Source of the DNA: a virus
Taxonomy: Duplodnaviria > Caudoviricetes
DNA length: 64,000 bases
IMG/VR virus record: IMGVR_UViG_3300048893_000079
Location: 18,528-82,527 of that record
Strand: one strand, 5' to 3'
Shown: piece by piece, positions 1-64,000 of the stretch
Numbering within the stretch: the first letter of the stretch is position 1
How the letters are laid out: every line of letters starts with the position of its first letter
Notes under the pieces: model-generated
The model's input: only the letters and a program-made list of their open reading frames with translations
Told to the model about the DNA's origin: nothing
Database searches by the model: none
Translations under genes and position numbers: made by a program

Positions 1-76
1 AGTCTCTCGCGTGGATCACGCTGTCCATCGCCGCTGTCGGTGCTCTCTGCTGGTACATCACCATCTGAGGATCGTC

Positions 77-544
77 ATGCGCACATTCGTCCGATTCGCG
101 ACGGGGAAGTCTATCGGCTCCGCCATCATCCGCGCCGCGACTTGGGACTGGTGCTCTCACGTTTCCTTCGCGCTCGATTTCGATCCGCAGTTCGGTGAAC
201 ACGTTCTACTCGATGCAACATCACACCACGGCGTCGCGCTGCGGCCGGTGAGCACGGACCGCTTTCGCAAGGCGCAGTATTACCAGTTCCTCGGCGATCA
301 GAAAGTCGTTGCGAAAGCTGTCGAGTGGACGCGCACGCAACTCGGTCGCCCGTACGACTGGTCCGGCATTCTTGGAATCGCGCTGCGCGAACGCAACTGG
401 CACGAAGACGATTCGTGGTTCTGCTCCGAGCTTGTGGCGGAGGCTTTCATCCAGGCCGGTGTGCCGCTGCTCGATGACGACGAGTGCTTCCGCATCACGC
501 CACGCGACGTGCGCATTTCACCCCTGTTGCGCAGGATCGGGTGA
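77..544 (+). CDS. Permuted papain-like NlpC/P60 amidase (YiiX/YaeF-like)
   Basis: His motif (WCSHV) precedes Cys motif (WFCSELV), plus LGRPYDW. ATG at 77 chosen inside ORF 11..544. Confidence 0.75.
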   Translation: MRTFVRFATGKSIGSAIIRAATWDWCSHVSFALDFDPQFGEHVLLDATSHHGVALRPVSTDRFRKAQYYQFLGDQKVVAKAVEWTRTQLGRPYDWSGILGIALRERNWHEDDSWFCSELVAEAFIQAGVPLLDDDECFRITPRDVRISPLLRRIG

Positions 545-598
545 CGTGCTAGTTTGAGTCTCCGCCGAGAGATCGGCATTCAGCACTAGGAGACCATC

Positions 599-859
599 AT
601 GACCCTTATCGTCAAATTCATGTCTGCCGAAAATTCGCTCAACGATGACGACAAAGTGAAATCTTTTCGGCTCGTCACGGGCGTCGCAGACATCTCATTC
701 CATCGCAACGACGGCGTTCCGGTCTACGACATGACCCGGCCGCCTCACGTTCCTTACGGCGACGCGATCACCGAGCACGGAGACGTGCAGGGCGATGTCT
801 ACGTGATGAACGAAGCCGGTAAGACCATCGCCTCGTTTAGCCCAACTATCGGGCGTTAA
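599..859 (+). CDS. Hypothetical protein
   Basis: AGGAG SD before ATG; typical codon usage. Confidence 0.7.
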   Translation: MTLIVKFMSAENSLNDDDKVKSFRLVTGVADISFHRNDGVPVYDMTRPPHVPYGDAITEHGDVQGDVYVMNEAGKTIASFSPTIGR

Positions 860-869
860 AATCACTGCT

Positions 870-904
870 TTGGAACGGCCCCATCCTGTGCTATAGGGTG
901 GGGC
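870..904 (+). promoter_or_regulatory. Candidate sigma70-type promoter with -10 inside an inverted repeat
   Basis: TTGGAA-N16-TATAGG (GCTATAGG). GCCCCATCCT (878-887) pairs with AGGGTGGGGC (895-904). Confidence 0.45.
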
Positions 905-1024
905 AACCGGCAGCGAAAGTCTCGGCCGAGAGGGTTAACGCCCGCGCGCTTTGGCTGAGACTGCAAACGGTTCAACGCCTGGGCCTTCCCATGGGACTGT
1001 AGTGGGAGTGGCCGAACCAACTTT
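901..1024 (+). ncRNA. Structured leader RNA with two mutually exclusive hairpins
   Basis: Rod 901-980 (GGGC/GCCT, AACCG/CGGTT, GCAG/CTGC, TCTCGGCC/GGCTGAGA). Competing hairpin 969-1018 (GGTTC/GAACC, GGCC/GGCC, TTCCCA/TGGGAG). Confidence 0.4.
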
Positions 1025-1036
1025 TGCGGAGACACC

Positions 1037-1603
1037 ATGAGCATCTTCCTCGACGAATCCGAAATCAAGCAAGTCGTATCGAGCGCGATCATAGAACACC
1101 ATCGCTCGGATGGTTCGGTCGTGCTGGCCGACCGCATCACGAAGGCCGTCACTGTTCTTCTCGAACTCAAAGCCGTTCAAGCCATCGCTGAAGGCGCGAA
1201 GGAAGAGGCGAAGGCCGAAGCCATCTATTCGCATCTGACGCGCGAGCAAGTCATTCGCGACAAGGCGTACGCCTATGCCGCCGGTCTGCCGGAAGCGAAG
1301 TGGGGTCCGCACTATCTGCACAAGAACGCGGAAGAGATCGCTACGAAGATCGAGAACGGCTTCACGCCTGCCCCGGTTACGCCGGACGTGCCGGACTTCC
1401 AGAAGTTCATCGACGACATCTTCGGCCGCAACGAGTGGCGTCGCGAGGGTTGGAACGATGCGCGCTCGCGCATGATCCGCTCGATCAATGAGCAATTGGC
1501 TTCGCCTTCGAAGTCGCACGTTCTGAACAAGGCCAACGTGGTGCAGTTGAAGATCATCCGCGACTTCATCGGCAGCTTCAAGTTCGACCCGACGAAGCCG
1601 TGA
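1037..1603 (+). CDS. Hypothetical protein
   Basis: GGAG SD; strong codon bias. Confidence 0.75.
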   Translation: MSIFLDESEIKQVVSSAIIEHHRSDGSVVLADRITKAVTVLLELKAVQAIAEGAKEEAKAEAIYSHLTREQVIRDKAYAYAAGLPEAKWGPHYLHKNAEEIATKIENGFTPAPVTPDVPDFQKFIDDIFGRNEWRREGWNDARSRMIRSINEQLASPSKSHVLNKANVVQLKIIRDFIGSFKFDPTKP

Positions 1604-1830
1604 CACTCGATCTTCTCGTTGCCGGTGTTTTGATTATCGCGACGGCGACGCCGCTCGGTTTCATTGCGGCGTACGTCCACGCGAGGATCATCAACCGGAA
1701 TACGCCGCGTCCGAAGTTCGCGCCGCCGAAGTACAGCTTGGTGTCCTGCGATTGCGGCGCCACGACGGAATGCCCGCAAGGCCGAGCGCCGGAACAACCA
1801 CGTTGCAAAATCTGGAAGCAGGAGAAGTGA
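1600..1830 (+). CDS. Hypothetical protein, N-terminal TM helix and CxC/Cys motifs
   Basis: GTGA overlap with the upstream stop codon. Confidence 0.6.
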   Translation: MTLDLLVAGVLIIATATPLGFIAAYVHARIINRNTPRPKFAPPKYSLVSCDCGATTECPQGRAPEQPRCKIWKQEK

Positions 1831-1831
1831 T

Positions 1832-2374
1832 ATGCTGAAAGTGATCTATGCGCAGACGCCAGCCGCACCGTTCGTGCCATATCCGCCGTACTTGAACGTG
1901 TCCGGCATCGTCGGCGATCCGACGAACGACGGCGTTCGCATCATCGTGCGTGATGACGCGTACGTCCAGCACACGGAGAACGGCGCGCACTACGTCGCCG
2001 GTCACACATCGACGGTCATCATCACGCGCGAGCAGGCGCTCGATCTCGCCGATTCCATCCGCGAGCATTACGGCGAGGAGGACGCGGTGATCTCGACCTC
2101 GCGCATTGCGAACGGTCTCACGCTCGATCAAGCCGAGGTCGGCGGCGTCAATGAAGTTCCGATGCCGACCGGCGTGGTGGAAGCCGCGCAGCCGGATGGC
2201 ACTAACGCGCCAGCGCAAGTGCAGGCTCCGCTCGGCAACATCAATTACGAAGACCATTGCGGCGCCGGAGATCACGGCTTCGATGTCGTGGCCGAGCAGC
2301 CGCCGCATCTTCGCGACAGCGAGTTCGTTCCGGCCGGTGGTCGCGATCCGGGGGACGAGTCCGTCAAAGCGTAA
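1832..2374 (+). CDS. Hypothetical protein
   Basis: AGGAG SD, ATG 1832 in ORF 1664..2374. Confidence 0.7.
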   Translation: MLKVIYAQTPAAPFVPYPPYLNVSGIVGDPTNDGVRIIVRDDAYVQHTENGAHYVAGHTSTVIITREQALDLADSIREHYGEEDAVISTSRIANGLTLDQAEVGGVNEVPMPTGVVEAAQPDGTNAPAQVQAPLGNINYEDHCGAGDHGFDVVAEQPPHLRDSEFVPAGGRDPGDESVKA

Positions 2375-2676
2375 TGGTGGATGACCCGAAACCCATCGAC
2401 AAAACAAAACCGCCGCCGCTGCATGTTCGAGTAGGTGAGACCCCAGGCTCGACTGAGATGAAGGTCATGCAGAAGGGCGTCGAGGTTCGCGACTTGATCG
2501 AAGTCGATGTGCTCGGCTGTTGGGCTCGTCGCTGGCAGCGCAACGAATACGGCGGCTACATCCTCGACGACGATGGTGTCGCCTGCGTCGAAGTCATTTA
2601 CGGATTTTTCACGGTTGAGTGGAAGGCCGAAGAAGAGTACGTTAGCTACGGATACGGAATGGGACCGTTCTTCTGA
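2374..2676 (+). CDS. Hypothetical protein
   Basis: TAATG coupling at 2372-2376. Confidence 0.65.
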   Translation: MVDDPKPIDKTKPPPLHVRVGETPGSTEMKVMQKGVEVRDLIEVDVLGCWARRWQRNEYGGYILDDDGVACVEVIYGFFTVEWKAEEEYVSYGYGMGPFF

Positions 2677-2888
2677 TGACCATCGCTAAGGCGCACGCAA
2701 AACTTGTGAAAGCCGAATCGCTCGTTCGCGAGGCGCGCGATATTCTCGCGCTTCATCTTCTGAAGGTGGACGAGATCGCGCTCGGCACCATCGCAAACGA
2801 ACTGAAGCACATGCAGCTTGTCGCCGACAATCTGCGCAAGCGGGAGAGACACGATGCTAATCGTGGACAGCAATCCGCCGAACTTTAA
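2676..2888 (+). CDS. Hypothetical coiled-coil protein
   Basis: TGATG coupling. Confidence 0.65.
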   Translation: MTIAKAHAKLVKAESLVREARDILALHLLKVDEIALGTIANELKHMQLVADNLRKRERHDANRGQQSAEL

Positions 2889-3264
2889 CGCGATCAAAGC
2901 AGTCTTCCCGAACGCGGCTGATCCCGGTGTTCTGTTCTGCTACGATGGCACGATCTACAATCCGAGCGGCGGCTACATCCCGCCACAACTGATCGCGCAC
3001 GAGGAAGTCCACGAGCGTCAGCAGGCGGTGATCGGCCCGGTGAAGTGGTGGGACTATTACATTGCGAATCCAGCGTGGCGCTTCAACGAAGAACTCGAAG
3101 CGCATATCGTCGAGTATCACGACTTCATCAAGCGTCAGAAGAGCCGCCAGATGCGCCGAGATTATCTCGATGCCATTGCGCGTCGCTTGTCCGGCCCGTT
3201 GTACGGGAGCACGAGCACTTTCGGTGAGGCTAGACTTTTGATAGAGCGTGGCCGAAAGGCTTGA
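2854..3264 (+). CDS. Putative zinc metallopeptidase-like protein
   Basis: AHEEVHERQQ (HExxH) followed by FNEELEAH; GGGAG SD. Confidence 0.6.
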   Translation: MLIVDSNPPNFNAIKAVFPNAADPGVLFCYDGTIYNPSGGYIPPQLIAHEEVHERQQAVIGPVKWWDYYIANPAWRFNEELEAHIVEYHDFIKRQKSRQMRRDYLDAIARRLSGPLYGSTSTFGEARLLIERGRKA

Positions 3265-3517
3265 CCGGCACACCGGCTGTGAAGTTCAGCCGTGACGTGA
3301 CCCCATTCGGAGATTTCTCTCCCGGCTCCAACGTGCGAAGGAACGCGACGAGCACGATGTTGTGGCCGATGGTTTTGATCGCGATGCTGTCGCCGACTTC
3401 CGGCCACTTATCGCTCTTTTCGATTGGCATAGACCCTTCGAACGTACCGCTGTTGCGATACGCTTTCTGAAAATTCATCACGCATTCGAGCGTGGCGACG
3501 AGGTTGTGCCGTTTCAT
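3230..3517 (-). CDS. Hypothetical protein, lone minus-strand gene divergent from the tRNA operon
   Basis: Codon usage (ATC/GTC/CTC/AAC) fits the genome better than the + strand ORF 3261..3470. Confidence 0.5.
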   Translation of the reverse strand: MKRHNLVATLECVMNFQKAYRNSGTFEGSMPIEKSDKWPEVGDSIAIKTIGHNIVLVAFLRTLEPGEKSPNGVTSRLNFTAGVPVKPFGHALSKV

Positions 3518-3540
3518 GTCCAAAGTCTAACACGGTCGGG

Positions 3541-3569
3541 TTGACGACCAAAGCCGTCTCCCCCATGAT
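3541..3569 (+). promoter_or_regulatory. Promoter of the ncRNA-tRNA operon
   Basis: TTGACG-N17-CATGAT; predicted start G3576 coincides with the first base of a 12-bp closing stem. Confidence 0.6.
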
Positions 3570-3575
3570 GACGGC

Positions 3576-3654
3576 GGTGGTTCCCTGTAGGCGTTACCCC
3601 GACCCTCCTCCGCTGACGCCAGCGCCCGAAATGGCTCAAAGCGGGGAACCGCCA
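3576..3654 (+). ncRNA. Three-way-junction small RNA with a C-rich anti-SD loop, ending ...GCCA
   Basis: GGTGGTTCCCTG/CGGGGAACCGCC closing stem; GGCGTTA/TGACGCC hairpin with loop CCCCGACCCTCCTCCGC; small GCC/GGC hairpin. Confidence 0.55.
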
Positions 3655-3658
3655 CTAT

Positions 3659-3739
3659 TGCGGAGTAGAGCAGCGGGAAGCGTAGCTCGTCGGTTTCATA
3701 CGCCGAAGGTCGGTGGTTCGAGTCCATCCTCCGCAACCA
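3659..3739 (+). tRNA. tRNA-Met(CAT), initiator-like scaffold
   Basis: Full cloverleaf: TGCGGAG/CTCCGCA, GAGC/GCTC, TCGGT-TTCATAC-GCCGA, GGTGG-TTCGAGT-CCATC, encoded CCA. Confidence 0.92.
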
Positions 3740-3743
3740 TTTT

Positions 3744-3819
3744 TGGAGCGTAGCTCAGTTGGTAGAGCGCCGGATTGTTAATCCGATGGTCGGTGGTTCG
3801 AACCCATCCGCTTCAGCCA
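3744..3819 (+). tRNA. tRNA-Asn(GTT)
   Basis: 76-nt cloverleaf: TGGAGCG/CGCTTCA, anticodon loop TTGTTAA, G73, encoded CCA. Confidence 0.95.
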
Positions 3820-3897
3820 TTTTCTCCGACTTTGGAAAATCGAAACCACATGCTATCTTCAAGGGGATCGAAAGCCCCCTGCCAGGAGAGTCACCCC

Positions 3898-4254
3898 ATG
3901 TCCCTTTTCGTCGCCGCTCTGATCGTCGTCGCCGTTGTCGTCGCCGGTCTCTACTTTTTCGTCCCCGCATTTCACACCGCTCTGCTCAACGCGTTCAATG
4001 TCGCGCGTGACAGCCTGAGCAAGATCGTCACCGATGCCGAAGCCGTTGTCGCGCGCCTCGAAGCGCACGCGAAGGCACAGAACGTCGCTGCCGCAACACA
4101 CACCGCTGCTGCCACCACGCACACCGCTCTCGCGTCGCAAGCAGCCGCTAATGCAACGACCGCCGTTTCCGCCGCCGCTTCGCTGAAGAGCGCAGTCGCG
4201 TCGATTCCGGCAGTTGCTCCGGCCGTCGCTCCGGCGCCGACCGTCAAGTCGTAA
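3898..4254 (+). CDS. Ala-rich membrane-anchored hypothetical protein
   Basis: AGGAG SD; N-terminal hydrophobic helix. Confidence 0.7.
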   Translation: MSLFVAALIVVAVVVAGLYFFVPAFHTALLNAFNVARDSLSKIVTDAEAVVARLEAHAKAQNVAAATHTAAATTHTALASQAAANATTAVSAAASLKSAVASIPAVAPAVAPAPTVKS

Positions 4255-4351
4255 GTCGTTACACCGGTCCCGACCGTCGCTCGTTTGTAACAAGGGAAGC
4301 GAGCATCGCGAAGGACCGGTCCCCATACCGGTCCAGGCCGAGGCAAACCCG

Positions 4352-4501
4352 ATGACGAAGAACATCAAGATCAGTCACGTCGTCATCGGGTTCTTCGTCG
4401 GCGTTATCGTCGGAATGTTTTTCGCTGGTCATCTGTGGATCGCCTACGCGTCTAAAAACGCGGAGTGGATCGTGCAGCACCAGACGGAGGAAGATCAATG
4501 A
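4352..4501 (+). CDS. Small membrane protein
   Basis: ATG 4352; one TM helix; coupled to the next gene. Confidence 0.55.
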   Translation: MTKNIKISHVVIGFFVGVIVGMFFAGHLWIAYASKNAEWIVQHQTEEDQ

Positions 4502-4755
4502 GCAGTCTCTCGAAAGAAATCGCGAAGTGGATTCAGACGAACCCCGGCCCGATCACGGGCGACAGCGAGGATAGCGTTTGGCTTCAAGCGAAACTGATCT
4601 TCACCCGCGACCGCCGTTGGCGTGGCGAAATCGACATGGCCACGTTCATGACCTACATCCACAATTGCGGATACAAGGTCGAAGGCCGCACGAACCACGG
4701 CGACAAGAGCAACTACGCGCATCTGGCTCTGCCTGAGCGCCACAAGGGCTTTTGA
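4498..4755 (+). CDS. Hypothetical protein
   Basis: GGAGG SD; ATGA overlap. Confidence 0.65.
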   Translation: MSSLSKEIAKWIQTNPGPITGDSEDSVWLQAKLIFTRDRRWRGEIDMATFMTYIHNCGYKVEGRTNHGDKSNYAHLALPERHKGF

Positions 4756-5165
4756 TCGTGGCTCACATCTCGAAGATTCCAGATCACAACAAGAACGACC
4801 CGTTGCATGTCAAAGCCGACCACGCTCCCGCGAAGGAGCGGCCGGTAACGGCGAACTCCGCTTTCGCGGCGCAGCACAAGAAAGACCCGCGTCTCGACAT
4901 CCAGATTTTCAAGCGCCAGAACGGATCGTACTGGGCGCGCTTGGCCCTCTACTCGCACATGAAGCCGAACAATCTGCTTGAGGCGCCCGTCGAGTTCACC
5001 GGCAAGAGCCTGGACGAGATCGACTTCGAGATTGGCGTCGCCTTTGGCGCGATGGCCGAGCGTCTGCACGTCCTGCACAACGATAATTTCGATGCGGAAG
5101 TCTGCGCGCGAGACGGCTCCCGCAAATTCAAGGAAGTCATTCGCGAGATGGAGCGCAAGAAATGA
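4752..5165 (+). CDS. Hypothetical protein
   Basis: Coupled ORF with typical codon bias; start uncertain. Confidence 0.6.
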   Translation: MIVAHISKIPDHNKNDPLHVKADHAPAKERPVTANSAFAAQHKKDPRLDIQIFKRQNGSYWARLALYSHMKPNNLLEAPVEFTGKSLDEIDFEIGVAFGAMAERLHVLHNDNFDAEVCARDGSRKFKEVIREMERKK

Positions 5166-5464
5166 TACAGATCGGGATCGCCCTCGAAGGGCAAGCCGCT
5201 GGAAACGTCGCTACGCTGTCGGCCGGATGGGGTCTCGCGACGTACGCGAACCGCCCGTGGTACATGAACCTCTTCGGACTCGTGCGGCAGGGCAACGTCG
5301 GCATCCGCCGGTACGGAGTTGTGGCGTTCGGCTTCTTTCTCACGCTGCAATTCGTGAATATGCAGATCGCGCGTGCGGCGATGGCTCAAAATACCGCAAA
5401 TTCGTCCGCATACGGAAAAAATTTGCGCGCGGGCTCGTCTCTCACGCCTGCAAAGGTCCGATGA
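5162..5464 (+). CDS. Hypothetical membrane protein
   Basis: ATGA overlap; hydrophobic segment. Confidence 0.5.
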   Translation: MIQIGIALEGQAAGNVATLSAGWGLATYANRPWYMNLFGLVRQGNVGIRRYGVVAFGFFLTLQFVNMQIARAAMAQNTANSSAYGKNLRAGSSLTPAKVR

Positions 5465-7042
5465 ATGCGCGAAGAGCGCCAATACGAAGACTGGGAAGTC
5501 CTTGATCGTCGGCTAGTCGGCCGATGGGGTGAAGGGATCGCAGTTTGGTGGTTGGTGCTCGAAGAACAGAGCCCTCGCGGCATCTGGAGACCGTTCATCA
5601 CCGAACTCGACGGTCAAACGATCAAGCAATGGCCCGATTGGATGCCGTTGCCGGGTTCGCAGTACCAATTTCTCACTTCGCCGGTCTTCGAGACGATGTA
5701 CGCGGGTCCGCGCGGCACCGGCAAGTCTGAAATGCTCTTGATGGACTTCGCGAAGGATGTCGGCAAGGGCTTCGGCTCGAATTGGCGCGGAATTCTCTTC
5801 CGGCAGCAACTCGGCGACCTTGACGAGATGGTTCGCAAGACCGAGACGCTTTTCAAACCGATTTTTCCCGGATTTCACTTCAAACTTTCGAAAGCGGACT
5901 ACGCGGCGTGCTGGCCGAGCGGTGAGCAGCTTCTTTTCCGTCACATGCTCGACGAAACCGAGTACAAGGAATATCACGGCCATCAATATCCGTGGATCGG
6001 TTGGGAAGAGCTTACGCAGTGGGGCGATCTCAAAGCGTACAAGCTCATGTTCTCGTGTTGCCGTCCAACTGGTCCCGGCGTGCCTGTTCGCATCCGCGTG
6101 AACACAAATCCGTCCGGCCCAGGCCACAACGTCGTGAAAAAGCGTTTTCAGTTGCCCGGAATGTTCGGCAAGATCATTCGCGAGCCCGGCGAAGCTCCAC
6201 GCGTCGCGATTCAGTCGTCACTCAAGGAAAATTTCGTCCTGCTGCACGAAATGCCGAACTATGCGCAAGTCGTGCGCTCCGCCGCGCTCTCGAAGGCGCA
6301 AGCCGACGCGTGGGCGACAGGAAACTGGGATGTCACCGAAGGCGGCATGATCGACGACCTCTGGCGCGCGAATGTTCACGTCATTCCGAATTTGGTGTCA
6401 AAACAGATTCCCGCGAGTTGGAAATTCAGTCGTTCGTACGACCATGGTCAAGCAAAACCGTTTTCGGTGTTGTGGTGGGCCGAAAGCAACGGCGAGCCGA
6501 TCAGATTGCCCGATGGACGCTGGATCGGACAAATTCGCGGCGATTTGCTTCTCTTCATGGAATGGTACGGCACAAACGGTCAAGAAGACACCGGATTGCG
6601 TATGTCCACCGCGAAAATCGCGCAAGGCGTCAAAGATCGCGAACGCGACAACGGAATTTCGGCGCGCGTGCTCGGCGGACCCGCCGACACCGAACTTTGG
6701 TCAAAATCGAACCAAGGAACCGGCCGCGCGCCAATTGACGACTTTCAGGACAAGCAAGTGTTCTGGGATCAAGCCGACAAGTCGCACGGGTCGAGAAAAC
6801 GTGGATGGACGCTTTTGCGCGAGCGCGTCGCGGGCTCGATCCCGAATTTCGACGGCACGCGTGAAAAACCCGGAATTTTTGTCTGCGTTCGCAACAAGCA
6901 CTGGCTTGAACTCGTTCCGACGATGCCGCGCGCTCTCGATGACCCGGATGACATTCCGAAGACGTACGAGGACCATCCGGCGGACTCGACGCGGTATAGA
7001 CTGACTTGGGAGTTCATGGGAATGGCACGGAGGGATTTTTGA
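5465..7042 (+). CDS. terL: Terminase large subunit
   Basis: Walker A YAGPRGTGKS, Walker B WIGWEELTQ, motif NTNPSGPGH, RNase H-like nuclease SYDHG...EDHPADSTRY. Confidence 0.93.
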   Translation: MREERQYEDWEVLDRRLVGRWGEGIAVWWLVLEEQSPRGIWRPFITELDGQTIKQWPDWMPLPGSQYQFLTSPVFETMYAGPRGTGKSEMLLMDFAKDVGKGFGSNWRGILFRQQLGDLDEMVRKTETLFKPIFPGFHFKLSKADYAACWPSGEQLLFRHMLDETEYKEYHGHQYPWIGWEELTQWGDLKAYKLMFSCCRPTGPGVPVRIRVNTNPSGPGHNVVKKRFQLPGMFGKIIREPGEAPRVAIQSSLKENFVLLHEMPNYAQVVRSAALSKAQADAWATGNWDVTEGGMIDDLWRANVHVIPNLVSKQIPASWKFSRSYDHGQAKPFSVLWWAESNGEPIRLPDGRWIGQIRGDLLLFMEWYGTNGQEDTGLRMSTAKIAQGVKDRERDNGISARVLGGPADTELWSKSNQGTGRAPIDDFQDKQVFWDQADKSHGSRKRGWTLLRERVAGSIPNFDGTREKPGIFVCVRNKHWLELVPTMPRALDDPDDIPKTYEDHPADSTRYRLTWEFMGMARRDF

Positions 7043-7602
7043 TGGAACGTGAGTTCAGTTACTTCGGCGAGTTCATGAAGGACCATTTTCGCGACTCCGT
7101 GACGCGAGACACGTTCGACATGCTCTGTGGCAAGCCACTAGGCTTCGGGATCGGCCGAATCGTGTTCGAGCACGCGACGGACAAGTCGCTCGTGCTCAAG
7201 TTCGAAGAAAGTGCGGGCTCGTTCCAGAATATCCATGAATGGGATTTGTGGAAGCAGCATGCGCACGCTGGAACATCGACAGCCGGTTGGTTGGCGCCGT
7301 GCGTTTCGATCTCGCCAAATGGCATTGTGCTGATCCAGAAACGGACGAAGAAGGTGCCGTGGGATTTCAAGTTGCCGAAGATGATACCGAATGTTCTCGA
7401 CAGCGACTTGAAACGCGACAATTGGGGTCTCTACAAGGGCAAGCTCGTCTGTCACGACTACGGTCGGCACAACGCGATTCACGCGGCTTCGAAGGCTCGC
7501 GGAAGCGGCAATATGGTCAAAGCCCGCTGGATCGACGCCAGCGCGCGGGGGTACTTCATCCCGGTCTACGGCAATTCGGGCGCGACCGGCAAGGTGATCT
7601 AG
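7042..7602 (+). CDS. Minimal Ser/Thr protein-kinase-like protein
   Basis: Ordered motifs LGFGIGRIVF, LVLK, QNIHEW, DLKRDNWG, CHDYG. Confidence 0.75.
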   Translation: MEREFSYFGEFMKDHFRDSVTRDTFDMLCGKPLGFGIGRIVFEHATDKSLVLKFEESAGSFQNIHEWDLWKQHAHAGTSTAGWLAPCVSISPNGIVLIQKRTKKVPWDFKLPKMIPNVLDSDLKRDNWGLYKGKLVCHDYGRHNAIHAASKARGSGNMVKARWIDASARGYFIPVYGNSGATGKVI

Positions 7603-7609
7603 CCTCTGA

Positions 7610-7643
7610 TTGACAGAATTCGGCCATCGACCTACCCTGGCCG
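7610..7643 (+). promoter_or_regulatory. Promoter upstream of portal
   Basis: TTGACA-N17-TACCCT; -10 region flanked by CGGCCA/TGGCCG. Confidence 0.5.
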
Positions 7644-7663
7644 CTCTCCCCAAGGGGTCGGAA

Positions 7664-9391
7664 ATGGCCAAGAACGTCAAGCCTTCAGCGAAAGCAGCCG
7701 CCGCCGAACAGCCCGATCCGTCGGTGAAGTCGCTTGCGTATCTCGAAATGGAATCCAAGTGGGCGATGATTATCACGCTCATGGGTGGCACTGATGCGAT
7801 GCGCATGGCCGAGCGCACGTACCTCCCGCAGCACGCGGAAGAAAGCAACGAGAATTACAACGAGCGTCTGAACCGCAATACGCTGTTCAATATGTTCGAG
7901 TTGACGCTCGACAGTCTTGTCGGCAAGCCGTTCGTTGAGCCGATCAAGCTGAACTCCGATGTGCCGGAAGAGATCGCGAACGAAGACACTGGCTACTGGA
8001 AAAACATCGACCTCCAAGGCGCGAGCCTGACGAGCTTCGCACGCGAGTGGCTTCGTGATGCCATCGCAAAAGGTTTCTCGCACATCCTGATCGACATGCC
8101 GAAACTCGACCCGGCCGAGAAGGCGACGCGCACGCTCGAAGACGATCTCAAAGAAAACCGCCGTCCGTACTGGACGCTAATTCGCCCGGAGAACATGCTC
8201 TTCGCGTACGCCATCGTGAAGAACGGCGTCGAAGTTCTTCAGCACGTTCGCATCGCGGAAGTCGAAACCGTGATGGACGGCTTTAGGGAAGTCACGAAGC
8301 AGCGCATCCGCATTCTCGAACCCGGCCGTTGGGAGCTTTGGGAGCTTCGCAAAACCGACGAGCAGAAAGACCCGATTTGGGTGAAGATCGAAGAGGGCTT
8401 GTCCGATCTCGACTACATCCCGCTGGTGACGTTCTACGCGAACCGCTCCGGCTTCATGACATCCAAGCCGCCGCTGGAAGACCTCGCGCATTTGAACGTG
8501 CGTCACTGGCAGTCCACATCGGACCAAATCAACATTCTGACCGTGGCGCGTTTCCCGATGCTCGCGGTTTCCGGCGCGCAGATGGTGCAGGGTTCGCAAG
8601 AGAACATGGCCATCGGTCCGCGTCAGTTGCTTGCTACGCGCGACGCGAACGGCAAGTTCTACTACGTCGAGCACACCGGCAAGGCGATTGGTGCCGGTGA
8701 AACCGATCTCGAAAAACTCGAAGACAAGATGGCTTCGTGGGGCGCCGAATTCCTGCGCCGCAAGATCGGTGGCCGCACAGCGACCGAGCGCGCGTTGGAC
8801 TCCAGCGAAGCGATCTCGCCGTTGAAGGACATGAGCCTGCGCTTCATGGTCTCGGTCAATCAGGCGCTCAAGATCACCGCCGACTGGATCAACAAGTCTG
8901 ACGGCGGCACGTGCCTTATCAACACCGACTTCACCGAGGAAGACGCGAACACCGCTGCGATCAACACGCTGACGGAAGCCCGCAAGCGCGGCGACATCTC
9001 GCGTTGGACTTGGCTGGAAGAAATGAAGCGCCTCGAAGTTCTGGCCGCCGACCTCGACACCGAGGAAGAGATGGATCAGATCGAGTGGGAAGCCACGAAC
9101 CTTATCGTCAAGCCGAGCTTCGTCACGGCGAGCGAGCAGATTCGTTCGGTCGAGACCGTCAACAACGCAGACGACAGCACCGCCACGGATATTCTCAACG
9201 ACGTTCCGGGCGGCGGCGACGACAATACGGACAATCCTGCTGGTGGCAATACACCGGCAAAAGCTCCGTCAACTTCGAAGCCCGCAGCAAAATCGAAACC
9301 CGGCACGTCGCCGAAGGGCGTGAAGAAAAAGAAAGTGCCGGTGGACATCAATCACCCGGTCAAGGGCAAAGCAAAGCTTATCGGATCGTAA
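7664..9391 (+). CDS. Portal protein (DUF4055-type) with low-complexity basic C-terminal tail
   Basis: Position after terL; YLPQH..E..E.Y..RL, YIPLVTFY, PPLEDLAHLN.HWQS motifs. Confidence 0.88.
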   Translation: MAKNVKPSAKAAAAEQPDPSVKSLAYLEMESKWAMIITLMGGTDAMRMAERTYLPQHAEESNENYNERLNRNTLFNMFELTLDSLVGKPFVEPIKLNSDVPEEIANEDTGYWKNIDLQGASLTSFAREWLRDAIAKGFSHILIDMPKLDPAEKATRTLEDDLKENRRPYWTLIRPENMLFAYAIVKNGVEVLQHVRIAEVETVMDGFREVTKQRIRILEPGRWELWELRKTDEQKDPIWVKIEEGLSDLDYIPLVTFYANRSGFMTSKPPLEDLAHLNVRHWQSTSDQINILTVARFPMLAVSGAQMVQGSQENMAIGPRQLLATRDANGKFYYVEHTGKAIGAGETDLEKLEDKMASWGAEFLRRKIGGRTATERALDSSEAISPLKDMSLRFMVSVNQALKITADWINKSDGGTCLINTDFTEEDANTAAINTLTEARKRGDISRWTWLEEMKRLEVLAADLDTEEEMDQIEWEATNLIVKPSFVTASEQIRSVETVNNADDSTATDILNDVPGGGDDNTDNPAGGNTPAKAPSTSKPAAKSKPGTSPKGVKKKKVPVDINHPVKGKAKLIGS

Positions 9392-9409
9392 AGACCGTGG
9401 AGGGTCGTC

Positions 9410-9952
9410 ATGACGGTGATTGTGTGGGACGGCAAAGTTCTCGCTGCCGATAGCCGGTGTTCTGACACGCATCTCATGCATGTCACCAACGTCCGCAAAA
9501 TCTTCAAGCTGAAGAACGGCGCGCTGCTCGGCACGGCGGGCGACAACGATGATCGCGATGTCCGCGCCATCCTCGCCACCGCTTCGCCGCGCAAGATGCC
9601 GCCGCGCGATAAGCTCGCTGCCACGAAGACGGCGTTCTCCGGGATCATGATTTTTCCGAAAGGCCACGTGTTCGTCATCGACATCGACTGGGAAGAGCAC
9701 GAAAGTGAAGGAGAGTGGCGCGCGAGCGTGGATGCGATCAGCGAGAAGTTCGTCGCGGTCGGCCATGGTTCGCAATTCGCGTACGGCGCGCTCGAACACG
9801 GCGCCTCGGCGGCCGAAGCAGTTCGCGCCGCATGCAAGCGCGATTTGACTTGTGCGCTGCCGGTTCAGCAAGGGTCTTTCGAAGTGCCGCCTGCGCCTGA
9901 GATTCCGCCGGTCCCGTTGGCGAAGCCCAAGCCCAAGCGCGCGAAGAAGTGA
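9410..9952 (+). CDS. HslV/proteasome-beta-like Ntn hydrolase
   Basis: N-terminal M-T nucleophile, LAADS, RKIF, LLGTAG, AVGHG..FAYGAL, EAVRAA. Confidence 0.75.
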   Translation: MTVIVWDGKVLAADSRCSDTHLMHVTNVRKIFKLKNGALLGTAGDNDDRDVRAILATASPRKMPPRDKLAATKTAFSGIMIFPKGHVFVIDIDWEEHESEGEWRASVDAISEKFVAVGHGSQFAYGALEHGASAAEAVRAACKRDLTCALPVQQGSFEVPPAPEIPPVPLAKPKPKRAKK

Positions 9953-9955
9953 TAT

Positions 9956-9989
9956 TTGCTGAACAGCGAATATGCGGTAAAATCGCGTT
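9956..9989 (+). promoter_or_regulatory. Candidate promoter for terS
   Basis: TTGCTG-N16-TAAAAT; very short leader; AAC(A)GCGA/TCGCGTT arms around the -10. Confidence 0.4.
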
Positions 9990-10571
9990 ATGACCAAAGC
10001 CATCACGACCACTCGCTCCAAAACTTACGAGATCGTTTCCGCCGATCAGAATTTCAGCGCGAAGCGCGCGAAGCTGTTCCTCCAACTTCTCGGAGAGATC
10101 GGCCGCGTTCCTGAAGCTGCGCAATTGGCTGGATTCAAAAATACGAACCCGCTGTACTATCGCAAGAAGACCGACCAAGAATTCGCCATTGCGTGGGCCG
10201 AAGCGATTGAGCGCGCCGGAGATCGCTTCGAAGCCGAAGCCGTTCGTCGTGCGATCACCGGGGTCGAAGAGGATGTCTACTATCAGGGCGAGATCGTCGG
10301 CCAAAAGACGAACTACTCCGATGGCCTTCTCGCGAAGCTTCTGGACGGCTCGAAGCCGGACAAGTACCAGCGCAAGCGCGATGCCGCCGCGCCGACGATC
10401 AATGTCCGCGTTGGCCTCGCTGTCGTGCCTATGACCAATCCCGGCCTTGAAGATTGGGAGAAAGGCAGCATCGAACTGCACCAAGGTCTTACGCAAGTCG
10501 TGGACGCCACCGCGACCCCTGTCGCGCCGGAGCCGCTGCCCTCGACCGCCCTCAAAGTCGTGCGGACTTGA
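9990..10571 (+). CDS. terS: Terminase small subunit
   Basis: HTH (V..AAQLAG), FA.AW.EA, EAEAVRRAI.GVEE.VYYQGE.VG....YSD.LL..LL....PDKY. Confidence 0.8.
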   Translation: MTKAITTTRSKTYEIVSADQNFSAKRAKLFLQLLGEIGRVPEAAQLAGFKNTNPLYYRKKTDQEFAIAWAEAIERAGDRFEAEAVRRAITGVEEDVYYQGEIVGQKTNYSDGLLAKLLDGSKPDKYQRKRDAAAPTINVRVGLAVVPMTNPGLEDWEKGSIELHQGLTQVVDATATPVAPEPLPSTALKVVRT

Positions 10572-10596
10572 CGGCCTGGGGATCGGCCCGTATTTT
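10568..10596 (+). promoter_or_regulatory. Promoter for the small basic protein/scaffold operon
   Basis: TTGACG-N17-TATTTT. Confidence 0.6.
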
Positions 10597-10608
10597 AGCT
10601 TTTGAACT

Positions 10609-10625
10609 ATTTGGGTGATCCAAAT
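10609..10625 (+). promoter_or_regulatory. GUGAU-loop hairpin covering the start codon
   Basis: ATTTGG-GTGAT-CCAAAT, overlapping ATG 10624. Confidence 0.6.
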
Positions 10626-10854
10626 GTCCAAGATGCACGCAAAAATCCGCAACGCGCTCCCCGACAGCGACTTTGCTCTCATTGTCCACCACAACGGCAA
10701 AGAGATTCGTAAGTATCCCGACAACGATCTCCCGCATGCCCGCGATGCGCTTTCACGCGCAGCCGCAATCGGTGGCTCCACAGAAGCGAAGGTTGACCGC
10801 AAGGTCTACGCAAAGTATCCAGCACTGAAGAAGCGTCACGACGCACGGAAGTGA
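10624..10854 (+). CDS. Small basic protein (DUF6582-like)
   Basis: LPDSDFAL...KYP..D..HARDALSR motif. Confidence 0.7.
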   Translation: MSKMHAKIRNALPDSDFALIVHHNGKEIRKYPDNDLPHARDALSRAAAIGGSTEAKVDRKVYAKYPALKKRHDARK

Positions 10855-10874
10855 TGGTTGAGGACATCGTACAT

Positions 10875-10906
10875 CTCAGGGTGATCCTGGGCGGACGGTG
10901 ATTGTC
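10875..10906 (+). promoter_or_regulatory. Tandem GUGAU-loop hairpins in the scaffold leader
   Basis: CTCAGG-GTGAT-CCTGGG and GACG-GTGAT-TGTC. Confidence 0.6.
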
Positions 10907-10921
10907 GGAAAGAGAACTACA

Positions 10922-11752
10922 ATGACCAAATTTGCAGAGACCGTCGATTCGCTCGACGGCGTTGCCGAAGAGTATCGTCCCGCGTATGCGGCCGGTGCAG
11001 ACGGCAAGTTCACACTCAAGCCGGAGTTCAAGCCGTTCGCGACCGCGATCACCGGTTTGAATGAAACGCTCGGTCGTACGGACTTCAACATGAAGAAGGC
11101 CCAGAAAGAAGCTGCGGATCGTCGCGGCGTGCTTCAGGCATTCGAAGAGTTGATGACCGCGCAGGGCATCACAGTCGAAGACGGCAAGGACGCGAAGGAA
11201 GCGTTGAAAGCCCACATCGACGATCTCGTTCTCAAAGCGAAGAACGGTGGCGAACTCAAAGTCAACATGGACGCGATCCGCAAGGACTTCGAGAAGAAAG
11301 CGAAAGAACTGACGGACCTCGCCGATGGCAAGATCAGCGTCATGTCGAAGTCGCTGGAGAAGTATCTCGTCGGCCAGCAAGCCAACGCGGCACTCGCGAA
11401 GGCCAAGGGGTCGGTCGATCTTCTGCTCCCCATCGTGCGCAGCCAAGTTAAGGTCGTGCAGGACGGCGAGGACTACGTGGTCCGCGTCGTTGATCCGAAA
11501 ACCGGCGACGTTCGCACGGACGGAAAGGGCGGCTTCCTTGACATCGAAGGTCTCGTCGCCGAGATGAAGCTGAACACGACGTATGCCCGCGCTTTTGAAA
11601 GCGAAACCAAGGGCGGCGGCGGTGCGCAGCAGCAGAAAAATAACTCGCAAACTCGCACGGTTACGGATCGGGACAAGATGACCCCGACCCAGAAAATCGC
11701 GGCCGGTTTGACGAAGGGCCAAGTCGAGCACGGACTGGGCCGTCAGAAGTAA
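10922..11752 (+). CDS. Capsid scaffolding protein
   Basis: Coiled-coil, K/E-rich, directly upstream of MCP, ends MTP.QKIAAGL. Confidence 0.75.
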   Translation: MTKFAETVDSLDGVAEEYRPAYAAGADGKFTLKPEFKPFATAITGLNETLGRTDFNMKKAQKEAADRRGVLQAFEELMTAQGITVEDGKDAKEALKAHIDDLVLKAKNGGELKVNMDAIRKDFEKKAKELTDLADGKISVMSKSLEKYLVGQQANAALAKAKGSVDLLLPIVRSQVKVVQDGEDYVVRVVDPKTGDVRTDGKGGFLDIEGLVAEMKLNTTYARAFESETKGGGGAQQQKNNSQTRTVTDRDKMTPTQKIAAGLTKGQVEHGLGRQK

Positions 11753-11775
11753 AAGGATCATGCTAGGGGGCGGGG

Positions 11776-11804
11776 TTGACAGGAGTTTTCCTTGCCCCCA
11801 TCAT
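11776..11804 (+). promoter_or_regulatory. MCP promoter within a long inverted repeat
   Basis: TTGACA-N17-CATCAT inside GATCATG..GGGGGC / GCCCCC..CATGATC (11755-11808). Confidence 0.6.
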
Positions 11805-11810
11805 GATCTC

Positions 11811-11970
11811 GAATTTCGGTGCTCCGTAGTTCATTCACCGTGATGGTGAGGGATGAAAGAGCGGGTCGATTCTTCGACGGGTGATCCGCCGAGATCGCGC
11901 AAGAAGTCCCAACTGGGAGCCTCTGGCCGGTGTCGTTGAAAAGTTTTTTGGATCAACCAGGAGAAAGACC
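11811..11970 (+). ncRNA. Structured 160-nt MCP leader with two GUGAU-loop hairpins
   Basis: TCACC-GTGAT-GGTGA, CGG-GTGAT-CCG, GTCGA/TCGAC and TCCCA/TGGGA hairpins. Confidence 0.55.
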
Positions 11971-12948
11971 ATGACCTCAGTTACCCTCACGGAATCCGCC
12001 AAGCTGGCTCAGGACGAGCTTGTCGCAGGCGTGATCGAGAACATCATCACCGTCAATCGCATGTACGAAAAGATTCCGTTCGACGGGATCGAGGGTAACG
12101 CCCTCGCGTACAACCGCGAGAATTCGCTTGGCCCGGTTGCGACCGTTGGCGTTGGCGACACGGACGGCACACTCGGCGCATTCGCGACGGGCGGTGTCAA
12201 CCAGACGGAACGCGAAGCCGCGAAAGACCCGGCGACGTTCACCCATCTGACCTCCTCGCTCACCACGATCATCGGTGACGCGGAAGTCAACGGTCTGATC
12301 CAGGCAACTCGTTCCGGCGACGGCAACGACCAGACTGCGATCCAGATCGCGTCGAAGGCGAAGGCGGCTGGCCGCAAGTGGCAAGACCTCTTCATCAACG
12401 GCGACGGCACGAACGCGACGTTCCCCGGCCTGCTCGCGCTGGCCTCGGCCAACCAAGAAGTTGATACCGGCTCGGCTGGTTCCAACCTCTCGTTCGACAT
12501 CATCGACAACCTGACCGACCTCGTGGTCGATAAGGACGGCGAAGTCGATTACCTCGCGATGCATGCCCGCACGATCCGCAGCTTCAAGGCGCTGCTTCGT
12601 GCGCTCGGCGGCGCCCACATCACGGAAGTGATGGAACTGCCTTCCGGTGCGACGGTTCCCGTCTACCTCGGCATTCCGATCTTCCGTAATGACTGGATTC
12701 CGCTGAACCAGGACACCCCGGACGCGTCGTACCACGTGGCGACCACGATCTTCGCCGGTACGTTCGACGACGGCTCACGCCAGCACGGCGTTGCCGGTCT
12801 GACCGCCAGCGAAGCCGCTGGTATCCACATCGTCGATGTCGGCGAGTCGGAACGTCAGGACGTTCGCATCTGGCGCATCAAGTGGTACACCGGTCTCGCT
12901 CTGTTCAGCGAGAAGGGTTTGGCCATCGCGCCGGGCATCAAGAACTAA
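11971..12948 (+). CDS. Major capsid protein (HK97 fold, YuA/RDJL-like)
   Basis: SVTL.ESAKL.QD.LV.GVIE.I...PFDGIEGNALAYNRE; RIKWY.GLALFS; AGGAG SD. Confidence 0.92.
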   Translation: MTSVTLTESAKLAQDELVAGVIENIITVNRMYEKIPFDGIEGNALAYNRENSLGPVATVGVGDTDGTLGAFATGGVNQTEREAAKDPATFTHLTSSLTTIIGDAEVNGLIQATRSGDGNDQTAIQIASKAKAAGRKWQDLFINGDGTNATFPGLLALASANQEVDTGSAGSNLSFDIIDNLTDLVVDKDGEVDYLAMHARTIRSFKALLRALGGAHITEVMELPSGATVPVYLGIPIFRNDWIPLNQDTPDASYHVATTIFAGTFDDGSRQHGVAGLTASEAAGIHIVDVGESERQDVRIWRIKWYTGLALFSEKGLAIAPGIKN

Positions 12949-12960
12949 GACCCACGAAAC

Positions 12961-13000
12961 GGGGGAGCCCAAAAAGCTCCCCCTCTTCGTTTCTGGGTTT
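12961..13000 (+). terminator. Intrinsic terminator-like hairpin after MCP
   Basis: GGGGGAGC/GCTCCCCC stem followed by a pyrimidine-rich run. Confidence 0.55.
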
Positions 13001-13026
13001 TCCTTGCCTCCTTGCTGGAGTCAGCC

Positions 13027-14010
13027 ATGACCGCAACTCCGTACCTCCTCCAATTGCCCGATCCCGACACGTCGCCCGCACCTTCGGACGGCCCTGATAC
13101 TTTCGTGGTCGTGGCTGAGTCCAGCGCAGACGCAAAAGCTTTCGTGCAAAATTTTGCCAGCCGCAAGGTTTGGGCGAATGTCACACCGGCAACGCTCGCC
13201 GAAGCGGCGGATATGTCCGGCTGGAGCCTGCGCGTTGCAGTCTTCAATCCGAGCGACGATTCCAGCTATCTCGACATCACGGTCACGAACGCCAACCAGA
13301 TCGAGCGCGTTGTGCTCGCGTCCGGCGTTCTGACATCAAGCTCGAACTACGGCACGAGCGATACTGTCACCATCGGCACTCGCGTTTACAGCTTCGTCGC
13401 CAGCCCGGCCGTGGACGGCGACGTGAAGATCGGCGGCACAGAAGCCGCGTCGATTCTCAATCTCGTTCATGCGATCAACGGTTCGGGCGGCACGCCTGGG
13501 ACCGACTACGTGGTCACGGCACCTGATCCGAACGTCACCGCAGTGGCGGCTTCCCACACCGCGACAGTCACCGCGCGCTCCACGCTCAATGCAGCCACCG
13601 CGAATGCGGTTGCGACCACAGCATCCATGACGACCGGCAACGGCGCGTGGGGCTCGGCCACATTGACCGGTGGAGTGGATAGCGAGAACAAGGTGTCCTC
13701 GTTGGCCGAACTCATGGTTGCCGCGCTCCTGCCCGCGCTGCACGCATCGTTCGACAACAGCACGCACACGCTGACGATTTCCACGATTGCCGACAACATC
13801 GGCGATCACAAGGTTCATGTCGAAGTTGTGCCTCCGCAACTCAATCCCGTTTCTCCGACTGGTGTTGCGACGAAGGCTGGCCAGAGTGTGCCCGGCTTCG
13901 TCAGCACGATCACGGACGGTGGCATTGCGGGTGCTGCGCTCACAGTCATTCTCGCTGCCGACACATACGGCGTTCCTAAACTGGTGGTGCAGGCGCGCGT
14001 TTTGCAGTAA
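13027..14010 (+). CDS. Virion structural protein with an inserted ~120-aa shared domain
   Basis: Follows MCP; T/A/S/G-rich; domain shared with 15968 and 17852. Confidence 0.7.
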   Translation: MTATPYLLQLPDPDTSPAPSDGPDTFVVVAESSADAKAFVQNFASRKVWANVTPATLAEAADMSGWSLRVAVFNPSDDSSYLDITVTNANQIERVVLASGVLTSSSNYGTSDTVTIGTRVYSFVASPAVDGDVKIGGTEAASILNLVHAINGSGGTPGTDYVVTAPDPNVTAVAASHTATVTARSTLNAATANAVATTASMTTGNGAWGSATLTGGVDSENKVSSLAELMVAALLPALHASFDNSTHTLTISTIADNIGDHKVHVEVVPPQLNPVSPTGVATKAGQSVPGFVSTITDGGIAGAALTVILAADTYGVPKLVVQARVLQ

Positions 14011-14037
14011 CAAGTTCAACAGTCCTGGGAGGGTCTA

Positions 14038-14685
14038 ATGTTGCAACGTGGCCAAACAATCGAGATGGTTCTGACGGGCGGTCGCGCCGGTCAAACAGTT
14101 CTGCTCAACAAGCATTCGTTCGTGAAGGGCGTTTGCAAAGTCTATGTGTACCCAGAAAGCTTCGACGCCTTCTTGACACTCATGGCCCGTTCGTATCATG
14201 CTTATCCGCGTGGGTCGCACGCTTTGGCGGCGGCTATCGAGAGAGACGAGAAAAATGGCATTCAGCATCATCTTCAAGAAGATTCCGCGCCGACTGACGG
14301 GGCACCAGCAGCAATACAAAGTGCTGGCGGAACTGCGTCCGGGTCGGTTCCCGATCCACGAGCACTACACGGCAGCGCAGATGATGCAAATCCGTCCGGG
14401 AGTGAGGGGTTGGTTTCCGGTGGGGCTGGACACGCGGACGCCGGGGTGGGCGAAAGAGTGGAACCCGACCCGCAACAGCAATCCATCGCCCTAATGCACG
14501 CCATTCAAACGGCGGTGCAAAAGCTCGATCCGACCGTGCCGGAGCAGTGGACCGAAGACGGTTTGCCTTCAGTCGATTACGTGGCTCTGGCTGTGCAGGA
14601 CCAGTCTGTCACACGCGAGATGATTTCGGCCGCGTGCCCCGGTTTCGACAAGCGTCAGGCCGAGGACTTGCAGCCCCAGTTTTGA
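14038..14685 (+). CDS. Hypothetical head-region protein: two folded ends and a low-complexity linker
   Basis: GGAGG SD; C-terminal LDP....QWTEDG.P.V...VTRE.I.AA.PGF. Confidence 0.7.
   Translation: MLQRGQTIEMVLTGGRAGQTVLLNKHSFVKGVCKVYVYPESFDAFLTLMARSYHAYPRGSHALAAAIERDEKNGIQHHLQEDSAPTDGAPAAIQSAGGTASGSVPDPRALHGSADDANPSGSEGLVSGGAGHADAGVGERVEPDPQQQSIALMHAIQTAVQKLDPTVPEQWTEDGLPSVDYVALAVQDQSVTREMISAACPGFDKRQAEDLQPQF
14255..14494 (+). CDS. Nested overprinted 79-aa basic protein (+1 frame)
   Basis: Hand count gives GC3 ~78% in this frame versus ~49% in the host frame over the same bases. Confidence 0.6.
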   Translation: MAFSIIFKKIPRRLTGHQQQYKVLAELRPGRFPIHEHYTAAQMMQIRPGVRGWFPVGLDTRTPGWAKEWNPTRNSNPSP

Positions 14686-14729
14686 GGGTGTAGGCTGATC
14701 GCCTAACCCGAATTTTGTGGAGCATCCCG

Positions 14730-14966
14730 ATGGCCAAGATGTATACCCCGGACAACAAGCCTTCCGAGCAGCCTGTGTCGCGCGGCATGTTCCAGACCTC
14801 GCACGGCAAGACGCCGCTCTTGATGGACCGCCAACTCAATCAGCGCGATCCGGTTCCGAGCGTTCCGAAGAACGTCGCGGTCACGGAGAACGTGAAGTGC
14901 AAAGCCAATCGTAACGACCGCACGTACATGGTCGGCAACGATTGCGACAACGCCGAGAAGATGTAA
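14730..14966 (+). CDS. Small basic hypothetical protein
   Basis: GGAG SD; preceded by hairpin 14686-14709. Confidence 0.6.
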   Translation: MAKMYTPDNKPSEQPVSRGMFQTSHGKTPLLMDRQLNQRDPVPSVPKNVAVTENVKCKANRNDRTYMVGNDCDNAEKM

Positions 14967-14971
14967 GCGTC

Positions 14972-15280
14972 ATGGCCGCGATCAAGAATCGTATCGACCC
15001 CCGGAAGCACGACGGCCACGGCACGAACTCCGAGCCGCTTATGACCGGTCATGGTGCTCCGGCTTCAGCAAGCGGTCGCGGCAACGAACCGATGCCGAGC
15101 ACCGGCAAGATTCTCGCGAACAACTGGGGCGCGCAGCGTCTCAAGAAACTGGGATCGACCGTTGGCGCGACGCAGCCCGGTACGGGCCAGGATCGTTTCA
15201 CTCGCCCGATTGACTCGGCCACGGCCCAAATTCCTCCGGCCGGTCTCGGCAATCCTCGCGGTCAGCGGAGCATGGACTAA
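14972..15280 (+). CDS. G/P/R-rich disordered protein
   Basis: Tightly packed ORF with typical codons. Confidence 0.6.
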   Translation: MAAIKNRIDPRKHDGHGTNSEPLMTGHGAPASASGRGNEPMPSTGKILANNWGAQRLKKLGSTVGATQPGTGQDRFTRPIDSATAQIPPAGLGNPRGQRSMD

Positions 15281-15459
15281 TGCCTCTGCCAGCCTCCAAT
15301 TCCACGAAAGCAGGAAAGCGCGCAAACGCCAAATTCGTCATGCACGAATTCAAGGGCGGCCATCTGCATTCGGGCAAGAAGAACGGCCCGGTCGTGAAGG
15401 ACCGCAAGCAAGCCATCGCGATTATGCTGTCCGAAACCGGTCAGTCCAAGCAGAGTTGA
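15280..15459 (+). CDS. 59-aa basic protein (DUF6496-like), below the ORF-track cutoff
   Basis: Hand translation MPLPASNSTKAGKRANAKFVMHEFKGGHLHSGKKNGPVVKDRKQAIAIMLSETGQSKQS; TAATG coupling. Confidence 0.75.
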   Translation: MPLPASNSTKAGKRANAKFVMHEFKGGHLHSGKKNGPVVKDRKQAIAIMLSETGQSKQS

Positions 15460-15484
15460 CAAGCGTTCCCCGTAGCCCCACAAT
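15456..15484 (+). promoter_or_regulatory. Promoter for neck/tail genes
   Basis: TTGACA-N17-CACAAT. Confidence 0.6.
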
Positions 15485-15511
15485 CCACGTCGCCCAACAG
15501 GAGTACCACCA

Positions 15512-15874
15512 ATGGCCCAGTTTACATTCCTCGTCTCCGTCTCGCAGCCCCAGTTGGGCGCGCGCCTGATTAACGGTGTTGTCGCTTGCCTCGTGAACGC
15601 GTCCAGCGCCTCGAATGCAAAGACCAACGCCGCTCTCGCATGCAACGCCGCGTTCGCAAATGAGTTCCCGCAGACGGATGACACGGAGAAGGAATTCTTC
15701 GACGCCGGTTCGGTGCTCTTCCCCGCGACCTATTTCGATACGGCGGTTGCCGTGTCTGCCTCTGCCGGTGTTCCGGCGTCGGGCGATGGTTCGGTCGCAG
15801 GCGACGCCTATGTGATCCCTGAGCCTGCCGTCGCGCCGGTTTATGTCGATCACACGAAGTACACTCCGGTCTAA
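15512..15874 (+). CDS. Putative virion structural protein
   Basis: AGGAG SD; structural module position. Confidence 0.7.
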   Translation: MAQFTFLVSVSQPQLGARLINGVVACLVNASSASNAKTNAALACNAAFANEFPQTDDTEKEFFDAGSVLFPATYFDTAVAVSASAGVPASGDGSVAGDAYVIPEPAVAPVYVDHTKYTPV

Positions 15875-15901
15875 GCCTGAGTTTCAGCCTGTTGCGCTTC
15901 A

Positions 15902-15950
15902 ACCCCTGCGGTCCTGGTCAAACGGGATCGCGGGGGTTATGCTTTTGAGC
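15902..15950 (+). terminator. Terminator-like hairpin
   Basis: ACCCCTGCGGTCCTG/CGGGATCGCGGGGGT followed by TATGCTTTT. Confidence 0.5.
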
Positions 15951-15967
15951 AAACGGAGCAGAGCCCC

Positions 15968-16996
15968 ATGGTCGCACCCGCATTCATGATCGTCGAAGAC
16001 GGAACGGCCCGCGTTGATTCGAACGCCTATTGGGACTTGGACTCGATCACCGCGTACCTCACCAACAAGGGCGTTCTCGATTGGGAGAACTACACTGCGA
16101 ACGAGCAGGCCCGCGCCACGATCTCCGCTACCATGTATATCGAGAAGCGTTTCCGCAATCGCTTCCGTGGTCTTCGTCAGCAAGTCGAGCAGGCGCTCGG
16201 CTGGCCGCGCATCGGTGCGTTTGACAACGATAGCTATCTCCTGACCGGCGTGCCGTTTCAAGTCCGTTGGGCTTGCGCAGAATATGCGATCCGCGCCGCG
16301 CGCCTCGGTGTGTTGGCGCCGGACCCGATCCGCTCGGTCCCCACGCAAGACCTCTCGATCTCGCAGCCGGGTCTCACGGCGGGCACGGCCACGTTTACGC
16401 CTTCGGCAAATCTCGCAGACGGAGACGTTCTTGCTATCGGCACTCGTAAGTACACGATGCAGACCGTGCTCACGTTGACGGACGGTCATGTGCTGCTCGG
16501 AGGCACGGTTGCCGAGACGCTGCTCAATATCGCAAACGCGATCAACGATAACGGCGGCGGCACGCCGGACACCGACTATCACGTCACGCAGTCCGATCCT
16601 AATGTGACTGCTGTTGCCACTCTGACGACGCTTGTCGTCTCGGACGTGAACGCGAATGCGAATAGCATCGCGGTGGCCTACGCGCCGTTCGGCTCTTCGC
16701 ATGGCACTTGGGGTGCAGGCGTCACGAGCCTGTCCGGCTATTCGAACAATCCTCCGACGCTCGATCTCGTGGTCGGTCCGGTTCGCAGCAAGACCGAGAA
16801 GGTCGGCCCGCTCGAAGAGCAGACCACGTACGACGGATATTCGGCGCTCGCGATCCGCGACAAGGACACTTCGCGTTCAGTGCAGTCGAACATCGTGAAT
16901 GATTTCTATCTGCCGGAATATCCTGAAGCCGATCTCTGGCTTGAGATGGTCCTGCGCAACGCTTCTTCGGGAACACGCATGGTTCGAGGGTCGTAA
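15968..16996 (+). CDS. Head-tail adaptor (DnaT-like ssDNA-binding family) with an inserted shared domain
   Basis: EDGT....NAY, QALGWPR, VPFQVRWACAEYA ... KTEKVGPLE...PEYPEAD; insert at about aa 137-257. Confidence 0.75.
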   Translation: MVAPAFMIVEDGTARVDSNAYWDLDSITAYLTNKGVLDWENYTANEQARATISATMYIEKRFRNRFRGLRQQVEQALGWPRIGAFDNDSYLLTGVPFQVRWACAEYAIRAARLGVLAPDPIRSVPTQDLSISQPGLTAGTATFTPSANLADGDVLAIGTRKYTMQTVLTLTDGHVLLGGTVAETLLNIANAINDNGGGTPDTDYHVTQSDPNVTAVATLTTLVVSDVNANANSIAVAYAPFGSSHGTWGAGVTSLSGYSNNPPTLDLVVGPVRSKTEKVGPLEEQTTYDGYSALAIRDKDTSRSVQSNIVNDFYLPEYPEADLWLEMVLRNASSGTRMVRGS

Positions 16997-16997
16997 C

Positions 16998-17393
16998 ATG
17001 GCTCTCAATTATCCCAAGCTCGCCGCGACCGCTGACCGCCTGATCTCTCAGAACGGAAAGCAAGTCACGTTCAAACAGCAAACTCAGACGCCCGCCGATA
17101 ATGCCAAACCGTGGCGCGGCGGCGGTGCAGGCAATGAGGCTTTGACCATCGTGGCCTTTGCCGTTGTGATCCCGAACGACGAGATCGACGACAAGGAAGC
17201 GATGCGTCGTGGTGACGCCACCGCGTACATCGCGGCATCGACGTTCGGCAACGGCAATCCGTTCGCGGCTGCTGATCTCGTCTTGATCGACACGATGATC
17301 GACGATGAAGGTTACACGTGGCACGTCCATGGTGTGAAGATCATCAATCCGGGTTCGTTGCGCGTGCTCTACACCGCAGAACTGGAGCACTAA
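16998..17393 (+). CDS. Head closure/neck protein
   Basis: MALNY.KL.ATA.RLI..NG; position. Confidence 0.65.
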   Translation: MALNYPKLAATADRLISQNGKQVTFKQQTQTPADNAKPWRGGGAGNEALTIVAFAVVIPNDEIDDKEAMRRGDATAYIAASTFGNGNPFAAADLVLIDTMIDDEGYTWHVHGVKIINPGSLRVLYTAELEH

Positions 17394-17394
17394 G

Positions 17395-17838
17395 ATGCCC
17401 TTCCAAAATATCGGCGCGATGCGCGACGCAGTTCAGAAGCACTTCAACGATGCCTGGACAGCGGCTTACACGTCCACTCCTCCGGCGCCGTTCATCGCTT
17501 GGCAGGACACCAACGCGCCGACCCCCAAGGACAGCGAGTCGTGGGTCCGCTTCATGTGGAAGCATAAGGTTGGCTTTCAGGCGACCATCAACACCCCCGG
17601 AAACCGCCGTTTCCGAGACAAAGGCACCCTGACCATCGAAGTCCGCTCGCCGACCGGTGGCGGGTTGACAGATTCAGACACCATGGTCAACAATGTGCAG
17701 GCTATCTTTGAGGGCCAGAACGTCGGCGGCACAGATGGGGTGATCTTTCGAAATGTCACTCCCGTTGAATTCGGCCACGACGGTACTTGGTTCCTCGTGA
17801 ACGTGAATGTGGATTTCGAGTACGACCGTATTCGGTAA
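17395..17838 (+). CDS. Tail terminator-like protein
   Basis: IAWQ.......SWVRF...G.L.I.V..P.G.G; directly before the tail tube gene. Confidence 0.65.
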   Translation: MPFQNIGAMRDAVQKHFNDAWTAAYTSTPPAPFIAWQDTNAPTPKDSESWVRFMWKHKVGFQATINTPGNRRFRDKGTLTIEVRSPTGGGLTDSDTMVNNVQAIFEGQNVGGTDGVIFRNVTPVEFGHDGTWFLVNVNVDFEYDRIR

Positions 17839-17851
17839 TTAGGAGACTGGC

Positions 17852-19810
17852 ATGACCAACCTCGTCAAGAAATTGGACTCGAACGTCACCGGCCTCCGTT
17901 ATGCGGAAGAGACCACCATCGGAGTTCTGCCCGTCGCCTCCAGCCAAATTTGGTATCCTCTTGAGCCGAACACGTACAACGATTTTGGTGCGAACACCAA
18001 GACTGTCGCCCGCATGCCGATCAACCCTTCGCGTCAGTTGCGCAAGGGTGTGTTGACTGACCTCGACCCGGCCGCCGGTTTCTCCAACGACTTGACGCAG
18101 GATGGTCTCACTCGTTTGCTCCAGGGCTTCTTCGTCGCGAACCTTCGCGAGCCGGAAGATTCCCAGTCGTTCAACAACAACACCACGCCCATCGCATCGG
18201 TCGTGCATTCTTCGCACGAGTACACCGTCACGAACAACAATGTGTTCGGTTCGCTCGCTGCCAACGATTTGCTCTCCGCAAGTAAGTTCGCCAATTCGCA
18301 GAACAACGGCCTGAAGGTTGTGACATCCACGTCAGGCGGTTCCGCTGCCGTCGCGGCCACCAACACGCTTGTGTCCTCGGCCAACTATGCGGCCGGTGAG
18401 ACCGTCACAATAGGCGGGTTCACGTACACCTTCCGCGCCTCGGTTGCCGTCGCGTACGAAGTTCTTGTCGGCGGTTCAGAAGCCGCGTCGATGTTGAACC
18501 TCCATAACGCGATCAACGCATCTGGCGGCGTCCCCGGAACGGACTATAGCGTCCCGGCTCAGAACCCGTACGTTTCCGCGACGGACGATGCCACGCACAC
18601 CATCACTGTGACGGCGCGCGTTGCCGGTGCTTCCGAGAATAGCGTTGGCACGACCGAGACCGCATCGAATGCGGCCTGGACGACCACGACTCTTGCCGGT
18701 GGTTCGGACGCGACTGCGACGACCATTGTTGTCACGGACACGAATGTCGTGGACGAGACCCCGACTTCCGCTGCTCGCTTGGAGCAAGTTGGCCGTCAGG
18801 GCGCGTCCGGCGATCTCACGATCACCAATGACAGCGTGAACTTCCCGCACATGGACGCGACGGTTCTCGACTTCACCACGCTGCCGCTCATTGCCGGTCA
18901 GTGGATTTGGATCGGCGGCGACGTTACCAACAGCGCGTTCGCGACTGCTGCGAACAACGGTTGGGCGCGTATCCGCTCCATCGTCACGCATCGCCTGACG
19001 TTCGATAAGACTTCGAGCGAGATGGTCACGGATAACGGCGCTGGCAAGACTGTGCAGTTCTTCTTCGGCAAGGTGCTTCGCAACGAAGCGACGCCCGCCA
19101 TTCAGAAGCGCCGCACGTACACCATGGAGCGCACGCTCGGCAATCCCGACAGCGACAACCCCACGAAGCCGCAAGCCGAATACATCATGGGCGCGGTCCC
19201 GAACGAGATCACGTTCAACATGACGACGGCCGAAAAGGTCACGCTCGACATGACGTTCCTCGGAACGGACTACACGACCATCGACACGACCGGCACCATC
19301 CTGTCGGAAGCGATTGGCGCCACGGCTCCGACCATCGTTTCGGAAGACGCGTTCAATACGACCTCGCACGTTGTCCGCGCGAAGATGTCGGTCCTGAGTG
19401 ACACTGACTCGGCCCCGACCTCGCTGTTCGCGGAAGTGACCGAATTGAAGTTCTCGGTCAAGAACAACGACAAGGCCAACAAGGCGATTGGCAAGCTTGG
19501 CCCGTTCGAGATCACCTTCGGCTTCTTCGAGGGTTCGGGCTCGGTGCAGGCTTACTTCGACCAAGTTGCCTCGGTGCAGGCCGTGCGCACGAACGCCGAT
19601 GTGTCCATCGACTTTGCGATGGCCAAGAACAACCAGGGCATCCTGTTTGACTTGCCGTTGCTCACGCTGAACACGAAGGGCTTGGACGTGAAGATCAACG
19701 AGCCGATCATGTTGCCGATCAACATGACCATGGGCGCGGACCGCAACTTCGATCACACGATGTTGATGGAGTTCTTTGACTATCTGCCGGACCTCGCGAT
19801 GCCTGTCTAA
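17852..19810 (+). CDS. Major tail tube protein with an inserted shared domain
   Basis: KLDSNVTGLRYAEE, LEPNTYNDFG, INPSRQLRKG; precedes the chaperone and TMP genes. Confidence 0.85.
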   Translation: MTNLVKKLDSNVTGLRYAEETTIGVLPVASSQIWYPLEPNTYNDFGANTKTVARMPINPSRQLRKGVLTDLDPAAGFSNDLTQDGLTRLLQGFFVANLREPEDSQSFNNNTTPIASVVHSSHEYTVTNNNVFGSLAANDLLSASKFANSQNNGLKVVTSTSGGSAAVAATNTLVSSANYAAGETVTIGGFTYTFRASVAVAYEVLVGGSEAASMLNLHNAINASGGVPGTDYSVPAQNPYVSATDDATHTITVTARVAGASENSVGTTETASNAAWTTTTLAGGSDATATTIVVTDTNVVDETPTSAARLEQVGRQGASGDLTITNDSVNFPHMDATVLDFTTLPLIAGQWIWIGGDVTNSAFATAANNGWARIRSIVTHRLTFDKTSSEMVTDNGAGKTVQFFFGKVLRNEATPAIQKRRTYTMERTLGNPDSDNPTKPQAEYIMGAVPNEITFNMTTAEKVTLDMTFLGTDYTTIDTTGTILSEAIGATAPTIVSEDAFNTTSHVVRAKMSVLSDTDSAPTSLFAEVTELKFSVKNNDKANKAIGKLGPFEITFGFFEGSGSVQAYFDQVASVQAVRTNADVSIDFAMAKNNQGILFDLPLLTLNTKGLDVKINEPIMLPINMTMGADRNFDHTMLMEFFDYLPDLAMPV

Positions 19811-19849
19811 GCATCGCGGGTCGGTTTCTCAAAAGCATCGAGGGTCGGT
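19809..19849 (+). repeat. 17-bp direct repeat pair (1 mismatch, period 24)
   Basis: AAGCATCGCGGGTCGGT and AAGCATCGAGGGTCGGT. Confidence 0.7.
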
Positions 19850-19871
19850 GCTGTAACGCGGAGTGAATGCA

Positions 19872-20309
19872 ATGAGCAAGCTGTACGACAACTATCAGAC
19901 TGACAAAGCCGCCGAATTGAACGGCGTCTGGATCGACGACTCTGGCGCGAGCTTCAAGCTGGCGCGCATGGGTGGCGCCAACACGAAGTTTCAGAAAGCC
20001 ATGACGGCGGCAATGAAGCCGTACATGCGCGAAATTCAGTTGGGCGTCATCGACGATGCGGCGCTCGATCCGATTCTGCGCAAGGTCTTCATCGACACCA
20101 TTCTCGTCGATTGGAAGTGGACCGACGAAGACGGCACTGTGCATGAGCACGAGATTCCCGGTGCCGATGATATGCCGGTGGCCTTCAGTTCGGACGCGGC
20201 TGTGAAGCTGTTCGCCGACTTGCCGGACCTCTACTCGCGTCTTCGCACGGAAGCACAGAGCTACGCGAACTTCCGCGCCTCGACGCTCGCTGTCGCCGCA
20301 AAAAACTAA
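19872..20309 (+). CDS. Tail assembly chaperone G
   Basis: ELNGVWID..G..FKLARMGG.N; ends at a slippery site. Confidence 0.8.
   Translation: MSKLYDNYQTDKAAELNGVWIDDSGASFKLARMGGANTKFQKAMTAAMKPYMREIQLGVIDDAALDPILRKVFIDTILVDWKWTDEDGTVHEHEIPGADDMPVAFSSDAAVKLFADLPDLYSRLRTEAQSYANFRASTLAVAAKN
20300..20306 (+). other. -1 programmed frameshift heptamer A-AAA-AAC
   Basis: GCA AAA AAC TAA; the -1 frame is open from 20303 into ORF 20330..20659. Confidence 0.8.
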
Positions 20310-20659
20310 CATCGGTCCTGCTCTATGAGTTGGAGCAAGGACCGCTTGAAGAGACCCTGATCCGACGCGCACGGGCCGAACGCAAGCCCGTGCCGTCGAA
20401 GATCGCAGGCGCCCCGCGACTGTTGCCGGGCCTTGGGTTCTACTTCAACGCGTTCCTCGCGCTGTCTTCCTGCCGCCCGATTGGCATGGGGGAGGGCCGT
20501 ATTCCGTGGCATTCGGCCTACCAGTACGCCCAAGCCCTTGAACTCGATTCCGAGGAGTTCGAGGATTTGTGGGTTCTTGTCAGTTTCATGGATGCCGCGT
20601 ATCTTAAATTCCGAGCAGCCCAGGCCGACGCAGGCCGGAAAAAGCCAACAATGGACTAA
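20303..20659 (+). CDS. Tail assembly chaperone T (frameshift extension of G)
   Basis: YFNAFLALSSCRPIGMG..IPW..AYQYA. Confidence 0.75.
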   Translation, partial: KLTSVLLYELEQGPLEETLIRRARAERKPVPSKIAGAPRLLPGLGFYFNAFLALSSCRPIGMGEGRIPWHSAYQYAQALELDSEEFEDLWVLVSFMDAAYLKFRAAQADAGRKKPTMD

Positions 20660-20670
20660 GGATACGGCCC

Positions 20671-21003
20671 ATGGGCATCCACCTTTTCGAAGATACGCCG
20701 GAAGTGATCGACGAGAACGTGAAGCGCATGCAACGCGCGATCTCGCTCGTGGTCCAAAAGGCTGCGCTGGCTGGCGGTAGTTACCTCGCCGAAGAGACCC
20801 CGGTCGATACCGGCGTCGCCCGCTCGAACTGGGTCATGACCATTGATGCCCCCTTTCCCGGTCTGCTGCCCGCCTACGTGCCTTACCCGTCCTACCGCGA
20901 CAGTCATCACTCCATGGTCAAGACGGCTGTGGTGCGCATCCCTGGCCGTCGTGTGACCGCTCGTGGCTTCCGCCCCGGCTCGTTCAACGCGGGGAGCCCG
21001 TAA
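20671..21003 (+). CDS. N-terminal half of an HK97 gp10-like tail completion protein
   Basis: TPVDTG.ARSNW motif. Confidence 0.65.
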   Translation: MGIHLFEDTPEVIDENVKRMQRAISLVVQKAALAGGSYLAEETPVDTGVARSNWVMTIDAPFPGLLPAYVPYPSYRDSHHSMVKTAVVRIPGRRVTARGFRPGSFNAGSP

Positions 21004-21359
21004 TGGCTGTGCTGCGATTCTCAGGAGCCCACGTGAACCGTTCCGGTCGCCCCGGAGCCTTCCGCACGGCTGGAGGCACGCACATCCCGGCCGGAGCGCC
21101 GGGCGTCAAGATCGAGCAGGCTATGGGCCGCAAGCAGGAGACGGCCAATCTCGATGCCGTTCGCTTTCAGCACAATGTCGTTGCGCGTGAATTCGACTCG
21201 TACGAGCATGACGCGATCTACATCACGAACAACACTCCGCACATCGAACGGCTGAACGAGGGCTGGTCCGCACAAACTTCTGCGGGCTTCTTCGAGCGCG
21301 CGCTTCAGATTGCGCGTAAGTCCATCGTCGGCACGTGGCGCCTGAAGGAGACCCTGTAA
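21003..21359 (+). CDS. C-terminal half of an HK97 gp10-like tail completion protein
   Basis: IYITNNTPHIERLNEGWSAQ..AGF motif; TAATG coupling. Confidence 0.65.
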   Translation: MAVLRFSGAHVNRSGRPGAFRTAGGTHIPAGAPGVKIEQAMGRKQETANLDAVRFQHNVVAREFDSYEHDAIYITNNTPHIERLNEGWSAQTSAGFFERALQIARKSIVGTWRLKETL

Positions 21360-24355
21360 TGGTTTCCGAAACACTCGAACTTATTATCCGCACTACCGGT
21401 GCGGGTGCAGCCGCCAGCGAGATCAACGCTATCGGTGCGAACGCGCGTACGGCCACGTCGAGCTTGAACGCGATGAACGAGTCTCTTGCGTTCATGCGCA
21501 AAACTCTCGTCGCGTTGTCGTTCTTGCGCGTCTTCGAAGGAATCGCGGCTGGCATTAGCGCGGCGCAGGGAATGAACAATCAGTTGACGCAGATCGCGCG
21601 CACGGCGGCTGACGTGCCGAAGGCGTTCGCTATGTTTGCCAATATCGCGACCGCAGTCCACGCGCCTGTCGAATCGGTGATCGGCCTCGGCGTGCAAATC
21701 GCTCGATCCAGCGCGTCGGCCAAGCTCGGTGCTCAGGAGATCGGCCAAGCGGTGCAGACCATCTTCAATACGTTCCGCTTGAACGGGTCTGATCCGGCGA
21801 CCATCTCGAACGTCACGAAGGACTTGAAGGAAATCTTCTCGCTCGGAGTCGTGCAAGGCCGTCAGTTCCGCGCGGTCATTTTGCAGGACCAAGCCGAAGC
21901 GTTGCTGTTGGCGAAGCACATCCACGCGACCGGAATTGACGCGAAGACTGTCAACAAGGAATTGGATGACATCCGCGCGAAGGGATTGCTCCCTGACATT
22001 TACGAAACTGCGATGAAGCACAAGGGCGCCTTCCGTGGTGCGGACGTGTTGAACGCGAACATCGAGGGCACCGCCGACACGAACAAGAAGGTCGCGCAGT
22101 TGCCGACCACGCTCTCGCAAGCGTTCACCGACTTCTATACGAAGTGGATTCTGTTTCTGAATTCGCTGTCGAATAGCGGTGCGTTCACTCCGCTCGTGAA
22201 CTTCGTTGAGTTCCTGGCCAACAATCTGCCGACTATCGCGCTCCTGGTCCTGACGGTCGGCGCTGCATTCGCGACGTGGTACGGCATCTCGACAGCGATC
22301 TCGCTTCTGCAAAAGTTCTTCCTGCTCGTCACGTCGGAGGCTGGTCTCCTTGTGCTGCCTCTGCTTCTGTTCGGCGCAGTGCTCGCGGCGGTCTTCGGTC
22401 CGCAGCTTGCCAAAGCCGCGCAGTCGATGGGTGGCTGGACCGAGCTTATCATTCGCACGCTCTCGATCACCATCGCTATCATCGAGACTTTGTTCGGCAA
22501 CATGGGGACGGTTGTTATGAACACGTTCTTCGTCATCGGCGAAGGCGTCATCTCTGCGTTCCAGTTCGTCGTCAACAAGATCATCGAAGGCATCAACTTC
22601 CTGAGCACGAAGCTGAACTCGATCTTGCCGAAGGGTTTGCAGTTGGGACAGATCGGCTCGGTTGATTTCGGCCCGATGAACAATCCGTATTCCGGTAAGT
22701 TGCAGGACGACTTCAAAAAGAATTTGGTCAGCACGTATGCCTTCATGGAGAAAAACTTCGGTGCCAAGAAGGAAGCCGGAGCGCCTGAGTTCGTGAAGCC
22801 GCCGGGTGGCGAAGACGCCAATGGACTGACCGGAACGGCCAATGCCGCGAGGAAGGCGCGCGATGCGATCCAAGAACTTCAGAACATGCTATCGCAGTTC
22901 GCCGGTCCGGCTGTGAAGTTCCAGGACGACATCGACAAGATCAAGACGAAGATCATCGACCTCACGACCGCGACTAAGGACGCCAAGGGTCACACCATCG
23001 CGCCGGTTCTGACGGAGACGCAAGTCGCATTGGCTTTCGCGAAGGCGGGCTTCAACGATTACAACAAGGTCACGCACGAATCGGAGGGCTACAATCAGGC
23101 GCTCCTCCGTTCGCTCATGGGCTTGAAGAACACGGACATCGACCTCAAGAACGCAACCGATCTCGCGACGTTGGCGTTGCAGCATCACGCCGTCAGCGCC
23201 GATCAGGCCGCCGAGTACATCCGCAAGGTCACGGTCGCGAACGAGCTTTACAATCTGTCGCTGCTGAAGACGGCCGATGCCGGTCGCCAGATCGCGATCA
23301 TCAAGTTCAACGAGAACAAGGACACGCCTGCGAAGATCGCGGAAGACATCACGACCAAGGCGCTGAAGACGAACCAAGAGGGCAACCTCGACACGTACAA
23401 CATTCAACTCAGCCAGTTGAACCAGCTTATCCACGACGGCACGATCTCGAACGAAGCCTACGTGAAGTCCGTCATGGACATCCAGCAGGCATATCTCTCG
23501 ACGAAGACCGATGCGATGTCCGGCTTCCAGCGCGGCTTGCTCGATGTGCAGAAGACGATGTTCGACGTGTCCGGCGACGCGGCGAAGGTTATGACCGATG
23601 CGTTCAACGGACTGAACGATGCGCTCGTGAACTTCGCGACAACTGGCAAGATCGACTTCCGTTCGATGGCAACGTCGATCCTGAAGGACATGGACAGCCT
23701 TATCATCAAGACGGCGATCATGCAGCCGCTAATGAGTTTCCTCGGTCTCGCGCCTGGACAGGGCGGCGGCCTGCCCGGTAGCCCTGCTGGTGGCGGTGGA
23801 TTTCTCAGCAACATCTTCGGCAGCATGTTCAGCGGCGCGGCCGGTGGCGGCCTGGGCTCGTCCGCGATGAACCCGATGTGGGTGACGATGGGCGGCCTTC
23901 CCGGTATTCCCGGTCTCAGTGGTGGCTCAGGCGGCGGTGGACTGTTCTCCGGCGGCGGGCTCTCCAGCCTGTTCGACAAGGGCGGCTTTATCTCGAACCT
24001 CTTCAACGGCGGCGGCGGTGCGGGCACCGCATCGAGCGGCATCCTTTCGATGTTCAGTGACATCGGTAGCTTCCTCGGTTTCAAGGACGGTGCGGACTTC
24101 CAAGTCGGCGGCGTCGGCGGAGCGGACAGCCAGCTTATCGCTTTCCGCGCATCGCCGGACGAGCGCGTCACCGTGCAGACGCCGGAGCAGCAACGCCGAG
24201 CGCAACGTGCGCAGGCGAGCGGCACCGACATGGGTGGCCTACATCTGCACTTGCACGGTGTCACGGATTACGACAGCTTCAAGAAATCGAAGTCACAAAT
24301 CGCGACTGGGTTGGCGCAGATCACAAGCCGCTCGGTTCGTAGGAACGGACACTAA
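21359..24355 (+). CDS. Tape measure protein (~998 aa)
   Basis: Long helical protein, central hydrophobic repeats, F.TTGKIDFRSMA.SIL.D, Gly-rich C-terminus. Confidence 0.92.
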   Translation: MVSETLELIIRTTGAGAAASEINAIGANARTATSSLNAMNESLAFMRKTLVALSFLRVFEGIAAGISAAQGMNNQLTQIARTAADVPKAFAMFANIATAVHAPVESVIGLGVQIARSSASAKLGAQEIGQAVQTIFNTFRLNGSDPATISNVTKDLKEIFSLGVVQGRQFRAVILQDQAEALLLAKHIHATGIDAKTVNKELDDIRAKGLLPDIYETAMKHKGAFRGADVLNANIEGTADTNKKVAQLPTTLSQAFTDFYTKWILFLNSLSNSGAFTPLVNFVEFLANNLPTIALLVLTVGAAFATWYGISTAISLLQKFFLLVTSEAGLLVLPLLLFGAVLAAVFGPQLAKAAQSMGGWTELIIRTLSITIAIIETLFGNMGTVVMNTFFVIGEGVISAFQFVVNKIIEGINFLSTKLNSILPKGLQLGQIGSVDFGPMNNPYSGKLQDDFKKNLVSTYAFMEKNFGAKKEAGAPEFVKPPGGEDANGLTGTANAARKARDAIQELQNMLSQFAGPAVKFQDDIDKIKTKIIDLTTATKDAKGHTIAPVLTETQVALAFAKAGFNDYNKVTHESEGYNQALLRSLMGLKNTDIDLKNATDLATLALQHHAVSADQAAEYIRKVTVANELYNLSLLKTADAGRQIAIIKFNENKDTPAKIAEDITTKALKTNQEGNLDTYNIQLSQLNQLIHDGTISNEAYVKSVMDIQQAYLSTKTDAMSGFQRGLLDVQKTMFDVSGDAAKVMTDAFNGLNDALVNFATTGKIDFRSMATSILKDMDSLIIKTAIMQPLMSFLGLAPGQGGGLPGSPAGGGGFLSNIFGSMFSGAAGGGLGSSAMNPMWVTMGGLPGIPGLSGGSGGGGLFSGGGLSSLFDKGGFISNLFNGGGGAGTASSGILSMFSDIGSFLGFKDGADFQVGGVGGADSQLIAFRASPDERVTVQTPEQQRRAQRAQASGTDMGGLHLHLHGVTDYDSFKKSKSQIATGLAQITSRSVRRNGH

Positions 24356-24993
24356 TGACCATTCCGACATTCATCGACACGCACTTGAACGTGGACGTTG
24401 AGCAAGGCGCGACCGGTGGTCCGTCGTTCTTGACGACGGTCATGGCTTTGTCCGGCGGTCAGGAGAAGCGCAACATCGAATGGCAGTTCCCGCGTCAGGA
24501 GTGGGACATCAGTTTCGGCATTCAGACGGCGGCCGACTTCCAGTCGGTGCGCGATATGTTCTATAACACGTTCGGCCGCGCTATCGGGTTCCGCTTCAAG
24601 GACTGGACCGACTACACCATCGGTGATCCGGTGGACTATGTTGCCGCGTCGTCTCAGCCAATCGGTACGTTCGTTTCCGGTAACAAAATTTTCCAGATTT
24701 ACAAGACCTACACAATTGGGTCTTACAGCATGATCCGAAAGATCACGCGCCCGGTGCAAGGAACGCTCAAGGTCTACATCGACAACATTCTGAAGACCGA
24801 GACGACCGACTACACTGTGGACTACACGACCGGCATCATCACGTTTGTGGCCACGCATGACACGCACACCGCATCGGTCTCGTTGGAGTACGATGTGCCG
24901 GTTCGCTTCGACAGCGACTTGTTCAAGATGAAAGTCACTTGGGTTGACGCCATGGAGTTGCCGAGCATCGCCATCATCGAACTCAAGGAGTAA
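24355..24993 (+). CDS. Distal tail protein (DUF2460, GTA-like)
   Basis: GATGGPSF.T.V...SGGQE.RN..W; GFRFKDWTDY; YDVPVRFDSD. Confidence 0.85.
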   Translation: MTIPTFIDTHLNVDVEQGATGGPSFLTTVMALSGGQEKRNIEWQFPRQEWDISFGIQTAADFQSVRDMFYNTFGRAIGFRFKDWTDYTIGDPVDYVAASSQPIGTFVSGNKIFQIYKTYTIGSYSMIRKITRPVQGTLKVYIDNILKTETTDYTVDYTTGIITFVATHDTHTASVSLEYDVPVRFDSDLFKMKVTWVDAMELPSIAIIELKE

Positions 24994-24997
24994 GACG

Positions 24998-25876
24998 ATG
25001 GTCAAAGTTATCTCCACGGACCTGAACACGCACATCAATCAGGAAGTCACCACCATCGCGCGTTGCTGGAAGATCGTCCGCATGGACGGAACGCAGTTCT
25101 TCTTCACGTCGCATGACGCGCCGCTGATCGTGGACGGTGACACGTACATCTCGTCCGCTGGCTTCTCGAATTCGGCCATCGAGAACAAGTCCGATCTCTC
25201 GGTGGACAACCAAGACATTCAGGGCGTGTTCGATGATGACTCGATCACGCTCTTCGATCTTCGTGCTGGCGCCTTCGACTATGCCGACATCTTCATCTTC
25301 GTTGTGAACTGGCAGGACACGTCTCAGGGTCCGCTCAAGATGCGTCGTGGCAAGCTCGGCGAATGCATCTCGTCTCCGCAGGGATGGTTCACCGTCGAGC
25401 TTCGAGGCATGACGCAGTTGCTCCAGCAGCAGATCGTCGAACTGTATGGCCCGGTGTGCCGTGCCGACTTGTTCGATAGCCGCTGCGCGCTCGATAAGAC
25501 GAACTACGTCACGCTTGGTCATGTGTCGGTCGTCACCGATCAGACGCACATCACTGTCGTGCTCGATACGTTGAGCGGCATCTACACCGCGAGCGATGCT
25601 TGGTTCAAGTACGGCGCGCTGCAATACCTCACCGGTCAGAACACCGGCAAGGCTGTCGAGGTCAAGACGTGGAACCACACGGCTAACACGTTCGAGTTCT
25701 ACGTTCCGGCCGGATACCCGATCACGGTCGGCGATACGTTCCAAGTCATCCCCGGTTGCGATAAGACGCGCGACACGTGCAAGAATGTCTTCAACAACAT
25801 TTTGAACATGCGCGCCGAGCCCGATCTTCCGGGCAACGATCAGGCGTTCATCTATCCTGACATCGGGAGCGGCTAA
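24998..25876 (+). CDS. Baseplate hub protein (DUF2163, GTA-like)
   Basis: TTIARCW.I.R.DG...FTSHD; CRADLFD.RC; PGCDKT..TC...FNN..N...EP.LPG. Confidence 0.87.
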   Translation: MVKVISTDLNTHINQEVTTIARCWKIVRMDGTQFFFTSHDAPLIVDGDTYISSAGFSNSAIENKSDLSVDNQDIQGVFDDDSITLFDLRAGAFDYADIFIFVVNWQDTSQGPLKMRRGKLGECISSPQGWFTVELRGMTQLLQQQIVELYGPVCRADLFDSRCALDKTNYVTLGHVSVVTDQTHITVVLDTLSGIYTASDAWFKYGALQYLTGQNTGKAVEVKTWNHTANTFEFYVPAGYPITVGDTFQVIPGCDKTRDTCKNVFNNILNMRAEPDLPGNDQAFIYPDIGSG

Positions 25877-26319
25877 TGGGCGAACCCAACAAGACCGTCA
25901 CCGCAGCCGAGTTCGTGGCGAAGGCCCGCGAAGCTCTTGGCACGCCATGGCATCACCAGGGCCGCGTCGTTCCTATCGGCGTGGACTGCGTTGGCCTGCT
26001 GCTGTGGACGCTGCGCCAGTTGGACATCAACCATTACGAGCCGCCGCCGTATCCGCGCACGGCGCAGTGGGGCCAGTTCATCGGATACTTCCGAGCGCAT
26101 CTGATCGAAGTGCCGATCACCGATCTCAAGGTCGGAGACGTGCTGATCTTCCGTCAGAGCGTGTATCCCTGTCACTGTGGTATTGTTACCGAAGTGGGTG
26201 ACAGCCCGCGCTTCATCCATTCGTACCTTCTGCGCAAGAAGGTGGTCGAGGAACGCCTCGACAAGAATTTGTGGATGCCGGTTGTTGTCACCGCGTTTCG
26301 AGTGCCTGGAGTCGTCTAA
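25876..26319 (+). CDS. Tail-associated NlpC/P60 peptidase
   Basis: GTPWHHQGR....VDCVGL; HCGI; FIH. Confidence 0.88.
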   Translation: MGEPNKTVTAAEFVAKAREALGTPWHHQGRVVPIGVDCVGLLLWTLRQLDINHYEPPPYPRTAQWGQFIGYFRAHLIEVPITDLKVGDVLIFRQSVYPCHCGIVTEVGDSPRFIHSYLLRKKVVEERLDKNLWMPVVVTAFRVPGVV

Positions 26320-29300
26320 TGGCTTTGCTTGTTGCCGTTGCTGGAGGGATCGTCGGCTCGCTTTTCGGGATGCCGCAGCTTGGCTTTTTGGCAGGCTCGA
26401 TTCTCGGCTCGATGATCTTCAGCGGCGGCTCGAAGGGCGGCCCGAAGCTGAAGGACTTGCACGTCACCGGCTCGACGTACGGTGCGGCCATTCAATGGCT
26501 GTGGGGCACCGCGCGCATCGGCGGAAACATCATCTGGACGTACGTCCTCAAGCAGCACGCGCATCACGGCGGTGGTAAGGGCGGACCCGCGACGTACACG
26601 TACTCGTGGACCGGCGCCGTTGGATTGTGCGCGACCGAACAGACCGGTCCGATCAAAAATGTTCTGAAGATTTGGGCCGACACAAAATTGGTCTATGACG
26701 CGACCGGCGAGTCCGGCATCAGCAAGAGCATCCCCGGCTCCGGTGGCGGCGGCAAGGGTGGTGGCCATCACGGCACCGGCTCGGCCGTGGTCAACGGCGG
26801 CATCACATCGGCGTACAACAAGCTCGGTCACTTCCGCGTCTACCTCGGCACGCAGGATCAGATGCCGGACCCGGCGTACGAAACTCTCGTTGGCGCGTCC
26901 AATGCGACCGCCAATCGCGGCATGGCTTACATCGTGTTCGACGATGTGAACATCGACCCGTACGGCAATCGCGTTCCGAACTGGACGTTCCAAGTCGCCG
27001 GTCCTGGCACCGATGCGCCGCTGACGCAGAACGCGTTCAAGTTCAACTTCGATGGATCGCTCGGCGGCACACCGGACGACTTCGCTTTCGCGATTGATAC
27101 GTTCCGTCAGCGCGTCTACTTCATGTCGCTCGGCGGTTCCGGCTCGACCACGACCGGCATCTACGCGATGGACCTCAAGACCGGCAACCAAGTGATGGCC
27201 TCGTCGTGGGCGCGCACGTTTGCGCCGCTCGATCCGTTGGGCCTTGGCCTGAACGGCGCGCTGGCCAACGAAGGTCCGATTGTCGCCGATGACGGCTTCC
27301 TGTGGATTTGGGGCGGCGGTGGCAACTACGGTTCGTGGGTGAAGATTGACCCGGACACGTTGCTCGCTATCGGGCACATTGGTACACCAAACCCGTTCAC
27401 GCCGATCCACGGCACGACCACGTTCGCGCATGGTGTGGTTCCGCTCGTCCTCGGCAACACGAACTGTATGTTCGTTCCCGGCACGGTCTTTCATGACCTC
27501 ACGCTGCTCACGCTCGACGGCATGGATGCTATCGGCACGGGCACGTATGCCGAGGATGACTTCCGCGTCTGCGGCGGCAACCAAGTCAGTAGCGGTGAAG
27601 CCGACATCTGGGCCGTTGCTACTCCGGCGTTCCCGTCCACGAACTCGCTCAAGATTTATCACATCCCGGCCAGCCTAAGTCTGACAACGATTGTTCCATC
27701 GTTGGTCGGCAGCGTGGCGCCGTCCGACATCGACCCGTCGTGGACAACATGGGATAACGTGTCGGGTGTTCAGTTCGATGCGACGGACGGCAACATCATG
27801 TTCTTCGTCAAAGCGAACAACAGCGTCACCGGTCCCAAACAATATCTCGTCAAAGTCAACACATTGACTGCCGCAGTGATGTGGAAGTCCGGTTATGAAA
27901 ATACGCCGGGTAGCAGCGAGAACCTTCCCCAGACTGTCTTCTCGTCGTACCAGTCCATCGTCACGACCGGAACGTATTCGGTGATCGACAACCATCACAA
28001 TGTCTGGACTTTCACCACGCAAGACGGCACGTCGGTTAAGAACCTTTGGGTCGGCAACCTCTCGGCGGGCACGCAAGCGTGGGCCGATCCGTACGGCGCC
28101 ATCCTGTTCTTCGGTGACGACAATCAGATCACGCCGGTTCCGCTGGTGAGCAACTGGGGCGTCATTGTCACCAATCAAGCGGCCAATGGCACGGAGCTTA
28201 TGAAGATCGTGGCCGACATTTGCCACGCGGTCGGCTATGTCGATGCCGACATTGACGTGTCTACGCTCACCGATGATGTGCCGGGGTATATCCTCGACTC
28301 GCAGATGAACGCGAAGGACGGCATCTTGCCGCTTGCGCTCGCATATCTTTTCGACGGCGTGGAAAGCGATTACATCTTGAAGTTCGTCAAGCGCGGCGGC
28401 GCGAGCATCGCGACGATCCCGTCCACCGATCTTGCGTACCTCGACAAAAAGCTCAATATGATCGTCAACGAGACGCGCTTGCAGGAAGTCGATTTGCCGA
28501 ACCAGATCGAGATCAACTTCCTCGACCCGAATCACAACTATCAGCAGGCGACGCAGTATGCGCGTCGTCCGGCGTTCCCGTATCCGACGATGTTCTCCAA
28601 GGCTGCGCACACAGAGAACTTGCCGCTGGTGCAAGAGCCGGGCTTCATGAAGCAGTTGGCCGAGAAGCTGCTCTTCACGTCCTGGATCGAGCGCGTGTCG
28701 TACAAGGTCACTCTGCCGTGGCAGTATCTCATTTACGATCCGACCGACGTGCTGACGCTGTTCCTCACCGATGACTCGTCGAACATCGTGCGCATGTCCA
28801 CCGTGAACATCGGTGCCGACTATTCGATGCAGTGGGAAGCTCTCTCGCAGAGCACCCAGACGTACGCGTCCACTGCGACCGCGAGCGGCGGCGATGGCTT
28901 CATCCAGCAGACCCTTGGTCCTTCGGCCGCGACGCGTCTCTTCCTGCTCGACATCCCGCTGTTGCGCGACACGGACGACACCGGTCAAAGCTTCACGATT
29001 CTGTACGACACTGCGGCCGGTTACTCGACGCCGTGGGCTGGCGCATTCATCGCCGAGTCCCCGGACGAACTCACATGGACCGACGAACCGGTTATCCAGA
29101 CGGCGAATGCTGCGATCTTCGGTGTCGCAGTCAATGCGCTCGGCGACGTGGCCAATCCGTGGATCGTGGACAATACCAATACGCTCACCGTCAATATGTC
29201 GAACAACGGCGGCGCCAGCTTGGCCAACGCAACGCTGCTCGAAGTCTGCAACGGTGCGAACGTCGCGGTGCTCTACAATACCGTGACCGGTGAGATCGAG

Positions 29301-29927
29301 ATCATCCAGTGGATGACCGTTACGGCGAACATGGACGGCAGCTACACGCTGTCCGGGTTGCTGCGTGGCCGTCGCGGCACCGATGTCTACACCGGTTCGC
29401 ATGCGGTCGGCGATGTCTTCATTCTCTGCACCACGACCACGCTGTCGTCGATCAAGATGGCTCTGTCCGATCTCAATGTGGTTCGCCACTTCCGCGCGAC
29501 TACGCAAGGCACGCTGACGGAAGACGCGCCGGTCAAAGACTTCACCGATACCGGCCGTGCGTTGCAGCCCTATCAGCCTGCGCAGCAGACGGCCACGCTG
29601 TCCGGCTCCGACATTCAATTGCACTGGGTCCGCCGCACGCGTGTTGGTGGCGAGTTGCGCGACCTCACCGGGGACGTGCCGCTTTCCGAGCAAAGCGAGG
29701 CTTATCAAGTGGATATTTACAACGCCGGGGGCACCGCCATTGTCCGTAGCGTGGGTGTGAGCTATCCTACTTCCCCGGAGCCTAATCCTGGGTTCCTCTA
29801 TACGGCGGCAATGATTACGGCGGACGGATTTGGTGGCACGCCGACAAGTTTGATCGTGAACATTCGACAAGTCAGCACCATCATTGGAGCGGGCTTGGGT
29901 AAGAAACAAACTCTGACGGTGATGTGA
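26319..29927 (+). CDS. Central tail tip/host specificity protein (GTA gp15-like)
   Basis: STYG..I..L.GT.RIGGNIIW; YGNRVPN; GLLRGRRGT; W.RR.R.G; E..EAY.VDI. Confidence 0.85.
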   Translation: MALLVAVAGGIVGSLFGMPQLGFLAGSILGSMIFSGGSKGGPKLKDLHVTGSTYGAAIQWLWGTARIGGNIIWTYVLKQHAHHGGGKGGPATYTYSWTGAVGLCATEQTGPIKNVLKIWADTKLVYDATGESGISKSIPGSGGGGKGGGHHGTGSAVVNGGITSAYNKLGHFRVYLGTQDQMPDPAYETLVGASNATANRGMAYIVFDDVNIDPYGNRVPNWTFQVAGPGTDAPLTQNAFKFNFDGSLGGTPDDFAFAIDTFRQRVYFMSLGGSGSTTTGIYAMDLKTGNQVMASSWARTFAPLDPLGLGLNGALANEGPIVADDGFLWIWGGGGNYGSWVKIDPDTLLAIGHIGTPNPFTPIHGTTTFAHGVVPLVLGNTNCMFVPGTVFHDLTLLTLDGMDAIGTGTYAEDDFRVCGGNQVSSGEADIWAVATPAFPSTNSLKIYHIPASLSLTTIVPSLVGSVAPSDIDPSWTTWDNVSGVQFDATDGNIMFFVKANNSVTGPKQYLVKVNTLTAAVMWKSGYENTPGSSENLPQTVFSSYQSIVTTGTYSVIDNHHNVWTFTTQDGTSVKNLWVGNLSAGTQAWADPYGAILFFGDDNQITPVPLVSNWGVIVTNQAANGTELMKIVADICHAVGYVDADIDVSTLTDDVPGYILDSQMNAKDGILPLALAYLFDGVESDYILKFVKRGGASIATIPSTDLAYLDKKLNMIVNETRLQEVDLPNQIEINFLDPNHNYQQATQYARRPAFPYPTMFSKAAHTENLPLVQEPGFMKQLAEKLLFTSWIERVSYKVTLPWQYLIYDPTDVLTLFLTDDSSNIVRMSTVNIGADYSMQWEALSQSTQTYASTATASGGDGFIQQTLGPSAATRLFLLDIPLLRDTDDTGQSFTILYDTAAGYSTPWAGAFIAESPDELTWTDEPVIQTANAAIFGVAVNALGDVANPWIVDNTNTLTVNMSNNGGASLANATLLEVCNGANVAVLYNTVTGEIEIIQWMTVTANMDGSYTLSGLLRGRRGTDVYTGSHAVGDVFILCTTTTLSSIKMALSDLNVVRHFRATTQGTLTEDAPVKDFTDTGRALQPYQPAQQTATLSGSDIQLHWVRRTRVGGELRDLTGDVPLSEQSEAYQVDIYNAGGTAIVRSVGVSYPTSPEPNPGFLYTAAMITADGFGGTPTSLIVNIRQVSTIIGAGLGKKQTLTVM

Positions 29928-30634
29928 TGACGGACAATCTCTCCCTGCCTACGGTGGCCGCGTCCCAGACGCAAAAGGAAGTCACGATCAACGCGGCGAC
30001 GCAGCAGTTGTCGGCCGTGGTTGCGGACTGGTTGGACATCGACATGACTTCTGCCGGTCACACGCTGTCGGCCGCCGAGTTCACAGGATACGCCGGGTTC
30101 AAGACCACGAACAATTCCGTCTCGCGCACGCTGACGATTCCGGCGACGAAGCGCGCGCTGTTCTTCGTCAACAATACCGGATCGGCCACGCTGTCTATCG
30201 CGGTCGGCTCGACCACTCTGACACTGGCCACCGGCAGCATCGCGCTGTTCCAAACGGACGGCACGACGAACAACCTCACGTCCGTGATCTTCTCGGCACC
30301 CGGCCAGGAAGTGGACATCGGATTCGTCTACAGCGGATTGCCGCTGAACGGGCAGACCATCAACTATCCGATGAATCAAGCTCTGACTCTGAAGAGCGGG
30401 TTGACCGGCTCGAACTTCAGCGTCGGCACGAACCCGGCATCGACCGCGACGTACACGCTGAAGAAGAACGGATCGAGCATCGGCACGATTGCGATCTCGA
30501 CCGGTGGCGTCTTCACCCCGACGTTTGGTTCCGACGTGTCGTTCGCGGCGGGTGACATTTTCAACATCATTGCTCCGAGCCCGCAGGATACGAATCTTGC
30601 GGATGTCGGACTGAACTTCAAGTTCACGAAATAA
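29927..30634 (+). CDS. Tail fibre adaptor (DUF2793-like N-terminus)
   Basis: T.NLSLP.V.ASQ.QKEVT.N.A. Confidence 0.7.
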   Translation: MTDNLSLPTVAASQTQKEVTINAATQQLSAVVADWLDIDMTSAGHTLSAAEFTGYAGFKTTNNSVSRTLTIPATKRALFFVNNTGSATLSIAVGSTTLTLATGSIALFQTDGTTNNLTSVIFSAPGQEVDIGFVYSGLPLNGQTINYPMNQALTLKSGLTGSNFSVGTNPASTATYTLKKNGSSIGTIAISTGGVFTPTFGSDVSFAAGDIFNIIAPSPQDTNLADVGLNFKFTK

Positions 30635-30646
30635 GAGGACCATCCA

Positions 30647-31087
30647 ATGACCACCAAGCCCGTCATGTCTGTCGTCGCGACGAAAGCCGCGCTCGACGCT
30701 GCCACGGCCCTCGTCAACACGGGTGGCACCGGCAGCTTGTTCATTCGCTCCGGCGCGCAGGAAGCGACCACGCTGACGGCCGATGCCGGTACGCTTGGTG
30801 CGACGCTGCCGATGTCGGCCACTGCGTTCCCGGCCTCTACCAGCGGCACGTCGGACGGACTTATCACGGCCACGGCGAACGCGATCACGTCGGATACCAA
30901 TGCTGCGGCTTCGATCACGGCCGCTCACTTCCGCATCAAGAACGGTGCGGGCACTGTGATCTTCCAGGGCAACGTCGGTACGTCGGGTGCTGACTTGAAC
31001 TTGAACACCACGACCATCACGGCGGGCGACACGGTGTCGATCTCGTCATTCAAAATCACGTTGCCTTGCGGCGACGGCGTTTCATAA
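30647..31087 (+). CDS. Minor tail protein
   Basis: GAGGA SD; T/A-rich beta protein. Confidence 0.65.
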   Translation: MTTKPVMSVVATKAALDAATALVNTGGTGSLFIRSGAQEATTLTADAGTLGATLPMSATAFPASTSGTSDGLITATANAITSDTNAAASITAAHFRIKNGAGTVIFQGNVGTSGADLNLNTTTITAGDTVSISSFKITLPCGDGVS

Positions 31088-31101
31088 GCGAGGAGAGAAC
31101 C

Positions 31102-31314
31102 ATGGCAGACCCCCAGACACATCTTGTTGGCATCGTTGTGCGCAAGGACGGAACGGTTCCGTTCGACCACGACTGCCATCCTGAAGTCCGTAAGCACATC
31201 ATCGCGTATCTCGCCGACAACGGTCACACTCTTGTGCCGGTCGATGGGACGAACCATGTGCGCATTCACGGATGGAAGCAGGGCATGGCAATCGAAAAGC
31301 CTAAGAAGGCTTAA
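31102..31314 (+). CDS. Hypothetical protein
   Basis: AGGAG SD. Confidence 0.6.
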   Translation: MADPQTHLVGIVVRKDGTVPFDHDCHPEVRKHIIAYLADNGHTLVPVDGTNHVRIHGWKQGMAIEKPKKA

Positions 31315-31319
31315 ACGTC

Positions 31320-32798
31320 GTGACCGGTCCTTCAATCGTCGGAGCATCAACAGCCAGCGGCAGCGGCAGCGGAACCGGTCTCACGACCAGTAAGACGCTC
31401 GGCCAAACGCCGACGGCTGGCAATTTGCTGATCGCTGCGATCTTCACGGGTGCCGGTGTTTCGCCCACGACATTGACTATTAACTCTCCAAGCTGGAAAC
31501 CGCTGGAGCGTTCTGTCAGCGATCTCGACACCAACCAAGTCATCACGATCCTGTATCGCTACGTGCAAGGCGGCGACACTTCCACGTTGCCTGCGTTCTG
31601 CACGGCGGGCTCGGCATTCCATGCGTGGACGGTTGTTGAGATTACCGGCGTCAACGGCAGCATCGCCAACGACTATCAAAGCTCGCGCTACAAGCATAGC
31701 AGCGCGGGTGTCTCGTCCATGGCTATTCCGAAGGACACCACGCGTACCGCGAACTGCCTCGCGCTGATCGCATTCGGAAAGTACAACGCTTCGGCCAACG
31801 CGACTCTCGATGCGGCGTGGACCGCCGATGTGAACACGAACAATTCAGGCAACTACGGTTCGTTCGGGTTCGGACATCAAGCCGTGTCTTCGGCCGACAC
31901 TGACATCTCCGCGACGAACTCGTTCCAAGCTGGCGGCAACCCGACCGGTATGGTGACGATCATTCTGAACGGAGCCGGAGCCGCACCGACGAAGCCGTAC
32001 CTCGTGCGCTATCGTTCGAAGCAGTCTGCCTCGGCTGGCTTCCCTGGCACTGTGCAGTTCGGCGGAGCGCCGTTGAGCGGCCACAGCCTTGTGACTGCGC
32101 TCTCGTGGCAGGACGGCAGCGCGGCCGATCCCACAATTGGCGGAAGCTGGAGCACCTATCTGTCCGTCACGCAGGGCGCCCATCACCAGATGTTCGGCCT
32201 CGACCGCGATGTGAGCGGCGACACGGACATCCTCGCGGCCATCGCCACGGCTGGCACTGCCTTCTGGGCGTCGATCACCGCCGAGATTGGTGGCATGACC
32301 GGCGTGTTCGCCACGGATCACTTGAACGACAAGTCCGGCTCTGAATCGTCTGCGTCCACTGTCACCACCACATCCGATACCACGTCGGGTGCGAACCAAA
32401 TGACGTTGACGTTCGCGTCTGAATACAATACCAGCACGAACTTGTCGGAGACCGGTGCGCTGTACGATGAAACGAACTCGGTCGCGTCTTCGGCAACGTA
32501 CGGTGCATTCTCGCTCGCGTTCGATTTCCACGCGTCCGGTGGTGGCACCAATCAAACTGTGTGGACGAAGGCGAGCAGCAGCGACAAATTCGTCTACATT
32601 CAATCGCGCTTTGGCGCAGGATCGGCTACGGAAACCGGAACGGCTGTTATGCCCTTCGCTGGTATCGCTATCAATGGTGCAGCGTCCGGCGCGCATGCGG
32701 GCTCCGCAGGCATGGCCTTCGGCGGTATCGGCATCGTGTCGGCCGGTCAGCGCGTGCAGCATCCGCCGGTCGTCAATATCGTGGTTGTTGGCCCGTAA
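31320..32798 (+). CDS. Tail fibre/receptor-binding protein with a tandem duplicated beta domain
   Basis: Two ~200-aa repeats (EITGVNG..AND / EIGGMTG..ATD; YGSFG / YGAFS). Confidence 0.65.
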   Translation: MTGPSIVGASTASGSGSGTGLTTSKTLGQTPTAGNLLIAAIFTGAGVSPTTLTINSPSWKPLERSVSDLDTNQVITILYRYVQGGDTSTLPAFCTAGSAFHAWTVVEITGVNGSIANDYQSSRYKHSSAGVSSMAIPKDTTRTANCLALIAFGKYNASANATLDAAWTADVNTNNSGNYGSFGFGHQAVSSADTDISATNSFQAGGNPTGMVTIILNGAGAAPTKPYLVRYRSKQSASAGFPGTVQFGGAPLSGHSLVTALSWQDGSAADPTIGGSWSTYLSVTQGAHHQMFGLDRDVSGDTDILAAIATAGTAFWASITAEIGGMTGVFATDHLNDKSGSESSASTVTTTSDTTSGANQMTLTFASEYNTSTNLSETGALYDETNSVASSATYGAFSLAFDFHASGGGTNQTVWTKASSSDKFVYIQSRFGAGSATETGTAVMPFAGIAINGAASGAHAGSAGMAFGGIGIVSAGQRVQHPPVVNIVVVGP

Positions 32799-32862
32799 AC
32801 AGCGGGGTTTGCCAGCCCTACGGGGCCGGGGTAAACTGAGGGCTCATTTGGAGGAGGTTCCA

Positions 32863-33129
32863 ATGAACCCTATTGTCGCTGTTATCGTGTGGCTGTGGCT
32901 CGTCAACGGGCACACCACTGCCGTCATCATTCCTCTTCCGGCCGGTGTGTCGTGTGAGCGTGGCGTCGCGGTCGAGCATAAGATTCTTGATGCCAAGCAC
33001 AAAGAGCTTGGTATCGCTGCTGCGGTTATTGACTGTCAAACTCAGGCGGGTCCGACGCGCAACGATAGCGATGCAAAGCCGGTCGATCCGGCGCCGCATG
33101 GTGTCCACCAGGATGACGGAAGCATCTAA
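32863..33129 (+). CDS. Small exported/membrane protein
   Basis: GGAGGAGG SD; hydrophobic N-terminus; two Cys. Confidence 0.6.
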   Translation: MNPIVAVIVWLWLVNGHTTAVIIPLPAGVSCERGVAVEHKILDAKHKELGIAAAVIDCQTQAGPTRNDSDAKPVDPAPHGVHQDDGSI

Positions 33130-33482
33130 TGACTGACGCGCCCGCACTGCCCGCAAAGGTGCCGCACGGCATCGGCAAGTACATCTCGGAAATCTTCCAG
33201 GATGTGGACGGCGGCTATAGCATGAAGCGCATGTTGCTCTTCGTGTTCGCGCTGACGTTCCTCGGCGTGACCGGCTATGTCGTTTGGTACGGCGTCGCGG
33301 TTCACACCGGGCAGAAGACGGTCTACTCGATCCCGCAGGAGACGCTAGACTTCCTCAAGACCGTGACCGGCTATTGCATGGACGCGATCAAGTGGCTGGC
33401 AACTCTCGTGCTCGGTGAGCGTGTCCCGCAGGCCGCCGCAGCTATCCGTGGCAACCAAACTCCGGCAGTCACCGCGTCATGA
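33129..33482 (+). CDS. Putative holin
   Basis: TM helices, G.YSMKR motif, directly upstream of the endolysin. Confidence 0.55.
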   Translation: MTDAPALPAKVPHGIGKYISEIFQDVDGGYSMKRMLLFVFALTFLGVTGYVVWYGVAVHTGQKTVYSIPQETLDFLKTVTGYCMDAIKWLATLVLGERVPQAAAAIRGNQTPAVTAS

Positions 33483-34225
33483 GCAACATCTTCCAGGACA
33501 TCGCGCAGGCCATCGTCGAAGAGATCAACGATGCCTTCATCAAGAAGCAGCCGAGCGTCACTGCGGTTTCGGCCGGGCACGTCACTGTGCCGGTTCTTCA
33601 GCCGCCGTCGTTTGATAGCCCGATCACGCACAAAGACATCCCGCTGCCGATCACGATCCAGCCCGGCGCTTGGTCGGTTGCATCCATGACAGCCGAGATT
33701 CTGAAGTCCGAGGGCGGCCTCGTCGATGACCCGAACGATTCGGGCGGCATCACGAACTACGGCATCAGCTTCCGCTTCGCGTCGGATCACCCGGAATACT
33801 TCGACATCAATCACGACGGAGCCGTGACGGCGGACGACATCCGTAACATCACCGTGCAGCAGGCGGCAAACGCGTACATCAAATACTTCTACATGCCCGC
33901 GCACTTCAACCTCGTGCCGAACGTGGCCAACATCGTCATGCAGCTTTACGACATGGCAGTGAACATGGGCGTCCGGCTCCGCGATGGTGAGACGAACGCG
34001 GTGAAGATCATGCAGCGTGCGATTGGCGCAGTCGATGACGGCGTGCTCGGCCCGTCTACGCTCGCAGCGTTGAATGTCGCGCTCAATGCGCAAGGCGCGA
34101 ATGCAGTCAACGACGCCATCGTCGGCAAACGCATCGCCTTCTACAAATCTCTCGCGGCCAACAATCCACAGGACAAGAAGTTCCTGGTGGGTTGGGTGAA
34201 CCGTGCAACCAAGTACAGTCTGTAA
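33479..34225 (+). CDS. Endolysin, glycoside hydrolase family 108 with a peptidoglycan-binding C-terminus
   Basis: EGG.VDDPND.GG.TNYGI; DINHDG; DDGVLGP.T; FL.GW.NR. Confidence 0.9.
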   Translation: MSNIFQDIAQAIVEEINDAFIKKQPSVTAVSAGHVTVPVLQPPSFDSPITHKDIPLPITIQPGAWSVASMTAEILKSEGGLVDDPNDSGGITNYGISFRFASDHPEYFDINHDGAVTADDIRNITVQQAANAYIKYFYMPAHFNLVPNVANIVMQLYDMAVNMGVRLRDGETNAVKIMQRAIGAVDDGVLGPSTLAALNVALNAQGANAVNDAIVGKRIAFYKSLAANNPQDKKFLVGWVNRATKYSL

Positions 34226-34235
34226 GGAGAACGTC

Positions 34236-34730
34236 ATGTTCGGAATCCTCGGTTCGGCCGTTGGTGGCCTCGGAATTGGAACGTACATCAAGATCGGCCT
34301 CGTGGTCGTTCTTGCGCTCGCGCTCGGCGGCCTCTATTGGTACGGCCAGCATGAAGCTGCGGCTGTCGTCGATCTCACAAAGCTCAACGGCGCCCAGGCT
34401 CAGATCATCGCGGACGATAAGGCGAACATCGACGCGCTCGAAACGGCCAACAAGAATTGGGCCGCAGCGTTCGCGAAGTATCAGCACGACGTTCAGGCGC
34501 AGGCGGACGCATACAAGCTTGCGATCAAACTCAAGGAGAATATCAATGCGAAACTCAATGCAATCGAAGCTCTGCTTCGTTCGGGAAAGAGTGCTGCCGC
34601 TACTGTTTCTCTCAATGCTCTCAACGATCAGCTTGTGTGCCTGCTCGACCACGCCGCCGGAGGGTCACGGGACGATTGTCCCATTGCAGCCGCCAGCACG
34701 GCCGGTTCTGCCTCGCCCGCCCGTCCTTGA
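34236..34730 (+). CDS. Rz: Inner-membrane spanin
   Basis: N-terminal TM plus coiled coil after the endolysin. Confidence 0.75.
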   Translation: MFGILGSAVGGLGIGTYIKIGLVVVLALALGGLYWYGQHEAAAVVDLTKLNGAQAQIIADDKANIDALETANKNWAAAFAKYQHDVQAQADAYKLAIKLKENINAKLNAIEALLRSGKSAAATVSLNALNDQLVCLLDHAAGGSRDDCPIAAASTAGSASPARP

Positions 34731-34959
34731 CCTGAAGAAATTCCACGTCGAGGTTCAGCCTGCGGTTGCGGGAAAGCCGCCGCTTGTCACTTTGACCGTG
34801 CCGGAGTATCGTTCACTTACTGACGATCTCGGTTCCGTGGCAGTTCGTTTGTGTCAGGACTCGTGGTTGTTGGATTATTACGAAGGCAAGAACGACGGAG
34901 TTCCACCGGCAAACTTCTGCCAGCTTACGGAGCCAACCCTCGTTCCCAAACACGACTGA
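34546..34959 (+). CDS. Rz1: Outer-membrane lipoprotein spanin, overlapping Rz
   Basis: AAGGAG SD within Rz; lipobox LCAC; Pro-rich. Confidence 0.7.
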   Translation: MRNSMQSKLCFVRERVLPLLFLSMLSTISLCACSTTPPEGHGTIVPLQPPARPVLPRPPVLDLKKFHVEVQPAVAGKPPLVTLTVPEYRSLTDDLGSVAVRLCQDSWLLDYYEGKNDGVPPANFCQLTEPTLVPKHD

Positions 34960-34977
34960 GAACAAGGGCACATTCCT

Positions 34978-35364
34978 ATGACCGGGTTTATCTCCAACGT
35001 CGTCAACAATCAGATTGTGAACCCGGTCGGACATACCGCTGCCACAAGCACCGTCGTCTTCTCGCTCTCGACGTTGCTCGGCGGCTGGAACCTTCAGTCG
35101 TTCCTCGGCACCATCGCGCTGATCTTCTCGATCCTGTGGTACGCGCTGACGATCTATGAATCGAAGACGGTGCAGGGCTTCGTCATCCGCTTCCGCGCGC
35201 ATCTCGGCCGCACGCTCAAGAACAAGGGCTGGAAGAAGATGGGCCAGCACGTCGCGAAGAACGCGCTCACCGATGCGGTTGCCGTGGTCGAGAAGGCCAA
35301 GGTCGAAGTCGCAGATGCCAAGGATACAGCAGCCGACGCGGCGCAAGCCGTGCAGAAACCGTAA
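34978..35364 (+). CDS. Membrane protein (second holin/antiholin-like)
   Basis: Two hydrophobic helices, charged C-terminus. Confidence 0.5.
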   Translation: MTGFISNVVNNQIVNPVGHTAATSTVVFSLSTLLGGWNLQSFLGTIALIFSILWYALTIYESKTVQGFVIRFRAHLGRTLKNKGWKKMGQHVAKNALTDAVAVVEKAKVEVADAKDTAADAAQAVQKP

Positions 35365-35429
35365 GGTGTGTTATGCCTGTCGAAGCTCTTGCATTCTTCG
35401 CAGTCGTCAGTCCCCCGGCAATCTGGTTG

Positions 35430-35705
35430 CTAAAGACTATCGGCCACTGGCTGCGATTCTACTAATGCCATCTCTTCATTGATGTACGAGCGGAACGTCA
35501 GCGATGGACTGGCGTCGAAAAAGACTGTCACCGGCTTATCGGTGATGTAGGTCGATCCTGGCCGCAGCGATTCGATGTGCTTACCCTGCGCGTCCGTAAG
35601 CTCAATGATTTTGGACGTGTTGTTCAGCAGCGTGTCGTGGCTGTCTATAAGCCGTATCTCACGACGGAATGTCTTGCGCAGCAACGGGACGATCTCAGCA
35701 GTCAT
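35430..35705 (-). CDS. Hypothetical protein
   Basis: Last gene of the convergent minus-strand operon; ATGA coupling. Confidence 0.6.
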   Translation of the reverse strand: MTAEIVPLLRKTFRREIRLIDSHDTLLNNTSKIIELTDAQGKHIESLRPGSTYITDKPVTVFFDASPSLTFRSYINEEMALVESQPVADSL

Positions 35706-35908
35706 TCTTCAAGCTCCAGCGGTGGCACTTGTATCCACTGATAGACGACGCCGCGATGCGGTTGATCGCTGCCGGGGTAGTACCACTTACCGCCGTACCA
35801 CGACAAGAAGATGCGCTTCGCGTAGCGAAACTGTGGTTGTTCGAGGTCGTTGACGTACGCGACGTAGAGACCCGGCTCTTGTGGATTGCCTTCGCCTGCG
35901 AGAATCAA
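35702..35908 (-). CDS. Hypothetical protein
   Basis: Coupled ORF. Confidence 0.6.
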   Translation of the reverse strand: MILAGEGNPQEPGLYVAYVNDLEQPQFRYAKRIFLSWYGGKWYYPGSDQPHRGVVYQWIQVPPLELEE

Positions 35909-36312
35909 AACTGCCTCCGCATGACTTTGCAGAGCGTGAACTGGCCCTTCATGCTGACGCGGCGCTCCATGGACGCGTCAATCTGTTCGGGCGTGATGCC
36001 GTTCAGCTTGGCCAGCGACGCGAGCACGATGATGACATCCGCGTACTCGTCGGGATCGTTCATCGCCTCGCGAATCTCCTCGACCTCTTCGTGCAGCTTG
36101 CCGACGAGGATCAACGGGTACAGCCAGTCCGGCGCCCGCAGGGTCTCGTACGGAACGCCGCCGCGTGCCAGATAGTCATCGTGCTCCGGCTGGTCTCCGC
36201 CGCGATTGTCCGGCAGCGCCTTCATGATGGTCTTGCCGGTGCGGACTTGATCCTTCGCGAGCACGGGATCGCGTGCATCGGTTCTTGCGTTGTGTTCGCC
36301 GTCATCTTGCAT
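35905..36312 (-). CDS. MazG-like/HisE-like all-alpha NTP pyrophosphatase
   Basis: KLHEEVEE......DEYADV; ERRVSMKGQF. Confidence 0.75.
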   Translation of the reverse strand: MQDDGEHNARTDARDPVLAKDQVRTGKTIMKALPDNRGGDQPEHDDYLARGGVPYETLRAPDWLYPLILVGKLHEEVEEIREAMNDPDEYADVIIVLASLAKLNGITPEQIDASMERRVSMKGQFTLCKVMRRQF

Positions 36313-36589
36313 AGGTAGTCTCCTGAACGAAGTCGATGCTTTCGATATGTTCGCGACGATGGATCGGGCAATAGTGGTTGAAGCCGACGGTCGCGGTGCG
36401 ATAGTAGGGCTCGGTTGGGCGACCGAGAATGGCCATCCCGGTTGCGTACCTAATGTTGACCGGGATGCCCTGCCAGTCGCGCTCTTTCAGCACGTCGGCA
36501 AGATTCGCGTCATCGCGCGCCTCTATGCGAATGCGTGTGCGACATCCGACATGATCGCATTCCAACCGGTATTCTTTCAGGAACGACAT
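36302..36589 (-). CDS. Putative Zn-binding protein
   Basis: CDHVGC ... HYCPIH. Confidence 0.55.
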   Translation of the reverse strand: MSFLKEYRLECDHVGCRTRIRIEARDDANLADVLKERDWQGIPVNIRYATGMAILGRPTEPYYRTATVGFNHYCPIHRREHIESIDFVQETTYAR

Positions 36590-37467
36590 CAGAAGGGTAT
36601 CCTGCAACTAATGCAATCGCAGTCCGGCGCATGTGCGTCTCCGAAAGCGCCGTCGATCCTGGAACCGTCCGTGTTCAGGACTTCGGTTTCGTTGCCCTCG
36701 AACGTACGCACCTTGTCGTCGATCACCGGATGATCGGGGAACGTCAGCGGGAAGTCCACCACGTTAGCCGGGTTCGGCGGAGGCGGCGGGATGATAAGCG
36801 AGGGCTCGTTGTGGATGATGTGCCGCATGATGTCGTCAGCCGGTTCCTCGTAGCCCACGCTCTTGCGGAACAGGAGGCAGTGATCGTACTTCAGCTTCTC
36901 GACGGTACGGACACCCTGGATCACGGCACGAGCCTGACGTTTGGCGTCGGACAGCGCGTTGTGCGCCACGTGGTTCTCGTCGTTGTGCTCGTCGCTCGGC
37001 CACACGCCAGTGAGATCGTAGGTCGTGCGAGCATCGCGGACCGCATTGTATTTCCACGGTGTCCTCAGATTAGCGAGACGATATGCGTTGTTCAGGATCG
37101 CGATGTCGAACACGTCGCCGTGCGCCCAGACCGTGCAAGTGTCGTCGGCGATGTCATCCGGGATCAGATACACGTAGAGCCGCTGAAGCGCCTCGAAGAG
37201 ATGCACCCGGTTCGCACGCAACGCCTGCTGCGCGGCGGGGTCTTGATCCTGCCACCACTCGATAGTGCTCGCGTTGACGCGCATGCCGCGATCAATGCAG
37301 GACTGCGGATCGACGTTCTGGTAGAACTCCGCGCCGAGCGATCCCTCGTTGAAGACGGGACCGTCGAACTTCGGCAACGTGAACTCCACGGCGCCGATGG
37401 ACAGGATCACCGCATCGTTGTCGGTGCTCAGTGTCTCCAAGTCGATCATGAAGTTGCGATGTGTCAT
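36589..37467 (-). CDS. 3'-5' exonuclease (DEDDh, Rv2179c/DUF5051-like)
   Basis: MIDLETL...A.ILSIGAV; FDIAIL; HNALSDA. Confidence 0.85.
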   Translation of the reverse strand: MTHRNFMIDLETLSTDNDAVILSIGAVEFTLPKFDGPVFNEGSLGAEFYQNVDPQSCIDRGMRVNASTIEWWQDQDPAAQQALRANRVHLFEALQRLYVYLIPDDIADDTCTVWAHGDVFDIAILNNAYRLANLRTPWKYNAVRDARTTYDLTGVWPSDEHNDENHVAHNALSDAKRQARAVIQGVRTVEKLKYDHCLLFRKSVGYEEPADDIMRHIIHNEPSLIIPPPPPNPANVVDFPLTFPDHPVIDDKVRTFEGNETEVLNTDGSRIDGAFGDAHAPDCDCISCRIPF

Positions 37468-38075
37468 AGCTGTCCCTCCGCTGAGAGTCGTTTGAGCGCG
37501 ACGTTCACGCCTAGCATTATCTCGTCTTCCGTTGCTTCGCGCGCTTCGGCCGAAGACCATTCGCTGCCGCGCGGGAAGTAGACGTTTGCACTGCCGTCCT
37601 CGTGGACCGTCTTGCGCGTGATGATCGTGATCGAGCCGTCCATGGTTCCGGTCGTGTGTATCTCGTCGGCGCGCTGGCTGTACGTGTTGCCCGCTGTGTA
37701 CGCTTCACGTGAGTTCTCGAACAGATAGACCGACTTCGGTTCCGACATCGCGCAGCCGCCGGGGCCGCAGATGATGTGCTGCTCCGTGAACGGTTGCCAG
37801 CCGAGCGCGACACCGGACGGCGTATCTTCGCGCTTCAGGAAGCGGCTGTTGGTGATCTTGCCAGCGACCACGAAGGACGAGAAGTCCCACGGATGCGTAT
37901 GCCAGCCGGAGTCTTCGCAATAGTTCAGCTTCGAGTGCCAGATGTGCAGCCGCGTGTTGGGATCGAGATACGTGCGCAACATGCCGAGCCCCTGGACTTG
38001 CCACTTGTGCTGAAAGGGCGCGGTCAGGATCGGTAGGACGATCTTGTTGCGAATGAGATCGAGTGCGGCGTTCAT
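37464..38075 (-). CDS. Cupin-fold protein
   Basis: RLHIW...HTHPWDFSS.V..G; IHT. Confidence 0.65.
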   Translation of the reverse strand: MNAALDLIRNKIVLPILTAPFQHKWQVQGLGMLRTYLDPNTRLHIWHSKLNYCEDSGWHTHPWDFSSFVVAGKITNSRFLKREDTPSGVALGWQPFTEQHIICGPGGCAMSEPKSVYLFENSREAYTAGNTYSQRADEIHTTGTMDGSITIITRKTVHEDGSANVYFPRGSEWSSAEAREATEDEIMLGVNVALKRLSAEGQL

Positions 38076-38194
38076 TTTCCACCTTTGCAGTCTTTGAAGG
38101 CCAGGATGCAGAAGAGCCAAACGCAGGCCCACCACACGCCGTCCTCAATTCGATGCAGGGTAGCGAGGAGGTCGATGATTTGTGCGGGCGTCAC
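38072..38194 (-). CDS. Small membrane peptide
   Basis: GTGA coupling; hand-called start. Confidence 0.45.
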   Translation of the reverse strand: MTPAQIIDLLATLHRIEDGVWWACVWLFCILAFKDCKGGK

Positions 38195-38295
38195 TTGAAG
38201 CTCCCGAACAGAAACTTGAAGAGCACGGTGAAGAACAGGAACGTCCACCAGAACTCCGAAAGTTTGAACTCGTTGAGGAATTGCCAGATCGTCAT
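38191..38295 (-). CDS. 34-aa hydrophobic peptide
   Basis: MTIWQFLNEFKLSEFWWTFLFFTVLFKFLFGSFK; ATGA/GTGA coupling at both ends. Confidence 0.5.
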   Translation of the reverse strand: MTIWQFLNEFKLSEFWWTFLFFTVLFKFLFGSFK

Positions 38296-38543
38296 TTGCG
38301 TTTCTCCAATGGCATGACACCGAGCTTGCGAAGCTGGTGCCGTACTTCAGATGCCTTGTTCTTTGCGCCGCGATAATCGCTCGGCGTGGTCGGGAATGTG
38401 CTGTAGTGCTCTACGCCGTCCGGCAGCGTGAAGATGCACCGCATGTGCTTGCCGCCCATCTCATAGCGGAACTTGCGTATGCCGTGCTCCGCTAAGACGC
38501 GCTCGATGGCGTCGCGATAGGGCTTCTGTCCGCGTGTGGTCAT
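38292..38543 (-). CDS. HicA-like RNase-fold protein
   Basis: GGKH and TPSD.RG..N motifs, 83 aa, basic. Confidence 0.6.
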   Translation of the reverse strand: MTTRGQKPYRDAIERVLAEHGIRKFRYEMGGKHMRCIFTLPDGVEHYSTFPTTPSDYRGAKNKASEVRHQLRKLGVMPLEKRK

Positions 38544-38761
38544 CGCCCGGTCCATGCTCTGGAATCGAAGACTACGCGCCACCGGAATGTATCGGTGCGA
38601 ACATCCTCGTATTTGATGACCTTGCCCGCGTTGACTACATCGGCGCCGCTGCGACGCATGAGACTGCGCACTTCGCGGGCCTCGTCGAAGTAGTCGCCTC
38701 GATCCGTTTGCAGCAGATCGAGGGCAGATACGACTAGCGAGTACGGCGTGCGGATGGTCAC
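38540..38761 (-). CDS. Hypothetical protein
   Basis: GTGA coupling; hand-called start. Confidence 0.5.
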   Translation of the reverse strand: MTIRTPYSLVVSALDLLQTDRGDYFDEAREVRSLMRRSGADVVNAGKVIKYEDVRTDTFRWRVVFDSRAWTGR

Positions 38762-38847
38762 TTCCGGCGTCTCCAGAAGTAACCGGCGTTGACGATCAGG
38801 AAGATCGCAACGATAACGACGAGACCGAGGGCTTGCTCGGAAGTCAT
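38758..38847 (-). CDS. 29-aa membrane peptide
   Basis: MTSEQALGLVVIVAIFLIVNAGYFWRRRK; coupled at both ends. Confidence 0.5.
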   Translation of the reverse strand: MTSEQALGLVVIVAIFLIVNAGYFWRRRK

Positions 38848-39095
38848 TTGCGTGCGATGCCGACGGCCGAACGGTAGAGGTCTTCCATCGCGTCCTGCTC
38901 GTCACGGTCGGCGCTCTCCTGCTTGATAAGCGGGATGACGCGCTTGCGAATGACACGGGTGTCGAAGCCCGAACCTTTCGCCTCGTTGTAGACTTCCTTG
39001 ATGTCGTCCGCGAGCGCCTGCTTCTCTTCTTCGAGACGCACGATGCGGTTGACGAAGCTCTTCAGCGTTGCCGCTGCAAATCCTGACTTGGCCAT
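38844..39095 (-). CDS. gapR: GapR-like nucleoid-associated protein (DUF2312)
   Basis: LKSFV.RI.RLEEEK..L..DIKEVY.EAKG.GFD...D.Y. Confidence 0.9.
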   Translation of the reverse strand: MAKSGFAAATLKSFVNRIVRLEEEKQALADDIKEVYNEAKGSGFDTRVIRKRVIPLIKQESADRDEQDAMEDLYRSAVGIARK

Positions 39096-39175
39096 GTGGC
39101 ACTCCTATGCGGTTTTCCGTATGCCCCGAACTTACACGCTTTTCCGTATATCCAAAGCAACAATCTCAGAACTGG

Positions 39176-39577
39176 TTAATCGCGGACGCGGCAGCTTGAA
39201 CGCTCCAGCCCATTGCACGGACCCTCGTGCGGGCCACGCCGCGTGCAGAACTGAGCGTTAGGATCGCCCTTCTGAAAGAAGCTCGGCGACGCCGCGAGCA
39301 CAAGCTCGGCCTGCCGCTCGTAATCCGGGAAGTAGCTGTACTTCGCGACGATCAACCAGCACACCCATTCGACGAAGATCGTGAGCGAGGGGATGTTGAT
39401 GCCGGTCTTGCCGACAAGGTAGACGCCGAAGAAGAGCGTGGCGAAGACGAAAATCCAGATCGTGGCGCGATCCTTCACGACCGCATCACCCTGATAGACG
39501 GTGGATGCCGCCATCGGGATGCAGGCCGCAGCGAATAGGAAGGAGCCGATAGCTCCAATGATGTTGAGCAAGATCAT
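39176..39577 (-). CDS. PQ-loop/SemiSWEET-like three-helix membrane protein
   Basis: IGAIG..LFA...IPM followed by two more TM helices. Confidence 0.55.
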   Translation of the reverse strand: MILLNIIGAIGSFLFAAACIPMAASTVYQGDAVVKDRATIWIFVFATLFFGVYLVGKTGINIPSLTIFVEWVCWLIVAKYSYFPDYERQAELVLAASPSFFQKGDPNAQFCTRRGPHEGPCNGLERSSCRVRD

Positions 39578-39978
39578 GCGAACCCCTGCTTTGGTGTTGG
39601 TGGCTCTTCGTTGCCGGTAGCGTCCTTGCGCGCAGCCTTCACCGCGTCGCTGAGAGTACCGTTGGGCGCGTTGCGTGCGGCTCGCGATCTTGCGATGTCG
39701 CCGCTGTTCGGCTTGGTGCCGAGCTTTAGCGGATCGCTGGCCATGAGAAGCGCGTTGGCCTGTTCGTACCGCGCCTTCAAGTTGTCGGCGATGCCCTGCC
39801 AGAACGCAATCGAGTTGTGCGCATGCAATGCATGACGCTGCGACTCTTTCAGATCGCGCTTGAGATGCTTGATCTCATAGTGCTGCACGATCAGCGTGGC
39901 AAAACCCACGGCGCCGAGCACGAGATTGACAAGAGTGTCGCGCTGGAAAAGAAACGTCGCGATGTCATGGATGGTCAT
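39574..39978 (-). CDS. Membrane-anchored coiled-coil protein
   Basis: N-terminal TM; ATGA coupling. Confidence 0.55.
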   Translation of the reverse strand: MTIHDIATFLFQRDTLVNLVLGAVGFATLIVQHYEIKHLKRDLKESQRHALHAHNSIAFWQGIADNLKARYEQANALLMASDPLKLGTKPNSGDIARSRAARNAPNGTLSDAVKAARKDATGNEEPPTPKQGFA

Positions 39979-40370
39979 AGCTTCTTCCTTGCTTTCATCA
40001 CCTTGTCGAGCCCGCGTGCGATGCGAGCGTTGGCACTGTCGCGCCACACGTACGGCTCTTCGTGCTGGTCGTTGTTCTCGTCCGGCCGAAGCTGACGGAT
40101 CACACCTTTGCGAGCGGCGATCATGCGATCCTTCTCGGCCTGCGGCAGCGCGTCGAACGTGTCGCCGATCTTCTGCGAGCCTGGGCCTCCGGCAATGGTG
40201 ACGCCGTAGTTCTTGCGGACCTCTTCGAGCGCGCCGCCCGGAGCGTAGCGCACGCGCCTTGCGTCGATGGGCTCCATCGGACGGCCTTCACCACTGGCCT
40301 CGTCTTTGCCGTAGTGGAAGTCCGGCAGCGCGAATGTGAGCGCGGCGAAGATGCGACGAAGCCAGTTCAT
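39975..40370 (-). CDS. Hypothetical protein
   Basis: Coupled ORF. Confidence 0.6.
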   Translation of the reverse strand: MNWLRRIFAALTFALPDFHYGKDEASGEGRPMEPIDARRVRYAPGGALEEVRKNYGVTIAGGPGSQKIGDTFDALPQAEKDRMIAARKGVIRQLRPDENNDQHEEPYVWRDSANARIARGLDKVMKARKKL

Positions 40371-40552
40371 AGTTCAATTCCTAGACAGATGGTTCGAACG
40401 GAAACGATGTCGGGGTTCTTGCGGCGCACGTCGGCTTCAATCGCCGGGCGTGCAGCTTCGCACTGCGCATGGTCGGGCGCCGTGACGGACGTGGTGAGAC
40501 CCAATCCGCTCGCGAGCTTCGCGACAATGAGCATGACCTCGATCAGTGTCAT
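40367..40552 (-). CDS. Small exported protein with two Cys
   Basis: Coupled ORF. Confidence 0.5.
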   Translation of the reverse strand: MTLIEVMLIVAKLASGLGLTTSVTAPDHAQCEAARPAIEADVRRKNPDIVSVRTICLGIEL

Positions 40553-41073
40553 GTGTCTGACGGCTTGTCGCCGGTAAAGCCGTCATCGGTGAACGCATAG
40601 CGATCCACCTTGCCAGCGATTTGCGCACGCTCTTCAGGCGTGGCAATTCGCGAGCCCTCGACCGCAGCCTGCTGACGGTATGCGCCACGTTCGCGCGGAA
40701 GATCGGTGATGCTGCCGGTGCCGAAATCGTTGCCAAGCCGGTCCTTGCCGAGTGGGCTCAAGTCATCGCTTGTGCCTTCGTACATGATGTACGCCCGTGG
40801 ACGTTCGAAGCCTTTGCGCTGCGGAGCGCCGTGGTGCTCCATCGCGGCGACGCCGAGGGCGACGACCTTTCGAACGAATTCCAGCGTGGCAGGCTTGGCT
40901 TCCGGTCCCCACGTCGTTGAAGCGACGCGCTTCGTCTCCGTCAGATAGAAGTCCATGAAGAGGATGAACTCTTCTAGCGAGTGGAACGGATTGCCCTGAT
41001 CGCGCTTGACGCGCATCTCCTGGTAGTCGCGCTCGCTGTTGATCGCGGCGTAAACGTCTGCACGTGATGTCAT
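40549..41073 (-). CDS. All-alpha NTP-pyrophosphatase-like protein
   Basis: INSERDYQ ... EF..KV.AL.VAAME.HG. Confidence 0.5.
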   Translation of the reverse strand: MTSRADVYAAINSERDYQEMRVKRDQGNPFHSLEEFILFMDFYLTETKRVASTTWGPEAKPATLEFVRKVVALGVAAMEHHGAPQRKGFERPRAYIMYEGTSDDLSPLGKDRLGNDFGTGSITDLPRERGAYRQQAAVEGSRIATPEERAQIAGKVDRYAFTDDGFTGDKPSDT

Positions 41074-41630
41074 TGCACTTTCTCCTCATAACGCGCATGC
41101 GAATCCCGCACCCGCTTTTCCTCTTCCTTGCGCAGCTTCTTGGTGCGCGGATGATCCGGGTCCATCGTGTCGGCGATGAACTTGATGCCAAGGGCGCCGT
41201 GGAAGTTCGGGAGATCATTCTCACCAATGCCGCGAAGATCGTACGACATAAGCGAGAGGAAATTCCAGGCCGCATGCAGCAGATGGTGGCAACCACTCTC
41301 GCGGTCATAACGCTCGCCGCAGACGAACTTGAAGACGTGGCGCAGACCGCAGCCGATCATCTTCCCCCACTTCATGCCGCGCTCCCAGTTGCGCACGGCG
41401 TACTTCTCTGCGCCTTGCGTGAGCACGTTGCCGAGTCCCCAAATCCATTCCGGCGGAATGAGTTCAAGCATGTTCTTGCCATCGTCCTTGCGGAGCCCGC
41501 CGCCATCGGCGACAACCGGCGACTTGATCTCATTCGCGATCTTTTGGATAGCTCGCGAGGCATTGCGCTTCTCAATCATTTTCGCCCGGTTCCGTACCAC
41601 ATTGCGGATGCGGCGTTGATCGCTATGCAT
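41070..41630 (-). CDS. dATP/dGTP diphosphohydrolase domain protein (DUF5664-like)
   Basis: G.RKDDGK...ELIP....GA.KY..RNW..G....RH......D.ESG..HL.HAAWN. Confidence 0.85.
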   Translation of the reverse strand: MHSDQRRIRNVVRNRAKMIEKRNASRAIQKIANEIKSPVVADGGGLRKDDGKNMLELIPPEWIWGLGNVLTQGAEKYAVRNWERGMKWGKMIGCGLRHVFKFVCGERYDRESGCHHLLHAAWNFLSLMSYDLRGIGENDLPNFHGALGIKFIADTMDPDHPRTKKLRKEEEKRVRDSHARYEEKVQ

Positions 41631-42345
41631 GTCCGTGCTCTCCGCGCTTGTAGGCTTCGAAGCCTGCCGCTGTGATCCGATAGTGGCTGTCGCCGCGATA
41701 GACGGCGTACCCTTTGCCGATCAGGAAGCCAAGCCCCATGACCATGCGAACGCCTGCCGGGTCGAGCCCGGAGCCGGACACGAATAGCTCGAAGCCTTCC
41801 GGGATGCGGCCGAGGAGGGCCAGGGCGTCCATGGTGGCCACGGCCAGTTGATCGCCGGGGACGAAGCCGTCGCCTGCCGGTGGCCGGGTCGGAGTGGCCG
41901 CCTCGCGGGCGATCTCGATAAGGGGTGTGGGGCGCTCTTCCTGCGGCAATTCGGCCGCAAAAGCCTCCCTTTCCCAGTCCTCCAGCGGCGGGCTCACAGG
42001 AGCCCCGCTGACGGGCGCTTTTGCCGGGGGTGCCGCAGTACCGGCGCGGGCCGCCGCGCGAGCCTCCGCTGCGCGCTGCTTGCGAATTCTGAGGTTTTCG
42101 GCCGACCGCACGTCGAGCCCGCCGCCTGCTTCCCGCGTACCGGTTCGGATGCCCTCGGTCGAGCCTTTGCCGCCCGGACCCTTGACGCTGTTTGCGCCGG
42201 GCAGCGCCGGGCCACGATCCCCGGAGGTATCGTTGAACGCCGCGTCAACTTCCTCCGGGCTGGCCTCCCGGATCACGGCGTTGGCCGGACCCTTGTGGGG
42301 CCTGCGGAGGGCGGCGCCGACGCCTGTGCGTTCTTGCTCGTCCAC
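41623..42345 (-). CDS. Hypothetical protein, A/P-rich linker and a possible C-terminal winged helix
   Basis: Open frame between coupled neighbours; start uncertain. Confidence 0.5.
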   Translation of the reverse strand: MDEQERTGVGAALRRPHKGPANAVIREASPEEVDAAFNDTSGDRGPALPGANSVKGPGGKGSTEGIRTGTREAGGGLDVRSAENLRIRKQRAAEARAAARAGTAAPPAKAPVSGAPVSPPLEDWEREAFAAELPQEERPTPLIEIAREAATPTRPPAGDGFVPGDQLAVATMDALALLGRIPEGFELFVSGSGLDPAGVRMVMGLGFLIGKGYAVYRGDSHYRITAAGFEAYKRGEHGHA

Positions 42346-42347
42346 GA

Positions 42348-42842
42348 TCAGATACCCGGTGTGAGGATCGACGCGGCGATCAGCACGGCGTCTTCCAGAT
42401 TGTCCACGCGGTAGCCCGCCGTGTGCGTCACGAACACGTGGTCGTGGCAATTGCCCTCGGCCTCCATGATGACGATCAGCGGCTTGCGCGGAATTTGAGC
42501 GGCGGCGAAACCGATCTCCCAGACGGTGCCGATGCTCACGCGTTCGGCGCCGAGGAAGTTGGCGACCACGAGATCGCGATTCGAAACATCGTTGGCGTCG
42601 CGCGTCAGGATGCCGAGCGGACGAGATAGCGCGTTACCGATGCGCTCCAAGTCTTCGCCCTTGCACTGAAGCGATTGCTGGCCGTCGAGGAATTCCTTCG
42701 CGCGCATCGGCGAGAAGCATTCGATGTGAGGCGCCACTTCGGCCATGCGCTTTGCGAAGTCACCGCGCCAACCGTAACGGGCGTCTTCGTACTTCAAGCC
42801 GGTGATTGGACCGGCGAGGTAGATCGACTTAGGACTCGGCAT
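42348..42842 (-). CDS. Nucleoside 2-deoxyribosyltransferase/deoxynucleotide N-hydrolase family protein
   Basis: IYLAGP; RD..DV...DLVVAN; S.GT.WEIG.A. Confidence 0.85.
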   Translation of the reverse strand: MPSPKSIYLAGPITGLKYEDARYGWRGDFAKRMAEVAPHIECFSPMRAKEFLDGQQSLQCKGEDLERIGNALSRPLGILTRDANDVSNRDLVVANFLGAERVSIGTVWEIGFAAAQIPRKPLIVIMEAEGNCHDHVFVTHTAGYRVDNLEDAVLIAASILTPGI

Positions 42843-43104
42843 TTAGGGTCTCCACAAGTGGCCACGGATAGACATCGCCGTTCTCTCTGATCTTCTTGTT
42901 CTCGTAGGGCACGGCAACCCTGCGATAGAATTCTTTGCTGGCTCCATCAAGCGCACCGATCACATCGTTGATCGTCTGATAGCTCAAGCCCTGCTCTTCG
43001 ATGTATCGGATCGCGATCATCGTGAAGTGATAATTTAACTCGCCGGGCGTCTGCGCTTTCGCAGGCGGTTCGGCTAGGCGTTCATGACGTTTGATGTACG
43101 GCAT
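42829..43104 (-). CDS. Conserved phage protein (DUF6899-like)
   Basis: MPYIK ... GELNY ... EFYRRVA.PYE..KI.ENGDVY. Confidence 0.7.
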   Translation of the reverse strand: MPYIKRHERLAEPPAKAQTPGELNYHFTMIAIRYIEEQGLSYQTINDVIGALDGASKEFYRRVAVPYENKKIRENGDVYPWPLVETLNAES

Positions 43105-43391
43105 CAGTGCCACGAGTCCCATTGCAGATTGATGGAGAAGCCGAGGATGGTGATCCGATAGTCGGCCCAAGCGAAGTACGTTGACCACAGCCAGTCGCCG
43201 ATGTTCTCCAGCGCGTACGATCCCGTGAGGTAGTGAAGCGACGGAATGTGCCACGCGACGGTGATGGTCTTCGTGAACTCCCTATCGTTCGGACCGACTT
43301 CAAGCCGCGTCGTCCAACCGAGGAACACGCGGACCATGTGATCCAGATCGCCAAGTTCGACGCCGACAGCAGGCTCGATTGAAAGACGCAT
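43104..43391 (-). CDS. Hypothetical protein
   Basis: Coupled ORF. Confidence 0.55.
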   Translation of the reverse strand: MRLSIEPAVGVELGDLDHMVRVFLGWTTRLEVGPNDREFTKTITVAWHIPSLHYLTGSYALENIGDWLWSTYFAWADYRITILGFSINLQWDSWH

Positions 43392-43594
43392 TAGGACACC
43401 ACTATTTCTTCAAGCGATTTGACGGCACGCTTGAAAGCCGCGAGTGAATTGACCGGAATGAATATGTTGTCTTGGCCTTGGTGCAGATAGACGCCGCCGT
43501 CTGAACTGCGGCTGGCTGAAATCGGAATCGTGTTTTGCCCTTCAATGTGGAATGTGCTCCACGCGATTGCAGGCTTCGGCGTCTGGGTAGCCAT
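43391..43594 (-). CDS. Hypothetical protein
   Basis: GGAGG SD. Confidence 0.6.
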   Translation of the reverse strand: MATQTPKPAIAWSTFHIEGQNTIPISASRSSDGGVYLHQGQDNIFIPVNSLAAFKRAVKSLEEIVVS

Positions 43595-43624
43595 TGCGTT
43601 CCTCCGCATTTGCCCCATCGTATA

Positions 43625-43819
43625 TCACGGTGTCGAGGTTATCCCAAGCAAATTGTTGAAGCCCTCGTCCCAGGCTTTCCGGCGTTCTTCGTCCCGATAT
43701 GGGTTAAGACTTCCCGGCATCCCGGCTTCGCGGGCGCTCTGCCCGGCGTTAACGATCTTCTCCCGCTCGATGCGGTCCGGCGGAAGGATGACCTTCTCTG
43801 GCTTTATCGTGGCGCCCAT
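43625..43819 (-). CDS. Small protein with an Rmf/CrpP-like motif
   Basis: G..A..AG.....NPY....R..AW.EGF. Confidence 0.45.
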   Translation of the reverse strand: MGATIKPEKVILPPDRIEREKIVNAGQSAREAGMPGSLNPYRDEERRKAWDEGFNNLLGITSTP

Positions 43820-45525
43820 GGCATGCCTTTCCAAATCGTGATGATCGCGCGCTTCGCTGACGGATAGATGACGCCCTGCGAATGCGACCATGACGAAGGA
43901 CCGTGCGTGTAGTCGGCAGTATCCGTGCGCAGCTTGCGGCACGTGCCGACGCTGTGGACGTTCTGCTTGATCGCAGCGGTATGATCGTGGCCCTTGGTGA
44001 TGCGGCGTCCGATCTTCGTGAAGCCAGCGGTCGTGCCGCGCGCTCCGTTGGCGCCGTCATTGCCGTGCGCACCGACTTCGATGCCGCCGCCCTTATCCGG
44101 GCAGACGATGTAGCTCTCGTCACGCGCAAGGAACTTGATGTTCCTCGGAACGCTCGTCCTGCCGGTGACGGCCAGATAGGCTTCGCGAAGAATGATCGGG
44201 AAGTCCTTGTTGACCAGCGTGTAGTTCAGGACGCGGGTGTTCAACTCGCTCCAGAACTGGAAGTTAACCGGATCGTTCATCGCCTTGCGGTTCTTCAGCC
44301 ACGTCAGCAATGCGTTGTCGTGGTTTGAATTCGCCACGATGGTTTCGCACCAGTCGCGTGATGTGTAGTCGAGGAAGTCCGCGACCTCGACGACTTCGCC
44401 GCGCACGTTGTCCTGCTTCTTGACGAGGCGCAGGAACATCTGGTGCGGATCGTCGATGTCGTGATGGTTGCGCGAATACATATCGAAGATGTCGTGCTTC
44501 ACCTGACGCTTCGGATGCAGATAATCGAGCATCCCGCCCTTGCCCCAGATCACCTTCATGACCGTCGGGTCGATGTTGGCGCGGTGCGTGTCGCCGGTCA
44601 CGAGTGTGTCGATTGGATTGCCGGTCGTAAGCTCGCCGTTCTTCACCACCACGTCGAGGTCTTGGAAGTTGCCCTCCGAGTCCGCGTTGATTTGGCGACA
44701 CCACCAGTTGCCCTCATACACTTCGACGAGCAACGCGCCGTACGTGTGATGGAAGTCGGCCTTGAAGCCAGCGTCGCGCTGGATGTAGTTGCGCAGCGTG
44801 ACAGTGCCGGTCGTGTAGAGGAACTTCACCGCTTCATGTTCCATCGACGGCACGCTCTCCATCGCGATAGTCACGTGCGGGAAGATGCCGGACTTACGAC
44901 CGGTCATGCCGCCCTTGCCTGCGAGCGGATTGACCATCGTCGGAATAATGTTCGCGTCGCCGCGCCACACGAGACCCGGCGCCACGTTGCGCTGATCGTC
45001 GGAGAAGTGCGGCTTGAGACGTTCGTCGTACCAGAACGCTTCCTTGCCGCTCTTGTCGATGTCGTTGGTCTGCGCTTCGAGCCACGCCTTCTTGTCCATC
45101 TCAGCGTGACGGCGCTTCTGATAGCTGAAGCGCGAGATGTGAAGCTCGGCCTTGTAGTGGTCCTGGAACACGAGCAGATTGTTGAAGAACTTCTCGTGGA
45201 TATATGTGTTGTTCTGCGCGCACGTGAAGATGAAACGCGTGACGCCGCTGTCCTTCAGTTCGAGCGGCTTGGCTTTCGCAGCGCGACGCTTGCCGCCGAT
45301 GCGCGCCTTCTTGACCACGAGCTTTCCCTTGACGAAGTTCGTGATGTGCTCGCCGGTCTTTGCACCGCGCGGCAGCTTGTCCATCAAGCCCTCGGCGACC
45401 GCTTCTTGGTACAGCCGGTTGACCTTGGTGTACGGCGTCTTCGTCGCCTTCGCGATCTTCTGCAATGATCCGTACTTCGGGAACGCCAGAACGATGTCCT
45501 TGGCTGTGGTCATGCGCTGTGTCAT
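43804..45525 (-). CDS. T5 A1-like protein (HTH plus metallophosphoesterase-like nuclease)
   Basis: RFIFTCAQNNT; NIIPT..NPL.G; TTG.VT.RNYIQ..AG.KA.FHH..GAL.VEV; GD.H; SNHD; HG..GANG; KGH.H. Confidence 0.7.
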   Translation of the reverse strand: MTQRMTTAKDIVLAFPKYGSLQKIAKATKTPYTKVNRLYQEAVAEGLMDKLPRGAKTGEHITNFVKGKLVVKKARIGGKRRAAKAKPLELKDSGVTRFIFTCAQNNTYIHEKFFNNLLVFQDHYKAELHISRFSYQKRRHAEMDKKAWLEAQTNDIDKSGKEAFWYDERLKPHFSDDQRNVAPGLVWRGDANIIPTMVNPLAGKGGMTGRKSGIFPHVTIAMESVPSMEHEAVKFLYTTGTVTLRNYIQRDAGFKADFHHTYGALLVEVYEGNWWCRQINADSEGNFQDLDVVVKNGELTTGNPIDTLVTGDTHRANIDPTVMKVIWGKGGMLDYLHPKRQVKHDIFDMYSRNHHDIDDPHQMFLRLVKKQDNVRGEVVEVADFLDYTSRDWCETIVANSNHDNALLTWLKNRKAMNDPVNFQFWSELNTRVLNYTLVNKDFPIILREAYLAVTGRTSVPRNIKFLARDESYIVCPDKGGGIEVGAHGNDGANGARGTTAGFTKIGRRITKGHDHTAAIKQNVHSVGTCRKLRTDTADYTHGPSSWSHSQGVIYPSAKRAIITIWKGMPWAPR

Positions 45526-45713
45526 TGATTGTTCTCCGGCGTGGGGATGATGAAGACGAACGGTCCATTCGGCAGACGCGAGTAGACAATCTGGTGACGA
45601 CCGTCGTCGTGCTCGACTTGAGCGGTGTATCGGTTGAGCCTGGGGCTGTACTGCGGGGGCTCGACTTGCTTGTAGAGCGCGCCGTTGACGCGGAGCTTAC
45701 GAATGATCGGCAT
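45522..45713 (-). CDS. Hypothetical protein
   Basis: Coupled ORF. Confidence 0.55.
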   Translation of the reverse strand: MPIIRKLRVNGALYKQVEPPQYSPRLNRYTAQVEHDDGRHQIVYSRLPNGPFVFIIPTPENNQ

Positions 45714-46251
45714 TGCCCTGCTCCAAAAGAAGACGGCCAGCATACGCGATCAGCGCGGCCTCCGCAACGCCTTCGTCCACGGTCTTCCGGGCGAACTCCT
45801 TGACATATGCCGGAAAGTATTTGCGGGCCAGATCAAACGATGGCGCCTTCGGATCGTCGATGTTCTTCGGGTAGTCGAGAAGCTTGTGCCACTTCTGAGG
45901 CGTCACGAATGTGTGCGGCAGACCGAGGCTGAGAATGATCCCGAACGGCACTCCGGCCGCGTAGCCGAGCTTGAACATGCTGGCGCCGCCGTCCTTGCGT
46001 CCTTTGCCTGCGGGAGCGGCGCCCCACACGTGCTCGATGAAGACGTGATCGCAGAACAGGAGCGCGGCGGCCCACTCGCGTTGCAGCACCGGCCAGTCGA
46101 TCTCCGACTTGTGCGTGTCCGGCTTGTTGCGATGCTTCTCCGTCCACTTCTCCAGCGGCACGCGGCAGACATCAACGAGCTTGTCGCTCTCGATGTCGTA
46201 CGTGACGAGCGCGCCCTTCTTGCCAGGATCGAAGCCTGCAATAAGTTTCAT
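45697..46251 (-). CDS. RuvC-like Holliday junction resolvase
   Basis: GFDPG..GA; FIE; FKLG...G; VTPQKW; AEAALIA. Confidence 0.82.
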   Translation of the reverse strand: MKLIAGFDPGKKGALVTYDIESDKLVDVCRVPLEKWTEKHRNKPDTHKSEIDWPVLQREWAAALLFCDHVFIEHVWGAAPAGKGRKDGGASMFKLGYAAGVPFGIILSLGLPHTFVTPQKWHKLLDYPKNIDDPKAPSFDLARKYFPAYVKEFARKTVDEGVAEAALIAYAGRLLLEQGNADHS

Positions 46252-46460
46252 AGGCCGATCCAATTGCGGAAGTCGATCAAGCGATCTTCGAACCACCACA
46301 CCAGCCGGTCCCAACGTGTGATGCCGTACCTAAATTCGAAGTCTTCGCGCCAATGCGGATCACTAAGATCGCAGTTGGAATACACGACGTAAAGAATGTC
46401 TCCGCGTTCAGGCTCCGTAGCGCGAATAGTTTCGAGATCAAGTAGAGTGGGCTCGGTCAT
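46248..46460 (-). CDS. Hypothetical protein
   Basis: Coupled ORF. Confidence 0.55.
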   Translation of the reverse strand: MTEPTLLDLETIRATEPERGDILYVVYSNCDLSDPHWREDFEFRYGITRWDRLVWWFEDRLIDFRNWIGL

Positions 46461-46990
46461 TTTCCGCTCCATGCGATAGGCGTCAGATTTTTTCTGAGGT
46501 AAAGGGGATGCGCTGGAGTGCCGTCTTCGTTGCGCTTCAGTAGTGTGAGGTTCGCGCCGAGGTCCACCAGCGTCCGCAGCACGAGCTTGTCGCGCATGAG
46601 ATAGCCGCCGTGCTGGCCCCAAGCGCAGACGACGACATCGGGACGGTTCCAGTAGCACTCCGCTTCGAGGTAGCTAAGGTTCTGCTTCGTGATCTCGGTC
46701 GGCTCGCGCTTGACGCGTAGCTGCTTCGGATCGGTGGCGCGGAGCGGGAAGAGATTGACGACTGTGAGATTGTTGAAGCCCCAGTCGATGCTGTACTGCA
46801 TGCAGCGGCGGATGGTCGGATCATCCTCGCGTGCGTCGGCGGTAGACGGATTGAGCATCACGAACACAGCGCGGCCCTGCCGGTTCTTCGGCGCCATCTC
46901 GTCGCTGTATTGCAGATTGTCGCGGTGAAGCACGAAGCGATACTCTCCGCACTTCGAGATGCAGGCTGCGCGTTTGATGGTGTCTGTCAC
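46457..46990 (-). CDS. DUF1643 family protein
   Basis: FVMLNPSTAD...DDPTIRRC; VNLF..RATDP..L; AWG; P.HPLY. Confidence 0.85.
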   Translation of the reverse strand: MTDTIKRAACISKCGEYRFVLHRDNLQYSDEMAPKNRQGRAVFVMLNPSTADAREDDPTIRRCMQYSIDWGFNNLTVVNLFPLRATDPKQLRVKREPTEITKQNLSYLEAECYWNRPDVVVCAWGQHGGYLMRDKLVLRTLVDLGANLTLLKRNEDGTPAHPLYLRKNLTPIAWSGK

Positions 46991-47220
46991 AGTTGGTCGC
47001 TCACACTCTGAAGCTTGTAGCTGACGGTGCGGTTGCGCTTCGCTGCGCGTGCCGCCTTCATGATCGCTTCGCAGACACGCTCCGCGTATTCCGGGTGGAA
47101 GCTCAAGCTCGACACGTCGCAGCAATCGACCGCGAGGATGTGGACGAGAGGACTGCGCTTGCCGTTCTCCTGCGGAACACCGCTGTGTCCGTACCCGTGG
47201 ATTGAGAAGTCTTCGCTCAC
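46987..47220 (-). CDS. Hypothetical protein
   Basis: GGAG SD, GTG start. Confidence 0.55.
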   Translation of the reverse strand: MSEDFSIHGYGHSGVPQENGKRSPLVHILAVDCCDVSSLSFHPEYAERVCEAIMKAARAAKRNRTVSYKLQSVSDQL

Positions 47221-47224
47221 TGCC

Positions 47225-47476
47225 TCACTCCTTCGCAACAGTCAGAATAACCGGCGGATGCGTACGGCCGACAACGTACAGCAGAACGAGCGCGCCCTCA
47301 TTGAGCAGCTTGAGTTCGGCTTCGCTCGGTCTCCAGAATGAAACCATACGCGGAATGTCTCCACCGCCGATCTCGTCACGGATTGGAAGTGAACCACATG
47401 GACCGTGCGTCTCGTCGTCCCAACCATGGGGCTTACCGAGTTCGCGAGTGCAACCGTCGATTTTTACGGGCTTCAT
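47225..47476 (-). CDS. Hypothetical conserved phage protein
   Basis: LGKP.GWD....GPC..LPI; FWRP...EL..LN.G. Confidence 0.65.
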   Translation of the reverse strand: MKPVKIDGCTRELGKPHGWDDETHGPCGSLPIRDEIGGGDIPRMVSFWRPSEAELKLLNEGALVLLYVVGRTHPPVILTVAKE

Positions 47477-47480
47477 ATCC

Positions 47481-49559
47481 TCACTCCTTGTGATACCGGA
47501 TGCCGGTCCAACCCGACGCTGTGATCGGGCATCCATCCGCCCAAGGCGGCACCACGCACATCAGTGTATCAAACTCTTCGCTCGATCCAAAGTCCGATTT
47601 GGTCTCGCAGATGATCTCGTCATGGACCGTCAAAACGATGGGATAACCGGCCTGTTCGACGCGGATCATTGCCTCGACCATGAGGTCGCGGCTGATCGCC
47701 TGCACGATATTTTCCGTGAGCATGCCGCCGTAGGTCTTGATCCGTCCCCACATGCCGCCGCGCTTGTTGTCCTTGCCTTCGTACGTCAGTTCCCACTTCT
47801 CGCGGCCCCACTTGTCGATATAGCTCTCGACCTTTGGATTGTAGTACCAAAGCTTGCGACCGTTCGGCAGTGTGCAAGTCAGCCACGTGCCCGCCGCGTT
47901 GACGACCTTCTCGTACGTGACGTACGCGTAGGAGAACGGACCCTCGAAGCGCACCGCGTTGATCGCAGTCTCTTCGACGCCGTACCATCCGGCGACGATG
48001 TTCGGATGCGCCTCGCGCCAAGCGACCTTATAGCTATCAACCGTGTCGTCATCGACGTAACCCGGATCGCCCTCTTGCCGCGTGTCGAAGTTGCGCCACG
48101 CTCCGATGCCGCCCTGATAACCGAACGCGAGTTCGCACATCTTGCCGATTTGACGCAGAGCCTTGTGCAGCTTCTTGGAGACGGGATGGCCAAAGATCAT
48201 CGCAGCGGCGGCGCAGTACATATCGTCGCTGCCCTTGTAACCGTTGCCGCGATCCACTTCGATGAACGCGTCGAGCTTCCACTCTTCGTTATAGAGCCAT
48301 GCGGTGACGCGCGCTTCGATGGCCGCGAAGTCGGCGACGTAGAACTTGTTGCCGGGGCCAGCGATAATCATTCCGCGCAGCGCGCTGGCGATAGCGTTCA
48401 TCGCGTCGCCGTACAGGATGTCGAGGTAGTCCGGGTTGACGGTGCGAATGCTTTCGATAAGGCCGACCATGCCTTGCTCGTCCGCTTCGCCGAAGATCGC
48501 GGAGAAGAGCGAGAGGATCGTTTCGTCGCCGCGCGGGAAGTTCTGCGGCTGGATCAGGCGTCCGGCCCAACGGCCTGTGCCTGCGCCGTGGTACTGAAGC
48601 AGTCCGTGCGCTCGACCGTCGGCCGCGCAACACGAGAGGAATTTAACGAGCTTCTTCGCGCTGGCCTTCGAGAGTGTCTGCCGGATTTGGAAGACGCGAC
48701 GAACGACTGGCGCCAAATCCTTGCGGTCCAGTGCGCGCTTCACGGTGTCGGCAGTGAGATCGCCGACCGCGCATCCCTGCGTGGCGAACCACTCCTTCAT
48801 CGCCGGGAGCTTCGTGCCTTCCGACACCATGCCGCCAGTGATGGCGAACAGTTCCTTGTTCAGCGCGTTCTCGACAAGCTCGACGACCTTGATCGCGGCG
48901 TTGACCGTATCGGTATCGACGCAGACGCCACGGTCGTTGATGATTTGGTCGAGCACCCAGATTTTATATTCGGGCGGCGGGAGATTGCCGATCATCTCCT
49001 TCAGCGCCCACTCAGTATCCGCGTCGTTGCCGCAGTAGGTGTAAAGCTCTTCGAGCAACAAGGGATCGTTGCATCGGCGTTCAGGATTTTTCTTGGTCGG
49101 CTTCTGCGGGCGCGAGAGTTTCTGGAGCAGATATTTGCCGCGCTTGTCCTTCTTCGTATCGAGGTTGAGCACGTCGCCGACATCATCGAGGCTTTGCGGC
49201 AGCGCGTGATACGCGCACACGGCCATCGAGTCTTTCCAGCGGCGCGGCCAGGGTATCTCTTGTCTCGGCTCCGGCAAGTTCTTCCACTGCATCAGCACGT
49301 ACTTCCAGATCGCGCGCTCGAACCCGGCGTTGTGCGCTTCGATGAACTGGCTGTTGTTGATGTGATCGAGAACGAGTTGCGGGAACGGCTCGCGGCCCGG
49401 CACCCAGACCTTGGCCTTCGGCATGTCCTTCGTGCGGTACGACATGCACAGAATTTCGGTCGATGAATGCTGCGCGTAGACGGTGGCGCCGCACTCCTTC
49501 AGATCGCACTCCGAATACGTTTCGAAGTCGATCACCATGTCTTCGAGCACAACGCTCAT
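47481..49559 (-). CDS. Family A DNA polymerase with a 3'-5' exonuclease domain
   Basis: IDFET, AHNAGFE; motif A ADFAAIEAR, motif B RQIGKMCELAFGY (Leu at the 762-equivalent), motif C TVHDEI. Confidence 0.95.
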   Translation of the reverse strand: MSVVLEDMVIDFETYSECDLKECGATVYAQHSSTEILCMSYRTKDMPKAKVWVPGREPFPQLVLDHINNSQFIEAHNAGFERAIWKYVLMQWKNLPEPRQEIPWPRRWKDSMAVCAYHALPQSLDDVGDVLNLDTKKDKRGKYLLQKLSRPQKPTKKNPERRCNDPLLLEELYTYCGNDADTEWALKEMIGNLPPPEYKIWVLDQIINDRGVCVDTDTVNAAIKVVELVENALNKELFAITGGMVSEGTKLPAMKEWFATQGCAVGDLTADTVKRALDRKDLAPVVRRVFQIRQTLSKASAKKLVKFLSCCAADGRAHGLLQYHGAGTGRWAGRLIQPQNFPRGDETILSLFSAIFGEADEQGMVGLIESIRTVNPDYLDILYGDAMNAIASALRGMIIAGPGNKFYVADFAAIEARVTAWLYNEEWKLDAFIEVDRGNGYKGSDDMYCAAAAMIFGHPVSKKLHKALRQIGKMCELAFGYQGGIGAWRNFDTRQEGDPGYVDDDTVDSYKVAWREAHPNIVAGWYGVEETAINAVRFEGPFSYAYVTYEKVVNAAGTWLTCTLPNGRKLWYYNPKVESYIDKWGREKWELTYEGKDNKRGGMWGRIKTYGGMLTENIVQAISRDLMVEAMIRVEQAGYPIVLTVHDEIICETKSDFGSSEEFDTLMCVVPPWADGCPITASGWTGIRYHKE

Positions 49560-49803
49560 GCATGCTCCTCAAAACATTAGCGCCGGGCGGAGCCTCCGCT
49601 CGACACCCGGCGCTAACTGAAGGAAAGAGCGGGAAGGCACCGCTCCGTCCTCCTCCACCAGTGCCGCCGACCCGAACAAACGGCGACACCGATTTGAAAC
49701 TCTGTCCCGTTTCTCACAATGCGACGGGACCACTCGCTACGCCGTCACGTGTGACGACGAATTTAGACGGGGCTGTTAGCCGTCCTATCCGTTCCAGTCG
49801 CGA
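49560..49803 (-). other. Highly structured 244-nt interval between ssb and DNA polymerase
   Basis: At least five stems, e.g. TTAGCGCCGGG/CCCGGCGCTAA, GAGCGG/CCGCTC, GTCCCGT/ACGGGAC, CGTCAC/GTGACG. Confidence 0.55.
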
Positions 49804-50538
49804 CTAGAACGGGATTTCGTCCTCCATGCCCTCGGTCGGATTGTGATCCGAGGCTCCGCCGGACACGCCGTCGAAGCGATCCATCTCCGACGTGCCACCG
49901 AGCGGCTTGCCCGTGCGCGTGAAGCGGATGCTGTTGAGGTACGGCTTGAGGTATCGAACGCCCGCGACCGTCATGGCGACGATGCCGATGGTTGCGAACG
50001 CGTAATTGCCGCCAGTGAACACCGACTTGGCTTTCGCGATGTCGCCATCGAGAGTGCGGTCGAGCGTCTTGAACGTCTTGGGGCCAGTGACCATCGACAT
50101 TGCGGGCGGCTGGATGGTATCGACCTTGTTTGAGGTCAACGACATCACACGCACGCCTGCGTAGTGATCGGCTTTCTTGCCCTTCTCTTCGCGCTGCGCC
50201 TTCAAGACATCGCCGCGCTTCACCGGCCAACCTTTGCCGCCGTTGCCGAACTTGTCTTTCTGACCGTCGAAGATTTCTTTGATGTTCTGACCCGGCCAAG
50301 CTTCCTGTGCCAGAGACACGAGCAGCTTGAGCAAGTTCACATCGACGTACTTGCCGGTGGCCTCGTCGAAAGCCTTGAAGGAATCGAGCGCGGCCTCTTC
50401 GAAGAGGGCTTCGACTTGGTAGGCTTCCTTGCCGGTGGGCTTGCCGTTTTCCATGTACGGATGCGCAACAACGATGTGCGGAAACGACATGCGAAACTCA
50501 GGCGTGACGAGAGAACGTGAGGGATTTTTGGATGCCAT
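49804..50538 (-). CDS. Single-stranded DNA-binding protein (DUF2815/T7 gp2.5-like)
   Basis: TPEFR.SFP; LNSIRF...G..LGG; acidic tail EDEIPF. Confidence 0.82.
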   Translation of the reverse strand: MASKNPSRSLVTPEFRMSFPHIVVAHPYMENGKPTGKEAYQVEALFEEAALDSFKAFDEATGKYVDVNLLKLLVSLAQEAWPGQNIKEIFDGQKDKFGNGGKGWPVKRGDVLKAQREEKGKKADHYAGVRVMSLTSNKVDTIQPPAMSMVTGPKTFKTLDRTLDGDIAKAKSVFTGGNYAFATIGIVAMTVAGVRYLKPYLNSIRFTRTGKPLGGTSEMDRFDGVSGGASDHNPTEGMEDEIPF

Positions 50539-50574
50539 GGGACTTCTCCTGGTTGACTATGGACTACTAGATGC

Positions 50575-50608
50575 GCCCTTTATATCAGACTACGGACGGT
50601 TTGCAAAG
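50575..50608 (-). promoter_or_regulatory. Promoter upstream of ssb
   Basis: TTGCAA-N16-TATAAA; shares CTTTGCAAACC with 56126-56136. Confidence 0.55.
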
Positions 50609-50609
50609 C

Positions 50610-50858
50610 TCAACTTTTCTCCACCAAATCAAGCTCCTCGTACTCCTCCGGGTCGATGACGTAGAGCAGATAGTGCCCGCTTTTGGTCGGCCCGGCCACG
50701 ACGGCGATCTTGGTCCGGCTGCGGCCTTCCTCCATGCGAGCTATCGGGACGATCTCTTCGTTCGCGAGGTAGACTTGCTTGCCGGTGAGGTCGAAGGCGA
50801 CGGCGGCGTACTGCGCATTTTCGGGAGCATCGCCATCGAATCCATCTGTGTCAGCCAT
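50610..50858 (-). CDS. Hypothetical protein
   Basis: GAGGAGG SD. Confidence 0.6.
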   Translation of the reverse strand: MADTDGFDGDAPENAQYAAVAFDLTGKQVYLANEEIVPIARMEEGRSRTKIAVVAGPTKSGHYLLYVIDPEEYEELDLVEKS

Positions 50859-51004
50859 TGCACGACCTCCTCGTCTTGAAAGAGCATGTCGATTGCGACC
50901 TTATCATATTCGTGGCCGCCCGGCGACAGAAACTCCTTCGTGTGTACCGCGATGCTTCCGAGCTTAACCAGCAAGGATGCCGACGGTTGCATCGGATTCG
51001 TCAT
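50741..51004 (-). CDS. Hypothetical protein overlapping the next gene by 118 nt
   Basis: LLVKLGSIAVH..E.LSP.GH..D; GGAG SD. Confidence 0.55.
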   Translation of the reverse strand: MTNPMQPSASLLVKLGSIAVHTKEFLSPGGHEYDKVAIDMLFQDEEVVQWLTQMDSMAMLPKMRSTPPSPSTSPASKSTSRTKRSSR

Positions 51005-51218
51005 GTTTTGTCTCCTTCAACTTCATCGCGGCTTCGCGGCCCAACGTGGCGCCGAGAATGAGCGGGTCTATTTCGCTGGCCTTCTCGAACTGAGTAGCGG
51101 CGACTCTGACCGATAGGTCTTCAAGCGGTGCGAGGTACGCACGGACGAAATCCTTGTACCACTTTTCGCGCCGGTCCATCTCGCCTGCGAACTGGTTGCG
51201 CCACACGCCGCGTGCCAT
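50964..51218 (-). CDS. Hypothetical protein
   Basis: TGATG coupling. Confidence 0.55.
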   Translation of the reverse strand: MARGVWRNQFAGEMDRREKWYKDFVRAYLAPLEDLSVRVAATQFEKASEIDPLILGATLGREAAMKLKETKHDESDATVGILAG

Positions 51219-51328
51219 CAGATGACACCCGTGATCGCGAAGATCAGCATGATAGCCGACAGCGAGATCAATGTGAGTTGCAGCATGCGCGACTGAAACG
51301 TCACGTCGCTGCCGTAGCTATCGCCCAC
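51218..51328 (-). CDS. Small membrane peptide
   Basis: AGGAG SD, GTG start. Confidence 0.45.
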   Translation of the reverse strand: MGDSYGSDVTFQSRMLQLTLISLSAIMLIFAITGVI

Positions 51329-51518
51329 TGTCGGTCTCCTTATACGATCTAGTCCAGACGGAAGTGAAGCCCGACGCGATGTGCGGAGAGTTGGGGATCG
51401 AGGCGATGTGCGTCCAGCCATTAGCGACGCACGCGGCGATCTCCCCTTCGGCCTTCTCACGCGCGTCCGGTGTCGCGGTGAATGCCAGAATGATCTTCAC
51501 CTTGGTGGTGCTCACCAC
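51318..51518 (-). CDS. Hypothetical protein
   Basis: Packed ORF. Confidence 0.5.
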   Translation of the reverse strand: MVSTTKVKIILAFTATPDAREKAEGEIAACVANGWTHIASIPNSPHIASGFTSVWTRSYKETDSGR

Positions 51519-52768
51519 ACGTGCTCCTCTTCGCTGACGCCCTGCGCCTCGTCATACGAGTGCTGCGTCGAAACAAACTCTTCGCGCTTGTCGCTGCGCG
51601 GTGCAAGCGTGATGCCGGTCTCCGGCTTCATCGACCACTGCGCCACTAGCTTCTTGCCGCCTTCGAGCTTTTCGATCTTCGGTGGCGACAGCAACTCCGG
51701 CGTGCTGTACGCCTTGTCGCCGAACGTCTTCTTGATTTCTTCCTCGGCGCCGTCTTTCCAGACGCGCGATGCGATCTTGCGAACCAGTTTCCAGTGTTCG
51801 AACTTCGAGCCCTTCAGACCACGGGCCAGGATTTCATCCTGCACGCGGTCGTACAGTGCGGCAAGCTGCTTCAGCTTGACGGCCTGGGCGTCGAGTTCGC
51901 TGTCGTTCAGCGTGACCGGCAGAAGCTCCGGGTTGATCTCGTCCACAAATTTCGTGAGCAGCGGGCAATGATCGGACGCCGGGCAGAACTTGCACCACTC
52001 GCCTGCGACGAGGATCGCTTTTGGATTGCGCGTCTCTTGGATCGCGGGCAGAACCTCGCCGTAGAACCAGCGGCCTAGTTCGTTCCGGTTAGTGATATGC
52101 TTGCGCACGACGCCCTTCGGATGCGGGATGCGCGGCTGGATGATGATAAGCTCGCAGATCGTATTCGGATCGACGAACAGCGCGTCCTTCAGATTGCGAT
52201 CTTCGCCGACATCGAAACCGGACTTCTTGAGATCGCCGTATGTCTGGTACGTGTCGAACGAGTATTGGCCGTAGCTACGAAGCTGTTCGTCGTCCGGCTC
52301 GACCACGACGCCGATGCCGTACTTGAAGTCGCCAACGATGATACGCTGGCGCGGGACCACGATGATGATGTCCGATGTGCCGAACGCGTCCGGGTCTTCC
52401 GGCGATGCGACGCGGCGCTCGACGAGAATATAGGCGCCCTCGTCCTTGTACTTCGCGTACTTTGCACGCGCCCAGTCGAGCGCGACTTGCACGGCGTCCG
52501 TCATCTCTGGTGTGGCCGTGAACTCCCACGACTCGACGCGGATTTTCTCGCCGGTATGTTCCCACGCTTCGTCGCCTGACGTGAGGCAGCGGGCGAGTAG
52601 ATCATGCGCGGCAGTTCCTTCGGCCGCAGCGATACCGGACTTGCGCGCCTTGTCGCCGAGCTTCTCGACGAGCGCGACGGAGCCCGCGCAATTCATCCAC
52701 CGCGATGCGGAGGACGGTCCGATGCGGCTATGTACTTTGCCGCCTTCTTCGAGTTCGAGTTCAGCCAT
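51512..52768 (-). CDS. Cas4-like PD-(D/E)XK exonuclease (DUF2800)
   Basis: HS.IGPSSASRW.NC; EGT.AH; FGTSD; DFKYG.G; WCKFCPA...CP. Confidence 0.88.
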   Translation of the reverse strand: MAELELEEGGKVHSRIGPSSASRWMNCAGSVALVEKLGDKARKSGIAAAEGTAAHDLLARCLTSGDEAWEHTGEKIRVESWEFTATPEMTDAVQVALDWARAKYAKYKDEGAYILVERRVASPEDPDAFGTSDIIIVVPRQRIIVGDFKYGIGVVVEPDDEQLRSYGQYSFDTYQTYGDLKKSGFDVGEDRNLKDALFVDPNTICELIIIQPRIPHPKGVVRKHITNRNELGRWFYGEVLPAIQETRNPKAILVAGEWCKFCPASDHCPLLTKFVDEINPELLPVTLNDSELDAQAVKLKQLAALYDRVQDEILARGLKGSKFEHWKLVRKIASRVWKDGAEEEIKKTFGDKAYSTPELLSPPKIEKLEGGKKLVAQWSMKPETGITLAPRSDKREEFVSTQHSYDEAQGVSEEEHVW

Positions 52769-52983
52769 TACGACACCTTCAGCTTCGAGAGCGGCGCCTT
52801 GATGTACGGAGCGCCGGAGAGGGTTTGCATGTTGCTGCTCGTGATAGCGTCGATCATCCACGTCTGTTCGTCACGCGTGAGATGACCGGACTGCACTTCG
52901 GCAAAGACCTCAATCGAAACTCGACCGAACTCTGTCTTGACCGTCACCGTACGACGGTGATATTTAACTTTTGCTTTTGCCAT
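52768..52983 (-). CDS. Hypothetical protein
   Basis: TAATG coupling. Confidence 0.55.
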   Translation of the reverse strand: MAKAKVKYHRRTVTVKTEFGRVSIEVFAEVQSGHLTRDEQTWMIDAITSSNMQTLSGAPYIKAPLSKLKVS

Positions 52984-53182
52984 GTGCCTTCTCCTGTTTC
53001 GCGTCGCGTGCCTTCAACACTGCGAACATTGCATCACACTTTTCTTTGCCGTGTTCCTGCTGGAACCTCTTAACGTCAAACCGAGCCTCAATTCGAGTTA
53101 CTTGGTCTCTGCTGGACAGCCGAAGAGTGAGATGGTCGAACCGTCTCAACTCTTCTGCCGTGTAGACGACCGCTTTGCTCAT
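52964..53182 (-). CDS. Hypothetical protein
   Basis: ATGA coupling. Confidence 0.55.
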   Translation of the reverse strand: MSKAVVYTAEELRRFDHLTLRLSSRDQVTRIEARFDVKRFQQEHGKEKCDAMFAVLKARDAKQEKAHGKSKS

Positions 53183-53829
53183 GAGCCCTTCTTGATAAGC
53201 TCCTCGACTGCGGCCTTCGCTTCGCCGCACTTCTCCGGCTTCAGATCAGCGAAGCGCGAGATGCCGAACTTGGGATACAACGCGGTGATCGCCTGCGACG
53301 TGACCTTGCCGCTGCGGACTTGCTCACCGATCCACTTCGAGAGATCGGCAGGCGTCATGTCCGTTGCCGTTTCAGCGGCGGCGGTCTGCTGCGTCTGCGG
53401 GGCAGTCTCCTCGCCGGGGATGTCGGACGATGCGGCCGAAGCAGCGGTCGTCTTCGTGGCCGGAGCGCCTTCGCCGGGGATGTCATCCGTGGCGGAAGCC
53501 TTGGTGGTCTTGTCGGCGGCCTTCTTCTCCGCAGGCTTCTTGTCGGAAGCCGGAGCAGGAGTTGGAGCCGGTGTTTTGTCCGTGACAGACGCTTCAGCCT
53601 GCACGTGCTCGCCTGTCGCCTTGCCGCGTGTCGGCAGCTTCGTGTTCGGCGCCAGTCCGAGAGACGTGTGAACTTCCTCGCTCAGAATTTTGAACGCGGC
53701 CTTGATTGCGGCCTTGGGGTCTTCCCCGTCTTCCAGTTGCGCGGAGCACGTCACTTCAGACTCGGTGGGCTCGTAATCCCGAACCTGAATTTTCCGCATG
53801 AAGCGAACTTTGATGTCGTAAACTTGCAT
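53179..53829 (-). CDS. Replication-module protein with a low-complexity linker
   Basis: C-terminal ..KFG..RF.DLKPE; GGAG SD. Confidence 0.65.
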   Translation of the reverse strand: MQVYDIKVRFMRKIQVRDYEPTESEVTCSAQLEDGEDPKAAIKAAFKILSEEVHTSLGLAPNTKLPTRGKATGEHVQAEASVTDKTPAPTPAPASDKKPAEKKAADKTTKASATDDIPGEGAPATKTTAASAASSDIPGEETAPQTQQTAAAETATDMTPADLSKWIGEQVRSGKVTSQAITALYPKFGISRFADLKPEKCGEAKAAVEELIKKGS

Positions 53830-53843
53830 GGTGATCTCTCCGC

Positions 53844-54125
53844 TTAGTGTTTCAGATTGTCGAGGTAGGTCTTGCGCGCCGTGTCGAAGTCAACAATGTG
53901 GACCGGCTGCAAGACCACAAAGGAATACTCGAAGCCGAAATCGACGCGGCGTTGCCGCAAGCCGACGCGGCCCATCAGATGCAGTCCATAGGCGAACATC
54001 TGGATGTTGGTCAGAGTTGGAGACGAGGCGGTGTCGGACGCGAGGGAGCCAACATGGTACACAAAGGTTGCGCCTTTCGGCGTTTGGACAACTCTGGACT
54101 TGAAATCGGCAACCGGGTCTTTCAT
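53844..54125 (-). CDS. Hypothetical protein
   Basis: YHVG.LA...GRV.L.QRR..Y motif. Confidence 0.6.
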   Translation of the reverse strand: MKDPVADFKSRVVQTPKGATFVYHVGSLASDTASSPTLTNIQMFAYGLHLMGRVGLRQRRVDFGFEYSFVVLQPVHIVDFDTARKTYLDNLKH

Positions 54126-54246
54126 TTTGCTCTCGTCTCCGTCTCTTTATCTCAGCGGTCGGTGGTTAGACCGATTCGCCGGGAAGCTGATATTACGTTA
54201 CGCCCGCAGACAATTGCACAGTCCACCGGGAATGCAAAGAACTATT

Positions 54247-54459
54247 TTAGGATTGGTTAACGGCCTCTAAAGCCAGCATGCGGATCGCGAGGTCCGCCGA
54301 GTGGTACGCTTTCGACGGGGAGTCCGTGAAGAAGGAGCCGACCCACAACCGCAGCCAGAAGAGCGTGTTGTCGAGCCAATACTGCGTGCTGCGCGTCAGC
54401 CAGTATTCATATTGCTCCGGCGTCCAGTCCACTTGAACGTCAATGATTTCGTCGCTCAT
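54247..54459 (-). CDS. Hypothetical Trp-rich protein
   Basis: ATGA coupling to the helicase gene. Confidence 0.55.
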   Translation of the reverse strand: MSDEIIDVQVDWTPEQYEYWLTRSTQYWLDNTLFWLRLWVGSFFTDSPSKAYHSADLAIRMLALEAVNQS

Positions 54460-56099
54460 ATCGGCCTGCTCTTTCTGTTGTCGAGTGCTTCGTGAACCGT
54501 GTGAACCTTGTCGATCACCGTGGCGAGTATTTTCTCGTCGAGCGAACCTTCGACCACGATGAACTGCGCGATGACGTTGCCGTGCTGGCCACTGCGATGC
54601 AAGCGGTCGATGGCTTGCTCGTTCGAACCGCTTGTCCATGCGGGCTCGACGATGACGCAGTGCGTGCAGACATCTTGCAGCCCGTCGATGCCGACGCCGC
54701 CAGCTTCAAGCTGCGCGCTGAATATGCGGACCTTGGGGTCGCACGGGATTTTCTCTTTGAGATCGCCAGCGAAGCGCAGGATGGATTGACGGCGGGCTGC
54801 GTCGCCCATGCCGCCGCGCACTTCGACCACGCCGTACTCTTCAAGGTTCTCCTTGAGCGCGTTCATCACCGACTTGTGGTGCGAGAACACGACGAGCTTC
54901 TGCACTTCCATGATGTCGAGCAGGAATCGAATGTGCTGGATCGTTTGCGGCACCTTCGCCTCGCCCATCTCGCGGCGGATGGTGCTGATCTCTCCGAACA
55001 TCTGCACGTTCGGCTTCTTGAGATCGGCGATGGTGTAGTTCAGCATCTTCTCGCGCTGGATCACGTCCGCGATACGTCCGTCCTTTTCGATGTATGCGAA
55101 CTCATACGTCTTGTCCGGCAAGTCCTTCAGCACGTCTTCCTTCAGGCGGCGCACCATGAAGTTGCAGCGCAGGCGCGCTTGAAGCTCCGGCAGGCGCCCC
55201 TTCTCTTCGCGGATCGCGCCCGTTGCCAACGTCGCCGACGGGTTGAAGCGATAGCGGAAGTCATCCGCCGACATATAGTTGATCGCCTCCCAACACATCG
55301 CGCGTGTCAGCGTGTAGCATTCGCGTGGACGATTCGGGAGCGGCGTGCCGGTCAGAGCCAGGATGCGGTCAGCGTGATCGGCGAGCACGTCTTTGAACTC
55401 TTCGCGGCGTCCGCCTCCGAAAAGCGCCTGCGTCCGGCGCGCACTGACTTCCTTGAGCGCGTGAGCTTCGTCGAGAATGATCGCGTTCCAATTGATGGAA
55501 CACAGCGCCGCGTGGATCGCCGGATTGCGAAGGAGATCGTACGAGATGATCGTGAAGTGCGGCCACGTGGCGATGCCATCGGCCGACCGGATCACGGGAT
55601 AGCACGACACTTTCTCGATGGTCGAGCCCTTCTTGATCTCCTTCTTCCACTGGCCACGGATCGCGGCCGGGCAGACGACGAGTACCTTGCGGGCCTCGAA
55701 CGCATTGCAGGCGCCAATCGCGGTGAGGGTCTTGCCGACGCCGGGCGCATCGCCGATCAATGTGTGCTTGCGTCGCAGCGCGTAGTCGATGGCCGCGTTC
55801 TGATAGCCGCGCAGTCCACCGAGGTCCGCGTAGTATTGCCCGATGGGATATTTGTTCGGGCTCTCCGTCGCCCACGACGCTTCGTAGTCAGTCCACAGCG
55901 GTGCGAGTTTATCCACCACCATCCGGTCGGCTTCGCGATAGAAGTTTAACGCGGCGTACGGGTCTTTGGTGAAATAGATCGGCTCGCCGTTCGGTCCGGT
56001 CGCGGTCTTGCTCAACGTCAGGCCGGTGTCTGTGGCCTTGACGGTCTGAATAGTCGAGATAACGTAATCGCCCGTTCGGACGTTGAACCGGAGAGACAT
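54456..56099 (-). CDS. SNF2-family (SF2) helicase
   Basis: LRGYQ; GDAPGVGKT; IILDEAH; LTGTP; RRLKEDVL; G.G.DGLQ; QAIDRLHRSGQ. Start at ATG 56099 after GAGGG. Confidence 0.92.
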   Translation of the reverse strand: MSLRFNVRTGDYVISTIQTVKATDTGLTLSKTATGPNGEPIYFTKDPYAALNFYREADRMVVDKLAPLWTDYEASWATESPNKYPIGQYYADLGGLRGYQNAAIDYALRRKHTLIGDAPGVGKTLTAIGACNAFEARKVLVVCPAAIRGQWKKEIKKGSTIEKVSCYPVIRSADGIATWPHFTIISYDLLRNPAIHAALCSINWNAIILDEAHALKEVSARRTQALFGGGRREEFKDVLADHADRILALTGTPLPNRPRECYTLTRAMCWEAINYMSADDFRYRFNPSATLATGAIREEKGRLPELQARLRCNFMVRRLKEDVLKDLPDKTYEFAYIEKDGRIADVIQREKMLNYTIADLKKPNVQMFGEISTIRREMGEAKVPQTIQHIRFLLDIMEVQKLVVFSHHKSVMNALKENLEEYGVVEVRGGMGDAARRQSILRFAGDLKEKIPCDPKVRIFSAQLEAGGVGIDGLQDVCTHCVIVEPAWTSGSNEQAIDRLHRSGQHGNVIAQFIVVEGSLDEKILATVIDKVHTVHEALDNRKSRPI

Positions 56100-56105
56100 A
56101 CCCTC

Positions 56106-56136
56106 GTGTGTAGCACGTGGCCCGTGGTTTGCAAAG
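56106..56136 (-). promoter_or_regulatory. Promoter upstream of the helicase gene
   Basis: TTGCAA-N16-TACACA (GCTACAC). Confidence 0.5.
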
Positions 56137-56180
56137 TCATTTGATAGTGGTATAAGCGTGGTCACGGACCGGAGCGGCAG

Positions 56181-56798
56181 ATGGACATCACAGTGAAGGA
56201 AGCCGCCGAAGCTCTGTCGGTTTCGACGTGGTTCGTTGCGAGCATCTACACGGGCGAACGCAGGCCCATCCGGGAGACGAACCGTGCCGTAGACACCGAA
56301 CTGCTTTGCGAAATTCTGAACCTCGATCACCGATTCATGATGGCGTTCCTCGCGGGATACGATGTCGCGCTTGACATGAACATGATTTCGTTTCTCGCCG
56401 GTCACGACATCCGGCACTGCTATAGGTACTTTAGAACGATTCCAGTTTTTGTTGTCCCATCGAAGACACCGAAGCACGGGCGCTTTGGAAAAGTAGCACT
56501 TGTGCGGTATAGTTACCGACGGGTCGCTCCGCTTTTGCAAGCGAAGTTGGAGAAGAAAAATGGAAACAATCGAGCTTCCAGATATGGCGGCGGCGCTCTC
56601 ATGCCGCCCCCGGACACTCTGCCGCCTGATACATGGACCTTTCGCAGCACGCTCACTACAGAGGGCACCCGTCTCCCTTGGGCTCGCCGCACAGTCCTTG
56701 AAGACGGACGAGCTTCTGCTCTCACGGTTCCTGAGCGCGGCCCTAAGTGGGGCGGACGACGCCCTTACTCCCGAAGTAGCAATCATGATGTTGAATAA
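56181..56798 (+). CDS. HTH protein; 3' part overlaps the next gene
   Basis: ITVKEAAEALSVS (excisionase-like HTH start). Confidence 0.55.
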   Translation: MDITVKEAAEALSVSTWFVASIYTGERRPIRETNRAVDTELLCEILNLDHRFMMAFLAGYDVALDMNMISFLAGHDIRHCYRYFRTIPVFVVPSKTPKHGRFGKVALVRYSYRRVAPLLQAKLEKKNGNNRASRYGGGALMPPPDTLPPDTWTFRSTLTTEGTRLPWARRTVLEDGRASALTVPERGPKWGGRRPYSRSSNHDVE

Positions 56799-56916
56799 AC
56801 CTCGGAGCACTTTCTTCCGGCTCCTGAAGGAAGGAAAAATTCCAGTGATCGTGCATGTCGGGCGTTTCAGTCGCTTCTCCCGTGAAGCACTCAAGCTTAT
56901 CCCTGCCGACGAATGA
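56560..56916 (+). CDS. Tandem MerR/Xis-like HTH protein
   Basis: GGAG SD; LTPE.A..ML...RSTF.RL..EGKIP..VGR..RF. Confidence 0.7.
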   Translation: METIELPDMAAALSCRPRTLCRLIHGPFAARSLQRAPVSLGLAAQSLKTDELLLSRFLSAALSGADDALTPEVAIMMLNKPRSTFFRLLKEGKIPVIVHVGRFSRFSREALKLIPADE

Positions 56917-59060
56917 AGTCTCGCGTCGAATACGCACTGACGCTCGCGCGTCTCGGCTTCCGCATCTTCCCGCTGCAACCCGGCTCGAAGAAGCCGTACC
57001 GTGGCGAAGGCTGGCGCGCGATTGCCACGACGGACGAGCCGCAGATCAAGCGGTGGTTCGACACGCGGCCGGACATGAACTACGCCGTGAACTGCGACGA
57101 GCAGCACGTCATCCTCGACATTGACGAAGGCGGACCGAAGAACAAACAAGGCAAGATGCACTTCTACAGAGCCGAAGACGCGGCGTGCGGCTTCGTCGAG
57201 CAAAGCATTTTCGACGCCACGTATCGCGTCCGCTCTCCGAAGGGCGGCTACCATCTCTACTTCAATTGCGAACGCGGCTATGCGAACTCGGTCAGCACGA
57301 TCATCGAAGACGTGGACGTGCGCGGCCCAGACGGCTACGTGGTCGGCCCCGGTTGCGCGACGTTCGATGACCCAGAGTCCAACACGGTCGAGGGCCAGTA
57401 CCTTGTCGAGATGGACGGCATCTCCGACGTTCCCGGCTGGCTGAAAGAAAAGCTCGAACGCGTCGGCACGGTCGGCAAGCGCGCCGAGAGTGCTGGCACC
57501 GCTGCCGGTAAGCTCGACACACAAGCGAACATCGACACGTGCTGCCGCATCCTTCGTCAGCGCCCGCCTGCAATCGAGGGCCAGGGCGGCGACGATCACA
57601 CCGTCAAGACGGCGCAGCGCCTCAAGGACTACGGCGTCACGCCGGATGTCTGCTTCGACCTCATGTTCAACAAGATTCTCTTCGCGCCGGACGACAAGCA
57701 TCCCGAAGGCCGCTCGTGGAATGACACGTGCGAGCCGCCGTGGGACGAAGCGGGCATGCGTCTGAAGGTCAACAACGCATACGCGTACGGCAACTATGCC
57801 GTCGGTTCGAAGATGGATGCGCTCGCCTCGTACGGCGAAGAGGATGTCGCGCCTCCGCCGGTCGATGGCATGGACGAGATGCAGCAGCAACTCGCGCCCG
57901 GCGAACACTTCAGTGCAATCGAGCAGCCCATCGGCAACGACGGCTCGCGCGACAAGATCAAGAACATGCTCATGACCCCCAACGACTTCCTCGCTCGACC
58001 GATGGAGTACGACGGGCTCGTCCACCAGTGGTTCCCGGCCAAGGGCGTCGCGGCCATGCTCGCTACACGCAACACCGGCAAGTCTGTCGTGCTCGAAGAC
58101 CTCTGCTTCCGCGTTTCGTGCGACATGAAGTGGAATAACCTCGACGTGGCGAAGAACTGGGCCTGCGTCTATCTCTGCGGTGAGGATGATCGCGGCTTGA
58201 TGGCGAACTTCACCGCATGGAAGATCAAGAACGGACGTGAGCCTGAGCCTGACCGGCTGATACTCGCTCCCGCTGTTCCTGATCTCATGGACGCGGAGAA
58301 CGTGCGCATCTGGGCCGAGGAGTTGAAGAAGAAACTCGGCGGTCGCAACGTCGTGGTCTTCATCGACACATGGCAACGCGCCACGTCTACCGCTTCGCAG
58401 AACGACGACAAAGAGATGCAGAAAGCTATCGCTCACGCGGAAGCCATCGCTCGGTTTCTCGACGGCGTTGCTATCATCGCATTCCATCCGCCCAAGGGCC
58501 GTGACGATACGATCTCCGGCTCCATGATCCTTGAGAACTCCACCACGGCGATCCTGAACATCACCGAAGTGAACGGTGGTGAGAAGAAGCTTCAAGTCGT
58601 TCGCATCAAGGGCCACAAAGAGGGCGCCTATGCGTACTTCAAGATCAAGGAGCACGGCATCAGCCAGTGGGACAAGCAGTTGAACGAGATCACAGGCGCG
58701 TTGCCGGAGTACATCGGCGGCACCGGTATGGGCCATGCTCAGGAGCGCGTTATCGCCGACGCCGATGCTCGCGCCGAGATCGTCAGCATTCATTTGAACA
58801 CGCTACGAACACGCAAGCAGCCGCTCACCATGAAGGAGATCGCGATCACGATTGAGCGCGCTCTCGACCACGGCGGCTGCAAGGACACGCTGAAGAACTT
58901 CTTCCCGAATACGCGCAAAGCCGTGGACATCGAGAAAATGCTCACGCGTCTCTTCACAGCCAACGACGAAATTCCGGTCGCCGGTTCGATGGACATCGTG
59001 AAGTGCATAAAGGGTAATCTCGTCTACATCAACGGCGAACGCTCGCCATCCATCGGATAA
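56913..59060 (+). CDS. Primase-polymerase fused to an AAA (RepA-like) helicase
   Basis: G.RIFPL.P.SK.P; ILDID; SP.GG.HLY; DVRG..GYVVGPG; Walker A ATRNTGKS; Walker B FIDT. Confidence 0.9.
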   Translation: MKSRVEYALTLARLGFRIFPLQPGSKKPYRGEGWRAIATTDEPQIKRWFDTRPDMNYAVNCDEQHVILDIDEGGPKNKQGKMHFYRAEDAACGFVEQSIFDATYRVRSPKGGYHLYFNCERGYANSVSTIIEDVDVRGPDGYVVGPGCATFDDPESNTVEGQYLVEMDGISDVPGWLKEKLERVGTVGKRAESAGTAAGKLDTQANIDTCCRILRQRPPAIEGQGGDDHTVKTAQRLKDYGVTPDVCFDLMFNKILFAPDDKHPEGRSWNDTCEPPWDEAGMRLKVNNAYAYGNYAVGSKMDALASYGEEDVAPPPVDGMDEMQQQLAPGEHFSAIEQPIGNDGSRDKIKNMLMTPNDFLARPMEYDGLVHQWFPAKGVAAMLATRNTGKSVVLEDLCFRVSCDMKWNNLDVAKNWACVYLCGEDDRGLMANFTAWKIKNGREPEPDRLILAPAVPDLMDAENVRIWAEELKKKLGGRNVVVFIDTWQRATSTASQNDDKEMQKAIAHAEAIARFLDGVAIIAFHPPKGRDDTISGSMILENSTTAILNITEVNGGEKKLQVVRIKGHKEGAYAYFKIKEHGISQWDKQLNEITGALPEYIGGTGMGHAQERVIADADARAEIVSIHLNTLRTRKQPLTMKEIAITIERALDHGGCKDTLKNFFPNTRKAVDIEKMLTRLFTANDEIPVAGSMDIVKCIKGNLVYINGERSPSIG

Positions 59061-59093
59061 AGAAAAACCCCGGCACCTTTCGATGCCAGGGTC
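59059..59093 (-). terminator. Intrinsic terminator at the convergence point
   Basis: Minus strand GACCCTGGCATC-GAAA-GGTGCCGGGG-TTTTTCTTT. Confidence 0.75.
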
Positions 59094-59111
59094 TTCCATG
59101 CAAGCTTGTGC

Positions 59112-59429
59112 TTACGACGCCGGAGCCGGTGAAGGCGCCGGAGCAGGGGCAGGCTGTGCAGCGGCATCGGCCGCGTCAACGGAAGTTGCAACCGCATTGA
59201 TACGGTCCACGAGCGCGGCGATGACCGGCGAGTTTCCCGTGTTGGCGGCGGCAAGCTCGGCAGCAATCGCTGCCAGTTCAGTGTTGTTGGCAGCAGCCGT
59301 TGCTTCGAGACGAGTGACGGCGGCAGCAAGGTTGTCGGTGTCGGACATGATCGTGTTCACTTTCCTGTGGAGGGTTATGAGGAGCCGAATGATAACGCGC
59401 AATAGAAATTCTTCTTCGTTCCGTGTCAT
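59112..59429 (-). CDS. Ala-rich coiled-coil protein with a PAPAP tail
   Basis: Typical codon bias; start uncertain. Confidence 0.6.
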   Translation of the reverse strand: MTRNEEEFLLRVIIRLLITLHRKVNTIMSDTDNLAAAVTRLEATAAANNTELAAIAAELAAANTGNSPVIAALVDRINAVATSVDAADAAAQPAPAPAPSPAPAS

Positions 59430-59512
59430 CTTCGATTCCTCTTGGGGCACGTCTACTATCAGCGTGCGACATGCGACTCGTCAAGTAGGAACTTCGATCA
59501 CAACGATGTCAC

Positions 59513-59548
59513 AAAAGAAAAACCCCGACGCCTTTCGACGCCGGGGTC
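59513..59548 (-). terminator. Intrinsic terminator, near-copy of the one at 59059
   Basis: GACCCCGGCGTC-GAAA-GGCGTCGGGG-TTTTTCTTTT. Confidence 0.8.
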
Positions 59549-59572
59549 AGCGGAAGCACTCGTGGAGAGTGC

Positions 59573-60229
59573 TTATTTATTCAACACCGCTTTAACGGCG
59601 TCAAGGTCGAGGAAGACCTTGCGTGCGAGCGCCCGGATTTCCGGGTCATCGGACGAGATGCCGAGGCGGAACGCTTCGCGCTTCGAGCATTCGGGGTCAA
59701 TCGAAACGTGACTGACGCCGACGCTGAACATCGTAAAGCCGCCCGACACGGCTGTCGCCTGTCCGGTGCATTGACCCGATGCTGCAACCGACACGCTGAT
59801 CGCGCCGACTGTGGCCGGGTTCTTGATGTTGACGCTCTGGGTGTTACCGGCATTGTTCGCCGAGGCATTGCCGCCTGCGCCGCCCTGTGCCGATGCATTG
59901 GCGTTGCCACCAGTGGCATTGCCGCCTTGCGCCGAAGACGAATTGTTGATCGTCGGCGAGACCGTCACCGTGTTGCTGTTCGCATTCGAATTGCTGTTCG
60001 AGTTCGAAGGAGCGTTCACATTGACGTTCGTGTTGACCGGATTCACCGAGATCGTGGGTGATATGACCGGTGCGATGGTCGTGTTATACGTGCCACCCCC
60101 AGTGCCGGTCCCGCCGTTGTTCGGACAGTTCCCGGTGCAGTCATTACCGCCGCCTGTGTTCGTGTCAGCAAAAGCCGGTACGGACATCAGTGCCAAAATG
60201 GCAGCGGCGAAGATCGTACGTTTCATCAT
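59573..60229 (-). CDS. Secreted N/G/T/S-rich protein
   Basis: Signal peptide ending AFA; four Cys; low-complexity core. Confidence 0.7.
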   Translation of the reverse strand: MMKRTIFAAAILALMSVPAFADTNTGGGNDCTGNCPNNGGTGTGGGTYNTTIAPVISPTISVNPVNTNVNVNAPSNSNSNSNANSNTVTVSPTINNSSSAQGGNATGGNANASAQGGAGGNASANNAGNTQSVNIKNPATVGAISVSVAASGQCTGQATAVSGGFTMFSVGVSHVSIDPECSKREAFRLGISSDDPEIRALARKVFLDLDAVKAVLNK

Positions 60230-60307
60230 GGTTCGTCTCTCTCATTTTGGCACATCATTCCGCAGTGCCAGTCACGGTATTGTCACATCAAGCAAGGAGC
60301 GTGCCAG

Positions 60308-60496
60308 TTAATCTTTGCTGCGCCAGCCGTGATGCCCGCGCCGCTTGGGGCGCTTCAGCTTCAGCATACCGTGGAAGCCACGGTACATCTTGAGCCTGTC
60401 CACGAGGCGCGCTTCGGCTTTGCGGAAGGCATTGCGCATCTTCGCTCGACCGTAGCGAAACTTGTGCAGGGGATGTTCTACGGCGTCAGGATGCAT
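60308..60496 (-). CDS. Small basic protein
   Basis: Packed ORF. Confidence 0.5.
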   Translation of the reverse strand: MHPDAVEHPLHKFRYGRAKMRNAFRKAEARLVDRLKMYRGFHGMLKLKRPKRRGHHGWRSKD

Positions 60497-60740
60497 CAGC
60501 TAGACATTCATCGCAAACCCATTCGCCTTCGTGCTCGTTGCATTCTTCGCCGTCGCACCACCAGTTGCAGCGCGTACAGTTGAAGACTTGCGAATCGAGT
60601 TCCTTGCACTCTTCGATGGTGAGGTCTTCGATGTCGTCTACGTCGCCGTTATAGCCCGTCGTGCCGCGCAAGCGGTCGGCGATCTCCTTCACGCGCTCGG
60701 AGCGTGGCGGATGGTTGTGACCGGCGAGGCGGTTTATCAT
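60486..60740 (-). CDS. Zinc-finger protein
   Basis: CTRC.WWC...C......VCDEC. Confidence 0.7.
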   Translation of the reverse strand: MINRLAGHNHPPRSERVKEIADRLRGTTGYNGDVDDIEDLTIEECKELDSQVFNCTRCNWWCDGEECNEHEGEWVCDECLADAS

Positions 60741-60804
60741 CTGCGCGTCGCGAGGAAGAGCGCGGCGACGGCAGCGAAGAGCATTGACAGCGAAAGCCAG
60801 CGTT

Positions 60805-61029
60805 TCACGTGCGTCTCACGCGGCTGACACCCTCGTCAGTACCGATCAAACGCTCGTCCCATTGGAAACTGATCTTCCGGTCGAAGCAGTACGTCACGAC
60901 ATAGGCGACGAGCACCGGGTCGCCCATGTAATCGCCGGTCGATTGGAAAAGCTCCAGCGCGCGGGCGTACTCGTGCTTCTCGCGCCGAAGCGCCGTGCGT
61001 GGCAGTGCGTAGAGAATGCCTTTGGTCAT
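60805..61029 (-). CDS. Hypothetical protein
   Basis: ATGA coupling. Confidence 0.5.
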   Translation of the reverse strand: MTKGILYALPRTALRREKHEYARALELFQSTGDYMGDPVLVAYVVTYCFDRKISFQWDERLIGTDEGVSRVRRT

Positions 61030-61466
61030 CCGGCTTGCGCATCTCCCAACGGCTTGCTCTCCGTAAGCTCTTGCATCTTGCGCTTGAGCAGTTCGCGAAT
61101 GGTCTCGCGACGGCGGCGGCGTTCCTCGCGGCGAATGTCGGCACGGATTTCGTTGGCGATGCGCATCGCGACGCCACGGTAGATCGGGACGACCACGATG
61201 TCGTTCTTGCCCTTCTTCTCCGGGTCGTTGTACGCAGCCTTTAGATCGCCTTTCCAACGGCGACGCGCGGCCTCGCTGCGCCAATGGCTGATCTCGCCCA
61301 TGGGCTTCACTTCGTCGAACATCGGTGTGGCCAGGATGATCTTCTCGCCGATGAACTTGCCAGCAGCGGTCTTGAGCGGCTGACGGATTCCCATAACGCG
61401 CTCGCCGTACTTGTCCATAGTCGGGCGCGAGCGCAGTACATACGTTTCGGGTTGATGACGTGTCAC
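61026..61466 (-). CDS. Hypothetical basic protein
   Basis: AAGGAG SD, GTG start. Confidence 0.6.
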   Translation of the reverse strand: MTRHQPETYVLRSRPTMDKYGERVMGIRQPLKTAAGKFIGEKIILATPMFDEVKPMGEISHWRSEAARRRWKGDLKAAYNDPEKKGKNDIVVVPIYRGVAMRIANEIRADIRREERRRRRETIRELLKRKMQELTESKPLGDAQAG

Positions 61467-61617
61467 TGTTACTTCTCCTTGCGAAAGACGATGTGGGTTT
61501 CACGTGGACCAACGGGCATCGCCTCAAATTCCCGTTTGGCTTTTCTGCGAATGAAAATTTTCCGCAATTTTTGAAACGGCGAAAGTATCAAACGCGAGAT
61601 GTAAGATGCGGCGGACA

Positions 61618-62004
61618 TCAGTTTGCCTTGCTCCCCGGCTCGATCTCCATTGACAATAGCGCCTTCTGCTCCGGCGTTGCGGTTTCGGCGAACTCCGGCG
61701 TCCGCACGGACATGAACGTGTCGCCGAATTCGTAATAGCTCGCCTCGATGGCATAGCCGTTCTCCGGGCGATAGTCAATATCGGCGATCTTGCAGATTTC
61801 GACGATGCCTTCCTTTTTCAGCGCGTACATCTTCTCGCCGAAGTCGTGGAAGCGCGGCACGTACTTCTCGTTGAGCGCGATAAGCTCGGCTTGGTACTCG
61901 CGCGTGATTTGACCGTGCTCGGCTCCGGTCGCCACCATGTCGTCCCACAGCTTCTTCACGCGGTCGTTTGCCTTCTTCGGGAGCTTGATGTTCTGAATGC
62001 TCAT
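61618..62004 (-). CDS. Hypothetical coiled-coil protein
   Basis: GGAGG SD. Confidence 0.65.
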   Translation of the reverse strand: MSIQNIKLPKKANDRVKKLWDDMVATGAEHGQITREYQAELIALNEKYVPRFHDFGEKMYALKKEGIVEICKIADIDYRPENGYAIEASYYEFGDTFMSVRTPEFAETATPEQKALLSMEIEPGSKAN

Positions 62005-62285
62005 TTTAGAAACTCCTCCAACGCGAGAATGACTGGCTCCGGTGCGATGCCTGCATATTCGAAGAGGAGATGCACGTCGTCAAAACACTCTGCAAACCAC
62101 TTCCGAGCGGCGACAACCACATCTGCTTCGTCCTGGCCCACAACGCCGAAAGCATCGAGCGTGTGTCGCGCGGCGGCCTCTCGCCACAGGACTTGCTCCG
62201 AACTGGTTGAGACGATGGCTTGAGCAAACGCATTACGCGCTCTCACCGGGATTTTTGGATTGTGCAGCAGGGCTCGCATCGACAT
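62001..62285 (-). CDS. Hypothetical protein
   Basis: Internal ATG of ORF 62001..62642. Confidence 0.5.
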   Translation of the reverse strand: MSMRALLHNPKIPVRARNAFAQAIVSTSSEQVLWREAAARHTLDAFGVVGQDEADVVVAARKWFAECFDDVHLLFEYAGIAPEPVILALEEFLK

Positions 62286-62520
62286 TTTGGGGTCTCTGTG
62301 TTGGACCGCCTCCGCCCATGCCGATGCCGCGTCTCTCCGCTTTGGCAGGCTCCGCAACGGGCTTGCCGAGTGTCGCGATGAAATACGCTTCGTTCTCGTT
62401 GATGGCGCAGGAAGTCGTGGATAGGAGAACGTGACCCTCTGCGGATGCTTTGTCGAGCGCGGCTTGCAACGCAATGCCGTCGGTCGGGAGCATCCCTGAG
62501 ATGATCGTATGATTAAGCAT
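62233..62520 (-). CDS. Hypothetical protein
   Basis: AGGAG SD. Confidence 0.55.
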   Translation of the reverse strand: MLNHTIISGMLPTDGIALQAALDKASAEGHVLLSTTSCAINENEAYFIATLGKPVAEPAKAERRGIGMGGGGPTQRPQNVDASPAAQSKNPGESA

Positions 62521-62574
62521 TCACAGTCTCCTAGATGGTTAACGTACCACCTTTTCCCGACTTTCCAAAGCGAA

Positions 62575-63543
62575 CTAGGGCGTCTGCCCGAAGTAGTGTT
62601 TTGGCCTGTTTTTCGAACGAATTTGGTCGCGCATCTTGCCAAGCTCGGCGATCAACCGGTCCAGTTCCGGCGCCGTAGCGGTGTAGCCGGTCGCATAGCC
62701 CTTGCTGTCCCACAGCGATCCGGCCTTGATCTCGGCGACCGCGCCCATGGGTTCCTGCTTGATCGTGATGTTGAAAATGCTCACAGTGCCTCTCCCGTCA
62801 GCTTCTCCCACCGACGCATCATCTTTTGCAGGCGCGTAACGTCCGCCCGGACGATCTCCAGCACGCGTCGCCCGTGCAACGACTTCACCCGGTTCTTCGC
62901 CTTGTCGTGCGCCAGCACCATCTTGTCGAGTGCTCCATCGACCAGTCCGTGTGCCGTGGCGTCGCCCATCAAGTCGGCCTGTGTCAGACCGTACATCGGA
63001 TGCTTCGGTTTCAGGATCGGCTTTGCCATCGTTCGGTCCTTTCAGAATGTCGTCAACAACCTTCTGCTTGGACTGTAGCGCACGCCAAACTCGTTCGTCA
63101 ATCTCACCGGCCTCCTCCGTGAACGTCACCGTGTCGCCTTCCGCGATCCGGTGTTGGTTCTCGCGTATCCACGCGTCGTGCTCCCAGTAGCTCTTCCCGC
63201 CGTGGTACGCGCGCCACAACCGTTCGCGCTTGACGTGCGGCTTCGCCCACTCCGGGATTTCGCCGTAGCGAGCCATGACGCGGCGCTCGATCTCGTTGAA
63301 GTCCAGGTCCGTGATCCGAAATTTCTGGCCATGCCGCTTCTGCAATCGCGCGATCTCTTCGTGTATACGCGTGCCGTGCTCGGCGAAGGATTTGCTGTCC
63401 AGCGCGTTGACGTGCATGTGAACATGATGGTTCCTCGGCTCGTACAGGAACCGAAGATTGTCACCGGCCTTGAACTCCTTGATCGTCTGCTCGCCGTCAA
63501 CCGGTCGGCCAAACTCGTCGATTTTGATCGTGTAGTCGGTCAT
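62575..63543 (-). CDS. Hypothetical protein that reads through a nested gene; its last 69 codons (62575..62784) probably also have their own GTG start
   Basis: Continuous 322-aa frame. N-terminal part includes DLDFNEIERRV and YHGG. Confidence 0.55.
   Translation of the reverse strand: MTDYTIKIDEFGRPVDGEQTIKEFKAGDNLRFLYEPRNHHVHMHVNALDSKSFAEHGTRIHEEIARLQKRHGQKFRITDLDFNEIERRVMARYGEIPEWAKPHVKRERLWRAYHGGKSYWEHDAWIRENQHRIAEGDTVTFTEEAGEIDERVWRALQSKQKVVDDILKGPNDGKADPETEASDVRSDTGRLDGRRHGTRTGRWSTRQDGAGARQGEEPGEVVARATRAGDRPGGRYAPAKDDASVGEADGRGTVSIFNITIKQEPMGAVAEIKAGSLWDSKGYATGYTATAPELDRLIAELGKMRDQIRSKNRPKHYFGQTP
62781..63029 (-). CDS. Hypothetical protein nested in another frame of 62575..63543
   Basis: AAAGGA SD, ATG 63029; its stop overlaps GTG at 62784. 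Confidence 0.65.
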   Translation of the reverse strand: MAKPILKPKHPMYGLTQADLMGDATAHGLVDGALDKMVLAHDKAKNRVKSLHGRRVLEIVRADVTRLQKMMRRWEKLTGEAL

Positions 63544-63884
63544 GGTGCCCTGTCCAATGGTTCGAACGAATGCGCGCGCTCGATTTGCCGCTTACGCCAC
63601 GCTAGGTGTGCTTCGCCGTTGTGCTTGCGCATCCATGACGGCCAGTATGTGCGGTACACGCGGAGATGTTTCAGCCGAAGCTTCAACCATTCCCGGCAGA
63701 AGTGCAACAACGCGGAGTAGACATGATCGGCGTAGTTGTGCGCGGCGGCGTAGTTGCCCTCCATGTAAAGATCGGCAGAGCGGTCTAGCGCGGCGGCGTA
63801 GTTGCGCATGTCCGCAGCATTGGCGCGGAGCTTGCGTGCCGTCACCGTGGCAACGCTCTTGCTCTTCGGCGTGTACTGGCTCAC
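63540..63884 (-). CDS. Hypothetical protein
   Basis: ATGA coupling downstream. Confidence 0.6.
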   Translation of the reverse strand: MSQYTPKSKSVATVTARKLRANAADMRNYAAALDRSADLYMEGNYAAAHNYADHVYSALLHFCREWLKLRLKHLRVYRTYWPSWMRKHNGEAHLAWRKRQIERAHSFEPLDRAP

Positions 63885-63885
63885 G

Positions 63886-63960
63886 TCAGAACACGCACAG
63901 AATGAGAATGAACGCTATGACGGCGTAGAACATCACGTGATGCTCGGTTGGTGCTTTCAC
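63886..63960 (-). CDS. 24-aa hydrophobic peptide
   Basis: AGGAGAAGGAG SD, GTG start. Confidence 0.45.
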   Translation of the reverse strand: MKAPTEHHVMFYAVIAFILILCVF

Positions 63961-64000
63961 TTTACGGCTCCTTCTCCTGCGACGGCTCACGATTCGTCTC

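Follow-up and report, generated by a model that had tools for sequence, protein, structure and literature searches.

An 83-nt RNA leader with a compact predicted fold and an exposed C-rich loop lies between a promoter and the only two tRNA genes of a soil phage, and the explanation that we tentatively prefer, with rather less than even confidence, is that RNase P would release it as a stable RNA that acts in trans through this loop. The promoter-like site, the predicted fold and the C-rich loop are confirmed as genuine features of the sequence. The source is an 82.5-kb IMG/VR virus record rated complete, with overlapping ends like those of a circularly permuted assembly. Positions refer to the window, the 64,000-nucleotide part of this record that was analysed, except where genome positions are given.

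The terminase, portal and major head protein are of the YuA-like siphovirus type and share about 50% identity with their counterparts in cultured Pseudomonas phages; the nearest cultured phages are the YuA-like Pseudomonas phages (about 50% identity in portal and terminase), in which we found no similar DNA except for the tRNAs. Eight CtrA-type sites (TTAACCAT/ATGGTTAA) are clustered within approximately 340 bp at genome positions 16398–16740, about 1.8 kb before the start of the window, and the rest of the genome has just one further such site. An eight-site array fits an alphaproteobacterial host, and the host is probably alphaproteobacterial. The element itself occupies a 380-nt gap with a leftward gene on one side and a rightward late block of packaging and head genes on the other; the operon order is promoter, leader, tRNA-Met, tRNA-Asn, placing these at the head of the late block. 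The features are:

3230–3517, leftward: gene for protein P0001.
3541–3569, plus strand: promoter-like site, TTGACG, 17-nt spacer, CATGAT; sole match within 3000–4500.
3576–3658, plus strand: candidate RNA, an 83-nt tRNA-precursor 5' leader, from the predicted start to the last base before tRNA-Met.
3576–3588, plus strand: 5' strand of the closing stem, GGUGGUUCCCUGU, including the acceptor-like GGUUCCC at 3579–3585 (MFE and centroid structures).
3590–3620, plus strand: predicted 7-bp hairpin (3590–3596/3614–3620) with the 17-nt loop CCCCGACCCUCCUCCGC at 3597–3613.
3622–3637, plus strand: predicted small hairpin, GCC/GGC with a CGAAAU loop, without the C-rich motif.
3641–3653, plus strand: predicted 3' strand of the closing stem, GCGGGGAACCGCC; GGGAACC at 3644–3650, G at 3651, and CCA at 3652–3654.
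3659–3739, plus strand: tRNA-Met (CAU), 81 nt (ARAGORN; Rfam RF00005, 54.1 bits).
3744–3819, plus strand: tRNA-Asn (GUU), 4 nt after tRNA-Met (ARAGORN; Rfam RF00005, 65.9 bits).
From 3898, rightward: small membrane protein, first gene of the late block.
5465, rightward: terminase, late block.
7610, rightward: portal, late block.
11776–11804 and 15456–15484, plus strand: the two other sites of the promoter class TTGACR-N17-CAYNAT to which 3541–3569 belongs.
11881, rightward: major head protein, late block.

The tRNA-Met is unusual, with a 13-nt D-loop, a U1–A72 pair and an encoded CCA. Beyond tRNA-Asn, a 78-nt spacer (3820–3897) extends to the first late open reading frame and contains a weak promoter-like sequence, TTGGAA-N16-TATCTT, and a GGGG/CCCC hairpin just 5' of an AGGAGAG ribosome-binding site. 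We found no intrinsic terminator 3' of the tRNAs, and because the spacer lacks a U tract, transcription probably reads through from the tRNAs into the late genes.

The promoter described in the initial annotation, with a predicted start at G3576 located 7 nt after the -10 element, is present, and it is the only sigma-70-like site between 3000 and 4500 (-35-like TTGACG at 3541–3546, -10-like CATGAT at 3564–3569). Sites matching TTGACR-N17-CAYNAT occur three times in the window, compared with 0.12 expected by chance, and all three are on the plus (late) strand and share a C-run 5' of the -10 element (CCCCCATGAT, CCCCCATCAT and CCCCACAAT). The site at 11776 precedes the major head gene and that at 15456 precedes a gene starting at 15513, while the site at 3541 precedes the tRNAs. 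This looks like a class of late promoters. The motif is not conserved in the distant relatives. Since the same promoter type recurs three times, the promoter at 3541 is credible and transcription is predicted to start near G3576. No terminator was found between this promoter and the tRNAs, and the leader has no U tract; with the only plausible promoter on its 5' side and the first tRNA on its 3' side, it should therefore be transcribed as part of the tRNA precursor, forming its 5' leader. Both earlier proposals on expression, co-transcription ahead of the tRNAs and release by RNase P, draw support from this anatomy, and cleavage at 3658/3659 would free the leader. The size of the candidate RNA needs correction: tRNA-Met starts at 3659, so that the RNase P product would be 3576–3658, or 83 nt and not about 79. 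The cleavage site is preceded by A at -2 and U at -1, and U is the base preferred by RNase P at -1.

The leader is predicted to fold as a compact Y with a three-way junction, with a minimum free energy of -37.4 kcal/mol for 3576–3658 and -38.4 kcal/mol for 3573–3658. A closing stem running from G3576 to 3653 had been described as 12 bp; its ends stand, but it consists of 13 pairs (3576–3588/3641–3653), three of them G-U. The rest of the leader is enclosed by this stem, which stops 5 nt short of the first base of tRNA-Met. Within it, the small hairpin has three pairs (3624–3626/3633–3635), and the 7-bp hairpin that was said to expose a C-rich loop is recovered, with the core CCUCCUCC at 3604–3611 of the 17-nt loop. 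This region has a predicted mean unpaired probability of 0.85 (computed on 3603–3610), which is the same for the leader alone and for the leader with tRNA-Met. Adding tRNA-Met to the sequence leaves the fold as it is; the fold and the exposed motif are lost only in a 322-nt global fold (3576–3897) that also misfolds the tRNAs. The 76-nt unit noted previously at 3579–3654, with its GGUUCCC/GGGAACC stem followed by G and CCA, exists in the sequence, but the predicted fold pairs G3651, C3652 and C3653 with U3578, G3577 and G3576, so that the GCCA end would not be free.

Compared with dinucleotide shuffles, the leader has a z-score of -2.61, and 4 of 200 shuffled sequences fold as well. When 7,852 windows of 83 nt were sampled from the genome, every 21 nt on both strands, 1.4% folded equally well or better. 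The sequence CCTCCTCC has five copies in the 82.5-kb genome, and only the one in the leader is in a clean non-coding hairpin loop. The fold is moderately beyond chance, although these statistics are suggestive rather than compelling because the element was chosen for looking structured.

Several other readings of the element were considered and rejected. The leader is unlikely to be protein-coding, as the only frames open across it lack a ribosome-binding site and run into both the -10 box and the tRNA; there is also no record in the protein collection of spurious open reading frames across it. A ribosome-binding site on the minus strand (GGAGGAGGG) has no start codon within reach. An attP site or the 3' end of a host tRNA was discarded because there is no T-loop and no match in the sampled genomes, and an intrinsic terminator because there is no U tract.

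The leader belongs to no curated RNA family. An Rfam search (cmscan) of 3450–3900 against all 4227 families at E ≤ 10, a check that the initial annotation had proposed with the cuckoo/alpha-r14 and tRNA models in mind, gave no match on 3541–3658, and the matches in this region are the two tRNAs and some noise elsewhere. Sequences with C-rich anti-Shine-Dalgarno loops are established among the small RNAs of Alphaproteobacteria, and the cuckoo/alpha-r14/CcsR family is characterised by two to four adjacent hairpins, each with CCUCCUCCC in its loop, joined by single strands and with no multiloops (PMC4615179). Its definition permits variants of the motif and sets limits of 24–50 nt for the hairpin and 9–27 nt for the loop (PMC4615179). 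The leader resembles cuckoo/alpha-r14/CcsR (RSs0680) and NfeR1 in having the C-rich, anti-Shine-Dalgarno-like CCUCCUCC in a hairpin loop, its motif hairpin (31 nt with a 17-nt loop) is inside those limits, and its host, like theirs, is probably alphaproteobacterial. With G as the base after CCUCCUCC, the loop agrees with CCUCCUCCC at eight of nine bases, the last C being replaced. However, the leader has a single motif hairpin (3590–3620), the loop of its second hairpin being CGAAAU, and the motif hairpin is inside a three-way junction closed by the 13-bp helix; it is also phage-encoded and without a terminator, with a 3' end that would be set by RNase P. The suggested membership in cuckoo/alpha-r14/CcsR therefore does not hold, given the lack of an Rfam match, the single motif hairpin and its location in a multiloop, although by analogy the leader could have a similar mode of action.

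The proposal of a tRNA mimic fares no better beyond the acceptor-like stem. We agree that the 76-nt unit has no D-arm, T-arm or T-loop motif, and threading it onto a canonical tRNA gives two of five T-stem pairs. The tRNA covariance model (RF00005) has no match on the leader at E ≤ 10, and ARAGORN reports nothing there in its standard, relaxed (-ps, -ps80), intron or armless metazoan-mitochondrial modes. With both methods blind to the leader, the acceptor-like end is all that speaks for mimicry.

The sole relative carrying the element is a sister contig, IMGVR_UViG_3300020125_000226, which is 99.0% identical over 14.7 kb and has an identical leader; at this level of overall identity the identical leader is uninformative on conservation. 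The sister has a G-to-T change at the equivalent of position 3668, converting GAGC to TAGC in the D-stem of tRNA-Met; the ARAGORN call is lost, and this tRNA may thus be decaying or tolerant of the mismatch. An exact search of IMG/VR with the 17-nt loop returned the sister contig and three chance matches only, and P0001 and the portal as single queries in IMG/VR returned only the sister contig. Terminase homologues at 65–87% identity exist (P0003–P0012). Searches of IMG/VR, JGI metagenomes and GTDB genomes with a terminase alignment identified 240 loci, all of which, the sister aside, are at or below about 63% identity. Of these 240 loci, 99 were scanned with a covariance model built from the element, without a match, and the model likewise found nothing in two further phage loci carrying a similar tRNA-Met. 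BLAST searches with the leader against 401 alphaproteobacterial genomes gave short chance matches only, one of which is a C-rich terminator arm; a 19-nt chance match to the leader is in the alphaproteobacterial genome G242. Two tRNA-Met-based patterns searched in IMG/VR returned one chance match, in a coding region, and two unrelated phages with a similar tRNA-Met and without such a leader.

Two further observations were made in these searches. In an unrelated GC-rich phage (IMGVR_UViG_3300035183_001487, 5807–6012), a tRNA-Met with the same anticodon arm is located behind a similar promoter, TTGACG...CCCATTT, and directly 3' of it is a 16-bp hairpin with a C-rich inner loop (CACCCUCCCCCCGC), a U-rich tail and a z-score of -3.3; the similarity of this hairpin to the leader is weak (p = 0.02). 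Several terminase homologues (P0021, P0032, P0050, P0071, P0072 and P0080) are 820–880 aa long compared to about 525, and some of these long forms have LAGLIDADG/Hint-type Pfam domains (PF14528, PF05204). Their length and domains suggest that there are inteins in the terminases of related phages.

The reading we tentatively prefer is that cleavage by RNase P at 3658/3659 would yield an RNA of about 83 nt with a compact Y shape, matured in the manner of a tRNA-precursor spacer and probably assembled from the debris of tRNA genes. Its fully paired 5' end and 5-nt 3' overhang would resist 5'-end-dependent RNase E and 3' exonucleases, so that the RNA would accumulate; this expectation of stability draws on established properties of RNase E, RppH and 3' exonucleases. 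The exposed CCUCCUCC loop could then pair in trans with G-rich, Shine-Dalgarno-like sequences (GGAGG) in host or phage mRNAs and lower their translation. This logic is akin to that of the anti-Shine-Dalgarno loops of the alphaproteobacterial cuckoo, CcsR and NfeR1 RNAs, although the biogenesis would differ in its tRNA-precursor route and its origin in tRNA debris. In favour we count the promoter, which is of a recurring class, is the sole one upstream of the tRNAs and has no terminator intervening, and the fold, which is more stable than shuffles (z = -2.6) and than 98.6% of sampled genome windows. The bases before the RNase P site, the probable alphaproteobacterial host and the precedent of T4 small RNAs also speak for it. 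Counting against action in trans, the motif may have been inherited from the acceptor strand of a tRNA. A more specific version, in which a phage RNA made from tRNA debris and matured by RNase P uses CCUCCUCC to mimic the anti-Shine-Dalgarno of 16S rRNA and so block ribosome-binding sites, we consider improbable.

The target search in the phage genome also counts against action in trans. No target of the loop is outstanding, the best duplex (-24.8 kcal/mol) being away from any ribosome-binding site. Matches of 8–9 nt to the loop are located at several ribosome-binding sites, such as those before the genes at 9410, 14038 and 37460 on the minus strand, but their number is about that of a rough chance estimate for GGAGG-type sites. 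An indiscriminate blocker of Shine-Dalgarno sequences is disfavoured, as it would also hit the genes of the phage itself, where GGAGG-type sites are in use.

Nearly as likely as a trans-acting leader RNA is a functionless relic. Here the leader would be debris of a longer, decayed tRNA array, transcribed by virtue of its position, cut by RNase P and then degraded or inert, and its anti-Shine-Dalgarno appearance would derive from a former tRNA acceptor strand. Relatives with terminases of about 60% identity have 18–26 tRNAs in the same place and orientation upstream of the terminase (L009, 92–3307; L010, 1–2973; and L147, with 18 tRNAs), mostly separated by 4-nt spacers, and since there are just two tRNAs here, arrays in this group appear to grow and shrink. 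The 76-nt unit at 3579–3654, with its GCCA end, is followed by a 4-nt spacer that equals both the tRNA-Met/tRNA-Asn spacing and the usual spacers of L009, and looks like the occupant of a tRNA slot in an array. Moreover, an alignment of the leader's 5' half to the neighbouring tRNA-Met covers the 3' third of that tRNA and agrees at 21 of 22 bases (p = 0.004 with dinucleotide shuffles), pairing leader CGGTGGTT, a 17-nt insert and CGA--CCCTCCTCCGC with CGGTGGTTCGAGTCCATCCTCCGC of the tRNA, and the aligned stretch of tRNA-Met contains CCUCC. If this similarity is real, the CCUCC of the leader would have been inherited from a T-stem and acceptor strand. The similarity requires the 17-nt gap, however, and is not significant after correction over the 111 tRNAs compared (p = 0.4); no tRNA remnant in the leader is recognised by the tRNA covariance model or by ARAGORN; and debris is not expected to give a 13-bp helix that begins precisely at the predicted start and closes 5 nt short of the RNase P site. 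Overall the sequence leans slightly towards an origin in tRNA debris. Such an origin says nothing about present use, and is compatible with later use as a regulator.

A purely cis-acting leader, with a fold that works only within the precursor, is a less probable explanation. The structure might present a single-stranded 5-nt junction to RNase P, influence the order or rate of tRNA-Met maturation through pairing of the loop with the tRNA's 5' acceptor strand, or shield the primary transcript at its 5' end. Consistent with this, the helix stops 5 nt short of a cleavage site that has A-2 and U-1, and CUCCGC in the loop (3608–3613) is identical to the 3' acceptor strand of tRNA-Met, and is therefore complementary to the 5' acceptor strand GCGGAG at 3660–3665; the long-transcript fold (3576–3897) also shows alternative pairings of the loop and the 5' strand. 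Yet in the ensemble of leader plus tRNA-Met the loop is unpaired and the cloverleaf region folds separately. In addition, tRNA leaders in bacteria and phages mostly need no structure of this kind, a plain promoter followed by a short leader is common among the relatives, and the two remaining promoters of this class (11776 and 15456) have unrelated leaders.

Other promoter-proximal roles are very unlikely. The put RNAs of HK022 modify RNA polymerase for read-through, and the element, which directly follows a late-class promoter where the late block opens and precedes tRNAs with no intrinsic terminator 3', could be imagined either as a polymerase-modifying RNA for read-through of the long late operon or as a DNA inverted repeat bound by a protein. 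But the other two promoters of the class have no similar element, the shape is a three-way junction as opposed to two tandem stem-loops, there is no Rfam family match, and the repeat arms are 52 nt apart, unlike an operator. Least likely, if only slightly less so, is a tRNA-like decoy, generated by RNase P, possibly cutting again at 3578/3579, and by trimming of the 3' end, that would engage the CCA-adding enzyme, a synthetase, EF-Tu or an anticodon or acceptor nuclease of host defence: the acceptor-like stem with its G and CCA, the length of exactly 76 nt, which fits the spacing of the array, and the neighbouring unusual tRNA-Met are in its favour, but the G and CC of its end are paired, the D-arm, T-arm and T-loop motif are missing with two of five T-stem pairs on threading, and neither Rfam (E ≤ 10) nor ARAGORN, even in armless mitochondrial mode, calls a tRNA.

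Returning to the released, trans-acting leader RNA, few phage-encoded trans-acting small RNAs are known to us. By analogy, the closest precedents appear to be RNAC and RNAD of phage T4, together with spacer-derived regulators of host tRNA operons. RNAC and RNAD have tRNA-like paired ends and are processed together with tRNAs. Small RNAs from the tRNA region of T4 are produced late in infection and have no known role (PMC3014915; PMC9697503), and were without an assigned function for decades (PMC3014915). Like them, the leader would be a small non-tRNA RNA encoded with a phage tRNA cluster and presumably transcribed with it, although RNAC and RNAD are within or after the cluster whereas the leader is 5' of it, and the phage lineage and host differ. 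The E. coli 3'ETS-leuZ, the 3' external spacer of a host tRNA operon, sponges small RNAs via Hfq. In common with 3'ETS-leuZ, the leader is a spacer of a polycistronic tRNA transcript that could base-pair once tRNA-processing enzymes release it; it differs in being a phage 5' leader with a different motif, and in that our search of the phage genome turned up no partner that stands out.

If the leader is a relic, it documents the decay of a tRNA array in a phage group that has from 0 to 26 tRNAs at this locus. If instead it is released and acts in trans, it would be a phage-encoded anti-Shine-Dalgarno riboregulator with tRNA-type biogenesis, and such a mimic could contribute to host shut-off or to the timing of phage gene expression. 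The anti-Shine-Dalgarno loop principle of alphaproteobacterial small RNAs would then extend to the phages of these bacteria, and the leader would provide a testable case of a phage gaining a regulator "for free" from tRNA processing.

Follow-up and report, generated by a model that had tools for sequence, protein, structure and literature searches.

A GNGAU-loop hairpin appears to mark an RNA control element in the scaffold and capsid mRNA leaders of a large siphophage group

Related Systems

The closest described counterpart of the locus analyzed here is the leader of the major head gene gp56 of phage YuA. In the available excerpts of Putzeys et al. 2024 (PMC10914365), the capsid 5′UTR at 39396-39519 is reported as an ncRNA candidate, with a mapped transcription start and an accumulating short RNA, both detected experimentally; the authors noted its conservation in M6 and LKO4 and grouped the short RNA with premature-termination products. 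The same excerpts place the YuA scaffold and capsid genes in separate short units bounded by a promoter and a terminator and, on the ncRNA, mention neither a hairpin motif nor a loop consensus and report no copies in the scaffold leader and no conservation outside the genus Yuavirus (PMC10914365). As far as these excerpts go, this candidate, which has the same genomic position in a related phage, is the only published link to the motif described below. A reading of the YuA sequence places two GUGAU hairpins within 39396-39519, and since the leader is transcribed and the short RNA accumulates, the motif is present in RNA.

Three other types of hairpin invite comparison. The boxB elements of phages lambda and P22 share the short stem, the G-first pentaloop with a GNRA-like fold, the phage-encoded, promoter-proximal position in a leader and a loop that is read by a protein. 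However, boxB loops have the form GNR(N)A (GAAAA, GACAA) and stand beside boxA in early operons, whereas the loop here is G-N-G-A-U, with the A of the sheared G.A pair at position 4 rather than 5, and the targets are late head genes. Two like-looped hairpins read by a dimer are found in the E. coli thrS operator, which has 7-nt anticodon-like loops, and in ANTAR substrates, which have hexaloops with A1 and G4. The tandem hairpins with the same loop in the present leaders resemble both, the more so as one of the thrS hairpins abuts the Shine-Dalgarno (SD) sequence, and by analogy this architecture would fit a dimeric reader. Loop size and sequence differ, however, no terminator overlaps the hairpins here, and neither an ANTAR protein nor a synthetase is involved.

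The P22 scaffolding protein was reported in 1985 (Casjens & Adams; Wyckoff & Casjens) to regulate its own synthesis post-transcriptionally and in a manner coupled to assembly, although to our knowledge the RNA target was never defined. An earlier sequence-only reading of the present DNA proposed the same biological logic for its head genes, but the P22 scaffold is unrelated in sequence and RNA binding by the scaffold here is hypothetical. STAB-SD elements (Bacillus cryIIIA, phage SP82) are linear polypurine stabilizers of the GGAGG type at the 5′ end of mRNA. Like them, the present motif is SD-like, lies far upstream of the start codon, is complementary to the 16S rRNA 3′ end and occurs in leaders of highly expressed genes; unlike them, it is a hairpin unit, and through its covariation over half of the copies lose the rRNA complementarity.

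Hairpins in the Scaffold and Capsid Leaders

The window is a stretch of 64,000 nucleotides from a virus of the Caudoviricetes (IMG/VR record IMGVR_UViG_3300048893_000079, positions 18,528 to 82,527), and all features described in this section lie on its + strand unless stated otherwise. Hairpins were scored with a covariance model, R1, that was built from relatives alone. A consensus scan found two promoter-like sites, against 0.3 expected in shuffles. The first (TTGACG-17-TATTTT, 10568..10596) would begin the transcript of a 76-aa gene (phrog_16160, 10624..10854) and the scaffold gene about 5 nt 5′ of hairpin H1. H1 itself (10608..10626, t-ATTTGG-GTGAT-CCAAAT-g, loop at 10615-10619) has six Watson-Crick pairs and one wobble and matches R1 with 17.8 bits (E 0.02). 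The ATG at 10624 lies within it, and its GGGUGAUCC is at SD distance from that ATG as well. As the hairpin is not kept at the homologous genes of L007, L012 or L005, H1 is either lineage-specific or a mere SD with a flanking repeat.

The leader of the scaffolding protein gene (phrog_206, 10922..11752, start ATG 10922) holds a tandem pair. The distal hairpin H2 (10875..10891, CTCAGG-GUGAU-CCTGGG) has six pairs, one of them G.U, and is the top R1 match in the window (19.4 bits, E 0.007); homologous tandem hairpins with other stems are found in L007, L018, L080, L023, YuA and others. The proximal hairpin H3 (10894..10906, GACG-GUGAU-UGUC) ends 15 nt before the scaffold ATG and is placed like the SD-abutting hairpin of relatives. 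Its stem is weak, with four pairs and a G.U closing pair, and its score falls under the R1 listing threshold.

The second promoter-like site (TTGACA-17-CATCAT, 11776..11804), assigned to the capsid transcript, falls within an inverted repeat at 11755-11808, and its YuA equivalent has a mapped start site according to the excerpts of PMC10914365. In the leader that follows, H4 (11834..11850, TTCACC-GUGAU-GGTGAG) has six pairs, including a C-G closing pair, and matches R1 with 15.3 bits. H5, or capsid-leader hairpin A (11873..11893, TTCGACGG-GUGAU-CCGCCGAG), was recognized by alignment and covariation as the homologue of a conserved GGG-N-GAUCC block aligned in eight leaders, and R1 matches it with 14.4 bits. 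Its core at 11878-11888 has three contiguous pairs, and extended to 11873-11893 it pairs at seven of eight positions with one A.C mismatch. At the hairpin B position (11907..11924), TCCC-AACT-GGGA is followed by a GCCTCT box; the five pairs of this hairpin show compensatory changes, and its loop is GNGA(U) in relatives but not in this phage. In the minimum-energy fold, the ribosome-binding region GGATCAACCAGGAGAA (11950..11965) of the YuA/M6-type major capsid protein gene (11971..12948, start ATG 11971) is predicted to pair with the 5′ arm and loop of H5, and folding gives the same alternative pairing in L007.

The sequence-only reading had listed eight such hairpins, proposing that they form a post-transcriptional regulon over translation starts. 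Five of them stand, each with the pentaloop on a stem of at least four pairs (10608-10626, 10875-10891, 10894-10906, 11834-11850 and 11873-11893), and in the window the motif is placed on the sense strand of the scaffold and capsid leaders. The copy at the Ntn protease start (9409-9426) is lost from the set, and the protease with it: it has three pairs including a G.U, lies inside the codons Thr-Val-Ile and has no R1 match, and GTGAT is missing from the homologous protease start of L009. The variant at 14686-14709 has a different loop (TGATC). A copy at 7586-7606 is borderline (15.9 bits, E 0.08) and falls in the 3′-terminal part of the preceding ORF, ahead of the portal promoter.

Judged from this genome alone, the motif could pass for coincidence. 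GTGAT occurs 77 times on the + strand and has a stem of at least four pairs in only four cases, all of them within 10608-11850. GNGAT hairpins with such stems number 8 genome-wide against 8.8 in dinucleotide shuffles, and those with stems of at least six pairs number 4 against 1.3; other loops give similar counts, with up to three copies on 6-bp stems. A search of this genome against shuffles, which the sequence-only reading had suggested as a check, therefore does not show enrichment, and it is the relatives that carry the case. Further GNGAU hairpins, at record positions 3107 and 3842, are probably fortuitous. Rfam 15 yielded only tRNAs at the gathering score, and with E up to 10 it gave two chance-level matches in 10500-12050, both on the − strand, so that the earlier impression of a motif outside the described families agrees with the scan.

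Conservation in Related Phages

The comparison set consists of 68 non-redundant relatives, the window and its twin being excluded. Their capsid leaders contain 37 GNGAT pentaloop hairpins, at 29 of the 68 loci, against 0.84 ± 0.89 in shuffles, and the scaffold-leader zone contains 33 against 1.38 expected. Coding sequence behaves differently, with none in the capsid genes (2.96 expected) and one in the scaffold genes (2.65 expected). The six most frequent pentaloops in the leaders are all GNGAN, and GTGAT ranks first among loops upstream of the capsid gene. At the homologous capsid-leader hairpin, double changes are seen in seven of the eight pairs, a level reached in 0 of 500 shuffles and specific to the register; the window and its closest relatives L007 and L080 have the same loop on wholly different stems. 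Counts of G.U against A.C within stems, meant to show the folding strand, were 34 against 32 and 1 against 1 and did not tell the strands apart.

Five of the six best R1 matches in the window are + strand sites that had been listed beforehand (four in the leaders and the borderline 7586 copy), and in five whole relatives 9 of the 13 best matches fall in leaders. Matches inside genes (window 33778; L107-L109) have the appearance of chance. The motif is conserved and restricted to leaders, its stems covary, and both loop and second pair show sequence specificity. The enrichment, the covariation, the R1 matches and the loop specificity in relatives all contradict the view that the copies in the window are coincidental hairpins together with one SD, which is exceedingly improbable in spite of the unremarkable genome-wide count. 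What the sequence-only reading had observed, a fixed loop on variable but paired stems with copies clustered in the head module, is in part confirmed; the pattern is real, kept across many related phages and gathered in head-gene leaders on the sense strand.

Besides this phage, the carriers are dozens of distant relatives, among them YuA, M6 and numerous uncultured phages; they belong to a large siphophage group with a shared scaffold-capsid module. About half of the relatives have no motif, yet homologous scaffolds are present in all, and the motif must therefore be dispensable or replaceable. Scaffold family was tried as a correlate of its presence, but all scaffolds form one homologous cluster and nothing is discriminated. 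In some relatives only GG-GNGA(U/G)-CC on stems of 2-3 bp is found, and there the primary sequence may outweigh the hairpin.

Loop, Stem and Placement

The consensus stem has 4-11 bp, and its second pair is G-C with a 5′ G in 85% of the copies; in the window H1, H2 and H5 have GG...CC while H3 (CG/GU) and H4 (CC/GG) deviate. The closing pair is variable (G-C, C-G or A-U), being other than G-C in 56% and C-G in 29% of the hairpins of relatives. In the loop consensus G-N-G-A-U the second nucleotide is free and mixed inside single phages. In L007 and L019 GNGA tetraloops take the place of the pentaloop, and GNGAG or GNGAC replaces GNGAU at homologous sites. Because N is free and GNGA tetraloops can substitute, the loop resembles the GNRA type with a U added on its 3′ side.

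One explanation of this consensus is that the loops or their flanks are SD-like elements that recruit the 30S subunit as standby sites or stabilize the mRNA in the manner of STAB-SD. GGUGAUCC complements the 16S rRNA 3′ tail exactly (GGAUCACC, just 5′ of CCUCC), the tail sequence being taken here as established, and the commonest variant at each variable position gives a perfect 8-nt complement. The motif is at SD distance at four sites (window 10614 with ATG 10624, YuA gp64, the L057 scaffold gene and the 76-aa-gene homologue of L040), and expression is highest for the genes concerned. However, N2 is not U in 43% of the copies, which would leave a 5-bp helix mismatched at its center; covariation of the closing pair keeps the hairpin and breaks the complementarity; N2 = U is uncoupled from G-C closing pairs (Fisher p = 0.34); the tetraloops and the GNGAG and GNGAC variants do not fit; and the start codon is 45-130 nt away from most copies. 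Complementarity is therefore not maintained across copies, and is present only at individual sites such as 10614. Because N2 varies and the closing pair covaries, each independently of the other, pairing with the 16S tail was rejected as the driver, and SD-like action in general is unlikely.

The usual arrangement is a tandem pair downstream of the scaffold or capsid promoter. The scaffold-proximal hairpin abuts the SD and ends 10-18 nt upstream of the ATG, and the capsid-leader hairpins lie 45-130 nt upstream, so that the earlier notion of hairpins covering translation starts does not hold for most copies. A hairpin that contains the SD or the AUG, as in operators of the coat-protein type, is seen in the window at H1 alone and in a few relatives (L057, L066), the other copies being upstream of the SD. 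An anti-SD CUCC is present in the 5′ arm in 13 of 31 capsid leaders. When hairpin A is forced to form, leaders of the L007/L012/L013/L023 type have their SD freed, whereas the window's leader does not (p = 0.058 overall); such an RBS switch thus applies to some clades, with the window outside them, and was rejected as a general model.

The position behind promoters could also point to an element acting on transcription. The hairpins would then serve antitermination in the manner of boxB or put, or belong to an attenuator, and would act on RNA polymerase shortly after each late promoter. In its favor are the short distance from the promoter-like sites and from the YuA start site, a size and a pentaloop like those of boxB, an additional twin pair in the phage of L004 that follows a promoter and precedes the gene before terL, and the short YuA RNA that the excerpts of PMC10914365 class with premature-termination products. 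No boxA (GCUCUUUA-like) sequence with up to one mismatch was found on the + strand in 10560-10925 or 11805-11970, however, nor any terminator-like site in 10450-12050; the loop, GNGA plus U, is not of the boxB type; and a scan confined to head-module proteins identified no N-like protein. The terminators that end the short YuA units after the scaffold and capsid genes (PMC10914365, excerpts) argue against processive antitermination, and a transcriptional role is distinctly unlikely.

Alternatively, the hairpins may be purely structural, with GNRA-type loops that protect or insulate two short, strong transcripts and no dedicated reader. CUUCGG hairpins in the intercistronic regions of T4 offer a structural parallel, GNRA-type loops are intrinsically favorable, and GAAA and GUGA are the top tetraloops in the leaders. 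The dispensability of the motif in about half of the relatives and the short, bounded scaffold and capsid units of YuA (PMC10914365, excerpts) would also suit such a role. Stability alone, on the other hand, leaves unexplained why G3 is strict (GNAAU does not occur), why a U is added, why the second pair is oriented G-C in 85% and why the hairpins stand in tandem, and the extreme 5′ hairpin of the YuA capsid leader is a different one. This explanation is improbable.

Several further readings were tried and rejected. A pseudoknot between the loop and an AUCAAC box upstream of the SD fails because the box does not become AUCGC in GCGAU phages. An upstream ORF from the AUG formed by GAU and G in C-G-closed hairpins is not conserved, and in L033 it stops after four codons. 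YuA TGGCGGGTGATCCGC fits the GG-N10-GC of a sigma-54 promoter and lies within an annotated −24/−12 fragment, but this spacing does not recur generally, and the promoter spacer is where the conserved bases would land. A Dam site is excluded since GATC arises only where the closing pair is G-C.

Proposed Function

The conserved loop, the paired but variable stems, the clustering in leaders and the lack of an Rfam family fit an RNA element that is read by a sequence-specific factor, and since the loop is kept while the stems change in step, the GNGAU leader hairpin appears to mark an undescribed RNA control element. We favor, with a probability of roughly 0.55, a conserved cis-acting element in the scaffold and major-capsid mRNA leaders that acts through its loop and a putative trans-acting reader; its most likely function is loop-specific post-transcriptional control of these two mRNAs. 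The reader would recognize the loop and the second G-C pair and would set translation, stability or both for scaffold and capsid, the head proteins needed most abundantly. The proximal hairpin of the scaffold leader is placed against the SD sequence, and several clades have capsid leaders whose 5′ arm may pair with the ribosome-binding site instead. Candidate readers would be a protein common to the head module, such as scaffold or capsid, or a universal host machine. To this extent the earlier interpretation as a regulon is partly supported.

Whether the reader would also sense assembly is a more tentative matter. A head-assembly protein common to these phages, either free scaffold or unassembled capsid protein, could adjust the translation of both mRNAs by binding their tandem loops, a feedback that is possible though rather unlikely; if true, it would provide the first defined RNA target for control of scaffold and coat stoichiometry.

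The sequence-only reading had also proposed as reader the 76-aa protein (10624) or a basic DUF6496 protein (15280), with the Ntn protease under the same control. The start of the 76-aa gene within a hairpin would suit autoregulation, but that hairpin is absent at the homologues, and the copy at the protease start, with its 3-bp stem, is a coincidence of the coding sequence and lacks conservation. Homologues of the 76-aa protein were found only in L007, L012, L080, L005 and L040; it is absent from G001-G005 and undetectable in YuA 1-50,000. As neither protein is detectable in three motif-bearing genomes that are each at least 95% complete (G002, G003 and G005), within the sensitivity that their short length allows, a general role as reader is ruled out for both, and the proposal as a whole is very unlikely.

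The balance between scaffold and capsid output in tailed phages is poorly understood, and a simple, sharply defined motif is found here on precisely these two mRNAs in a very wide group of phages, which makes it a candidate new family for catalogues of structured phage RNAs. The group includes the culturable Pseudomonas aeruginosa phages YuA, M6, PAE1 and LKO4, and as the YuA leader is transcribed, the question of control is directly testable. Motif-bearing phages also occur in MAGs binned to many bacterial phyla.

Genomic Setting

The window forms the 3'-terminal 64 kb of an IMG/VR virus record 82.5 kb long. Its head module comprises terL (5465-7042), the portal gene (end at 9391) and the genes for an HslV/proteasome-like protein (9410-9952), a terS-like protein (9990-10571), a 76-aa protein of phrog_16160 (10624-10854), the scaffold (10922-11752) and the major capsid protein (MCP; 11971-12948), the last with ~71% DNA identity to its counterparts in the Pseudomonas phages YuA, M6, LKO4 and PAE1 (Mesyanzhinovviridae). 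Promoter-like sites precede the 76-aa gene (10568-10596) and the MCP gene (11776-11804), and no terminator-like site is found in 10450-12050. An inverted repeat at 11755-11808, reading GATCATG..GGGGGC[..TTGACA..]GCCCCC..CATGATC, holds the -35 element and spacer of the capsid promoter in its loop. The close relative L007 has the same arrangement on a different stem (3345-3400; AAAGGGTGG[TTGACT..]CCCACCCTTT), and the structure flanking the capsid promoter therefore appears to covary between the two. Two phage tRNA genes, Met (CAT) and Asn (GTT), lie at 3659-3819.

Hairpins in the Window

The sequence-only reading had proposed GUGAU-loop hairpins as operators for protease, scaffold and capsid. 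Its hairpins at 10608-10626, 10875-10891, 10894-10906 and 11834-11850 are present as described, and the copy at 11878-11888, which has only 3 contiguous pairs, forms 7 of 8 pairs when extended over 11873-11893. The protease-start copy (9409-9426) has a stem of just 3 bp, which arises from the codons Thr-Val-Ile; this copy gives no match to R1, a covariance model of the leader hairpin, and is missing from the homologous gene in the related locus L009. The copy at 14686-14709 has a different loop, and that at 7586-7606 is borderline and doubtful.

Chance is a rival explanation for the window copies, and by count alone GNGAT hairpins are not enriched in this genome: 8 have stems of at least 4 pairs, where dinucleotide shuffles give 8.8, and 4 have at least 6 pairs, where shuffles give 1.3 (11 of 200 shuffles reach 4); other pentaloops reach up to three 6-bp copies on the opposite strand. 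GTGAT itself occurs 77 times on the + strand, and the only four occurrences with stems of at least 4 pairs all lie inside 1.25 kb.

Conservation in Relatives

Relatives were collected via the MCP (71 loci from IMG/VR, 27 from GTDB genomes). Hairpins capped by GTGAT, GCGAT, GAGAT or GGGAT, on unrelated stems, are found in them at two shared places: directly 5' of the scaffold gene, frequently as 2-4 tandem copies, and 45-130 nt 5' of the MCP gene, usually as 2 copies with a spacing of 20-30 nt. In the three closest genomes, the scaffold-leader stems are CTCAGG/CCTGGG and GACG/TGTC in the window, GTAGCCGG/CCGGCTAC and AGCGG/CCGCT in L007 (87% MCP identity), and ACGACGC/GCGTCGT, TCGG/CCGA and CAGCGA/TCGCTG in L080 (83%); the MCP-leader stems are, in the same order, TTCGACGG/CCGCCGAG, CTCCTCGG/CCGGGGG and TTAGG/CCTAG.

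Among 68 non-redundant relatives, a set that omits the window and the twin contig identical to it, and with expectations from shuffles, the MCP leaders hold 37 GNGAT hairpins (in 29 of 68 loci; 0.84 +/- 0.89 expected) and the scaffold-leader zone holds 33 (1.38 expected), with none in the MCP coding sequence (2.96 expected) and one in that of the scaffold (2.65 expected). The top six pentaloops of these leaders are GTGAT, GCGAT, GAGAT, GTGAG, GGGAT and GTGAA, and in the coding controls none of these stands out. The paired but variable stems noted earlier are borne out at the homologous MCP-leader hairpin, where 7 of 8 pairs have changes on both sides, a level reached in 0 of 500 shuffles and lost when the register is slid.

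R1, trained on 72 hairpins from relatives only and run unfiltered on both window strands, has its top six matches at 10873 (19.4 bits), 10607, 7586, 11832, 33778 (a coding-strand match) and 11873, and in five whole relatives 9 of the 13 best matches fall in scaffold, MCP or packaging-gene leaders. In L110 (560-660; IMGVR_UViG_3300037722_000380, 13860-13960), twin GUGAU and GGGAU hairpins lie 3' of a sigma-70-like promoter and precede a 137-aa ORF immediately 5' of terL, the second overlapping its ATG. Weaker matches stand ahead of YuA terS gp50 (33449, 33488).

An element acting at the transcription level is a further rival. The one published link to the motif is the YuA ONT-cappable-seq study (Putzeys et al. 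2024, PMC10914365), which mapped a start site at 39396, placed here 7 nt 3' of a TATACT -10 element, and which includes the major head gene's 5'UTR (39396-39519) among its conserved ncRNA candidates. This RNA holds two GUGAU hairpins (39426-46 and 39456-76), so that in YuA, at least, the element does occur in RNA. The YuA scaffold leader has a GUGAG hairpin and a GUGAU hairpin (38507-27) 3' of a near-consensus TTGACC-17-TACAAT. The fragment carrying this sigma-70 promoter and these hairpins (L078 193-371; YuA 38392-38570) is annotated as a sigma-54 (-24/-12) promoter, and TGGCGGGTGATCCGC, the hairpin sequence, is itself a match to GG-N10-GC.

The GNGAU hairpin is a real, conserved RNA motif, and apparently an undescribed one: Rfam 15 gives nothing, in keeping with the initial impression of no described family, and literature searches found nothing relevant on the loop.

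Breadth of the Motif

Motif-bearing MCP relatives are found in contigs of 43-68% G+C and also in metagenome-assembled genomes assigned to Acidobacteriota, Proteobacteria, Bacteroidota, Chloroflexota and other phyla; phage contigs cannot be binned reliably. The motif is missing from about half of the relatives. Those of low G+C (L051, L054-L056, L058, L061) share another conserved capsid leader, which contains, for example, CTGTC-GGA-GATAG and AACTATC-GGG-GATAGTT hairpins and, after them, TTAGACCCTAC. A Rickettsiales/alphaproteobacterial group has GGGNGAGCC repeats with only 2-3 flanking pairs. The capsid leaders of L092-L095 and L099 repeat the boxes GGGTGAGCC, GGGCGAGCC and GGGGGAGCC, 2-3 per leader, with the flanking stem almost absent; these may represent the GNGAU motif in a degenerate or linear form.

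Anatomy of the Motif

Of 75 leader hairpins whose three inner pairs are all Watson-Crick, 85% have G-C as the second pair; the loop is closed by G-C (44%), C-G (29%) or A-U (25%), and its free position 2 (N2) is U (57%), C (24%), G (11%) or A (8%); the 72-hairpin set has the same pattern. N2 bases are mixed inside one phage, for example L052, L065, L082, L008, L012 and L013. At an aligned position, the second MCP-leader hairpin, whose helix covaries as well, has GNGA tetraloops in L007 and L019 versus GNGAU pentaloops in L008, L012 and L013. We infer that the loop may adopt a GNRA-type fold with position 3 fixed as G and one added 3' nucleotide. This conserved second capsid-leader hairpin (window 11900-11930; L008, L010, L012, L013, L019) is flanked by AGAAGGC 5' and an GCGCCUCU(N2)GCC box 3'; its loop in the window is not GNGA.

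Pairing with the 16S 3' tail, whose exact complement is GGUGAUCC, would make the motif a Shine-Dalgarno (SD)-like recruiter of the 30S subunit, an attractive explanation given this complementarity and the four sites at which the motif is a well-spaced SD. However, N2 varies and the closing pair covaries with no coupling between them, which argues against 16S pairing as the main constraint. Stabiliser hairpins without a reader are another rival; because the loop and the orientation of one stem pair are conserved while the remainder varies freely, we favour a sequence-specific reader over stability alone.

Function and Candidate Readers

We conclude from comparative sequence that the GNGAU hairpins probably serve as an element of post-transcriptional control in the scaffold and capsid mRNAs, recognised through its loop by a putative reader. 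The original observation was mostly right and its regulon idea is plausible; inclusion of the protease and the two small basic proteins it named as readers were wrong. No homologue of the 76-aa protein, or of the DUF6496 protein encoded at 15280, is detectable in motif-bearing genomes at least 95% complete, which speaks against either as the general reader, and the hairpin of the 76-aa gene is not conserved. The DUF6496 protein (15280-15459; basic, 59 aa, E 3e-9) has a 66%-identical homologue in an equivalent place in the related genome G001 (13868-14017).

Scaffold-proximal hairpins end 10-18 nt ahead of the ATG, where they meet the SD at its 5' edge, and a factor bound there could hinder or help 30S binding. 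In two clades, the first hairpin of the MCP leader carries in its 5' arm a CUCC complementary to the gene's SD (13 of 31 MCP leaders; 9 of 31 beat 95% of arm shuffles). Folding calculations free the SD of such leaders when the hairpin is forced, e.g. from 0.00 to 0.51-0.78, and give no such release for the window and for many of the other leaders. The predicted minimum-energy fold of the window and L007 pairs GGAUCAA-CCAGGAGAA at the ribosome-binding site with the 5' arm and loop of the hairpin. An (A/G)UCAAC box recurs directly 5' of the capsid SD in many leaders, as in the window (GGATCAACC, 11945-11965), L008 (GCATCAACC), YuA (TCATCAACT) and L020 (GAATCAACA).
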